From Octopus vulgaris (Eukaryota): a DNA stretch of 64,000 nt. Positions 1-64,000 of this stretch are shown here, piece after piece. The notes beneath the pieces were generated by a model. That model searched no databases and had not been told where the DNA came from. It worked only from the letters and a program-made list of their open reading frames with translations. How positions within the stretch are numbered: position 1 is the stretch's first letter; every line of letters starts with the position of its first letter. The stretch lies in NCBI GenBank assembly GCA_951406725.2, contig OX597834.1, positions 9,982,001 to 10,046,000 on the forward strand. Reading direction: 5' to 3'. Both the position numbers and the translations under genes were made by a program.

Positions 1-414
1 AATTCTAACTGAACGTGTAGGCCATAAAATTTATTGAATAAAGAAGATATGCGATTAAACTATAAACAAAACTTATTAAAATAACATATTCGTGTGAAGA
101 AGTTCAATATAGCAGATATGAAGTTTTTATGAGATATTAATCCGGTAAAAATATGCACATAAAATTGATGTGTGTGTGTGTTTGTGTGTATCCGTGTGCG
201 CATGTCCCTGTGTTTGTATATTTTCATGCGTGTGTATGTATGTGGGTGTGTAAAAAAAAAACTTTATCTTTTCTATATTAAAATTACAAAAATATATATA
301 AAAATATACCAAAATGGAAGTCTGCGATTAAATTGAAAGTTAAATTTAGAGTGGCCACACACATGCGCGCACGGACACACACAGACTTAAATATACACAC
401 ACATCTATCGTTTA

Positions 415-810
415 TCGTTTTATTTTACCTTGTACTTGCTTCGATCCTTGAACTGGGGTCATTCTGAGGCCATCCTGAGTCCATGCTTGGGACCCGCTTC
501 AATGGTTTAATCGCAGAAATCCAGTAATCATTTTCAAACCTGATACTAATACTATCGTTTCTTTTACCGAATCACTATGTTATGGAGATGGAAACAAACC
601 AACATCGGTTGTCAAGTGGGGGAGGGGAACAAATACATATAGAAAGGCACACACATAAATATACATATGTAATCATATAATTGTACGATGGATGTCTTTG
701 AATTCGATTTCCCTCTATCAATTCCACTCACGTGGCTTTAGTCGGATCGAAGCTATAATAGAAGACATTTGCTCAATGTTCCCCACAGTGGGACTGAACC
801 CGGAACGTTG
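415..810 (-). mobile_element. Degenerate tRNA-derived SINE, family A
   Basis: Diverged reverse complement of family A body and tail (ccaacatcggttgtcaag, ccactca...gctata.tagaagaca, gtgggactgaacccggaac). Confidence 0.75.
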
Positions 811-1699
811 TTGTAAATATATGTGTGAGTGTACGTGTGTGTGTGTACGCACGTGTGTAGTACAAAAATGGAAGAGAAGACCAAAAAGTTCACATTTAAC
901 CCATACTTAAATTGCGCTTAACAGCTGTTTCTTTCACGTAGACACTCCAAAACGCATAATTACGTAATTGTGATCCTTAAATCATTTACATTCTTCGTCT
1001 TCTTTTTCTTCTCCTTCTCCTTACCATCTCCACCATTCCGTGTCTACATCAAATATTTCCATTGCGTTTCAATTTATCCAAACAACAAGACATTTGGGAA
1101 TCTGGAATTGTTAGATTCTGAGACGAGAAAACATGTTGAAAGGCAGACAATAGAGTTAAATGAATTCGCAGAAAAATTCTTCTTCAGAAAAGGAGCTGTT
1201 GCTGGAACACTTCTGTTATAACTATATTTGTAAAGAAGGCAGGTGTTGGAGTTTTTGTGTTTGATATGGTTAGAAACTTTGAAAAATCCATACGCTCCAT
1301 ACACAGCGGAAAAGATGAATTACTCTATTTCAAAACTTGGCAATCTCCACACAGGAAAAAACAGCATAAACGAAGTTTGAAAAAAAAATATATAACAAAA
1401 TGTTTAAAAAACTATTTTGATTTTGTTTATAAAAACGAAAACATAAATTTTAAAATTTTAAGAAAAAAAGATTATAAACGTATCTTGAAAATTAAATCAA
1501 AACAGAAATTATTTACGCTCCATAGAATTGATTTGTGTGCAAATCTTCAACTTCAGATTGTATGTGCGATAAGGTTTGAGAATAAAATTAAGCTAACACC
1601 AGTTATGTACAAAATACAGCGTACCGTGGTAATGTATGCACACGTCAGTACACTTATACAAATTTACACAATAATAATTACGAGCATGAATAAACACCC

Positions 1700-1890
1700 A
1701 TGGACATATATATGCACACATATGAATATATGTACACACACACACACACACATATGAATATATGTACACACACACACATATATACACGTATGTGTCTCTC
1801 TCTCCCTCTCTCTATATATTTATATATATATATACACGTATGTGTATATGTGTCTATATATATATATATATATATACACGTATGTGTATA

Positions 1891-1927
<37 letters not shown>

Positions 1928-2035
1928 GTATGTGTATATGTGCCTATACATACATATACACAAATATAAACACCTATCTCTGCATCTCTTTAGACGGTGT
2001 GTGTGTGCGTATACATATACTTACAGGTATATATG

Positions 2036-2078
<43 letters not shown>

Positions 2079-2135
2079 GTATATATTCTTACATGTATAA
2101 TATATATGTGCATGCTTATAACTGTATATGTATGT

Positions 2136-2169
<34 letters not shown>

Positions 2170-2217
2170 TTACATGTATAATATATAATGTGCATGCTTG
2201 TGACTGTATATGTATGT

Positions 2218-2251
<34 letters not shown>

Positions 2252-2260
2252 CAGAGAGAG
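1700..2260. repeat. Complex (TA)/(CA) microsatellite with higher-order units (tatatacacgtatgtgtatatgtgtc)
   Basis: Directly visible tandem units; explains the IY/HT ORFs here. Confidence 0.9.
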
Positions 2261-2832
2261 AGAGAGAGAGAGAGATAGATAAATAGATAGATGGATAGAT
2301 TTGTCTACATATATGTGTGTATGTATGTATGTATGTATGTGTACATTTTATTTGGTGTATAAATCCTTTCTCGCTCTTCTTCATTCAAGACTCACGAATA
2401 CTAGTTCAATTAGACGGCTATATTGGCAAATATAAGAATAATATATGCCGTATATTGAGTTAGTGTCACTACATATGACTTTTATTGTTCACTGCACAAC
2501 AAAATTCAAAAATTCCTCAGCGGAATACATAATTTTCAAGGGCGGTAACTGTACTTGTCTTCAGAATCAAATCTGACATTTATGTTAATATTCAAGAATA
2601 TATCCTTTCCCTGTTTTTAGATTTGTGCGTCACATTCTGCGCATAAAAACATGCTTAGATTTCCGTCCAATGAGAAAAAAAATAATAAATTTCTTGTTGT
2701 CTCATTGTAATAGTTTGTTTGTTAAGGTAGTGTCCTTTAGTACTTCATTAAGTTTTAATAAGAAGACAAACAATAAATGATATTCTCCGTCTACCATATT
2801 TTTTTTTTATTGTCTTGCTATATTATTGTCTT

Positions 2833-2994
2833 GCACAGGAGTGGCTGTGTGGTAAGTAGCTTGCTAACCAACCACATGGTTCCGGGTTCAGTCCCACTGC
2901 GTGGCACCTTGGGCAAGTGTCTTCTGCTATAGCCTCGGGCCGACCAATGCCTTGTGAGTGGATTTGGTAGACGGGAACTGAAAGAAGCCTGTCG

Positions 2995-3039
<45 letters not shown>

Positions 3040-3237
3040 CTGTCCCCCTACCATTGCTTGACAACCGATGCTGGTGTGTTTACGTCCCCGTCAATTAGCG
3101 GTTCGGCAAAAGAGACCTATAGAATAAGTACTGGGCTTACAAAAGAATAAGTCCCGGGGTCGATTTGCTCGACTAAAGGCGGTGCTCCAGCATGGCCACA
3201 GTCAATTGACTGAAACAAGTAAAATAGAGTAAAGAGT
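2833..3237 (+). mobile_element. Near full-length tRNA-derived SINE, family A
   Basis: A-box-like tggctgtgtggt, B-box-like ggttcagtcc, CORE-like accttgggcaagtgtctt, internal (TA)n(TG)n, tail ...gactgaaacaagtaaa-gagtaaagag; more than 10 copies in the window. Confidence 0.92.
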
Positions 3238-3476
3238 ATATTATATTATCGCGTGATTCTACTCGAAGCGCGTAATTTCAAAGTTTGTCTTCTGCCATCT
3301 CTTGTATGTCGAGCGAGAATTTCCGCTACGTTTCTGACATTTATGAATATACATGCATATGCAACACGTATAACCCATCATACATACATATGTGTGTGTG
3401 TTTGTTTGTGTGTGTGTATGAGTTTGTGCGTGTGTTTGTGTACACACACCTAAATATATATTATATATATTTATAC

Positions 3477-3793
3477 GTGGAAGTGCAATGGCCTAGTGGT
3501 TAGGGCAGCGGTCTCGCGGTTGTAAGATCACGGTTTCGATTCCTAGACCGGGCGTTGTGAGTGTTTATTGAGCGAAAACACCTAAAGCTCCACGAGGCTC
3601 CGGCTGGGGTGGTGGCAGATCCCTGCTGTACTCTTTCACCACAACTTTCTCTCACTCTTTCTTCTGTTGGCCTGCTCGCTTAGCCAGCGGGGTGGCGTCA
3701 ATTTCAAGGCTAAAACAATGCGAAGCGCATTGTGACCAGCGATGTGTAACTACGTCTGTTGGTCTGGTTGGTCACGTGATCAAGGTCACGTGA
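3477..3793 (+). mobile_element. tRNA-derived SINE, family B head with alternative 3' tail
   Basis: Head tggcctagtggttagggcagcgg...ggtttcgattcc matches 13428 and 51079, but the sequence after ctctcactct differs. Confidence 0.85.
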
Positions 3794-3804
3794 TATAAGT
3801 ATAT

Positions 3805-4148
3805 TATTTTATTCGTTTACAGTCATCTGACTGCAGCCATGCTAGAGCACCGCCTTTAGTCGAACAAATCGATCCCAAGACTTGCTCTTTGTGATCCTAG
3901 TACATCTTCCACAAGTCCCTTTTTGCCGAACACAACATCGGTTATCAAGCGATGATGGGGGACGAACACAGGCACAACAAATAACAGATACATACATACA
4001 CACTTTCCATCTACCAAATCCACTCGCAAATATTTTGGCCGGCCTGAAACTATAGTAGAAGACACTTACCCATGGCGCCACTTACCCAAGGACTGAACCC
4101 GGATCCATATGGTAGGAAAACAAGCTTCTTACCACACAACCACTCCTA
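3805..4148 (-). mobile_element. SINE family A, diverged
   Basis: Reverse complement of the tail (gagcaccgcctttagtcgaacaaatcga) and head (cttaccacaca.ccactcct). Confidence 0.85.
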
Positions 4149-4288
4149 TATAATTACAATTACGAGTACAACATAAACATGCTAGAGATAAACGTCAAAT
4201 GACTCTAAAGCTACATCATTTTACACTCCGTTAGCACAGGTTGAAGGCGAATGATTAAAAACGATTTAGCAAACTTTTTTTAGAGGTT

Positions 4289-4357
4289 AATTTTATATCG
4301 AGCGATTTCTGGCTTGTTATTATAAATAAAAATTACTTTACCTTCGTCAGTAGAATA
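4289..4357 (-). ncRNA. Candidate type I hammerhead ribozyme (copy 1 of a direct pair)
   Basis: Minus strand reads uauucua-CUGACGA-aggu...agcca-GAAA-ucg-cu-cga-UA-uaaaauu; stems imperfect. Confidence 0.55.
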
Positions 4358-4377
4358 TATGAAAAAGTACATAAATT

Positions 4378-4432
<55 letters not shown>

Positions 4433-4734
4433 GTACATACAAATACAAGTGTTTATTTACGCATACATATATTCACGCATATATAGGAGGCAAATCTCAT
4501 TATTCATCTCAACCACGTGCGTATTTGATCAAAATAGTACCGCTGTGACTATAATTAATTAACGGAGTGAATGAATATAATATATACATACATAATATAT
4601 ACATAATTAAGGATAAAATAATTATAAAATAACGAACTCTTCTATAGCCAGTATGTAATAAAATCCATGTAGGTAAGAATTAATATAGCTATATAATTAT
4701 ATAGATATAATTAAGGGTGCTTAATTATATCTAT

Positions 4735-5040
4735 AGGCGCATGGCTCAGTGATCAGAGCGTCGAAGTTACGACTGTGAGGTTGTGAGTTCGAATCACGGA
4801 CCGGGCTTTATTTCACGTTGCTCCTGTTCACTCATCTGTAGAAATGAGTTGTGACGTCATTGGTGCCAAGCTGTATCAGTCTTTGCCTATTCCTAGGATA
4901 ATATCGGTGGCGTGAAGTGAGGAGGCTGGTATGCATGGGCGACTACTGGTCTTCCATAAACAACTTTGCCCGGACTTGAACCTCGGAGGGTAACTTTCTA
5001 GGTGCAATCTCATGGTCATTCGTGACCGAAGGTGGTTCTC
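4735..5040 (+). mobile_element. tRNA-derived SINE, family C head with distinct tail, nested in an HHR-bearing element
   Basis: ggcgcatggctcagtg...gagttcgaatc head; tttcacgttgctc core shared with the 9789 and 10047 copies. Confidence 0.8.
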
Positions 5041-5212
5041 AAAAAATTAAGGGTACTGAGAAACAGCACTATCATGGTAGTGATAGATGTCAAGTGATTC
5101 GAAAACCATATCATTTAACACTCCATTAGCAAAAGTTGAAATCGAGGATGAGAATAAAATAATAAACGAATAAAAGAATAAATGAATAAAAGAGCAACAT
5201 TTTTTAGAGGTT

Positions 5213-5277
5213 TATTTTAGATCGAGCGATTTCTGGTTTGGTATTATGAAAATTAATTTACCTTCGTCAGTAGAATA
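5213..5277 (-). ncRNA. Candidate type I hammerhead ribozyme (copy 2)
   Basis: Minus strand uauucua-CUGACGA-aGGU...ACCa-GAAA-UCG-cu-CGA-UC-uaaaaua: canonical core, AUC cleavage triplet, stem I 6 of 7 pairs. Confidence 0.65.
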
Positions 5278-5428
5278 TACCAAAAAGTACATTAATGCAA
5301 ATATGTAGACATACCCATACATGATAAAATACAAACATGAAAACATATATTTTTTATATTACAAACTATGTAGGTATATATATATAGTTTCAACTCAGAG
5401 CTACGGCCATGCTGACGCACCGCCGTTA

Positions 5429-5480
<52 letters not shown>

Positions 5481-5989
5481 GCGAGAGAGAGAAAATATAT
5501 GCTTTAAATTCGTATTTTATCAGTATAAGGAATCTTTCGAATTGTCCTTTTCTTTTTCTTTTTTTATTTATTGTTTTATTTATATATTTATTTTTTATTT
5601 TTATTTATTTTTTTTTTTTGCTCTATTCAGTATTCGTATTTTCACATTCGGAAATTCAGGTAACGATAACGATACAAAGATATTCTCCATTTCGGGGCAG
5701 AACAAAATCTACGTTGTAATGTTGAATGTTTATACAAGTCGTATTAGCAAGCTGATATATTTCATTGCATTTTGAGCGCATAACGATTTCTTCAAATATA
5801 CACAGTTACGCCCATTTTCTACATTTGTAAATTACAGAATCTCAACTAATTCATAAAACATTTCCGATATAAACGCACAGATTCTGCTCAAAACTATATT
5901 GCTTGTATTCTTATATATGTATACATACATAGACAGAGTCCTTCAAATACATATACACACATAAGCATATATATATATATATATATATA

Positions 5990-6393
5990 AGCGCAGGAGT
6001 GGCTGTGTGGTAAGTAACTTGCTTACCAACCACATGGTTCTGGGTTCTTGCTTACCAACCACATGGTTCTGGGCAGTGGCACCTTGGGCAAGTGTCTTCT
6101 ACTTATAGCCTTGAGAGTGGATTTGGTAGACGGAAACTGGAAGAAGCCCGTTGTATATATGTATGTGTATGTGTGTGTATATATTTGTGCGTCTGTGGTC
6201 ACCCCCCACCAACATCGCTTGACAACCGATGCTGGTGTGTAACTTAGCGGTTCGGCAAAAGAGACCGATAGAATAAGTACTAGGCTTACAAAGAATAAGT
6301 GCTGGGGTCGATTTGCTCGACTAAAGGCGGTGCTCCAGCATGGCCGCAGTCAAATGACTGAAACAAGTAAAAGAGTAAAGAGTAAAAAGAGAG
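5990..6393 (+). mobile_element. SINE family A with internal duplication of the head segment
   Basis: gcgcaggagtggctgtgtggtaag head; cttgcttaccaaccacatggttctggg present twice; intact tail. Confidence 0.9.
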
Positions 6394-6397
6394 TATA

Positions 6398-6444
<47 letters not shown>

Positions 6445-6939
6445 ACTATATTCTCACGTGCCTGTCATTGCATGCTTATAACCATAAACACATAAATTAA
6501 TGCCAAGATTTCTTGAATGTTAACAGATGTGTGAGTTCCCTCTCAAGCTCATATATTATGCAATAATGAATGATTATATTACCTGTTACATGAAAATGGG
6601 ATGTTAAAGTAATTTTAGTTATGTCTTTCTATAATTTGCGAGGACATTCGCAATATAATTCCTTTAAACACTGTTGCACGTACATTTTCGCAACAATATA
6701 TCATCGGATATTTTTTGTTTTGTTTAGTCTATTGCAGTTTCCTCACCGTATCAAACTAGAAGCATTACTGTACAAGCATGTGACAACACACGCAGCCACA
6801 CACTATCTCGCTCTCTTTCTCTCTCTTTTTCTCTCTCTCTCTTTTTCTATTTCTCTGTCACGCACACACTTATATACAGGCTTATATATCAAATATTCAT
6901 GCATATGCATGTTTATTTCATATATATATATACAGATAG

Positions 6940-7103
6940 ATATAGATACACACACACACGCACATGAGCGTATTATTTGTGTGTGGAGTATATATATATA
7001 TATATATATACGCACACACACAAACATTTATAAATATATATATATATTTACACGCACACACATACACACACATATATACATATATAAATAAATATATACA
7101 TAC

Positions 7104-7193
<90 letters not shown>

Positions 7194-7289
7194 TCATATA
7201 TAATTGCATGTTAGGAAGCAGGATTAATGCATCAGCCCTTTATGCTTCATACAATTAACAACTGTCAGTGCAACTAATCAGTGTTTGTG

Positions 7290-7333
<44 letters not shown>

Positions 7334-7340
7334 CTGTGTT
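6940..7340. repeat. (TA)/(CA)/(TG) microsatellite cluster
   Basis: Directly visible. Confidence 0.9.
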
Positions 7341-8214
7341 TGCGTATACATGTAAATATTCAAACGTATATCTATGTGTGTGTATGAGTATGTCATACCT
7401 GTGTCTTACCTGTCAATTTTGTATGACCCAGGAGACAACAGAAAAGAATCGACTGTAAATATGTATCATACAGAGATGTTTAGAAAGATCGAGGCGTGGG
7501 TGGAGAGATGGGGGCGGGTGAATGGCAGAGAGAGGTAGATAGAAATAGAGAGAGAGAGATTATAAAGATGGTGCTGTGAAAGAATTCACAATTAAGACTA
7601 GGGTCTATTGTTTAAATACGAAGGTTGAGTTTTGTAGTAAATTATGGAGCGGAGTTACTATGCAATCTTGTTTGAAATGTGTAGGGGAAAGACACTTTAT
7701 TGTACCTTTGAAATACGTTTCCAGTTAATAATATTATGCAAATTACTGTCATAGAAGCATAAATAACTGGAATTTACTCATGGAAAAATTAACGTTTTAT
7801 TGGTATTCTTCTACTGAAAATAAAATTTATTCAAGCTTTCATTTTTTTTTTTAAATGTTATTCTATATAACGAAATATTATTTCGTAGATGCATAAATAT
7901 ATTTCGTTTTTTTATTGCATTATATTTAGGGAAATTTTGTGAAGAATACAGGGAATGTAAAGAAATGTAGTATTCTTCAATCAATATTTGTATGCCTTTT
8001 CCTTCTGTTCTGTATTGAAATTCTGACGATGCTTGATTATGGAAATTTCCAATACTGTACTCCCAGGTAGCTACGATGTGTGAATAAATATGCAGCCTGT
8101 ATAGTTTCTTTCGCTATATTCCATCTCTCTCAGAGCAAACACAGATCTAAACGTTATCAACTAAAGTCGTTGTCAGTCAACGAAATCTTTCTGTTATCAA
8201 ATTCGACTTAGTGC

Positions 8215-8600
8215 AGGCAGAATTGTTATCATGCCTCACAAATGTCTTAGCGGTGCTTCACTCTTGCTTTACATTATAAGTTCTAACTTTGTAATTCATC
8301 CTTTCTGAGTCTATGAAATAAGTAAATGTTGAGCATTGATGCCAATGTACTCGACGAAACTTCCTCCCAGTCAAATGGCTGGCTTAGTTCCAAAACCTCA
8401 AACCATTAGTAAGAATTGTTTGTGAGTGTGGATATATGCGTTGCTGTAGCTGTTTCGGTTATATACACACTTAATTCAGCTGACATCGAGGTTAACATTT
8501 CTTTTTACCATTTCGGGGTGGATAATATGAAGTACCAGCCAATTACGGGGGTCAATGTATTAGAATCTCAAATTTGCCATTCTTGTGCTAAAATTATTTT
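8215..8600 (+). mobile_element. Two degenerate fragments of SINE family D
   Basis: ggcagaattgtta...cttagcgg, ttcatcctttc, tttcggggtggataa...aagtaccag motifs. Confidence 0.55.
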
Positions 8601-8624
8601 TAATATATTATTATTAGTAGTATT

Positions 8625-8970
8625 GTCTTTGCACAGCTTCTAACGCTGGAGATGAACTACGATGTCAGTAGTTCACTACCAGTGAACTAAGGTAACACCT
8701 CTTATTTTTCGAGCTCCTTCCGAAGTATAAGAGCGGTTCCAAGCAGTGCTGTTCTCTGCAAGTGCTCCACTCTTATTGCAGCCCCTGTTTGTTCCATGTA
8801 CTTCTCAAGATTTTTACTCACTGTTCCCAGGGCTTCGACAATTATTGGTACTACTACCACCTTTTTCAACAACCACAACTGCTTAACCTCCCAAGCTAAC
8901 CAGTCATATCTATCGACTTTTCTTTTTTCCTTATCGCATACATTGTTGTCAGCTGGGCATGCTATATCTA
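8625..8970 (-). mobile_element. 3' fragment of R4/Dong-type non-LTR retrotransposon (C-terminal restriction-like endonuclease region plus 3' UTR)
   Basis: Translation IDIACPADNNV.DKE..K.DRY..L..EV..LW....VVVVPIIVEALG.V.K.L...LQRTALLGTA.ILRK matches the RLE-LINE C-terminus; flanked on both sides by (ATT)n, the known Dong target. Confidence 0.85.
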
Positions 8971-9788
8971 TTATTATTATTATTATTATTACTAGCAGTA
9001 ATAGCAGCTGCAGTAGTAGTAGTACTAGTAGTAGTAGTAAGTTTTTACGAATCCATATGTTTCTCTTTTCGGAGTGAATTTCTCTTTCAGAAGAAATATA
9101 ATTATATTGGTCTGTATTTATTGCCGAAATCATGATGTTTTTAATTAGAGAAGATGAAAATATATTCTTGACAGAGAGTTCAGTCGACAAACTTCAGCGA
9201 GAATTAAATGGAGGCGATCTATTTATTTTCAGCTCTTATATATTGGTTGCGTCAATCAATGGATTAAATTATCAACAGAAATGTGATAGGATTTATTATC
9301 ACTTTTATTTACTGTTGAATAACAGTAACAAAATCTTGCTTAACTATTTGTTTGTGTTGATAATAATTAGACATATTTAAGTACTATTCCAGTTACCCTA
9401 TGATCAAAGGTTTTGCGATTTCACCATTTCCTTCTTCGTACGAAAGGAATATTTTGAGTTATGGTTTCTGTCTTTAATTAAGAATCTAATGTTTGGTTTG
9501 AGGCAGATTTCTTTGCTTTTTCTAGCATCACGACACTACAATTTACAATGTATGTCCTTGAGAGAAATATGTTTGCTATTCATTGTGGATCAAATGCAAG
9601 CTTATTCTCTATCACGCTGGATCGAATAATTTCAGATAAAATTGACTTGTATTTCAGAAAGCCGTAAGGCAACGTAGAATATCATATAATGAACTATAAT
9701 GATTTAATAAAGACTAGGTTGCTAAACTAACAAATCAAGCATTGCTCACTCAATGGCCTTTGTCCTTTCAGTAAAATCTAACAATTGC

Positions 9789-10035
9789 GGAGGCGCGTGG
9801 CTTAGTGGTTAGGATGTTGAACTCATGATCGTAAGGTTGTGGTTTCGATTCCTGGAATGGGCGATACGATATGTTCTGGAGCAAAACACTTCATTTCACG
9901 TTGCTCCAGTCCACTCATCTGGAAAAACTGAGTAACACTGCGATGGACTGGCGTCCCGTCCAGGTGGGAAATTTCTACACCATTGAAACTGGAAAGCCGG
10001 GCCCATGCGCCTGGATAGGCTTTAAAAGGGCCCAT
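9789..10035 (+). mobile_element. tRNA-derived SINE, family C (monomer 1 of a dimer)
   Basis: ggaggcgcgtggcttagtggttagg...ggtttcgattcc; gcaaaacacttcatttcacg core; gatggactggcgtcccgtccag tail. Confidence 0.9.
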
Positions 10036-10046
10036 TTATTATTTGG

Positions 10047-10292
10047 TGGAGGCGCGTGGCTTAGTAGTTAGGATTTCAGCACCATAATCGTAAGATTGTG
10101 GTTTCGATTCCTGGACCGGGTGGTGCGTTTTGTTCTTGGGCAAAACACTTCATTTCACGTTTCTCCTGTCCCTTCAGCTGGCAAAAATGAGTAACACTCC
10201 GATGGACTGGCGTCCCGTCCAGCTGATGAACACATACGCCATGGAAACCGAAAAACTGGGCCTATATGCCTGGCTAGGCTTTAAAAGGACGA
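10047..10292 (+). mobile_element. tRNA-derived SINE, family C (monomer 2 of a dimer)
   Basis: Same head, core and tail directly downstream of monomer 1. Confidence 0.9.
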
Positions 10293-11447
10293 AAAAAAAC
10301 TCTAACAATTACGTGACCAAATCTAACAATTACACGAAAAGGAATTCATAAAATGATAAAGATAAAATATAAAACAAATAAGCCTGAATTTCAAAAATAT
10401 TCATACATTAATAATAAAAAAAAAATAACAGATACTTAAGTCCAGAATCTTTTCTAATCTTGTATGACACCTACTACTTTTAATATTTACAGTATTAATA
10501 GTACAATTATTTTAAGAATCCTTATATCTAAACTTGACATTATTGGAAGCTTTCAGGTTTAAAATTCTATTGTAGATATCCTACTGTTAACAACCTCGTA
10601 AATTCATGCTATCATCAATGTGGCGAATCATTGTATATCTATTTGTTATTCCATTTGGTTTTATTTAGTAAAATATTATGAAGAAAGCTATTGCTTTGGT
10701 GAAATGTTAAAGCTCTGCATTAAACAGTTTGCAGTCAGCTGTGTGGTCTGATGTTCTCAAAAGAAAGGAATCAAAATAGCGAGGAAACAATTTTCTATCC
10801 ACAATGTTTGCTTATATTCGTTTATACAAACCATTCTTTGTGCTATTTACTCTACATAAGCACACCATTGTGTTCAACAGAATTGCTATTCATACTGATA
10901 TTTTTCAACTGCGAGTAAATTTCCTTTTAATACAGTTTCTCTAACACTATCTTTAAAATGTACGATGTGTTATAAGGAATATGAAATGCTTCTGAATACA
11001 GTCATAGTAACAATGCGAGATTCAGAACTAATTTAATTTTCAGCAGCACTTCTTAAATCCATTAATTTCACAATACGTATGTACGTGTGCGTCTATGCGT
11101 GTCCGTGTGTGCGTTCGCATGTATCTATACATGTATGTACATATGTGTATGTATGGCTCTATACAATTCAGAGACGATCCATATCAGAGCAATCACTGTT
11201 GCAAAAATTTATTTTGTCATAAATTTTAATCATTAATTATGTGCAATTTATAAAGTACGTCTAATCCCAGTATATTTAATTAGCTATACGTAAGAGTAGT
11301 TTTAATTAACACTACATGAATTTGGACAATTACATGTTCGATGATTGATTTCCTAGTACGTGTATGTAACCTAGCACCAGTTTCTGTATAAAATGTGTAA
11401 TTTTATCTGTTGCTATTCATATTTTTTTTAAACTTCTGTTGATGGGG

Positions 11448-11482
11448 AACACTGATGATCCTAGAGGAGAAAACTTTTTGCT
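11448..11482 (+). ncRNA. Candidate minimal hammerhead ribozyme
   Basis: aaca-CUGAUGA-UCC-uaga-GGA-GAAA-acuu-UU-ugcu, immediately followed by AATAAA (11483-11488); stem I weak. Confidence 0.45.
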
Positions 11483-11859
11483 AATAAATGTTAAGTTCAA
11501 GGCACAGGTAGCAGTAAAGTGCACTTTGGAAAATGTGAGTTATGTGAATAAGGTGAGCGGACATGTATAAAAGTAGATTGCTCAAAAGAGCAGAAGACCT
11601 CGTAAAAGACGAATAGAATACATCTATAATAAAGATTTATAATAAAGTTGTGGGTTTTGACTATCAGTCTGATGGCTCTGTATTTGCATGTTGTCATGGA
11701 CGATTGTTGAAAATAGCCACACTATCCCAGATGTGGGAGTGTGGGAGTATTACTCCAATGGAGGACTTAGTTCACCTGAGATTTCAAATACTATGGGTAT
11801 GCAAAAAAATTTTTATCTTTACGTATGTGAGGCCCACAAAGTTTTTAAATGTTGCAATA

Positions 11860-12827
11860 CGAGGTGGTATCAAAAATTTCCAAGGTTAGTTCTGCAGCGC
11901 ATCAACAGATCGCAGCACACGGTTGCGTGTACAGTGAGATAGCAGTGACCTTCATGGCACAGTATGCCGTGTGACATCAATGTGCTTACTACAGAAGTTG
12001 TGAAATTTGTGTTTATCTGATCCTGTATAAGCTGTCTGCGATTTTGTCATGGACATGAACGAACAAAGGGCCAACTTGGGAAGTCTCTTCGGGAGACATT
12101 GAGCATGCTTCGACAAGCTTTCTGCGACGAGGCAAAGGGTCGTACGCGATGTTTCGAATCGCACGAGCGCTACAAAAGCGTAAAAACTTCCTTGGAAGAC
12201 GATGAGCAATTTGAAAGATCTGTTCCGAGCGCCACCTCCGGAAATGTAATATTGTATACATCGAGAATTCGTTTCCTGGAGACTGACCGTCAATCCAGAA
12301 TACTATGGCGATATATTGAAGCGTTTGAGGGAGGACGTTCAACGAAAGTGACCGGATCTGTGGAGCGCGACGAATTGGACATTTTACGACCATAATGCAC
12401 CATGTTGTTTTATTATTACCCACAAGGGGCGAACACAGATGGGACAATACAATCTGATGATGCACCATGTATCCGAGGTCTCCTCATTCGTCAGTTTATC
12501 GCAAAAAAGAGCATGGCATCGCATCTGCACACGCCCTATTAGCCAGATTTAGCACCTGCGAACTTCCATGTCTTTCCCAAGATTAAAAGGTAACTCAAAG
12601 TTCACCGTTTTAACACCGTTGTCGAGATTCAGAGAGAACCGCAGAACTTCTTCGACTTTCTTAAGGAAAACGACTTCCAGGTCAGCTTCCGAAAGTGCAA
12701 GGACCGCTGGGGCCGGTTTATTGCTGTACAAGGTGACTTCTTTGAAGGTGACGATGTTAAAAGTTAAGTAAATCAGTTATTTTTTTATTAAACATAACAA
12801 GTCAAGGAAACTTTTGATACCACCTCG
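11860..12827 (+). mobile_element. Defective mariner DNA transposon with TIRs and TA TSD
   Basis: TA-cgaggtggtatcaaaa ... ttttgataccacctcg-TA; degraded transposase motifs (DHNAP resembling HDNAP; PY*PDLAPANFHVFPKIK resembling YSPDLAP) with stops and frameshifts. Confidence 0.9.
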
Positions 12828-13091
12828 TAATCCCACCAACTTTGAAAACATTTAATATATTTTATCGAAAGCAACGAAAATTTTTAATATATTTTTAATA
12901 TATTCTTTTAATATATTTTTAATATATTTTATTGCTGTACAAGGTGACTTCTTTGAAGGTGACCATGTTAAAACTTAAGTAAATCAGTTATTTTTTTTAT
13001 TAAACATAACAAGTCCAGGAATCTTTTGATACCACCTCGTAATCCCACAAACTTTGAAAACATTTAATATATCTTATCGAAAGCAACGAAA
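12719..13091 (+). repeat. Direct duplication (~165 bp) of the mariner right end plus flank
   Basis: ttattgctgtacaaggtgac...cacctcgtaatcccac...aaagcaacgaaa at ~12719-12880 and ~12928-13091. Confidence 0.9.
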
Positions 13092-13427
13092 TCTTTTTGA
13101 TTCAGTGCGCTGATTCTTCCGTTCTTGAAATTTAGTTGACCTATAGTAGAATTTTTGATAAGGTGTTATTGCTTTAAGCAGTTGCAATGTGTCTACGTTT
13201 TTGAGTATTGGCAGGTGTTTGTTGAAAATTCTTTGCATTGTCATCGTTTTAATTTTTGATGCGTTTCCTAATCAAATATTTTATTTAACAAATAGTGCGT
13301 TACTATAAAATGATTCGTGTCGGATGTAGCGCTAAAGGCATGCTGTCAATAATGGGACATTGTTGTATTGATATGTCTGAATGAAACTGAAATTTTGCGA
13401 TGTTCACTAAATGGTATGTTATATTCC

Positions 13428-13810
13428 GTGGAGGCGCAATGGCCCAGTGGTTAGGGCAGCGGACTCGCGGTCGTAGGATCACGGTTTCGATTCCCAGACC
13501 GGGCGTTGTGAGTGTTTATTGAGCGAAAACACCTAAAGCTCCATGAAGCTCCGGCAGGGATGGTGGTGGTCCCTGCTGTACTCTTTCACCACAACTTTCT
13601 CTTACTCTTACTTCCTGTTTCTGTTGTACCTGTATTTCAAAGGGCCGACCTTGTCACTCTCTGTGTCACGCTGAATATCCCCGAAAACTGCGTTAAGGGT
13701 AAACGTGTCTGTGGAGTGCTCAGCCACTTACACGTTAATTTCACGAGCAGGCTGTTCCGTTGATTCGGATCAACCGGAACCCTCGTCGTCGTAAGCGACG
13801 GAGTGCTTCC
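13428..13810 (+). mobile_element. Full-length tRNA-derived SINE, family B, 12-bp TSD
   Basis: ggaggcgcaatggcccagtggttagggcagcggactcgcggtcg head; TSD atgttatattcc at 13416-13427 and 13811-13822. Confidence 0.93.
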
Positions 13811-14124
13811 ATGTTATATTCCACGGAATATTTTTGCAGTAGCTGAAATTCTTGACTGCTCGAGAAAGAACATAAAGATAATTAGTATACAGTGTGTTCG
13901 AATCCAGCCATCGCCAACTTCACCTTTACTTTTTTATGATAAAACAACATGTGCTAGATATATAGAGCTCGCTGATTTAATAAAGAAATTAATCTAATAG
14001 CTTCTATCCCTCTCATATACAATCTAAGGCACGTGATATTCTAAGAAACATTTAAGGATTAAAATTTCTTGTAGGTTTTACATTCTCATCGTCAAGGCTT
14101 ATTATGGGAATGTCACTCAATTAC

Positions 14125-14254
14125 CTGTAACGCTGTTCGATCGGATGGTCTCAGGGTTCACCTGTTCTGGAATTAGCATCATTGATGGGCATTTCTTCGG
14201 AGATATGTCGATTGGCATGAGAATTTCCAGATTTGAAGAGTATTCTGCATTCAT
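14125..14254 (-). CDS. Speculative first coding exon (MNAEYSSNLEILMPIDISPKKCPSMMLIPEQVNPETIRSNSVT...)
   Basis: Unique, less AT-rich island; ATG with open frame ending at CAG|GTAATT; no recognisable homology. Confidence 0.15.
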
Positions 14255-15959
14255 TCCTTTTATAACGGAGAAATACTTTACATCCGACCACCATATATAA
14301 TATTCATTTATTTATTCCCGAAAATCATTTTGCATCCAAATAACGTATATGGTGATTATCCAATCTATAACAGGGACACATTGTACATCCGGTCACGATA
14401 AAAGATGGCTATTCAATTTGCGTTCATTCATTGTTTTTCCACAAGTTTACATTGAGTATGACGGCCATTTTACAGTCATGCGCCTTAAAAAAGGACAACG
14501 CTTGCACTCATTCAAATTAAATCTCTTTCAAAGTGGAATTAAATTCCTTCCCATATTATTTCTTTTGAGGCTGATCTTTTCCTCCTGCGGGAAGGAATTT
14601 GCATTTTGTTTTGCAACACTCATTGTGTAAAACCAAAAATTCATTCATGCCATTTATAGAAATCGACATGAACGACAAATATATAGCAACTTGAAAGTGG
14701 TGATCTAACTTGCCGATCTGATAATATAGAAGTCATCTCTGGTTGTAAGGAACATTTTAACTCTTCCTTAGATTATCACTTCTTTAGAATTATTTTGCGG
14801 CAACATTTATTTCTTTTATACAATAACACCGATGATTATATTATTGAACACCATTATGATAATACTAGGATTTTGCAATAAGCTATTGAGTAAATACGTA
14901 TTTTATGAGCCAAAATAAAATTTTTAAAAAACCTACAACGATCGAAGAAAAATATTTAAAACAAATATATAACTTTCACTGAAATTTTAAATCAAATTAG
15001 AAAATGAACTATTCATTAAAATATTAGGATTATAAATACAAAAGGAATGTCATTTCTTCTCATTTCTTCTTTGTTGTCCTTATTGAAGTATTAAAAAAAA
15101 AGCAAATGTGTGAAACAAAAGATTAAGCCCAACAGATATGTGAGAATTTGCTCTTCAGTCACGCAGTTTGCAAAAATCATAAGAAATATCTGTGACAAAC
15201 GAATATAACTTCGAGCAGGTAACTTTCTGAAATTTAATTGAATACTTTGCATGCCATGTTAATTCGACAATTTTATTTTTTATTTCGTTTTGGGGGAAGT
15301 ATTTTTAATTTTTTTTTTTTTTTTTTTGGTTTCGTTCACATTTTAGTTTTTTCAATCTCTATTGAATAATATTTCTAAATGGACGGAAGACCGTTGGATA
15401 ATGTATGGCTTTGCATGCAAGTTAAATACATTGTGCAAAGTTAGACTTTGTCCATATAGAATTAGACTGTATTCAGCAAAATAAAAAGTAAAATAAATAT
15501 AAAATTATATAAAAATAGACAGGTTGAAATACTGATTGCGGCTCATTTTTTATATGTTAATATAGCTTTTCGTTTAAAAAGTTAATTCGTAATTCGTTGT
15601 ATTGCCGAACATAGTCGTGAATATTGAAACCTAACGTACCATTCCATCGAAATTTGTGCGATCAGCATGTAAAGAAATGGAAACCATATAAGTCGCATTT
15701 TAATTTTTGTCCATTCAATGACTGCCACACATACATACACTTGCAGGCTCAAATCTTAAGACTAAACATGTAGGAGATAGTTCATTCTCCTACAAATTAG
15801 AGTCAAATTTTTCATCAAATACCCCACAGTTGTCTAAAAAGAAGAGGATGGATTACGTAATGTGATTTTGGATACAGAATATTTTAATAAGCTTGAATAG
15901 TCACAGTTTATAGTAGCTCTTCTTAAATATAGCTGACTTTAGACTAAATACCAACACTA

Positions 15960-16295
15960 TCTATTTATCTATCCGCTCAGTCGAAGTCGACTCTCGGTTA
16001 CTCGTTGGATCAGTGTCCTCCGGTCAGTTCTATCCTGGGCTGCTTCTTTCAGATTGGCTATGTCCATTCCGGTATCACTCTTCATGGTGTCAAGCCAGCG
16101 GGTTTTTGGTCGGCCTTTTCCTCTCTTGCCACTGACCATTCCGAGCATGATGTCCTTCTCCAGGGATTTTCTCCGCGTAATATGACCGAAATATACCAAT
16201 ATATGCTTGGTGATCCTAGCTTCTAGCGACATTTTCGGCCTGATCTGCTTAAGCACATCTCCATTGGTGAACCTCGCTGTCCATGGAATCCGTAA
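15960..16295 (-). mobile_element. 3' fragment of RTE-clade LINE (ORF C-terminus)
   Basis: LRIPWTA..TN.DVL....YFGHITRR.SLEKDIMLG.V.GKR..GRPK.RWLD....D is the typical RTE C-terminal region; short (ATAG)n-like tail. Confidence 0.88.
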
Positions 16296-16654
16296 AAATA
16301 CCAACACACACATTGTTAAATGCACTCGCATTCACACGCCGATTCATATACCAAAAGTACTTTCTCATGTCTAATCCCAAATATTTGGATCTGTAGTCAG
16401 CACTGCTTGTCTATGTAACATACGCCATGAATTTAATGGCTGCGATGCTTACAATTGTATCTCAAGCTATATACTATTTCTGTCTTTGCCAACATTTTTA
16501 GCGAATAATATTTTTAGTGAATGTATTCTGAACATGAAGTTTTCATGAAGCCAAGAAGGAATAAGGATCATCCCATTTTAGATCTATGAGATTCTGACAG
16601 CTGTGTTTCACAAGACAGCTAATATAACTTAGATGTTTATATGAATCAACGAAT

Positions 16655-16757
16655 TACCCCCTCTGTCGTCGGCGGAATTTGAACTCAAAACGTAAGGAGA
16701 GACGACATGCCCAATGCCGCAAAGCATTTTCATATGTGTTACCAATTCTGCTAGCTC

Positions 16758-16802
<45 letters not shown>

Positions 16803-17018
16803 CGTTTTAGATTTTGCTGCAAAGGAAGTAATTTTAAAGGAGGGGATGAATCGATGTAATCGATTCCCGTTTGCTCTTGGTGCCTATTTTTATTGACCCT
16901 GAACAGATAAAAGGCAAAGGTGACTTCGATGGAATTTGAACTCAGAACAGAGAGACAGGCGAAATACTGCTAAGCATTGCATCCAGCGTATTAACGATTT
17001 TGCCACCTTACCGCCTTA
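16655..17018 (-). mobile_element. SINE family D, two degenerate partial copies separated by (AAT)n
   Basis: ggcggaatttgaactca.aacgtaa and aaaggcaaaggtgac motifs. Confidence 0.7.
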
Positions 17019-17078
17019 AAATGTAAAGACGGACCATATGCCACTTAACATTTAGCCCGATGTGTGAACCGTTCTGCC

Positions 17079-17125
<47 letters not shown>

Positions 17126-17714
17126 TAATAACCACCGCTGTTGTCATCGAACACTGTGTCATCAACCTCATCATCATCATCACCCTGATCATTATATTTC
17201 TATATCCTGAAAAAAAAAAGTATCTCTCACGGCTAAATTGCACTTTTTTCCATCTCATTAAATTGTAAAATTGGTATCGGATTCTCACTAATACATGGCA
17301 TCCATTTTGTTATATCTTCAATTTGAAATTAGGATTGCACACGTGCTGCAACGTTGATGTGGCATATTCAAATTATATCACCTACACAGCAACCAAGGCA
17401 AAATGACGTACACAAAAATGTCTGAATTAATTGAAATTTACTCTGCACACCTCACTAATAACTTTGCGAAATGCATGAATGCCTTTTAATCTCATTCTAT
17501 TCTATACAGATCGTTGTCATTTTCTCAATATCTGTAAACAAATATATAAACCTGTTGGTCAAACTTTTTAGAATATAAAATCTACCAATTAAATAATGTT
17601 TGAATATGTTTACGGACACCTTATTGATTGTTTGTTTATGATATAATCAGAAATGAAGAGGCAATAAATAAAATTACCTTGAACATGTTGTGTACTTACA
17701 CAAGTGCTTGAGAA

Positions 17715-18385
17715 AACAATGTGTTTTCGTGTAATTCTGTTTTCTGTTGGGGAAAGTGGCAGCCGAAACAGGTTGTCATACTTCAAACAGCTTACAAGGA
17801 CGCTGCCAGAAGCAAAACACAAGTTTACGAGCGGTTTTTCATACTGAAGGAATGGTCACTTGTCGCTTGAAGACGAACCTCGTTCAGAGTAACCACCGAC
17901 CTTCCGAACCAATGAAAACCTTATGAAAATTCATAACTGACCTTGGAGGATCGTCACTGAACAATTAAACTTCTTGATATAATTGGTGTGACCTGCAACT
18001 CCTGCCAATGAATTATGAGTGAGGAATTGCGAAGGAAATGAGTTGCAGCAAAATTTGTGCCACCCTTGCTCACGGAAGATCAAAAGCAATCGCGTGGTGA
18101 ACTGAAAGAGCAGTTGAAAGTTGATCTGGGACTTTTTTCGAAGGACATCACTGGTGAGGAAAGCTACGGAATTTGCAGGTGTAGAAGAGGTGAAGAAGAG
18201 AGCGACGGAGGCGTTGAAAGGCATCACTTCGCAGGAGTTCCAGCACTGCTACGGACAGTGGAAAATGCGTCTGGACCGAAGATTTGCTTCCAATGGAGAA
18301 TACTTTGAAGGCGATAAAAGTGTAAACATGTAAAATCGTATGGACAAAATAATATTGCAAAATTCGGTTTATGGGTACCCCTGCA
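17715..18385 (+). mobile_element. Internally deleted mariner transposase relic
   Basis: N-terminal HTH-like remnant (LQTAYKDAA.SKTQVYE.F...LEDEPRS) joined to the C-terminus FAGVEEVKK...WK.RL.R..ASNGEYFEGD; catalytic region missing. Confidence 0.8.
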
Positions 18386-19282
18386 GTTAAGATCAACAGG
18401 GCCAGGTCTCCTGGCCCTGTAGAGATAATGAAAGAAGAAGACATCGATTGTGTATCTCAAGACATGATATAATTGATATTTAGAAAACAAAAGTATTCAT
18501 CAGGAATGTTGGAATCCCTTTGGAATAAGTTTGTCTGAGACTATAGCAGAAGCGCTTCTGCATGTTTACCTCGGTGGACTCGAACTTGGAATTACATGAT
18601 TACAGAGAAACTTCTTCCAGCACAGTAGCATATATGCGTGTGCTTACTCTATTAATGACATTATTAAGAGCATGAATTTCTGAGAATCTTCTTTAGATAC
18701 ACTACACGCACAAGCAATATATACAGCCATCCATACATACACACATATATACACACACATGCATGTATGTATGTATGTATTTATAAGAGTGTGTGTGCGT
18801 TGTACTTTGCGCATTTGTAGGAAATCAATTATCGTTGAAGTGTGTTTCAATTCAAAGAAGTCATTTCATTAACGCTTCTGATGTCATTAACAAATTTGTA
18901 ATACAAAAAAAAAAAAGGAAAAAGAAAAAGACAAAAAAAAAGAAAAAAAGGAAACGAAGAAAGCAAAGAGACATTCGCACATCTTGAAATTTTGCTTCCA
19001 CTAATGGATCAGATAACTTGTGTAGCCTATTTAACGACTCTTTTGTTTTGTTCACATGCACAACATTCAATGAAATATCTCTAAGCGTATCGTAAGTGAA
19101 GTGCGCTCCAGCAGAACGTTTTCTTGGATTGTCAGAAGGAAATAAATGTCTCAGAGTTAATTCTAGGTCATTGCATTATTCTTAGTCAACTGTTACGTAT
19201 CTTATTGTAACCCTGATGTGTAAAAGTTTGGAGATACTTCCGACAGAATGTGTGAAGTGAAATTGTATGAACATGTTTCTAC

Positions 19283-19805
19283 ACATAATTATTACGATAG
19301 TGTGGCTCCAAATAGTTTAATCAATGGCTTCATCGCGTGTCGTAGTCGTGTGCATTTCGTTTCTAATAGAAATTCGTGTTTATAATGTCAAATATTTTGT
19401 CACGTTGCTAATTCAAACATCTACATTATGTATGTCACAATACAAAGACACACAAACACACATATATATAGTAAGTAGGTGAGATCTAGAGATGCTCGAT
19501 AAAGAAAACACGAAGTAGATCTCATGATTTGAAATGAAACTCCGAGGTTTTATCGAGGAAATGGCCCTCGTGGTAAGGGGTGACTATAAGAGAAATTCGG
19601 ATGCGCTTATATGGAGATAGCGATGCAGATAAACACGATAATTATTACGATAGCCCGTGGCTCCAAATAGCTTAATCAATGGCTTCATCGCGTGTCGTAG
19701 ACGTGTGCATTTCGTTTCTAATAGAAATTCGTATTTATAATGTCAAATATTTTGTCACGTTGCTAATTCAAACATCTACATTATGTATGTCACAATACAC
19801 ACACA
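19283..19805 (+). repeat. ~170-bp direct repeat pair flanking a ~185-bp insert
   Basis: ataattattacgatag...tgtcacaatac at ~19285-19445 and ~19638-19800. Confidence 0.9.
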
Positions 19806-19979
19806 CACGAATACTACGCTTTATCTTTTACTTTTTATTGTCTTTCTTTGTTGTATATCGCCTTCGAAGTCACAATTAGAAATTGTATCCGTAAATTTAC
19901 TACTGGTTGACTGTTGTTTTCACAGAAGACATGAAGATTCCTTGGTTTATGCTTTCTGAACATACATACATATATATAT

Positions 19980-20117
19980 AACGGGAAGCTTTATGAAAAT
20001 AGACGAAGGCAGGTGGAAAACAAACAAACAAACAATTGTATTAGTATGGCGCTCAGGAAATATAAATAAAACAAGTCTTTAACGTTTCGAGCCTACGCTC
20101 TTCAACAGAAAGATACA
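19980..20117 (-). mobile_element. Short (TA)n-embedded element with variant minimal HHR (20076-20113)
   Basis: Minus strand UCUUU-CUGUUGA-a-GAGC-guag-GCUC-GAAA-CG-UU-AAAGA; same family at 27895, 44450 and 60817. Confidence 0.7.
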
Positions 20118-20327
20118 TATATATATATACTTTTTTTATTAAGCTCTCTTTATATCGTCTCTTACTCCGAAAGCAGTCGCATGTGGCAGCACCAACAGAC
20201 GCCACTCAAAATTCCCTCGTGTTTATTAAAACTCTACTTTAATCTTCAATCTTAAATCAATTCAATTGTAACATTTCATCGTCTACGGTCTACTCATTAG
20301 TCTGCCTTTTATATGTCCATTGTATAA

Positions 20328-20505
20328 ATCGTCTGCCGTTACGGTCTGAGTTCAAATTCCGTCGAGGTCGACTTTACCTTTCATCCTTTCGGGGTCGATT
20401 AATTAAACACCAGTTACGTAGTGGTGTCGATGTAATCGACTTAATCACTTAGTCTGTCCTTGTTTGTCCCCTCTATGTTTAGCCCCCTTGTGGGCAATAA
20501 AGAAA
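20328..20505 (+). mobile_element. SINE family D, 5'-truncated
   Basis: gagttcaaattcc...gaggtcgacttt.cctttcatcctttcggggtcga...accag central domain and tail. Confidence 0.85.
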
Positions 20506-20524
20506 TATATATGTCCATTGTATT

Positions 20525-21145
20525 TTCTTTCTTCCACCTCCTTTCCTTCATTTAACTCTCTCCTTCCTCTTCTTCCCGTTTCTCTCCTTCCTTCTTCTCT
20601 CCTTCCTTCTTGTCCTCTTCCTTTCTCTATACTCATTTTGCTGCTGCTGCTGCTACTGCTGCTACAAATGCTTTGCTCGTCTCCCACTTATCTTCTCCCT
20701 CCTCCTCCTTCACATGTACCTTCCTCCCTCATCGCAACTCCCCTCGCTTAACCTCTCCTCCCGCCTCTCAGCTTGACACTCCGCTTACGCCTCCTCCTCT
20801 GTTCCTCGCACCTTTCTCCTCCATTTATCCTTTTCCCTCAACTACTACTACAACAACAACGATCACTACTAATACTAATACTACAATTCATGAACCTGTT
20901 CCTGGTGGTACTGATGATGATGATGATACCATTACCAACACCACCCCCGCCACGACCAACACCAATACTACCAACACTACTGCTGCTACTACTACTATTA
21001 CTATTGCTTCTACTACTACAACTACTACCACCACCACCGCCGCCACCTCCTACTTTTCCTCACAACCTTCATTACTTTTTCAATGCCTCCTTTCTGTCGG
21101 ATCTGTTATATCTTAGTCGCATTTTTTGTAGTTGTTGTTGTTGAT
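20525..21145. repeat. Low-complexity CT-rich and trinucleotide (CTG/CCT/ACT/ACC) tract
   Basis: Directly visible; source of the poly-T/L/P ORFs. Confidence 0.85.
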
Positions 21146-22051
21146 GTTTCTGCTACGTAGATAGAGCTAAATTCTGCACTCATTTACCGAAAACCGTAAA
21201 ATACAAATCAACAATGCAAAGAACTCATTCACATATGCAAGTGATGTAGCGAACATCAAAGTTTGACTTCCTCATATATTCATAAAAAAAATAAATGCAT
21301 TATTCATTAAGTTTAATTTTTTTTCTTTTAGCGTGCATTCGAAATGAAACTGTTAACTTCTGTCGTAAGCTCATACATACGTATACTAACCATTAGATTT
21401 TTATATGCACATAGCACTAAAACAGATGAGTCGTGTAACATATGAACATACGTAGATAGACATATTCCTACACAAAAAGAGACACATAAGTCTTTATACC
21501 ATTCAGCTGTGCGTGTATGTGTGTGTGTATACAAGCAACCAAATCTAAAATGTAACTTATATGACCTTGAGAAAAATGTACGCCAAATTGTTATCTGAGA
21601 AAATATAGCATAAACAGACGAAAATAATACTCGAACAGATAAAAACGTATCTGAAATGAATAGTTTATCAATAAGTTTGTTTAGAGAAAGTGGTGAGGAA
21701 ATCTTCTCTCTCCATGAAAACATGACAAAGATTTTGAAGTATCGCACAAAATCAAAAAAAAAAATGTGTATGTATATATATATATATATATACACACATA
21801 TATATATATATATCATAACGAACCAAATCAAAGATTATATCTCCCGCTGAAAATGATCTGATTGTACTTAATAAGAGGATACCCAGGTTTCCAAAATTAG
21901 AATATATGAGAGTATATATATTATATTAAATTAGAGATAAAACCACTATTAGGCAAATCATACAATGAAAAACTTAAGCCAATACATAAGATTAATTAAT
22001 TTATATTATTTAAATATATATCAAAATTATTAAAAAAGATAATTAATATAA

Positions 22052-22116
22052 CACTACGATCGTTTCATGGCTGTTCAGTTCTTAAAATTTTTGAGTTACA
22101 GTAATTCTTCAGGTGG
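22052..22116 (-). ncRNA. Candidate type I hammerhead ribozyme inside a (TA)n-flanked element (~21815-22150)
   Basis: Minus strand CAC-CUGAAGA-auuaCUGU...ACAGccau-GAAA-CGAUCG-UA-GUG: canonical core, palindromic stem III, GUA triplet. Confidence 0.72.
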
Positions 22117-22148
22117 TTTACATATTTAACTTGGCGAGGTTTAATCAA

Positions 22149-22189
<41 letters not shown>

Positions 22190-22193
<4 letters not shown>

Positions 22194-22403
22194 TTTTATT
22201 CTCTTATTTGCCTAAGATTTTTTAATGCGTCCACGCTGGAGCGCCAGCTTTAGTCGATGAAATTGACCCCACCACTTCTTTGTCAGCCTAATTATTATTC
22301 TATCAGTATCTTTTGCCGGACCGGTAGGTTGCGGGGACACAAACACACCAACATCAGATGTCAAGTCATAGTGGGGTACAAACACAGATACACAAACAAT
22401 CAC

Positions 22404-22434
<31 letters not shown>

Positions 22435-23105
22435 TATTTGCTAGCAGAGATACCCGGCGTTGCTCGGGATTAAAATTGCATAGTCTGTATATAATATATT
22501 ACAGTTATGTTGGAACAGATGATATGGGAAAGTGCAGCATTGACTACACTAAAGCTGAAGCTGTTTTCGGATATGATCCATCCCATTATTATATAAATAA
22601 TAATTCTGTACAAATTGGTGTGCTGAACACAAATTGTCTTTTATGTAGATCTTTAAAATTTTCAAATGAAACAAATAGCACGTGCTGGTCAGGAGTTAAT
22701 AATGGGCTAATTCGACTAAGAAATATGCTGTACGTCCGTTTGGAGTATTTCAGTCCCTAACCTGTGGGTGTTATGTGATTTTTGAACGCACCGAAAAGCT
22801 ACCAGTGGACCCCAGGACTTATTCTTGTAAGCCTAGCGCATATTCTATCGGTCCCTATTGCAAACCGCTAAGATATGGGGACGTAAACACACCAGCATCG
22901 GTTGTCAAGCGATATTGGGGGGAGGACAAACAGAGACACACAAACATATACACATACACATATATATACATACATATATACGACGGGTTTCTTTCAGTTT
23001 CCGTCTACCAAATCCACTCACAAGGCTTTGGTCGGCCCGCGGCTATAGTAGAAGACACTTGCCCAAGGTTCCACCCAGTGGGACTGAACACGGAACCATG
23101 TGGTT
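22190..23105 (-). mobile_element. Two partial family A SINEs separated by a Helitron 3' fragment
   Basis: Tail part 22190-22435; body and head 22808-23105; ctagcagagatacccggcgttgctcggg (Helitron 3' hairpin/CTAG) at ~22442. Confidence 0.75.
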
Positions 23106-23489
23106 CTTAAGCAAGGAGCCCATATGTCAATGAATGATTGTGAAATATATGTCAATATAGATACGTAAATGAGAATATTGTGTTCGATTATAAGAATTGC
23201 TATTACTGTCGTTTTGCTGGTATATTTTTAGCATATGGCTTTCAATGCACAGCGGAACTTTGGTTTAGAAACAATTGATACATGCTATTTTGGGTTTTTG
23301 TATCTTTATTGATAGTACTCAAAGGTTTAGATATCAAACCTCTAGTGGTTCTCGTACTTCTGTTTTCTAATAACTGTCTCCTTGTCTATCTACCTTTTTA
23401 GCTCTATCCCCACTCCATCCATCTATCTATTAATATATCTGTCTGTCTATTGATCAGTCTGTTGTTTGTTTGTCTGTCTGACTGTCTAT

Positions 23490-23700
23490 TTGTCTGTCGC
23501 CTCGTACCGTTGGCGATTTTTTTCCCTCTGTATTCCCTTCTCTGGCTCTTTCCTTCTACTATGTTTCCGACGAGGAGCTCCGCTCGAAACGTTAAACCCT
23601 CCTTCTTTCCTTCTTTCCTGAGCGTCCAATAATATTATATTTGTTCCACGTCCTCGCGTTGATATGTTTTTTTTTTGTGCTTTGTTGTTTGGATTAACTA
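23490..23700 (+). mobile_element. Short element with variant minimal HHR (23563-23597)
   Basis: GUUU-CCGACGA-g-GAGC-ucc-GCUC-GAAA-CG-UU-AAAC; downstream cctgagcg motif shared with the 20076 family; ends in (TA)n. Confidence 0.68.
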
Positions 23701-23714
23701 TATATATATATATA

Positions 23715-23771
23715 TATTTTTATACGTGTGTCTAAGTGCGTTTGTGTAAATATTTATATATGAATATATAC

Positions 23772-23808
<37 letters not shown>

Positions 23809-23929
23809 GTGTGTCTATGTGCGTTTGTGTAAATATTTATATATGAATATATACATTATATATATACATATATGTATATATACGTGTGTCTATGTGCGTT
23901 TGTGTAAATATTTATATATGAATATATAC

Positions 23930-23963
<34 letters not shown>

Positions 23964-24012
23964 TGTTTGTCTATGTGCGTTTGTGTAAATATTTATAAAT
24001 GAATATATACAG

Positions 24013-24065
<53 letters not shown>
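23715..24065. repeat. Minisatellite, ~65-90-bp unit x4-5 (tgtgtctatgtgcgtttgtgtaaatatttatatatgaatatatac + variable TA)
   Basis: Directly visible. Confidence 0.9.
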
Positions 24066-24615
24066 TAGATACATATACACACGTACTTATATATGAATAT
24101 ACATACTTACGTGCGTGCGTATATGTCAACAAATCCCCAGGCATTACCTTTGTAATTGTTTACATCTGGTTATTCCGATGGGCATTTATCATCATTCGAA
24201 TTTCGTTTCGTTTTCGTTTCCCAACTTTTCCATTCCCATGTCTATCACCGTCTCTATTTCAACATGTTTCTATTGGAATATTTTTTTCCCAATCACTTGT
24301 AGAGATATTTCATAGTATAATAATAACTATAATTTGACTAGCGTCGAGGCCAAAATTTTATGTATTTATTGTGGACCTTATAAACAATATCATCATGATT
24401 TGACTTCAGCGCACATCATGTGATTACGAATAATCTGATTAGTTTGTTATATGTTCCCTGACGTCTTTGCTGTACATCTCTAATCCAAGTTTTCTGACCG
24501 TCTTTCGTAATGCTGACAACTTTAGAAAAAGCGTCAGCCAAGACAATTTGTGCATCCTTGTATGTATTTATTAACCAATGTATCTACTATCTACCTATCT
24601 TCATTCGTGTGTGTG

Positions 24616-24659
<44 letters not shown>

Positions 24660-24978
24660 CTACTACTACGATAATCACAAGTCTTGATGTCACCGATCTC
24701 TATATTAATATACCTCACACTTTAGACCTGGATAGAGAAATATAGAGAATGGATAAATGAAAGCTGACTTCAGCACCAAAGCCACGTGCCTATTACTAGA
24801 GGAAAATATCTTTAGATTCGACAATAAAATATATCGATAGATCAAGGGCACAGCCATAGGTACGCGGTTTGCGCCCCCATATGCAAAGTTAGTTAAGGGT
24901 TACTTGGAAGAAAAACTTTATTGTGTGTGTACGCGCGCGCGTTTGTCTGTGTATGCATATACGTATCATCGCGATATC

Positions 24979-25295
24979 AAGACCGGGCGTTGTGAGTGCT
25001 TATTGGGCGAGAACACCTAAAAGCTCCACGAGGTTCCGGCTGTGGATGGTGGCCCAGCTCTGCTATATTCCTTCACCACAACTTCCTCTAACTCTCTCTT
25101 ACTGTTTCTGTTGTACATGTATTTCAAAAGGCCAGCCTTGTCACACTCTGTGTCTCGCTGAATCTCCCCGAGAACTACGTTAAGGGTACACGTGTCTGTG
25201 GAGTGCTCAGCCACTTGCAGGTTAATTTCATGAGCAGGCTGTTCCGTTGATCGGATCAACTGGAACCCTCGTCGTCGCAACAGATGGAGTGCCAG
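24979..25295 (+). mobile_element. SINE family B, 5'-truncated
   Basis: agaccgggcgttgtgagtg...gaaccctcgtcgtcg...ggagtgcca. Confidence 0.88.
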
Positions 25296-25437
25296 GATAT
25301 ATATACGTATATATGTGTGTGTGTGTGTGTCTGTCTGTCTGTGTGTTTATATGTGTGTGTGTATATATATACATAAATATATATATGTGTGTGTGTGTGC
25401 GTGTGTTTATATGTGAGTGTATATATATATATATATT

Positions 25438-25473
<36 letters not shown>

Positions 25474-26031
25474 TGCATACATGTATTTCGTTATGTATCT
25501 ATATATGAATATAGTTATATGAACAAAAGGCAGTCTGGACAATTACTGTCGCCGAACCTTCTTCCATTGCACAAAAGCTTGTCTTTACGGCACACTCCAT
25601 TTTATATCCTTTACTTCCTTGAAAAGAAGATAATAAAATTCTCTTTTGTTCATGTTTTGTAGTTATTTGTACTATCGTCTCATTATTCTTCTATAATAAC
25701 TTGTCGTCTTTTGAGACGTCTTTCATAAATGTTACATAGAGATTAGAACTTCACTTTTGACATTAAGTTTACTCTCCGGCAAACTTTCGAAGATGTATTC
25801 TAAATGCAGTCCATCTTTTGTTCTGGTTTTGTTAATGAATTCATCGTTCAAGTGAACTTGCTATAACTAACATATTACATTGACATCTAACTTCTTTATA
25901 TCGATTTTCATATTTGGGAGCATTTAGCAACGTTCCATTTATGAAGAAAATGGGTCTGTAATATACTTTCACAAAATTTCTTTCATTTATGCATTTCTAA
26001 CCATGTCTTCTAATTCAATGATATCATAGTA

Positions 26032-26600
26032 TTGGGTTGTCCGGAAAGTTCGTGCCGATTTTTAAAGGAAAGAAAAAGGTCAATAAATATCTGCCATTAC
26101 ATTTCTAATCAACCAAGTATGAACCATTTTGTTCTACAATGCGTCTCCGTCTTTCCTTTAACTTGAAAATATCCTCTTCCAAGAATTGAGGCGGTTTCAT
26201 GGCAAACAATTCATTAATGCATCTTTTTACGTCATCAAAGGAATTGAAATTTTTTACCATTAAGACTATTCTGCAGAGATCAGAATAAGTGGAAATCCGA
26301 AGGAGCAATATCTAGTGAATATGGAGGGTTGAGTAACACATCCCAGTCGAGCTGGAGCTATTTTTTTGTCTGGTTCCCAAAGCATCAATTGCCGAAAATG
26401 AACTTTCTTATCTTCCATTTTAAAAGATTACAGAATTAAGACAGGTTATAGGAACATAAACCTTCTTCCACGAAAAGATAGCGTAAACTGTGCACTAAAT
26501 GGAGGTGTAGTCAAATCCTATTTTATGGACTTCAACATGTTCTAAAATAAGTCAAAATGTAAGCTACTATGAATCGGCACGAACTTTCCGGACAACCCAA
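26032..26600 (-). mobile_element. Non-autonomous mariner (internal deletion), perfect 29-bp TIRs, TA TSD
   Basis: ttgggttgtccggaaagttcgtgccgatt / aatcggcacgaactttccggacaacccaa; minus-strand LDWDVLLNPPYSLDIAPSDFHL and ...F..KPPQF.EE.I.KL.ER...IVEQNGSY. Confidence 0.93.
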
Positions 26601-27278
26601 TACTTCGAAGTCACTGTTGTTGTGCTCTTATTTGTGTTTCTGTATGATATGATATTAGTATACGATATTATTATTCGTAACTTATTTCTCTCTAGCACTC
26701 TTTCTCTACAAACATGTTACAATTATTTCTCATAAATATGTGATGTGTTTGCAGAAGCGTTTAATGCCTTCATTACATGCATGGCACAACATAAAATCAT
26801 TCTCCACTTGATGTTGTACCCAGACACGGCTATTGCTGAATAATATTCAACTATATAGTAATTGTAAACAATGATTTTGTATAACATACGAATATACACT
26901 CAACAACTTAGAGCTGGTGTGCAGTGCAGAAAGAATTTTTGTGATCAAAGTATTAAAGTCTAATATCCTTCAACCTCGTATTATTTAATCCTTATATATA
27001 TATATATAACGAAATGATAGCGCTAAGCAGTATTTATGCTTATATAAAATTTTGGGTTAGTTGAAATATATTTGTGACATATTTCAACTGTTGTGTATTT
27101 GCCTTTTAGCTGTTGGAATATGTCACGAACATATTTTTAACTAACCTAAATTTTGCTTATATATATATATATATAGATATATATACATGTGTATATTTTT
27201 TTCTGATATTTCAGATTTTTTATATACTAGGCTGTTGGTTTTAAATTGATATTGATATTCAATTTATCTCCCTCATTA

Positions 27279-27889
<611 letters not shown>

Positions 27890-27894
27890 CATAC

Positions 27895-28046
27895 AGGGAG
27901 AGTTTACGAAAATAACAAAAGACGAAGACAGATGGTGTAGAAAAACAAACAGATATATTAGTATAACGCTCAGGAATAGAAAAACTATTTTACGTTTCGA
28001 GCCTACGCTCTTCTACAGAAAGGGAGACAGAAAAAAACAAGGAGAG

Positions 28047-28050
<4 letters not shown>
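27895..28050 (-). mobile_element. Short (TA)n-embedded element with variant minimal HHR (27988-28021)
   Basis: Minus strand UUU-CUGUAGA-a-GAGC-guag-GCUC-GAAA-CG-UA-AAA. Confidence 0.7.
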
Positions 28051-28089
<39 letters not shown>

Positions 28090-28539
28090 GAGAGAGAGAG
28101 GGGGGAGAGACACAGATACTGAGAGAGCGTATGTATGTGTGAGCGAGCGAATGGTGTTTGTTCTCTCTCGTCGTAGAGTATTTATTTTTAATGCATTAGA
28201 TCCAGTCTGGTTTAAGTTTGTAAAATATTTCAACATCAGGCGGATACGAAGCTGAGATTATATGACTTTGAAGAAGATGATTCTGCAGTTCGATGGCGTT
28301 AGTTGTTATAAGTCCCTCTTTTGTTCGTATTCGAAATGTTTCTTAACATTTACACATCAGGTATTAAGTAGTATTTATGTTACTTTACGCAACGAGGAAT
28401 GTGTATTGTTTGCACGTGGGAAAAACCCAGTTAAAAGATTTCCGATAAACAATGCCATGATGAAGCACTTTTCTTTAGCAACATTGCTTATGTTTTCGGA
28501 ACAGAAAACACCACGTTGAATATTTCACGTTAACCGATC

Positions 28540-28554
28540 TGTAGCAGCAGCAGC

Positions 28555-28614
<60 letters not shown>

Positions 28615-28985
28615 GGTAGTAGTGGTGGTAGTGGTAGTAGTGGTGGTGGTGGTGGTGGTAGTGGTAGTAGTGGTGGTGGTGGTGATGGTAGTGGTAGTAG
28701 TAGTAGTGATGGTGGTAGCAGTAGTAGTAGTATTGGTAGTAGCAGTAGTATTGGTGGTAGTAGTAGCAGTAGTATCGGTAGTAGTAGTAGTAGTAGCAGT
28801 AGTATTGGTAGTGGTAGTAGTAGCAGTAGTATTGGTAGTAGTAGTAGCAGTAGTATTGGTAGTAGTAGTAGTAGTAGCAGTAGTAGTATTGGTAGTAGTA
28901 GCAGTAGTATTGGTAGTAGTAGTTTTTGTAAGAAGAAGAAGAAGACGACCAACACAACAACAGCAGCAGCAGCAACGACTTCAAG
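28540..28985. repeat. Compound trinucleotide array (TAG/TGG/CAG) with higher-order unit tagcagtagtattgg
   Basis: Directly visible; source of the poly-V/L/Y ORFs. Confidence 0.95.
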
Positions 28986-29235
28986 AAGAGTAGGATGTAG
29001 AAGACGCATCGCTTCTGATTGAGGTACAATGCCTGTTAATTTCAACGGAAGAAGTGAGTCGTTAAAGCCATACTAAATGCTAAACCAGTACATTATATTT
29101 TCGATTCCTTATGAATTTAAATTTAAGTTGACTTGGAGGATAGAGCGCTATAGTTGAAAGAAGCATACTTTGCGAAACTCCAAATTTGGGGCTATTTATT
29201 ATTATTGTCATTATTATTATTATTATTATTATTAT

Positions 29236-29791
29236 TGAATGAGAGAGCAGTGCATACCAACAAAGTGACACTGGGGTAAAATATACGAAGCCCAGTATAC
29301 CCATCGTGACTACCTGTCTGATAAGGGTACACTAGGCATATGCATCACAACTATATGTGCGTGACAGGGTGATCTCATATCAAGATAAACAGCACATGAC
29401 CTTGCAGGTGGAACCCAGTTAGAATTTTCTTCTGATCGAGTAGCGCATCCTTCTCAAAACGTCCCTGAATAATGGTTGTTTAAGGATGTTGAACGAAACA
29501 CTCATGTTTCCAAGGGTGAATTATCCACCCCACCCCCAAATTCCTCTCAACACATGGCTATGATGCTCCCCCTCTACTTCTGCTCATGATTAGATATGCA
29601 CATATTGTCGGCCACTAAGGGACATGCTCAACTTGTTATGGTCAAACAACTGACAAGCAAATCTGTGGTATTGAGCAGAATATTTGCTGTAGCCCATCTT
29701 TTATACCAAGACAAAACAATATACATGATAACACTTCCAATCAGTTAAGATCAGAAGCCATGAGAGCCACTGCCTGGTACTGTATCAGGGC
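29236..29791. mobile_element. Unclassified interspersed repeat adjoining (ATT)n
   Basis: ~550-bp complex block starting at an (ATT)n run; resembles a repeat I recall from octopus DNA; single copy in this window. Confidence 0.45.
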
Positions 29792-30283
29792 TACCCCGCT
29801 TTTGACAAGGCTCCCGTGGCTTTTATGGGTTTTTCCACCAGGAACCTTTCGAAGTGCCTCCCCCTTTTGGGAGTTTTTTTCATTGTTATATTTTTTCGTT
29901 GTTACACTGTTTTTACATGGATTTTGTACAAACGGACAAAACCCTTTGTAACTTTCGTCCTGTGTTTAGTCCCTTTATGAAATAATTAAGTTTTGTCAGA
30001 CCTTGTGGCCAATAAAAGAAATTATTATTATTATTATTATTATTATTAATATTTTTATTATTATTATTAATTTTGACGGATTTGGATTGTCAGCAGCAGC
30101 AGTGTGTGCCAGAGATAATGCAGTATAGAATCTACTTATGCCGCTAAAGTATCGGGGTTCAACATTAATTAGTCCGGAGTTGATAAGGGAGAAAGTACCA
30201 GACAAATACGGAAGTTGATGAAGTCGACCTAGACTATGACACTCATAAATTGTGGCTTTGTGCCTAAATGAGAAACTATTAGC

Positions 30284-30329
<46 letters not shown>

Positions 30330-30519
30330 ATGATCTTCATCAACATAATCATCATTTTCTGACAGTGTTGTTGGCGGACTTTTGATCTTAAGAAGACGCT
30401 TGTTAACCGTGAAATTAGTTTTCATATTCGACTAAAGTCCAAACGGCTTTGTTTCGCCTGACACTGAAATTTGAAGAGCGAGCAAGAATCTCTGAGACTC
30501 AGCATGCGTATACCTAAAT

Positions 30520-31120
30520 AGAAATACATATATGTGTATGTATGTTGTATATATGTATGTATGTATGTTATATATATGTAGGTTATATATATGTATATAT
30601 ATTAGAGAGACTTAGTAATTTTAATATTTCTATTATATATATGTATGTTATATATATATGTATGTATTTTATATATATATGTATGTATGTATGTTATATA
30701 TATGTATGTATGTATGTATGTTATATATATATATTTATTCATATATACACTTATATATATATTCATATATACATATATATATATATAATCATATATACAC
30801 ATATATAAATATATATATATATTCATATATACATATATATATATATATAATCATATATACACATATATAAATATATATATATATATATATACACATACAT
30901 ATTTATCTCTCTCGCTCTCTCTCTGTATATATGTACATACATACATTGGTTTGCGTGTGTGTATGTGTATTTGAGAGCATTTGTGTTTTCCCCTATATGT
31001 GTATGTGTGTATGGACAGATAAAGAGATTGATATAGATACGTGTCTCTCTGCCTGCATGCATGTGTGTGCAAACATGTCTATGTATATTTACCTGTGTGT
31101 GTGTATGTATGTGTGTGTGT
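30520..31120. repeat. Complex TA/TG microsatellite
   Basis: Directly visible. Confidence 0.9.
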
Positions 31121-31559
31121 TTTATATTCCTGATTATTGAAAATTGGCAATTAAACGAGAAAAACCAGTCTCTATACAATAGATAAGCTAGTTTCTTGCC
31201 ATGTGCCTTGTTATTAGTCCAACTGTCAAGTATGTTTCATTATATTTGATGCCGTCATCCGTAGAAATCTCTCTCGATGCCAGATTAACTCGAGTACAAA
31301 TTTAAGAAACTATAAGTTACAAATTTACTTTACAACGTCTTACTTTTCGACTTACCGCTTCCTCTTCCATTTTTTCCTCTTTCATCATTCTTCCTTACAT
31401 CAGCTAATTTGATAACATTACTTTGCAATTATATATTATATAGCTTCAGGGCTGCTAGTATGAATGGGTGTATTTGCTGTCATATTTCGTTAGATTTCTG
31501 GTATCTGAAAATTATGTCAGTCTGCCCACTCGTAGATATTTAAATATATATAAACAGAT

Positions 31560-31569
31560 GTGTGTGTGA

Positions 31570-31615
<46 letters not shown>

Positions 31616-31728
31616 ACACATATATATATATATACATATACATACATATATATATATATACACGTATATATACATATATATATATATACACGTATATATA
31701 CATATATATATACACGTATATATACACA

Positions 31729-31762
<34 letters not shown>

Positions 31763-31796
31763 CACACACACACACATATATATACATATATATATA

Positions 31797-31830
<34 letters not shown>

Positions 31831-31864
31831 CATACATATATACATATATATATATACACACACG

Positions 31865-31900
<36 letters not shown>
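31560..31900. repeat. Complex (TA)/(CA) microsatellite
   Basis: Directly visible. Confidence 0.95.
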
Positions 31901-31958
31901 ACATTATTGGTGAATTGAAGAAATGGAGCTGAACGCAGATTGAACAGAAATCGTTTTA

Positions 31959-32047
31959 TTTCATTCTACACGTGTTTCGAAAGGCACAAATTACCAAAAT
32001 CCGATGGAATAATGGGACCATATTGTGTCTTTCTCTTCAGGAAGAAA
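31959..32047 (-). ncRNA. Type I hammerhead ribozyme, best-preserved copy, within a ~200-bp (TA)n-flanked element (31900-32100)
   Basis: Minus strand uuucUUC-CUGAAGA-GAAAGaCACAA...UUGUGcCUUUC-GAAA-CACGUG-UA-GAAugaaa, then AATAAA: canonical core, stem II 10 of 11 pairs, palindromic stem III, GUA triplet. Confidence 0.82.
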
Positions 32048-32337
32048 ATAGGAAATCCGTTGGAAAAACAAAAACAGAACAGAGGCGGAGCAAAAACAAA
32101 TATATATACATATATATCATATTTTTTCACTTCATGTACCTACATATAAATGTATACACACATGCTTGTTTCTTCCTGTCTAAATTTGTATATCTACCTC
32201 TAAATCAATCTCTCGCCCTCTGTCCAAATTTTCCGCTCTATTCCTGCATATATGTATATGCGTCAGTACGTGTTTTCTGTCTGTGTGTGTGTGTGTGTGC
32301 AAACGCATACGTATGTATGTCTGTAAAATTATCTACC

Positions 32338-32375
<38 letters not shown>

Positions 32376-33649
32376 TGTACGCACCTATACACTCATTTAA
32401 ACATTTATATACATACGTATATTTCTGCGTGTGTGTGTGTGTGTTAATACGCATACACGAATGTAGGATTAGGGAGTTTGTAACGTCAATTGATAATAAT
32501 GCGAAAAAATTCAATATTGCATCTACCCAATAGCTAAAGATTCCGACATATTTACAGTTCGATCTTTGAGAGAAAAGTATTACACGCTTAATTCTATATT
32601 TGCTATTCGTGTTATGGAACAAAATAGGCAACAAAGAGACTTAAGTAGAATAACTACATTTCAAACAATTTGTATAGTTTTAAGTTGATTTAGAATGACG
32701 AATATATTTCTGTTCTTTCAAGTATATATATTTTTGTTTCGTAAGTATGTTCATGTTGTGTTCCGAAATATTATTCCAATGTTTTGAAGGATTTATTTTA
32801 TTTTGGGATTTAAGCAATGGAATTTTACTTTATTTTTGAAATCTTTTGAAATATAACTTATAATGGAGCTTATGGAAATGTAGCTATATTTGTAAAATAA
32901 ACAGACCGGTTCTTACTCCAAAATCTCTCAAATCTTAACATAATAATACGTATGATATACTGCTTTATATATATCAGACATATTTCTCTATTAATGAAAT
33001 TGAAGAAACTCATGACTCACCCCATTGCGTCACCCACCAGCAGTTTCAAATCATGAATTATAAAGTTAGGGAGAGAAAGTGATATATGTTCAGTTGACTC
33101 AGAGCGTGGACGTTGTTTTACTCTCGTCATTGCATTTCGTTACTATATAATATCGTCAATATGCCTTAGACACAGTGTTCAGCAAATAGATATCTGTGTG
33201 GGTGCTTAAACTTCTGAAAGTATCAGAAGGAAATCATGTTATATATATATATATATATATATATATTCCAAAATATATGTTGGATAAAGGAATTTTTCAT
33301 ACATAACAGGAGAGGGTTATGTCTGGAACGCTTTGCATCATAGAAAGACTCAACCACATGAACCTGGACCTAACAACAAAAGAGATGAACACCTCGTACA
33401 CAGATCGAATGTGGTAGTCCTCAACTTCGTATATTGAATCTAGTTACACCACCCAAACACTCGTTATACCACACCACGCTACCTGAAATTAAGCCAGTAC
33501 ATCCGTATATGTGTGTGTGTGAGTTGTTACTTGTGTTATATGTATACACGCACGCGTACGCAAACACACAAGCATACACAGGTATATGTGTGTGCGTGTG
33601 TATTATGTATACATGTATCCATGTATGTATCCTAGGCTCTGAGATATGA

Positions 33650-34090
33650 ACTTTATTTCCCAGCCACATGGTCCTGCGTTGAGTGCCACTGCGTCGCATC
33701 CTGAGCAACTGTCTTCTATTATCGCTTCGGGCCGATAGAGACATTCTGAATGGCTGCAACTTGGGCAGGTGTCCTCTACAATAGCCTCGGGCCGACCAAA
33801 GCCTTGTGAGTGGATTTGGTAGACGGAAACTGAAAGAAGCCCGTCGTATATATATATATATACACATGTTTGTGTATCTGTGTTTGTCCCCCCAACATCC
33901 CTTGACAACCAATGCTGGTGTGGTTACGTCCAATAACTTAGCGGTTCGGCAAAAGCGACCGATAGAATGAGTACTAGGATTACAAAGAATAAGTCCTGGG
34001 TGTCGATTTGCTCGTCTAAAGGCGATGCTCCAGCATGGCCACAGTAAAATGACTAAAACAAGTAAAAGAATAGAGAGAATGTGAAAGAGT
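33650..34090 (+). mobile_element. SINE family A with internally duplicated segment
   Basis: gcaa.tgtc.tcta...cgggccga appears twice; intact tail. Confidence 0.85.
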
Positions 34091-34098
34091 ATACAGAT

Positions 34099-34151
<53 letters not shown>

Positions 34152-34278
34152 TGTAAAAAAATACAAACTGGGACAAGAACGCAAAACATTTAGAAGACGA
34201 TGCAAAAAACACGGACGGGACATTCGAAGTATTCAGTCTTCAGTCAAGAACCGGAATCATCCTCACAATTTCGGCTAA
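34152..34278. repeat. Short interspersed repeat also at ~58150-58255
   Basis: ggacggg.cattcgaag...cagtcaag.acc...caatttcggct shared between the two loci. Confidence 0.7.
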
Positions 34279-34282
34279 TATA

Positions 34283-34327
<45 letters not shown>

Positions 34328-34570
34328 TGTAATACGAAACTTTGAATTTATCGACATATGTGTATGATCTAAGTTGTAGGACAACAAGTAATTAAGACAA
34401 TATTCCACAATACAAATATTTTATCGTACTCCACGAAACAAATGCCACTTTATATTTATTGCATACATGTAACTCGACACAGCCTTTTATATTTTACATA
34501 TTATATAGCTGTTATTTGAACGATACTTCTTTCTTTTTATATTTCTCATTTTTCTGTTTAAATGTTAAAG

Positions 34571-34756
34571 CTTATTTAATATTTTCCGTGTCTTTTATAT
34601 TTACATGCATACTAAATGTTTTTTTTTTTTTTCTTTCTTTTGTAGGTAAGTAACCTAACAGATTTCAATTGTATGAAGTTTTCTAACTTCAGTGAAATTT
34701 ATGTATTTTGCTTAAGAAAAAAATTTAAGTAAAATTGAAGTAAATCTTCGGTGAGT
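34571..34756 (+). promoter_or_regulatory. Candidate recursive splice site (AG|GTAAGT) with 105-nt RS-exon
   Basis: ~73-nt AG-free zone, actaaat branch-like motif, 23-nt pure pyrimidine tract, TAG|GTAAGT (34643-34651), downstream CG|GTGAGT at 34751. Confidence 0.55.
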
Positions 34757-35144
34757 ACAGAATTCAGTAATACTTATACAACAGCTCGCTGGGGAAGTTA
34801 ATCTACCAATATTGCCTTGATATTCATTAGCCTTAATATATATATAAATGCCTGCTTATATATAAACATATGTGAGATACAGAATGGAAGAGTTGAGATT
34901 AAGAAAAAGCGTATGAAAATCATATATGTATGTATGTATGTATATGTGCAGATTTGTATTTTTTCTTTCATGTATGTATTCTCATGCATATAGTTGCATA
35001 TCTAGACATGTTCCTGTACATTTTAATGATAAACTTCTTGAAAGTTTAAAAAATTTTTACAGTTCCAGTATTGTACTGGATCTGTAGTCTTCGAAGTAAG
35101 ATTCCCCTTTCTGGTTTTGAGAAGCCTAATTTCTCAAGATTGGT

Positions 35145-35340
35145 ATGCTTTTATGTATGTATGTATGTAAGCATGCGTGTATGTACGTACGTATGCATGC
35201 ATGCGTATATGTATGTTCGTATGCACGCATGCATGTATGTACGTATGCATGCCTGTATGTATTTATGCATGCATGTATGTATTTACGTATGTATGCATGC
35301 ATGTATGTATTTACGTACGTATGTATGTATGTATGTATAA
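35145..35340. repeat. Degenerate (TATG/CATG)n
   Basis: Directly visible. Confidence 0.9.
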
Positions 35341-35429
35341 ATTTGACGGTTTGCATGAAAGGAAAAGAGAACAGTATCTCATCTAAAAATAATAAGTTAA
35401 AGAATCTAAAAATACCCACTATATAATGG

Positions 35430-36180
35430 TTGGATGATAATAGTTTGTTTACTGAAAGCAGCCACCCACATCTTCCACCATGACTTCAAGACGGCTTCAG
35501 AACCCTGCGCATGCGTTTCTTATTGTGTCCTTGAGAATCTTTTTGAAGATCTCCTTGATCTTGGCCAATATTTCAGCTTTGATGCTGCAGGCACAGTGGT
35601 TGGTGTCGTCCTCATTCGTGCCATACACATAGTAATTCTAAGAAATTAAAATCAGAAGAATTAGGAGGCCAGAAATTCAGGTTGGTGAAGTCGTAGAAAT
35701 TCTCCGACAACCACTTCTGACGCTTTCCAGAATTATGACGAGGAGCTGACTACTGCTGTCACAAACATGGCATTCCAGTGGCAAACCTTACCAGCAAGGT
35801 TTGATCACAGTCGCTAGCAACTTCATATAAACCTCAAAATGGATCCTAAGGCCCTGTTCAAATATATGGAGCGTTATGATGTCGCACCCACTGAAGGGAC
35901 ACACAAAAAACATCCATCCTTCTGGCGACGGTTTCGTCATCTCCGTTACTGTATTCCATATGTCACGTCTTACAGTCTTGACATCGTTCACAGAGCTTTG
36001 ACCGGCTGTCATCTTGATATTTTTGTACCCGGTGTGTTCATCGTTGTACACGTAGACTTTTCCAGTATTCATATGGCTTCGAATCCATCATGAACGGCAA
36101 CATCATTGACTGTTCACCAATAGATAGGGCCATTCTTGAACAGGAGATAAAATACCGCCAAACGTAACCCAAACACCCCA
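35430..36180 (-). mobile_element. Degenerate Tc1/mariner-superfamily transposase relic (DD37D/maT-like)
   Basis: Minus strand HIFEQGLRI..EVYMKLLATVIKP and QKWLSENFYDF....FWPPNSSD.N, resembling WPPNSPDLNP; frameshifted. Confidence 0.75.
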
Positions 36181-36839
36181 TATATATATATACACAAAGA
36201 GGTTATATAATTCCGTTGAATAAGGGAGAAGAAACTCAGTTTAAACTTCCGGTGTGCGTTATTGGAGTGAACTATATGATATATATAAAATATAAAAAGC
36301 ATGAATCCCACATTTCTCCTGGTTGCAAAAATTTAATGCGATGAGTCATCCTAAACATGTAGTCCTTATTTCAATATCGAGCCTTCACTGACAAATGAAC
36401 AAAGGATAAACTGCTATTTTATTAAATTAGTATGTGTTCTCGAAAGTAAAGTGTTAATTACGTTCAAAATAATATGCAGATATGTATAAAGGAAGACAAA
36501 ACTAATTCCATATAAAACAAAGGAAATAGAAAAAAGAAGAGACAGATAAAATATACTTGCTCAAATTCAATTTTAAATATTTCTTTGTGTATATACATAC
36601 ATATTGGTGAATGAAGATGGTTCACGAAGTTAAACTTATTTAAAAAATATGCTAAATCTGCAAACTCGTGTCAGGAATCATTCAGTCTAATCGAATTCAT
36701 TTTGCCCTGTCTGTTTGCATGACTTTGTGTATTAACATGTAAATATTTTCCCTTTTTTATAAAAGACTCAAAGCATCTTCTCGCTCTCTTTTTCTCTCTC
36801 TCTCTCTCTCTCTTTCATTCTATCTCTCTCTCTCTCTCT

Positions 36840-37770
<931 letters not shown>

Positions 37771-38087
37771 TGCGCTTGTGCGCATGCATATATTTGTGTA
37801 TGTACAGCATACGTGATCTAGCATCAGATTTCCTCACTATTTCATTCAATTGCTACACACCATGTTTCCTATAGGAACCGACATTTACATATTCAATTCA
37901 GAAACTAGCAAATTTTTGTCACAACATAAGAGATTTTATTACATAATTATAAGTTTCATAATGGAAAATATACAACTAAGTTACCCATTCATATTTCCTT
38001 TCACCCTGACGCTAACTCTCCATAGCATTTTATGCTTAGTATTCGCTATCCATATCAATAAAAGCAGTACTAATATTGAAACTTCAG

Positions 38088-38465
38088 CAGGCCGGGCGAA
38101 ATGCTTAGCGGTATTTCGTCTGCCGCTACGTTCTGATTTCAAATTCCGCCGAGGTCGACTTTGCCTTTCATCCTTTCAGGGTCGATTAAATAAGTACCAG
38201 TTACGCCCTGGGGTCGATGTAATCGACTTAATCCGTTTGTCTGTCCGTGTTTGTCCTCTCTGCGTTTAGCCCATTGTGGTTAGTAAAGAAATAGGTATTT
38301 CGTCTGCCGCTACGTTCTGAGTTCAAAATTCCGCCGAGGTCGACTTTACATTTTATGCTTTCGGGGTCGATAAATTAAGTACCAGTTGGGTACAGAGGTT
38401 GATCTAATCGAATGGCCTCCTTACCCAAAATATTTCGGACCTTGTGTCTAGAGTAGAAAAGAATA
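38088..38465 (+). mobile_element. SINE family D, partial tandem with two different tails
   Basis: ggtatttcgtctgccgctacgttctga...ccgccgaggtcgacttt repeated at ~38110 and ~38294. Confidence 0.88.
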
Positions 38466-38644
38466 CTTAAATATAAGTATATTTTAATATGTTTTAAGCT
38501 AGTAATAACAATATCGTAACGTCTAACATTCGTATATCATATCAAATACAATATATTACTAAAAACTTTGTTAGCGATTAGGAAAATACATGTTCTGTTA
38601 AAAGGACAAAATCTGCATAAGATAGAAAATGTATTATATGTACA

Positions 38645-38940
38645 TTGTTGTTGCTTGTTCCTTCTCGTGACATGCCTGGCTCATAAGGGCCGGTTTCCCG
38701 GTTTCATTGGCATATAGGCTCCCCTGATGGAGGGGACGCCGGTCCATCGCAGGTGAGCTGCTTGATGCAAGAGGAAAGAGTGAGAGAAAGTTGTGGCGAA
38801 AGATTCAGCAGAGGTTCGCCATTACCTTCTGCCGGATTTATGCGTTTCGCTCATAAACACACACACCACCCGGTCTGAGATTCGAACCCTTGATCCCACG
38901 ATTGCGAATTCGCTGCTGGAAATAGTAGGTCATGTACCTT
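38645..38940 (-). mobile_element. Chimeric SINE: family B-like head and body with family C-like tail
   Basis: gagtgagagaaagttgtgg and tttcgctca.taaacac (family B) joined to ccggtttcccggtttc...gggacgccggtccatcgcag (family C tail, reverse complement). Confidence 0.7.
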
Positions 38941-39435
38941 CACTCACGCAAAACATTAACAAGAAAATCAAACACATAACCCGTTTCTTTCAGTTTCTTT
39001 GTATATTCTTATTTTTTTAACGTTCAGTTTCCTTTTCTATTCTTTATATGATTCTAGTAGGAACGCCTTCTGATTTCCGCTAAATAACTGAACCTCTTTC
39101 GTCTTTTTTGACACAAAAACCTATATATTGGAATATTGACCAAAGTTCTACGATGCATTGTAGCCGCCCATCTTGGGAGAGAAAGGAAATGCAACGGTGG
39201 CGATTAAGGGATTTTAGGATGCATATAAGCTTTATATATATATATATATATATATATATTTAGAGAGAGGTTAGAGAGAGGGGGAGACAGATAGATAGAT
39301 AGATTATTTATACATCCATTTCATTGGAAAATCTTCAAAATAACATTTTGCTCTACTTTTACGGTTCGAACTTTGGCTGCACCTTGTTTTGTACCTACGT
39401 ACTTACATGCACGCGCAAACAAACACACACACACA

Positions 39436-39471
<36 letters not shown>

Positions 39472-39972
39472 ATCTCTCTCTCTCACACACACACACACAC
39501 ATATGCACATATCGACAGAGACATAACGACAATTGTGCTAGACTAAAAAGATGCAAACGTGTATATTTATTAGCAATCATATACTTCTCTATCAATTTCC
39601 ATTTTTTTGTTTCCAACTTTTAATTATAATTTTTAATTACCGGTTCATTAAGCCGGCTCATTTATTTAACCACTCAATAATCATCTAAAATTCATTTAAA
39701 ATATTCAGACAGACAGCTACAGACCTATCCAACAAAATGCTGTGCCGATAATTAACTGTATCGCTTCATAAGAATATATGATATTGTATGATTTCAAATA
39801 AAAATATTCATTAAGATTTCAAACAATCGTAATTTCAAATAGAAATATAATCACAACTATACTATGATTTATGTGTTTATCCGGCTGTGTGTTTGCTTCC
39901 TTTGTTCTTCACCTCTATCTCTCTTTACCTCTCTATCACCTTCTGCCTCTCTCTCTCTCTCTCTTTTTCTCT

Positions 39973-40032
<60 letters not shown>

Positions 40033-41504
40033 TGTGTTTCGCTTGCTCGTTCTCTCTCGCTCTCCCACTCTCTCTCCCACTCAATTCGCTCTTTTCGCTT
40101 AGCATTACTTATTTGCAATATGTATAATTAATGCCTCATACTTAGGTTGTTGCTGACACCCTAACCACTAAGCCACGTGCCTCCACTAGCGGAAGGACAG
40201 GCAGGTTATTATATAGATAGAAATATTGCCGAATTCCTATGGGTTCCTCTTCGTAAAAATGAAGTCTTTGTTTGACCCCTATGTGTGCCATTTCGAGCCA
40301 ATTGAATTTCATATAGCTTCATGTTGACCCTTGAACTTTAGTAGTTAATAAATTTAACAGTTCTTCAGAACGAATATCCCAGAACTTACCTGGAATATAC
40401 TATAAAGTATTGGGAATTAATTTAAAGGTAGAAACGAGTGTGGAATTTTTAGCCAGGTATCTATTAATTTAATGTGCTTATAATTCAATTGAATGAATCT
40501 CTAACATCATGTATGTACTAGTTCGTGTATTTGTTTGCATACACACGCTGGTACACACATGCGAGCATACACCTACGCACACATACATGCGCGTGCATAC
40601 TCAACCGCATATTTGCGCGCGCTCGGATGCATATATATGTATGGTGTGTGTGTATGTGTGTGTGTATATACCTTTATATACATATATACACAATGTAAAT
40701 AATTTCATGGAAATATCTAATTTATCATATGCATACGCTCATATTTCTCTCATATTTACACCAACACATACATACATGGGGGGGTGGAATGCGTGCATGC
40801 ATGTACCTTCGTGTTTACATATGTGTGTATATATGATTATACGGTATATTTACTCTTAATCATCTCCATGTGTGTGACTTGGGTGTCGAACAGTGTGCCT
40901 GCATTTGCGTGCGTGCGTGCGTGCGTTTCCAGCTTTTGAATGTGGCAAAATGCGTTCATTACCTTCGCCTTCTATGTATTTTGACACTCGAAACCAATTA
41001 ATTTAATTGTCAAGTCCCACAGCATTTGGATGAGTTGCATGTGGAAGGTCATCTATGCAGGCTGATGTTATCATTCCTAATTCAGTTTATGTTTGCAAAC
41101 ATGCACATAATTGAAAACCCGCGCATGCATCCCTTCCATACACATACGCTCAAAAACACTCATACATATACATATATTCACTTAGGCACAGATTGGTAAC
41201 ACATCACTTCAAGTTTATTTGCAAGCATTTTAAAATGATTTCGATGTTTTCTAGCGTGATGTGTCTGATATAAAAGAGCCACGATCAAAGGCATTCGGAA
41301 CATTGGTGCCTATAATTTTTTGCTAATAGATTAAAATGGACCAAATTCGTGATATTACCTGTTTTTAAGGCACTTGTGTTACCACATCTGCTGTCAATTG
41401 TGAGGGTATTGAACTACTAACATCAATTGTATGAAGGGCTATATATTAAGACTTATATAGCCTTAATATATAGTTCTAATAAATATATATATATATATAT
41501 ATAT

Positions 41505-41760
41505 ATAACTAAAAATAAGGGTGTCTGAGAGACACTACCATGCTGAAATAGCAGTCAAATCCCTGACTCTAAAGACCAACTTAAATTTAAGGTGGTCTTT
41601 AGAGTCAGAGATTTGACTGCTACTTCGGCATGATGGTGTCTCTCAGACACCCTTATTTCTAGTTGTAAAAAATTATTACCTTCGTATGGTATTTTTTCCC
41701 ATGCTGCCCACTTGATAATATCGATATTTGAATATCGATATTATCCTTATTTATAAATTT
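41505..41760 (+). mobile_element. (TA)n-embedded fold-back element, ~78-bp near-perfect hairpin arms plus tail
   Basis: aactaaaaataagggtgtctgagagaca...ttaaa|tttaag...tgtctctcagacacccttatttctagtt; 22-bp direct repeat ctatatattaagacttatatag at 41439 and 41781. Confidence 0.8.
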
Positions 41761-41939
41761 ATATATATATATATATAAGACTATATATTAAGACTTATAT
41801 AGGACTATGTACTAAGACTTACATAGTTGCTTCCTCTTATAATTTGATTATGGTTTCAAATAATAATGATTACGGTTTTAGCTGTTAATTCACTGCATGT
41901 GAGGCGATAACTACAGGAAATATAGTGAATCTGACATAG

Positions 41940-42105
41940 GTGCTGTTGTAGGTTTGTGGTCACCAGTTTCTTCCGAGCCACATGGTTCCAAGTTTCGTCC
42001 AACAGGGTGGCGCTTTGAGCAAGTATTTTTCTACTAAAGCTTCAGCCCAACCAAATCCACGTGAGTGGATTTCGTAGAGGGAAGCTGGAATAACCCCTGT
42101 CGTAA
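41940..42105 (+). mobile_element. Degenerate SINE family A 5' part
   Basis: ccacatggttcc, gagcaagta, gtgagtggattt.gtag motifs. Confidence 0.6.
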
Positions 42106-42436
42106 AACATTGAAATGCACAAAATGTGTCCACGTTTTTATAAAGTTTAACGATATTCAATAACATTTCGAGTCAGTTGTTACTATTGGTTACACCGGAA
42201 ACATGAAAGACTTAACGAAGCTTGAATTCCAACCTCCGTGTATAAACATCCCGTTTTCATAAAGTTGTAGCGTGGTGCCAATTTGATATTTCCTTGTTTG
42301 TGTGTTTTCATTGTAAACAATCTCTCATTCCGTAGAGTAAACAACCATAGGCACTGCTTACGCTATTTCTGGATGTAATATCTTTAGCGTAACATGCCAT
42401 GACTTTTAAGATAGATGTTTAAAAATGGATTGGATT

Positions 42437-42737
42437 GGAAGCACTCCGTCGGTTACGACGACGAGGGTTCCAGTTGATCCGATCTACGGAACAGCCTGCT
42501 CGTGAAATTAACGTGCAAGTGGCTCAGCACTCCACAGACACATGTACCCTTAACGTAGTTCTCGGGGATATTCAGCGTGACACAGAGAGTGACAAGGCCG
42601 GCCCTTCAAAATACAGGTAGAACAGAAGCAGGAAGTAAGAGTGAGAGAAAGTTGTGGTGAAAGAGTACAGCAGGGATCACCACCATCCCTGCCGGAGCCT
42701 CGTGGAGCTTTTAGGTGTTTTCGCTCAATAAACACTT
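42437..42737 (-). mobile_element. SINE family B, 5'-truncated
   Basis: Reverse complement of family B body and tail. Confidence 0.9.
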
Positions 42738-43334
42738 AGTGTTAAAAATAGAGGGTCAATATAGGAACACTTAATCCAGAGTACCTATAAGCACAACGCA
42801 TCTATCAGTAAGATATTCGATTGCCTATTGACCAAGAGGGTAACAGTTTGTGAAATTAACCAGTAAAATAGTTTCTTGGAAGCATTTTGCAGACTTTTGC
42901 ATCAGTTTTCATTTGTGAAGATTTATAATCGCAAATCATCACAAATCCCAAACAGACATTCCAGGGTCTCTTTGAAAGTGACTGGATTATGTAGGGAGAT
43001 ATTATATACTACACATGCGGTCTGTTAGAATAAGTGTCTTATCTTATAGTACACTATGCTGTCCTTAAAAGAGAGGAACGCAAGCCATATGATGTAAGCC
43101 TAAACGCATAATGCTCACAAAAATAAAATAAAGTCGGGTTTCGAAAGCTGAACGAATTTTGTCGTATACCTGTTCAGCCAAGGCTAAACTTGCTCCGAAA
43201 GCGAAATGGAAGCATATAAACCCATCACAACCACTACCACCACCACCGCCAAACTGATGCAGAAATACATAAACAGATGAAAGACATGAAAGTGTAGAGT
43301 GCTTCCCCTCCGCCTGTTTCCCTTGCTATTTGTC

Positions 43335-43510
43335 TTACACACACACACACATACACACATATAGAATGTATAACGTATACATACATATAATAATAATAAT
43401 AATAATAATAGTAATAATAATAATCATATTTATAATATATACATATATATATTTATGTTTATACATTTATACATGTACTTATGTGCACATATATATATAT
43501 ACACACACAC

Positions 43511-43545
<35 letters not shown>

Positions 43546-44025
43546 CATATATACACATATACATATATATATATATACATATATATAAATATACATATAT
43601 ATATATACATATATATAAATATACATATATATATACATATATATAAATATACATATATACATATATATACATATATATATACATATATATAAATATACAT
43701 ATATATATACATATATATACATATATATATACATATATATAAATATACATATATACATATATATACATATATATATACATTTACATATATATAAACATAT
43801 ATATACATATATATACATATATATATACATTTACATATATATAAACATATATATACATATATATATACATTTACATATATATAAACATATATATACATAT
43901 ATATATATATGCATATATATACATACATATACATATATATATATATATGCATATATACATACATACACACACACATATATATATATGTGTGTGTGTGTAT
44001 GTATATATATTCTTACATACATATG
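43335..44025. repeat. Complex (TA)/(TACA)/(AAT) microsatellite
   Basis: Directly visible. Confidence 0.95.
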
Positions 44026-44029
44026 ATTC

Positions 44030-44644
44030 TTTAACTAACCTTCATTATTCTATGTCGTTCTTTGATTGAAGCATGCAACCATTAATCCCGTTAATCCCGT
44101 GATGCAAACGATCAAGTATAATAAATGTAGAAATTATTAAATATATAAACGATGCGAAAGGAGAAATTTCTAGCTTCCTCCTTTCAAAAGCCATTAATGA
44201 GCACATTATATAATTCGGATCTTTCGGATCGATATCAGGCAGAATATTTTCATTAAGAACATAGTTGAAGCATACAACGATGTGTTACATCTACCGACAC
44301 GGTAATTAATTATATGGGCGGTGAATGTAAGACTGATGTTTCAAGACTTTTAGCCAGTAATCACGTGATGAGGTAAGTCTCGTTTGTACATAAGCGAATC
44401 CAGCTAGCAATATATTTATGTGTGTATATATATATATATAGATATATATCAAGGGAAAGTTTACGAAAATAAACAGAAGACGAAGGCAAGTGGTGTACAA
44501 ACAAACAGATGTATTAGTATAGCGCTCAGGAATAGAAAATGTCTTTTACGTTTCGAGCCTACGCTCTTCTACAGAAAGGGACACAGAAAAAACAAGGAGA
44601 GAAAAAAATGTGAGTAGTGGCTAACGATCTATCATGGCGATATA

Positions 44645-44679
<35 letters not shown>

Positions 44680-46200
44680 GATGGGCTTCTTCCACAGTTT
44701 GTCACCTCCCAAACTGCCATATTTACTCACAAGTCATTACTTGGCCCGGGGTTTTAGTAGAAGACACCTGCGGAAGATGCGTGCAGTGGGAATGAACTTG
44801 GAACCACGTGCTTACGAGGCGAGTTTCTTAATCCCACAGACTTGCCGGTGGAGCAGTCTTTGAGAAGAACACTATGTTTAGATTCACTTAACTCCGCATT
44901 TAAAATCCCGGATTTAAATTCTGCCATTGATGAGTTTACCAATTCTTTACCGGTTTAAATAATATACAATAACCAGAAATTCATTAGTTCTTAATATACT
45001 TACATTCCCTTTAAATTTAGTAAAACCAGGGGTCAATTAAATCCCTTTCTTCCTATTTACTGCAAGTAATTATGTTGTTGATCCTAGCAAGATAAATATC
45101 GAAGCTGATATTTGCGCGATTCGAAATTAAACCGTAATGAGATATAACTAATTAACCTACGTCATTTTGTTAATTCATCACTCTTCTTACATTATAAGAT
45201 ATCGATTGTGGTCATAGGAATGATGCCCAGTGTTGTAGGGATGAATATGAAAGCATAGGAATACTTGCATGGCATCTTACTTCATCGACCTTGGTCGAAT
45301 GAAGGCCAAACTTTGACCTCTGCTGGATTTGACTTCATAACTCAGTACATCATTGAAGTCAATTCTATTGACTCCATCCATTTTTTTTTCCAAAGTTGTG
45401 GTCTGTTGCCAATGTGAGCATTCATTATTTATTTGTTTTGATTATAGTGTATCTATCATAAAGGACAGTAAGGAAGGCTAGATGACTTAACGGTATTAAT
45501 TAAAATGTGTCATGTCCATAGGTCTACGTGCCACGGTTCGTAACATTAACTTTTACACAGAGATGGTCGATAAAAGAACCAATAACACGGTATCGGCGTA
45601 AGCGAGAAATTATCGATCAATAGTATATTCGATTACTTACTGACGTAGAGGTCGATGGTCTGTGAATAATGTTACTAGCTACAATGATGTAGTTTTCAAC
45701 TATATATGTGTGTGCATTAATATATAACATATAACTTCATGCATACATACGTAGTCGCGCTTGTGTGTGTAAATATGTTGCATACATACTCTGACACACG
45801 CCCATAATTAATATGTGTCAAAATAATGTTTGATTAGATACATACTATTATAAATATATATGCATATATATATATATATGTATGTATATATATATATATA
45901 GATAGATAGATAGATGCACGCTTGTGTGCGTGCGTGTTTCTCTAACTAAGCTTCAATCTTCAGCGGTATTCTTAGATAGAAGTGTGTAAGTAATTCCCAA
46001 GAAGTAAGCGATCAAACATAATAAATGTCCAAATTCTTAAATATATAAGCGATGCGAAATGGGAATTTTCTAGATTCCTCATTTTCCAAAGACATTAATG
46101 ATTATATTATACAAATGGAATCGTTCGGTTCAATATTCTGCAGGATACTTTCAATAAGGCTCGAGATGAAACATATATCGTTGAATTAATTACATCTCAC
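44030..46200 (+). repeat. Old diverged direct duplication of ~250 bp (44030-44295 and 45940-46200)
   Basis: cgatcaa..ataataaatgt..aaatt.ttaaatatataa.cgatgcgaaa...tttctag.ttcctc...cattaatga aligns between the two loci. Confidence 0.8.
44450..44640 (-). mobile_element. Short (TA)n-embedded element with variant minimal HHR (44541-44582)
   Basis: Minus strand CUUU-CUGUAGA-a-GAGC-guag-GCUC-GAAA-CG-UA-AAAG. Confidence 0.7.
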
Positions 46201-46395
46201 ACAAGTTAGTAATCAATATACAGATGGAGCCTTGTCGGTATGTATCAAGTATCAAGATTTGTAAGTGTAGATGAAAAAAGAGAGAAGCTGTGCCGAACCT
46301 CACTGGGTGAAGTATGTCTTTCCTTAGCCTGAAAATTTCATTTATCAATTTTTTTTTAACACTGACACCTAGGCATTTGAGCTATTTGACTGGAG

Positions 46396-46854
46396 CAGTG
46401 CTTTTCAAACTTTTTGCTGGAGCGAAACCCCAAGGAAACATTTCACTGGCTCGAGGAACCCCTGTGCAATATATTTCTGTACTACCCACAAGGGGCTAAA
46501 CACAGAGAGGACAAACAAGGACAGACAAAGAGATTAAGTCGATTTCATCGACCCCAGTTCGCAACTGGTACTTAATTTATCGACCCCGAAAGGGTGAAAG
46601 GCAAAGTCGACCTCGGCGGAATTTGAACTCAGAACGTAACGGCAGACGAAAAACGGCCACGCATTTCGCCCGGCGTGCTAACATTTCTGCCAGCTCGCCG
46701 CCTGTGCAATAATTTAATAGTCTTATGCACACATATCTGCACAGGAGAATTAAAAATTACTGCTGATTTTGGTAGTTTTGTAACTTCTTGCGGAAACCCT
46801 GGACTGTACTGGCGGAACCCTAAGGTTCCGCGAAACCCTGGTTGAAAACCACTG
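46396..46854. mobile_element. hAT-type MITE with 8-bp TSD
   Basis: TIRs cagtgcttttcaa / ttgaaaaccactg; TSD gactggag at 46388-46395 and 46855-46862. Confidence 0.9.
46472..46702 (-). mobile_element. Full-length SINE family D nested in the hAT MITE
   Basis: Head ggcggcgagctggcag (reverse complement at 46687-46702); duplication (cc)tgtgcaata on both sides. Confidence 0.92.
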
Positions 46855-47124
46855 GACTGGAGTATCAACATTTTTTAGCAATCATTCGTTTTAGTTTCAA
46901 CGTTATATTATTGTCTATGATTTCTGACCCCTTTTACACGTTTCACGACGGTTCTCGTCGGCACGGAAGAGAGCGCTGCCCTCGTTCTTTTGACAAAACT
47001 ATACACACACGCCAGACAAAAAGAATATCTTGTAGGTACTTCCACCAGAAAAGTTGAATTTGTATCATAAATTTATAATGGATAATTGAAAACATGCATA
47101 ACTTTAGTAGGAACTTTCGTAGGC

Positions 47125-47363
47125 TATACTCTTTACTCTCTTTTACTCTTATACTTGTTTCAGTCATTTGACTGCGGCCATGCTGGAGCACCGCCTTTAG
47201 TCGAGCAAATCGACGCCGGGACTTATTCTTTGTAAGCCCAGTACTTATTCTATCGGTCTCTATTGCCAAACCGCTAAGTGACGGGGACATAAACACACCA
47301 CCATCGGTTGTCAAGCAATGCTAGGGGGACAAACACAGACACACAAACATATACACACACACT

Positions 47364-47397
<34 letters not shown>

Positions 47398-47563
47398 TAC
47401 GACAGGCCTCTTTCAGTTTCCGTCTACCAAATCCACTCACTAGGCATTGGTCGGCCCGGGGCTATAGCAGAAGACACTTGCCCAAGATGCCACGCAGTGG
47501 GACTGAACCCGGAACCATGTGGTTGGTTAGCAAGCTACTTACCACACAGCCACTGCTGCGCCT
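47125..47563 (-). mobile_element. Full-length SINE family A
   Basis: Near-complete reverse complement of the 58761-59163 copy. Confidence 0.93.
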
Positions 47564-48074
47564 ATTTATTTATATATTCATTTTTGTGTGTGTACTCGAT
47601 TTAATCCTTCGCAGACGACAGAAGGAAGATTAAGCGGGCCTCACCGGTTTTGAATTCAAAACATGAATAACAATAGATACAAGATGAATATTTTTTTTTT
47701 TTTTTTTTGGCTTCATGCTCATTCTACAAGACCCAACGGCCTACATTTCAAAAATTCCAGGTAAAACTCCTAGGATTCATAAATTTGTATTGAACTGGTT
47801 TAGTCAGATGGCTAGATTATGCTATTCTTACCTTCTAGTTAGAGAATACACTCTATTGTTGACTTACTGAGAAGTTTATGGGAGAAATGTTGAGTATGTA
47901 AATATGGTTATGTGTTATTAATGGAAATGTTCCCGAATCATAGAAAGGAGAGTGGGTTTTATATATACAGTTAGCAATCTACTTTATGTCGTCAAGTGTC
48001 TTGTATCATGCAATGATATTTCGCGTCACTGCGTCTAAATAATACATCTACGTAATCCTATACCCTCTGTTTAC

Positions 48075-48079
48075 CTACA

Positions 48080-48140
<61 letters not shown>

Positions 48141-48640
48141 GCTTACCTATATATTTATCTGTCTATCTATCTACCTATATATTTGTCTGTCTATCTACCT
48201 ACCTATATATTTGTCTGTTTATCTATCTACCTATCTATTTGTCTGTCTGTCTATCTATCTATATATTTATCTATCTATCTATCTATCTATCTGCTTACCT
48301 ATCTATTTGTCTGTCTATCTATCTACCTATCTATTTGTCTGTCTATCTATCTACCTATCTATTTGTCTGTCTGTCTATCTATCTATATATTTATCTGTCT
48401 ATCTATCTACCTATATATTTGTCTGTCTATCTACCTACCTATATATTTGTCTGTCTATCTATCTACCTATCTATTTGTCTGTCTGTCTATCTATCTATCT
48501 ATGTATTTATCTATTTATTTGTTTATCTATCTATCTATTTGTCTATCTATCTATCCATTTATCTGTATTGCTATCTGTCTGTCTTTCTATCTATATCTCT
48601 CTATCTGTCTACTTGTCTCTCTCTCTCTATCTATCTATCT
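48075..48640. repeat. (CTAT)n-derived complex satellite
   Basis: Directly visible. Confidence 0.95.
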
Positions 48641-49139
48641 GTTTCGGGTTCCTATTTCTGCATATATGATTTTATTAGCCTTCTGGCTTTTTCTGTCCTT
48701 TCCCTCTCATTCATATTAATATATATTTTCCATACATTGTATCATACTCTCACACTCACACACACCACACCACACTCACACACATATCATATATTCACAT
48801 ACAAACCTGTACACACGCATACACGCATATGCATATACACATAAACCTAGCGATGACCAAATAGTTCAAAAGTTTGCTGCACAATTATGAAGAAACAGAT
48901 TCAATTGCAAAATGCATTTCTGTAAGAAAGAGAGTTCTACCATTGAACCAGATTGATCGAAGTGTTGCATACCGTGTTGCGTGTACCTCTCAATTTGGTT
49001 ATACATGTAATACAATTAGTGTAAATTTCTGTTGATCGGACAACTACAATACCCAAACCTGAATTATGAACGAAACTCATTTATATACATTACTAGAAAT
49101 ATGTATATTCTGTAAAACTATAGGATAATGAGCCAATTA

Positions 49140-49353
49140 TACTTTACATATACATACATACATACATACATATACATACATATATATACATACCTACATA
49201 CATATATATACATACCTACATACATATATATACATACCTACATACATATACATACATATACATACATATATATACATACATACATATATATATACATACA
49301 TATATATACATACCTACATACATATATATACATACCTACATACATATATATAC

Positions 49354-49410
<57 letters not shown>
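49140..49410. repeat. (TACA)/(TA) microsatellite with higher-order duplication
   Basis: Directly visible. Confidence 0.9.
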
Positions 49411-49411
<1 letters not shown>

Positions 49412-49592
49412 GTAACAACATAAATGCAGGCAAGGCGGGGGACATAGTACTCGAATACCGAAGGTAGAGTAATATGCTTTTCTTTTTTATTAAACCTGCA
49501 AAAACAACACAAAACGGTTACTCAGAGTATCACATTCCCGTTTATCGAACAGTTGTGACCAAGTTTCTACAACACAACTGTCTTGATCACTA

Positions 49593-49630
49593 CTGCCCGA
49601 CGAACGGGAACGTGAAACTCTGAGTAACAG
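49593..49630 (+). ncRNA. Candidate hammerhead ribozyme in an inverted (fold-back) pLTR-like pair, 49495-49655
   Basis: cugc-CCGACGA-ACG-ggaa-CGU-GAAA-CUC-u-GAG-UA-acag; degraded inverted copy at 49510-49555. Confidence 0.62.
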
Positions 49631-49693
49631 GTTTTGTGATGTTTTTGCAACTTTGATTTTAAAAAAAAGAGTATATATATATGTATATATATA

Positions 49694-50092
49694 TCTTTAT
49701 ATATAAAAGTGAAGTTGTGTGTCTGTCTCCTACGATTTAGATTCCTAACTACTCCCACATTTTGCGGTGCAGTTTAACCAAAACCGGGTATCTTAGAGTC
49801 GTGATTCATATCGAGCCCTTCTGCGTATTAGCGCGCGTCTACGATGAGTCTACGATTTTAAAAATAATTTACCATCATTTTTTTTTCCATTTTAATGCAT
49901 TTTTTCGCTATTATATAAGAGAAGTAACTCCCTAAAATTGTCTACGATGAGTCAACGATTTTTAAAAAATTTACAATAATTTTTTTTTCCATTTTTAATG
50001 CATTTTTTTGCTATTTTTGGGCTATAACTCTCTAAGAATGCTTATATAGTTATTTCCCTTACAAACCCGAGCAACGCCGGGCGATACTGCTA

Positions 50093-50093
<1 letters not shown>
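49694..50093 (+). mobile_element. Non-autonomous Helitron
   Basis: A|TC 5' end, subterminal hairpin cccgagcaacgccggg, CTAG|T 3' end, no TSD. Confidence 0.85.
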
Positions 50094-50139
<46 letters not shown>

Positions 50140-50140
<1 letters not shown>

Positions 50141-50295
50141 TCCGTCATTATATTCTTAGTTCAAATCCTGCCGAGGTCGACTTTGCCTTTCATCGTTTCG
50201 CGGTGTCGATGAAAAAAGTACCAGTCAAGCACTGCGGATGATTTAATCGACTAGTCCACTCCACAAATTTCAAGCCTTGTTCCTACAGTAAAGAG
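50140..50295 (+). mobile_element. SINE family D, partial
   Basis: gttcaaatcc.gccgaggtcgactttgcctttcatc...aagtaccag. Confidence 0.8.
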
Positions 50296-50613
50296 GATTA
50301 TCATTATTATTGCTTCCGTTGTTTTATTATTTACCTTATCGACGCCAATTACATTGCTTCTAAGAACCGTCTGTCTATCGAATAAAAGCAAACAAACAAA
50401 AAAACCCCAAACAAACCCATTTTGTCTATGTATTAACAATCCGATAATTTTCTTTGAGTTACATCAGTAAACAATAAAATTCGTGACGTAAGCTTAACAT
50501 AATTACCTTGTACAGTTACACCTACGCTATATTTATATATTTAAATGGAAATGAAAGTTACCATAATTCTACAAAATAAACGTATGTGTGTGTATGTGTT
50601 TGTCTGTTTTGTG

Positions 50614-50660
<47 letters not shown>

Positions 50661-51078
50661 GAAAAACAAAAACAAACAATAGGAACCGACAGTATAGTTC
50701 TGCTGTCATTATGGCGTCATAACTCTGATAATCAAATTTTCCTTAGTTTCTTTTCCAAATTATCAAAAATATTGACAGTCAAACCTTTTAGAAAACAATT
50801 ATAAAATAAGCATTGTAAGTGCTTAAGCGGTCTTAGTATTGATATATGAAGTCGAATTTACTAATATCTACGTAATTTGTGTCTACTCGTTATTATCATA
50901 ATTCTAAAGAAACGAATTCTTCTGTCAGTAATTTAGTCGAATATGGAAAACATTAAAAGCAGAAGTGGAAACTAGAAACCAGAATATAGTTTTACTGTTC
51001 TTTTCCGTTTGTGTATACGTGAATTAAGTACATTCCAATTAACTTTTATTTACACATGAACATTATATGCTTGTGTAT

Positions 51079-51466
51079 GTGGAGGCGCAATGGCCCAGTG
51101 GTTAGGGCAGCGGACTCGCGGTCATAGGATCGCGGTTTCGATTCCCAGACCGGTCGTTGTGAGTGTTTATTATGCGAAAACACCTAAAGCTCCACGAGGC
51201 TCCTGCAGGGGATGGTGGTGATCCCTGCTTTACTCTTTCACCACAACTTTCTCTCACTCTTACTTCCTGTTTCTGTTGTACCTGTATTTCAAAGGGCCGG
51301 CCTTGTCACTCTGTGTCACGCTGAATATCCCCGAGAACTACGTTAAGGGTACACGTGTCTGTGGAGTGCTCAGCCACTTACACGTTAATTTCACGAGCAG
51401 GCTGTTCCGTTGATTCGGATCAACCGGAACCCTCGTCGTCGTAACCAACGGTGTGCTTCCACCACC
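51079..51466 (+). mobile_element. Full-length SINE family B with TSD
   Basis: Same as the 13428 copy; atatgcttgtgt on both sides. Confidence 0.93.
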
Positions 51467-51569
51467 ATATGCTTGTGTGTGTGTTTGTGTGTGTGTGAGA
51501 GAGAGACAGACAGACAGATTTAGAGAGTGTTTGTGTGTATGTATATTTTTTGCGATTATTTTGCGTAAC

Positions 51570-51776
51570 TTGTATTTGTTTCACTCATTAGACTACGGCC
51601 ATACTGCAGCACCGCCTGGAAGATTTTTTTAGTCGAACAAATCGCTTCCAGTATTTATTTTAAGGCCTGGTACTTATTCTATCGTTCTCTTGCAGTACCG
51701 CTATGTTACAGGACGTAAATAAACCAGCATCGGCTGTCAAGTGTTGGTGGGGGCCAAGAACACAGACACAACGACT

Positions 51777-51808
<32 letters not shown>

Positions 51809-52100
51809 ACACATACACACATACATACATACATACATACATACATACATACATACATACATACATACATACATACATACATACATACATACATACATAC
51901 ATACATACATACATACATACGTACGTACGTACGTACGTACGTACGACGGGATTTTTTTCAGTGTCCGTCTACTGAATCCACTCAGAAAGACTTGGTCGTT
52001 CCGAGGGCATAGAAGAAGACACTTTCTCAAGTTACCAAGCAGAGGAACTGAATCCGGACCTACGCGATTGAGAGGCTAATTCCTTAGCACTCAATCACGC
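51570..52100 (-). mobile_element. Diverged SINE family A with expanded internal (CA)/(CATA)n
   Basis: gcagcaccgcct, tagtcgaacaaatcg, ccagcatcgg.tgtcaag motifs. Confidence 0.75.
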
Positions 52101-52418
52101 ATGGTTGACATTCTTTGTGTATTTTATGAAAGTTCTGAGTAATTGTCAGAAACAGATTGGGATAGAAAAAATATCAAACCTATTGGTGAGATTTAGCGTT
52201 CCATTTCAAGTGCGAATTTCCCTTATGACCATAATCTAATGACAGAAAGAAGAGAAACGGAGTGTATGATACACAATGTGTAGTTTTAAAAACATATTTG
52301 CTTTACTCGAAAACTGTGAGCAAACCGTTTATTTAAACAAAATATCAAACTTAAGGCTATAATTAAAACTAGATATATGAAACACCACTTGTAAATTTAA
52401 AAACATATTCACGTTTAC

Positions 52419-52582
52419 AGGCGCAGGAGTGGCTGTGTGGTAAGTAGCTTGCTTACCAACCGCATGGTTCCGGGTTCAGTCCCACTGCGTGGCAACTTGG
52501 ACAAGTGACTTCTGCTATAGACTTGGGCCGTCCAAAGCTACTTGGTAAACAAGCTACTTACCACACAGCCACTCCTACGCCT
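52419..52582 (+). mobile_element. Fold-back SINE family A fragment (head plus inverted head)
   Basis: aggcgcaggagtggctgtgtggtaagtagcttgcttaccaa ... ttggtaaacaagctacttaccacacagccactcctacgcct. Confidence 0.88.
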
Positions 52583-52774
52583 ACACAAAATACTCTGCGT
52601 CGTTTCATCCTCCTTTACGCACAGAGCCCAAATTCTGCCGAGCTCAACTTTGACTTGCAGCCTTTCTGGGTAGATAAAATGTATACCATGTGAGTAGTTG
52701 GGTTGATATAATCGTCTTATATCCTACCCTGAATTTGCTGGCATTGTACCAAAATTTCAAGGCAATATCTGCAA

Positions 52775-53145
52775 AGGCGCAGGAGTGGCTGTGTGGTAAG
52801 TAGCTTGCTAACCAACCACATGGTTCCGGGGTCAGTGGCACCTTGGGCAAATGTCTTCTGCTATAGCCCCGGGTGGATTTGTGCGTGGATTTGGTAGACG
52901 GAAACTGAAAGAAGCCCGTCGTATATATGTATGTGTGTGTGTGTTTGTGTGTCTGTGTTTGTTCCGCTTGCATTGCTTGACAACCGATGCGGGTGTGTTT
53001 ATGTCCCCGTCACACGGCAAAAAGACACCGATAGTATAAGTACTGGGCTTACAAAGAATAAGTCCCGGGGTCGAGTTGCTCGATTAAAGGTGGTGCTCCA
53101 GCATGGCCGCAGTCAAATGATTGAAACAAGTAAAAGAGTAAAAGA
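52775..53145 (+). mobile_element. SINE family A with small internal deletions
   Basis: Head to tail recognisable. Confidence 0.9.
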
Positions 53146-53252
53146 CAACTCAATTCATAATATAGCATTTGTACGTAATTTTCTGAAAAGACACGAAAGA
53201 CTCTAGAAATATTAAACTCCACAGACGCTTTCTGCGTCGAATTTAGCGCTAA

Positions 53253-53628
53253 CTAGCAGTATCGCCCGGCGTTGCTCAGGTTTGTAAGGGAAATAACTGT
53301 AAAGCATTTTTAGAGAGTTATAGCCAAAAAATAGCAAAAAATGGAAAAAAATGATGGTAAATTTTTTTTGAGAGTAAAAGAAGGTGGAGTTGCGTCCCCT
53401 AGACGGTTTGTGTTTCTGATTCTCGACCCCATGTCGAATTTATCGATTTTTTTCAGAACTGGGGGAACTTTTCAAAATTTTCACTGCGTTAGTTTTGAAT
53501 TATGACATTGGGCTATGTGTGTGTCAAGTTTCATCAGAATCGGTTGAAAGCCGTGGTCAGGGTGAGGGTACAAGCAAACAGACACACAGAAACACGCACA
53601 GACAAACTGCCGTTTATATAGAGAGAGA
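53253..53628 (-). mobile_element. Non-autonomous Helitron
   Basis: Near-identical reverse complement of 60028-60412; TC...hairpin...CTAG termini. Confidence 0.88.
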
Positions 53629-54049
53629 TAAGTCACAACAAAGCAACCGCAGGAGAATCAATGCGCGTTGGTAACCTGCTAGAAATATCAGCGAAACTTG
53701 TTTAAAATGCCACCTACGCATTTTGAAATTAAGTAAACATCGAGAGTGTTGAACTTACTAAATATAAACACGTCTGAGGCTAGCCCTGATAAGTACACAA
53801 CCATCAGTAACAAAAATCCACTTGAAGAGTAATGAAGGGAAGCATTTAAAACAACACTTCTGTCTTAATGTGAACATATGGCGTCATTGTTCGACAACCG
53901 ACCGCTTCGGTTTGTTTTGCAATTTCATGAGGACAGACAGACGTATACAGACACACATGCACACACAAACTTACGTACACACGTACACACCCAAACGCAT
54001 AGGTATGCTCCCCTACGCGCCCCCTATATGTAAGTTTCTATATGTATAA

Positions 54050-55212
54050 GCTTAAGTGTATGTGTGTATGTGTGTGAGTGTGCTTGTTTGTGTGAACGTA
54101 TATATATATAAATATGTGTGCTTGTGTATACATATATTTATATTCACGTGTATAGATATATATGTGTGTGTGTATGTATATATATGTATATATAAATATA
54201 TATATATGTGTATGTTTATATGTATGTATATATATATGTGCATGTTTATATGTATGTATATATATATATATGTATGTATGTATATATATATATGTATGTA
54301 TATATGTATATATATATATGTATGTATATATGTATATATATATATATGTATGTATATATGTATATATATGTATATGTATGTATGTATATATGTATATATA
54401 TATATGTATGTATGTATATATGTATGTATGTATATATGTATGTATGTATATATGTATATATATATATGTATGTATGTATATATGTATGTATGTATATATG
54501 TATGTATGTATATATGTATATGTATGTATATATGTATATGTATGTATGTGTGTGTATATATATGTATGTGTGTATATATATGTATGTGTGTATATATATG
54601 TATGTGTGTATATATATGTATGTGTGTATATATATGTATATGTATGTGTATATATGTATATGTATGTATATGTATATGTGTGTATATATATGTATATATA
54701 TGTGTATATATGTATATGTATATATATGTGTATATATGTATATGTATGTATATGTATATGTATGTATATGTATGTATGTATATGTATGTATGTATATGTA
54801 TGTATATTTATGTATATGTATGTATATATATGTTTATGTATGTATATATATGTATATGTATGTATATATATGTATATGTATGTATATATATATATGTATA
54901 TGTATGTATATATATGTATATGTATGTATGTATATATATGTATGTATGTATATATATGTATGTATGTATATATATGTATATGTATGTATGTATATATATG
55001 TATGTATGTATATATATGTATATGTATGTATGTATACATATGTATATGTATATATATGCATATGTATGCATGTATATATATGCATATGTATGCATGTATA
55101 TATATGTATATGTATGTATATATATATGTGTGTGTATGTATATATATATATGTGTGTATGTATATATATATATGTGTGTATGTATATATGTATATGTGTG
55201 TATGTATGTATG

Positions 55213-55243
<31 letters not shown>

Positions 55244-56056
55244 GTATGTATATATATATATATATGTGTGTGTATGTATGTATGTGTATGTATGTATGTA
55301 TATGTGTATGTATGTATGTGTATGTATGTATGTATGTATATGTGTATGTATATGTGTGTATGTATATGTGTGTATGTATATGTGTGTATGTATATGTGTG
55401 TATGTATATGTGTATGTATATGTGTGTATGTGTGTATGTATGTATGTATGTATGTGTATGTATATATGTATATGTATGTATGTATATATGTATATGTATG
55501 TATGAATATATGTATATATATGTATGTATGTATATATATATATGTATGTATGTATATATGTATGTATGTATGTATGTATATGTATGTATATATATATGTA
55601 TATATATATGTATGTATATATATATATATATGTATGTATATATATATATATATGTATGTATATATATATATATATGTATGTATATATATATATGTATGTA
55701 TATATATATATGTATGTATATATATATATGTATGTATATATATATGTATGTATATATATATGTATGTATATATATATGTATGTATATATGTATGTATGTA
55801 TGTATATATGTATGTATGTATATATGTATGTATGTATATATATATGTATGTATATATATATGTATGTATATATATATGTATGTATATATATATATGTATG
55901 TATGTATATGTATATATATGTATGTATATATATATGTATGTATGTATATATATATGTATGTATGTATATATATATGTATGTATGTATATATATATGTATG
56001 TATGTATGTATATATATATGTATGTATGTATATATGTATGTATATATGTATGTATG

Positions 56057-56087
<31 letters not shown>

Positions 56088-56148
56088 ATATGTATGTATG
56101 TATATATGTATGTATGTATGTATGTATATATATATGTATGTATGTTTG

Positions 56149-56179
<31 letters not shown>

Positions 56180-56505
56180 GTATATATATATATGTATATG
56201 TATGTATGTATGTTTGTATATATATATATGTGTATGTATGTATGTTTGTATATATATATATATGTGTATGTATGTATGTTTGTATATATATATATGTGTA
56301 TGTATGTATGTTTGTATATATATATATGTGTATGTATGTATGTTTGTATATATATATATGTGTATGTATGTATGTTTGTATATATATATATGTGTATGTA
56401 TGTTTGTATATATATATATATGTGTATGTATGTATGTTTGTATATATATATATATATGTGTATGTATGTATGTTTGTATATATATATACACATATATATA
56501 TATAT
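54050..56505. repeat. ~2.4-kb complex (TA)/(TATG) satellite
   Basis: Directly visible; source of the 340-900 aa pseudo-ORFs. Confidence 0.97.
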
Positions 56506-56794
56506 TGATAAGCCTTACATCTGTTTCTCAAGAGTACACTACCAAGTGAAATACAAACCACGCCCTAACTGCTATAGTGTTAAATACTTGAAGTGCATTA
56601 CCATATCAAATAATGAAAGCAAGTCTGCTAAGCTTAATATATGGTACACAGAACAGAGGATATGTATTTTCACCACGCCCGACATTAAAGAATGTTCTAC
56701 GCCGCCATTGTCGTGTGTCTTGATAACCTATATTGATCCAAAACTATTTTCAAAGTGCTTCTCCATCATTCGATCATGAATAACAACATCAATA

Positions 56795-56974
56795 AGATTA
56801 GTAGTAGTAGTAGTAGTAGTAGTAGTAATTTTTGATTATGGCGGTGTTGTATTAATAATAATAATAATGATGATGATGATAATGATAATAATAATTATAG
56901 TAATAATAATAATAATAACAATAATAATGATAACAATAATAATAGTAATAATAATAATAATGATGATGATAATG

Positions 56975-57005
<31 letters not shown>

Positions 57006-57252
57006 TAATAATAATAGTAATAATAATAATGATAATAGTAATAATGATAATAACAATAGTAATAATAATAATATTAAAAATGATGATAATAATAATAATG
57101 ATGATGATAATAAAAATAATGATAATAATAATAATAATGATGATGATGATGATGATAATAATAATAATGATGATGATAATGATAATAATAATAATGATGA
57201 TGATGATAATAATGATAATAATAATAATAATGATAATAATAATAATAATATG
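56795..57252. repeat. (TAG)n then (AAT/GAT)n array
   Basis: Directly visible. Confidence 0.96.
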
Positions 57253-57491
57253 AGTAAAAACGTACATTAGTTTCTAAACAGCTAACATTATTAAATACAC
57301 ACAAAATTATGAAGGACATGAAGAAAAACTTCACATAAATGAATAGACCTATATGAAACATATACAATTTTTTGAATGTGCAAAGAAATCGATCGAAATA
57401 AAAATCAATATTATGTGATGGAAAGATTTAGATTTTGGAGCAAATGTATGAATAAGTAATGTTACTTCCTGCTCTGTAGTTCACTCTTTCT

Positions 57492-57543
<52 letters not shown>

Positions 57544-58309
57544 TCCTGTGTGTGTTATTCCTCTATATCCATATAGCTATGTAGCAGACACTTGGGCGTG
57601 TGGTTAAAAAGTTTACCACGCACTCAGACAATCGTTTCTGGTTCGATTTTATTGCATAGCTTTTAAACAAACCGTCTTCAGTTTAGTTCCAGTTACGCCC
57701 AATATTGTAAAATGAAACCAGTAAGCAATATCGTTGGCAAGGCCGGTTCTATGAGCAGCTAGCATTTGTGTGGCTTTGCTCCCTCTATATTGCTTACTTG
57801 TAGCTTCCATCCGACAATCTCAAACTCCACGCAGTATTGTTATAGTCATAATCTTTATTTTAGGACATAACATAAAAGCCAGTTCATGTACACCATACGT
57901 ATGTTTCTGGTCACAGGTTTAAAAATGATACACGTCTGACATAGACACGTTTATTTATCTACTGTTAGTTGTTTTCTTTGCTGTTTTTTTTTTTGCTTCG
58001 CCACAGTTTTCCCTATCCGGATCATTCCTTATTTATTTATTTATTTATTTATTGTTACAGTTTGCTGAGATTCTGTGTTTTTGGTCTGTATTTTTTACGT
58101 GAAATAGGATTTTTCTTTGAATCTGAGTTCAAGATCTCGTAATATGGCGGCACATCCAGATAGATGGTGCAAAGAAAACAAGGACGGGTCATTCGAAGTT
58201 TTCTTTCCTCAGTCAAGTACCAGATTATCTTCGCAATTTCGGCTGATTATACTTGTCGTTTTGGGTTTTGGTGTGCTAGATTCTTTATGTGAGTTCGTGT
58301 GTTGAAGCA

Positions 58310-58582
58310 TATTCTGTTGTGTCTGGGGAGAGTCATTTTCTTTTTGTGCCTTATAAAGCTCAAAAAGAAAATTTAACACACTCACCGATAAAATTTCCAG
58401 TTATTCCGTATTTTTATTTTCCTAAAATTTTCATTGAGTCTTGCAAACATTTCAATAGTCTTCACTCTTGAAAAGTTTGCAAGACGCAACGAAAATAAGG
58501 AATAAGTGAAATTTTTACCGGTGAGCATGTTAAATTATAAGGCACAAAACGAAAATGACTCTCCCCAGACAGAACAGAAGAT
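58310..58582. mobile_element. Fold-back element (~110-140-bp imperfect inverted arms)
   Basis: ttctgttgtgtctggggagagtcattttc...cttgcaaac versus gtttgcaagac...gaaaatgactctccccagacagaacagaa. Confidence 0.8.
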
Positions 58583-58760
58583 ATATATAGTGTAGAAAAT
58601 CAATAACCAGGTATTCGAATTCACATTCATATTCATTAAGTCACAATATTAATTCAAGTCAAGCTATATCTGTGTAACCAAATTGTGACGCTTCGAACCA
58701 TAATCTACGCCCCAAATTACCAAAGTGTTAATGTGGGAATGATTCGCAACGAATGTACAT

Positions 58761-59163
58761 AGGCGCAGGAGTGGCTGTGTGGTAAGTAGCTTGCTAACCA
58801 ACCACATGGTTCTGGGTTCAGTCCCACTGCGTGGCATCTTGGGCAACTGTCTTCTACTATAGCCTCGGGCCGACCAATGCCTTGTGAGTGGATTTGGTAG
58901 ACGGAAACTGAAAGAAGCCTGTCGTATATATGTGTATATATATGTGTATGTGTTTGTGTGTCTGTGTTTGTCCCCCTAGCATTGCTTGATAACCGACGCT
59001 GGTGTGTTTATGTCCCCGTCACTTAGTGGTTTGGCAAAAGAGACCGATAGAATAAGTACTGGGCTTACAAAGAATAAGTCCCGGGGTCGAGTTGCTCGAC
59101 TAAAGGCGGTGCTCCAGCATGCCCGCAGTCAAATGACTGAAACAAGTAAAAGAGAGTAAAGAG
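58761..59163 (+). mobile_element. Full-length SINE family A
   Basis: Complete head, core, microsatellite and tail. Confidence 0.94.
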
Positions 59164-60027
59164 TGAACAATATAAACTCGCATATTTATTCGATCTGAAA
59201 AATCGAACAGAATCCGCATCAGGGATGAGGATATCACGTTACCAGGGTAGACACTATATTAAGCGCCGTAGTCTAGTATAATCATACGATGTAATTATCC
59301 ACATCTCTCGTCAAAAAGATTTTGTCAATTGAACTACGATGATTGAGAATGGATTTTGTTCGATTTAAAATGTACATGAATAATGAGTTCACTCTTTTCT
59401 AGAAAATTCTCGCTGAAAATTAACCTTAATCTATTGAAATCTGTAATCTAGACTACAAAAGGTTAAAAGAAATGTACATTTATAATCATTTTAAGCCTAA
59501 TTATTTTTAACGTGTATTTCTCGAAAAATAATAGGCAACCTCCTTTATTATTATCATTATTCTCCTTTCCTTTTTTTTTTTTTTTCATTTTCTTCAATCG
59601 TTTGACCGAGGACATGATTGGTTGTACATTTGATATTATACATTATTTGAATTTCATATTAAACAGTATATGACTAAATGTGTATAATCCCATTGTGTGT
59701 GTAATTGAATTTGTTGGCAACAAAGTAAACTTAGAAAATACAAAGAGATGAAAATAAAATTAATGAAAATTCTATGCATACTGCAATGGAATGAAAAAAA
59801 AACGGGTGAAATAAAAAATGAAGAAAGAAATAGATAAAAATAAAAGTTTAGAAGAAAAAGCAAAAAGAAGGTTTGTTCCTTTCTCTACACATGATTTTTA
59901 AAGTTATTTATTTTATTTTCATAATTACTTCAACTGCAGAAATTTTACATAAAATTGGAAATTATTCATCCTTATAGGAATTAAATGGTTCAAAGCAATA
60001 TCAAAGTTTTTATTTGAAAGAAACACA

Positions 60028-60412
60028 TCTCTCTCTATATAAACGGCAGTTTGTCTGTGCGTTTTCTGTGTGTCTGTTTTCTCGTACCCTCACTCTGACC
60101 ACGGCTTTCAACCGATTCTGATGAAACTTGACACACACATAGCCCAATGTCATAATTCAAAACTAACGCAGCGAAAATTTTGAAAAGTTCCCCAAGTTCT
60201 GAAAAAAATCGATAAATTCGACATGGGGTCGAGAATCAGAAACCCAAAACCACAGACCGTCTAGGGGACGCAACTCCACCTTTTTAACTCTAAAAAAAAA
60301 ATTTACCATCATTTTATTTCCATTTTTTTTCTATTTTTTGGCTATAACTCTCTAAAAATGCTTTATAGTTATTTCCCTTACAAACCTGAGCAACGCCGGG
60401 CGATACTGCTAG
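60028..60412 (+). mobile_element. Non-autonomous Helitron
   Basis: A|TCTCTCTCTATATAAACGG ... cctgagcaacgccgggcgatactgCTAG|T. Confidence 0.88.
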
Positions 60413-60775
60413 TTGATGATATATCTATCGTGTGATGATGGACGTTTTGCAAATCTCTCAAGATCATGAGACATTATACATACACTGGTATTGTAGATGA
60501 TTTGAGGAAATATATAAAGATACACAGTTTGCAAGAAAGGCTACTACAAGGGAGACAGACTAAGAGATAAAGAGAGAAATCGAGAGACAAAATAGGGGAT
60601 TCATTTTTTGCTTTTTGTTCTTATATATTCTACACAAAAAATGCATAATTATATTATTACACTGAGCAATATTACATTAAAAAATAACAACCATAAAACG
60701 CTAATGAGCTTCACAATTACGTTAGAGATAATTATATTCATTATCATTATGTTATGTGATGTACAATAAAAGGGA

Positions 60776-60809
<34 letters not shown>

Positions 60810-60816
60810 ATATATA

Positions 60817-61005
60817 GGGAGAGTTTACGAAAAAAAAAAAAAAAGACGAAGACAAGTGGTGTACAAAACAAACAGATGTATTAGTATAATGCTCAGAAAT
60901 AGAAAAAGCATTTTACGTTTCGGACCTACGCTCTTCTACAGAAAGGAAAACAGAAAACAAGGAGAGAAAAAAAATGTGTGTAGTGGCTAACGATCTATCA
61001 TGGAG
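60817..61005 (-). mobile_element. Short (TA)n-embedded element of the 44450 family, HHR stem II mutated
   Basis: tacgtttcggacctacgctcttctacagaaagg, versus cgagcc in the other copies. Confidence 0.7.
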
Positions 61006-61223
61006 TATATGTATGTATATATATATATATATCTATCTATCTATATATATATATATGTATATATATTCGCTCTTCGAGATTATTTATAATCATGAATATA
61101 TTATGTAACTCTAACAGGGATTATATGCATATATGCATTCATGTATTCAAGTGTGAATGAGTTTAATATATTCTAATCATGACTATATTATTCGCGCACA
61201 TATTCATCTCCATACGCTTGTCT

Positions 61224-61224
<1 letters not shown>

Positions 61225-61277
<53 letters not shown>

Positions 61278-61360
61278 GTGTGTATGTAGGTATGTGTGTG
61301 TGTGTATGTAGGTATGTGTGTGTGTGTATGTAGGTATGTGTGTGTATGTAGGTATGTATG

Positions 61361-61391
<31 letters not shown>

Positions 61392-61635
61392 GTGCATGTA
61401 GGTATGTGTGTATATGTAGGTATGTATGTATATATATATGTGTGTGTGTGTATGTAGGTATGTGTATATATATATATATATATATATACATGCATGTGTG
61501 TAGGTATGTATATATATGTATATGTATATATATGTATGTATGTATATATATGTATGTATGTATATATATGTATGTATGTATATATATGTATGTATGTATA
61601 TATATATATATATATATAGATAGATAGAGAGAGAC
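61225..61635. repeat. Complex TA/TG/TAGG microsatellite
   Basis: Directly visible. Confidence 0.93.
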
Positions 61636-63268
61636 AGAGAGTTTTCAATAACTGTTCAATATGTTTCATTTTCTTTACCTAATATCATGTTTTAAACATT
61701 AAGCTGACAAAGTCTGCGAATTCTAATTTGATGTAATATATTAATTAGATTCGTTGAATCTAATTTCTTCCTCACCTTTGATAGGTACAGTTTGTCTACT
61801 GATCTTTATATAAGTAGAATCACGAAAACTATTCTCTTGATAGTTGCATTAGTACTAAACAGAGACAATGGACAGAATTATGATTGAAATATTCCAAACA
61901 TGATCGTCTTTTTTCTCATTTTTATTCTCTTGCTTTGATGTGCATTTAGATTAACAGTATATATTGTCATCCTCTTTTTCTAAGTCAAGGCATGCGAGAG
62001 TGATGACTGCTCTTAATGACTGGTTGATGTATGACATAGAATATCCATCGCTGTCTCGATTTGCATCTACAGATAAAAAAAATGCAGTCATTCATTAGTA
62101 TTTTCGTTGTTTACGCAAAGACTGACTGACGCGCGTAGTGATGTGGGAAGCAAAATAAATAAATAAAAATGTCTGTGGTAGTGGCATTTGGAGCGTACAG
62201 TCTGTGATCATTTCTGCAGTGGTAAATATCGAAGTACTAAGCATGGTGGTGCCGGAATGAGCCAAGATGCAAAAATTAGCAGAAGTATGATAATTCTCGT
62301 TTGATACTTGTCATTTAATGAAAACTTGAGAACTTTGAAGATGATATTGCAAGTTCGGGAGAGCAGAAATATTAGATATGTGCATGTGTTATATTTCCTT
62401 TATATTATTTCCGGGCATGCCTATATTCTGAACCCAAAACCCATAGGGGTCAACTTAGTAATTCTGTCTCTTACGCTTGCAATGGAAGAAATGCATGAAT
62501 ACAAGTATAAATACGAGCCACTAGACAAGGCATCCCCTGATGATAGATCGCTCCGTGACACAGTCAGACATCAATAACTTCAAAGATTCTCGATGATGGA
62601 CTCTAACAGAAGGCCTTCAGAAACTGGAGGAGTGGTATTTCTCAACTGCTTTTGTTCCTGGTTCGGCCAAGTGCTAAATATGTTTGTTTGTCATTCATGT
62701 GGTTCTGAGTTCGATCCCACAGCACAGTTACCTTCAGTGACCTCATTAATGGCAATCTGGACAACACATGACTGGTGGATGAAATCACTTGGATGGAGAT
62801 CAAGTGTGCACCAGTACTTAAGCGGTTGAATACCTCTTTTTGGGTGCTAAACATAACCCCACTTCGGTAAGAAAAGAACCAGGTATCTGTGGAAAGATTT
62901 CAAAATAATCTCTCTTTTACAAGGTTGCAAACAATGTTTTCAGATTTCGGATAAAGTATGTACGTTCATATGTATGCAACTTCATCTTCTTTTCTTTTCT
63001 TTCTTCTCCTTCTCGCAACATGTCTGCGTGTGTGTGCATGTATGAGTGTTTTTGTGTTTGTGTGTGTGTGTGTGTGTGCGTGTTCCCTTAAATGTTTCAG
63101 TATTCCTTTCTCTGTTTATATTTATAGCCTTTAATCAGTGAAGTTTACATCTGAGGTTGAATAACTTACAATATCTACGTATCCATTCTGTGTTTTCATA
63201 GACAGCAATTGCAACATGTAGAATTTATGACAAAAACAGTTGTATAAGTATATATTACTGATTTTGTT

Positions 63269-63612
63269 GTGGAGGTGCAATGACCCAGTGGTTAGGGAAG
63301 CGGTTTCGATTCCCAGACAGGGCGTTGAGGGTGTTTATTGAACGAATACACCTAAAGCTCCACGAGTCTTCGGCAGACGGTTGTGGCGAACCCTGCTGTA
63401 CTCTTTCACCACAAATTTCTCTCATTCTTTCTTCCTGTTTCCGTTGTACCTGTATTTCAACGGGTTAGCCTTGCCACACTCTGTGTCACGCTGAATCTTC
63501 CCGAGAACTACGTTAAGGGTACACGTGTCTGTGGAGTGCTCAGCCACGAGCAGGCTGTTCCGTTGATCGGATTAACTGGAACACTTGTCGTCGTAACCGA
63601 CGGAGTGCCAAC
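63269..63612 (+). mobile_element. SINE family B with internal deletions and 12-bp TSD
   Basis: actgattttgtt on both sides; head and tail recognisable. Confidence 0.9.
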
Positions 63613-63744
63613 GACTGATTTTGTTACTACTGAGTGAGATTGCGCCTAAGGCATTCATGTGTAAATCGAACACAAGCTTTCAATTCATTATGTAGTTTAT
63701 CGCATGTTCGTGTGTGTGTTTGTGTGTGTGTGTTGTAATCACGA

Positions 63745-63918
63745 CTGTAGATCGTAGAGACGACAGCTAGGGGCATAAGAAAAGGAAAGAGCGGAAGAAA
63801 AGAAAAGAGGGGAAGGCGGCGGAGAGCAGAGAGGAAGGCATCGGCCTGCAGCGAGCGACGTCTCGACCATCTTTCGTCGTCCTCCTCGTCAACTACTTCG
63901 TCTCTCTCTCTCTCTCCC

Positions 63919-63978
<60 letters not shown>

Positions 63979-64000
63979 TCTCTCCCTCCCACTCTCTCTC
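63745..64000. promoter_or_regulatory. CpG-richer island next to a (CT)n/GAGA tract; possible promoter or 5' UTR
   Basis: Local GC and CpG rise (ggcggcgg, gcgagcgacgtctcga) unlike the rest of the window. Confidence 0.25.

What the first reader, a model, noticed from the sequence alone, without database searches (positions are those of the whole stretch)
31900..32100. Near-perfect canonical hammerhead in a ~200-bp stand-alone element
The minus strand gives UUC-CUGAAGA-[GAAAGaCACAA/UUGUGcCUUUC]-GAAA-CACGUG-UA-GAA, then AATAAA within a few nt. All catalytic nucleotides are intact, stem II is long, and the 6-nt palindrome CACGUG is suited to intermolecular stem III formation. This is the best candidate for an active ribozyme in the window.
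Basis: seen in the sequence. Interest (0 to 1): 0.7.

Follow-up and report, generated by a model that had tools for sequence, protein, structure and literature searches.

The report
Hammerhead end of young Penelope retrotransposon
The motif has every letter of a self-cutting hammerhead RNA, but it is the cut-short tail end of a very young jumping gene with over 800 such ends in this genome, a known arrangement; it likely cuts only slowly and in pairs, and sister copies suggest that each insertion is copied from the element's RNA into both ends of a DNA break.

Summary
The hammerhead is there (minus strand, core 32040-31967, complete, the only intact one in the window). It is not a stand-alone element. 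Window 31900-32101 is the 5'-truncated 3' end of a 3.6-kb Hydra-clade Penelope-like retrotransposon (895-aa RT plus GIY-YIG-like ORF) inserted in (TA)n. A 29-nt piece spanning the cut site occurs 813 times exactly. Across 18 subfamily copies the core is fixed, stem II covaries and the loop-III palindrome stays self-complementary, so it is a dimer-type ribozyme, predicted weak as a monomer. This copy was reverse-transcribed straight through the cut site. Sister insertions follow a strict rule: 49 of 50 two-armed insertions have one arm ending about 67 nt and the other about 223 nt after the cut, and both arms share alleles (35 of 35). About four to five times more arms than expected start at the cut site, a possible footprint of cleavage in cells, without a matched control. 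Hammerheads in these elements are published, and this scan noted the same layout on other DNA of this genome. Cleavage is untested.

The parts
31900..32101 (-). Whole insertion: 5'-truncated single arm of a Hydra-clade Penelope-like element, positions -135 to +67 around the ribozyme cut site
   Evidence: Exact match to the unit in L032 over 135 nt upstream and 67 nt downstream of the cut; 191 bp 100% identical at the top 40 places listed
32041..32050 (-). Stem I, 5' strand (UAUUUUCUUC); inner pairs conserved, outer pairs not
32034..32040 (-). Catalytic box CUGAAGA (C3-A9)
   Evidence: fixed in 18 of 18 copies except N7 in one
31979..32033 (-). Extended stem II and loop (55 nt); 11 basal positions, one A-C mismatch
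   Evidence: 88% of cells paired and 3 of 11 pairs changed on both sides in 18 copies
31975..31978 (-). Catalytic box GAAA (G12-A15.1)
31968..31975 (-). 8-nt palindrome ACACGUGU; predicted intermolecular helix III
   Evidence: duplex -10.3 kcal/mol; central pair CG 2, UG 8, UA 8 in 18 copies
31966..31967 (-). Predicted cut site, after GUA (H17 = 31967)
   Evidence: position in the hammerhead core; not tested at the bench
31957..31966 (-). Stem I, 3' strand (GAAUGAAAUA)
31955..31960 (-). AATAAA, possible polyadenylation signal overlapping stem I
   Evidence: seen by eye just after the cut in 17 of the 18 aligned copies; function inferred
31900..31910 (-). Proximal 3' end of the element (site P, +57 to +67), inferred start of reverse transcription, joined to (TA)n
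   Evidence: commonest proximal end among sister copies
31573..31899 (.). (TA)n target tract below the insertion; a shorter TA run lies above 32101

Best explanation
This is the truncated 3' end of a young, high-copy Hydra-clade Penelope-like retrotransposon, and its hammerhead is likely a slow ribozyme that needs a second copy (and perhaps the element's protein) to cut. Shown: the element is a 3,624-bp unit with one 895-aa ORF starting 267 nt after the cut site; it sits in (TA)n; inserted arms end at two fixed sites, P (mostly +62 to +70) and D (+216 to +223); two-armed insertions are head to head with one P and one D arm that carry the same alleles. Inferred: the element's endonuclease breaks both strands in (TA)n, the reverse transcriptase starts inside the RNA at P on one broken end and at D on the other, each cDNA runs towards the 5' end and stops early, and the two are joined. 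Single arms such as this one are events in which one cDNA was kept. Most templates were uncut (or religated) at this hammerhead, because most arms, this one included, run through the cut site; roughly one arm in twenty starts at it, which may record cleaved templates. At this locus the motif is probably a passenger.
For: Unit, ORF, tandem array. 813 exact matches of a 29-nt piece from stem II across the cut (421 + 392, control 0). 19 of 112 scored RT matches lie in an 899-codon open frame. Hydra motifs RW, DKT, divergent RT4, CxxC-E-N-CxH and likeness by eye to Hydra-1_Obim. Ends. Arm rule: 49 P/D, 0 P/P, 0 D/D, 7 single P, 7 single D in 62 loci; also 7 of 7 two-armed loci of a sister subfamily (query favours D arms) and 3 of 3 in further subfamilies. 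Arms concordant at site -40 in 35 of 35 pairs (0.51 expected); arm differences 42 in 13,770 bases against 1.2% between insertions; P reaches further 5' in 27, D in 19, equal in 3, so neither arm is a fold-back copy of the other. Two internal RT start sites, cutting and extension of both strands, and a protein-assisted, dispensable hammerhead were shown in vitro for a lizard element (PMC11167929). Covariation.
Against: No cleavage, transcript end or expression was shown; the public runs found are contigs only, none on record as RNA. Pfam and the solved-structure search name no domain in the 895-aa protein; RT and endonuclease rest on motifs and alignment. One two-armed insertion (L061) has an arm ending at +5 and fits neither class. 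One of 13 polymorphic sites (-475, beside a T run) was discordant in 3 of 4 pairs and one (-483) in 1 of 7. Allele sharing could also come from one active source per cell or from later homogenisation of the arms. Outer stem I pairs are not conserved (61% of cells over 10 pairs) and RNAalifold predicts a competing hairpin over the core in all 18 copies. The CG to UG step in the palindrome could be plain CpG decay.
Confidence: 0.8

Rival explanations
1. It is a stand-alone, non-autonomous retrozyme or SINE-like unit of about 200 bp that spreads by itself as a circular RNA.
For: The window copy is about 200 bp, bounded by TA on both sides, and has a type I hammerhead with a palindromic loop III as in animal retrozymes (PMC7229834 passages).
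Against: No tandem repeat of a short unit: the only tandem period found is 3,624-3,625 bp. 5' ends of 112 arms are scattered from -3625 to +186; none of the 34 loci examined shares the window's 5' flank. The sequence continues into the ORF-bearing unit in other copies.
Confidence: 0.03
2. The hammerhead cuts efficiently, the unit-length RNA is ligated to a circle, and reverse transcription round the circle makes the insertions (model of Cervera and de la Pena).
For: A four-hammerhead array has three full units that differ by no substitution and at most 2 gap positions. Arms cross the cut site freely, as they would on a circle. Four long D arms stop between -3328 and -3617, just short of the upstream cut at -3625.
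Against: Only 2 insertions examined exceed one unit (L075, the L031/L032 array); a read-through transcript of a tandem source or DNA-level duplication explains them too. Arms that start at the cut point to linear ends. No circular RNA was shown. In the lizard element, catalytic mutants inserted normally in vitro.
Confidence: 0.2
3. The hammerhead does not cut in cells; it is kept as a structural or protein-binding element (for example an RNA dimerisation site or a block on the overlapping AATAAA), and the excess of arms starting near the cut comes from palindrome-guided joining or stalling of the reverse transcriptase.
For: Two 8-nt palindromes lie at -17 to -10 and -9 to -2. Another 5'-end hotspot lies at -177 to -158, far from any cut (13 of 112 arms); against that density the excess at the cut is weak (17 expected, P 0.03 for 26). 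8 of the 30 fetched rows start at -4, not at 0. No RNA reads began or ended at the cut in the lizard element.
Against: The catalytic core is fixed while its surroundings drift, and the cut triplet varies only between GUA and GUC, both of which fit the NUH rule (recalled). Many starts lie at 0 or -1, and in 7 of 27 insertions both arms start within -4 to +1.
Confidence: 0.25

Closest known systems
Hydra clade of C-terminal EN+ Penelope-like elements, e.g. Hydra-1_Obim, Hydra-1_Ajap (Craig et al. 2021, PMC8557442; passages, section 11, supplement searches and part 2 of 59 seen)
   Same: Single ORF, RT before endonuclease, RW and DKT motifs, divergent RT4, CxxC and CxH around the conserved E and N, (TA)n targets, sense-strand type I hammerhead with palindromic helix III near the 3' end, inverted 5'-truncated arm.
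   Different: Longer unit (3.6 kb against under 3 kb) and protein (895 aa against about 700) through S/N-rich inserts; the CxCX5C linker is reduced to one cysteine; stem II region of 55 nt, longer by eye than in any Hydra row of the paper's File S2; a different hammerhead sequence from Hydra-1_Obim; distance between the two ends about 155 nt against the 30-40-bp tail.
Poseidon element PAc of Anolis carolinensis (Frangieh et al. 2024, PMC11167929; parts 1-2 of 4 read)
   Same: Two internal RT start sites downstream of the hammerhead that define the tail; both target strands cut and extended; AT-rich targets; uncut RNA is the main template.
   Different: Here both sites lie upstream of the start codon, 155 nt apart, and the genome shows the two sites used one per end in 49 of 50 insertions; PAc data are in vitro and found no reads at the cut.
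Minimal and palindromic-helix-III hammerheads of metazoan Penelope-like elements (Cervera and de la Pena 2014, PMC4209133; parts 1-2 of 4 read)
   Same: Type I motif in the terminal repeat, long helix II, palindromic helix III, mostly found as single motifs from truncated copies, dimer-type, low activity expected.
   Different: Much longer stem II loop; no extra unpaired base after A9 in this subfamily; near-identical copies as in the recent Drosophila virilis invasion rather than highly varied ones.
Animal non-LTR retrozymes (Cervera and de la Pena 2020, PMC7229834, passages; Li et al. 2026, 10.64898/2026.07.22.740005, part 1 of 5)
   Same: Type I hammerhead with weak, palindromic helix III working better as a dimer.
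   Different: Retrozymes are non-coding tandem repeats of 170-400 nt; this sequence is a piece of a coding 3.6-kb element and has no short tandem form in the loci examined.

Membership tests
Type I hammerhead ribozyme | Core CUGANGA, GAAA, NUH in order, with three helices | tested here: met
   fixed in 18 subfamily copies
Type I hammerhead ribozyme | Helix II and helix I supported by covariation | tested here: met
   stem II 88% paired, 3 pairs changed on both sides; the inner six stem I pairs mostly kept, the outer four not; related sequences inflate such counts
Type I hammerhead ribozyme | Stable helix III within one molecule | tested here: not met
   probability 0.02 for the C15.2-G16.2 pair; hammerhead fold -12.8 against best fold -16.2 kcal/mol; palindrome duplex -10.3: dimer type
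Type I hammerhead ribozyme | Loop II to stem I tertiary contact | not tested
   no model built for the 55-nt stem II
Type I hammerhead ribozyme | Mg2+-dependent self-cleavage at the site | not testable with these tools
   needs transcription; indirect genomic hint only
Type I hammerhead ribozyme | Match to an Rfam hammerhead model | tested here: not met
   the long stem II is the likely reason (inferred)
Penelope-like element, EN+ | One ORF with RT and C-terminal GIY-YIG endonuclease | tested here: inconclusive
   895 aa with YRDD and a VYQ...YVG..R..E..N end that aligns with 11 relatives; Pfam silent for this protein, 1 of 12 aligned members hits GIY-YIG at E 0.0033; 1 of 106 homologues carries PF00078
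Penelope-like element, EN+ | 5' truncation, partial tandems, inverted 5' arm, tail on one end | tested here: met
Hydra clade | RWK-like and DKT motifs, divergent RT4, no CCHH, CxxC and CxH around E and N | tested here: met
   RWL, DKT, MGSSDSA, CNLC..SE..N..CPH against section 11
Hydra clade | CxCX5C linker | tested here: not met
   one cysteine left; present in 10 of the 11 aligned relatives, the 11th is partial
Hydra clade | (TA)n insertion preference and canonical hammerhead | tested here: met
Hydra clade | Placement inside the clade on an RT tree | not tested
   no tree with named Hydra proteins was built; likeness to Hydra-1_Obim judged by eye
Naiad clade | N-terminal endonuclease, DKA, no canonical hammerhead | tested here: not met
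Non-LTR retrozyme | Short non-coding unit in tandem, one hammerhead per unit | tested here: not met
   only a 3,624-bp coding period was found

The most novel reading that the evidence does not exclude
The hundreds of near-identical insertions record the reaction in living germ cells: one element RNA is primed at two fixed internal sites, one on each end of a double-strand break in (TA)n, and the hammerhead does cut a minority of templates, leaving arms that begin at the cut site. That would be genomic evidence for cleavage in vivo by a Penelope hammerhead, which the in vitro study could not find, and this family (19 open-frame copies) would be a ready system to test it.
Probability: 0.4. Interest if true: 0.55.

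Novelty: new member of a known kind. Interest (0 to 1): 0.33.

Why it matters
The motif itself is ordinary for its class. The family is useful because it is young and abundant: its insertions turn the known 'tail on one end' into a strict one-P-one-D rule with shared alleles, which fits the two internal start sites found in vitro, and they hint that the hammerhead cuts some templates in cells. The role of hammerheads in Penelope-like elements is stated as unclear in PMC8557442. The long stem II also shows why Rfam misses these motifs.

Tried and rejected
Rfam: no hammerhead match. Pfam on the ORF and on its alignment, and the solved-structure search: no domain named. Sequencing runs: no RNA holder listed; four contig sets cover most of the unit and show a head-to-tail joint, but contigs give no ends, strand or level, so they are not used as evidence. 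Naiad, my first guess, was dropped on domain order and motifs. Fold-back copying of one cDNA was rejected because neither arm is nested in the other. The short tandem retrozyme reading was rejected. A genome-wide profile of arm starts at neighbouring positions was not obtained, so the excess at the cut rests on a baseline from loci already held. A look-up of earlier findings by this sequence returned nothing. Paper searches listed no paper on this family or on arm starts at the cut site of a Penelope hammerhead; only listings were seen for papers not cited, and most subscription papers and Repbase or Dfam were not searchable. Supplements of PMC11167929, PMC4209133 and the preprint were not seen and may hold tail lengths or end counts that bear on novelty.

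Full report
Observation. The minus strand at 32050-31957 reads as a complete type I hammerhead: stem I strand, CUGAAGA (32040-32034), a 55-nt stem II with 11 basal positions and one A-C mismatch, GAAA, CACGUG, UA with H17 at 31967, and the second stem I strand, overlapped by AATAAA at 31960-31955. It is the only intact-core hit on both strands of the window; 1 of 100 simulated windows gave a hit. Stem II folds better than shuffles (z -2.17), the whole 106 nt does not (z 0.09). Rfam has no match.

Not stand-alone. A search of the own genome (2.8 Gb, animal; earlier scan notes call it an octopus, not tested here) gave 901 candidates, the top 40 places 100% identical over 191 bp. A 29-nt piece from the end of stem II across the cut site occurs 813 times exactly, control 0. 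Four hits on contig C1 are spaced 3,624-3,625 bp apart; the unit holds one 895-aa ORF that starts 267 nt after the cut site. The window copy is positions -135 to +67 of that unit, 31900-32101, between TA runs. Of 112 scored RT matches, 19 lie in an 899-codon open frame, so the family is young and probably still active (inferred).

Family. The protein has YRDD, RWL, DKT, a divergent RT4 and a C-terminal VYQ...YVG region with CxxC and CxH around E and N; it aligns at 30-37% with 11 relatives chosen from 106 homologues. These are the features listed for the Hydra clade (PMC8557442 section 11), and it resembles Hydra-1_Obim by eye, whose hammerhead is a different sequence. It departs from the clade in length and in losing the CxCX5C linker. 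Pfam and the solved-structure search name no domain; no tree was built.

The ribozyme across subfamilies. From 45 further loci I aligned 17 distinct related hammerheads, picked to span the subfamilies, with the window copy. The core is fixed but for N7 in one copy; the cut triplet is GUA or GUC. Stem II is paired in 88% of cells with 3 of 11 pairs changed on both sides; the inner six stem I pairs mostly hold and the outer four do not; the palindrome is paired in all cells, its centre CG in 2, UG in 8 and UA in 8. The sequences are related, so these counts are not independent events, and CG to UG may be CpG decay. In one molecule the stem III pair has probability 0.02 and the hammerhead fold costs 3.4 kcal/mol against the best fold, while two palindromes pair at -10.3 kcal/mol. 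A competing hairpin over the core is predicted in all 18. This matches the dimer-type, low-activity motifs described for metazoan Penelope-like elements (PMC4209133).

How copies are made. I mapped 62 loci: 55 of the 56 clusters on C1 listed (the tandem array was treated apart) and 7 of the 8 listed on C2. Arms end at two sites, P (mostly +62 to +70) and D (+216 to +223), both followed by TA. Counting arms of at least 88% identity that end in those two classes, 49 insertions are head to head and all 49 have one P and one D arm; 7 P and 7 D arms are single. A 50th two-armed insertion (L061) has an arm ending at +5 and was left out of the count. The rule held in 7 of 7 two-armed loci among 25 of a sister subfamily, found with a query that favours D arms, and in 3 of 3 in other subfamilies. 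The arms of one insertion share alleles (35 of 35 at -40, 0.51 expected; 42 differences in 13,770 overlapping bases against 1.2% between insertions; two of 13 sites showed discordance), and neither is nested in the other (P reaches further in 27, D in 19, equal in 3). I infer that both ends of a break in (TA)n prime on RNA from one source, one at P and one at D. A tail on one of the inverted ends is published (PMC3846280 passages; PMC8557442), and two internal start sites with extension of both strands were shown in vitro (PMC11167929). The tail here is about 155 nt, not 30-40.

Does it cut in cells? The window copy and most arms run through the cut site, so their templates were uncut or religated. 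A search for copies whose upstream match breaks within 4 nt of the cut gave 36 rows. Of the 30 fetched, 26 are clear arm starts at -4 to +1, 2 are ambiguous and 2 are internal deletions; in 7 of 27 insertions both arms start there. Six rows were not fetched, three of them with identical letters on one contig. The density of arm starts at -100 to -25 in the held loci predicts 6.6 rows; the density of the strongest other hotspot (-177 to -158) predicts 17. So there is an excess of about four to five times over background but only a weak one over another hotspot; two palindromes lie next to the cut, 8 rows start at -4, and no matched profile at neighbouring positions was obtained. Scaled up, about 50 of roughly 1,000 arms start there. 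Four long D arms stop between -3328 and -3617, short of the upstream cut at -3625, while two insertions pass it; the three full units of the array differ by no substitution. Cleavage of a minority of templates is plausible but not shown.

This locus. The copy has no ORF and 135 nt upstream of the cut. No transcript was shown (searches give contigs only). It is most likely a passenger.

Verdict. A real dimer-type hammerhead in the truncated end of a new family of a known clade. Earlier notes of this scan, read after the mapping, describe the same two-ended layout, long stem II, missing zinc finger and starts at cut sites for Penelope-like families on other DNA of this genome; they are unchecked notes and not support. 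Interest 0.33.

Noticed in passing
window + 23567; - 44574, - 28018, - 20108 (first base of the core): Four more minimal hammerhead-like motifs, each with one mismatch in the CUGANGA box; three share sequence and look like decayed ends of another Penelope-like family.
   Followed up: no
L032:8916-9740 (-): A 274-aa piece of a different Penelope-like ORF with a weak GIY-YIG match (E 0.00067) beside the tandem array.
   Followed up: no
L032 3345-3614 (-), unit positions +160 to +263: A 13-bp stem closes just before the start codon and encloses the D site; its arms are nearly invariant in four subfamilies. A second hairpin lies between P and D. Candidates for the protein-binding site.
   Followed up: partly
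L125-L149: A sister subfamily about 80% identical to this one is itself young (98-100% identity, 1,841 candidates), so at least two related families spread recently.
   Followed up: partly
L130:1087-1200, L133:384-488, L139:2298-2414, L153:331-419: Unrelated hammerhead-like motifs with the same kind of 8-nt palindrome and long stem II sit in neighbouring TA tracts.
   Followed up: no
unit positions -177 to -158: Hotspot of arm 5' ends (13 of 112) at short inverted repeats, often with both arms ending there.
   Followed up: partly
L042, L034, L095, L123: Separate insertions of this or a sister family lie side by side in the same TA tract.
   Followed up: no
window + 3212, 6360, 53123, 59139; - 47161; 9789-10288: Copies of dispersed SINE-like repeats (one pair in tandem, period 259); their GAAAC..GTA matches lack a hammerhead core.
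   Followed up: no
window 8702-9193 (-), 15969-16331 (-): Short frames that look like ends of LINE-type elements (recalled likeness, no search).
   Followed up: no
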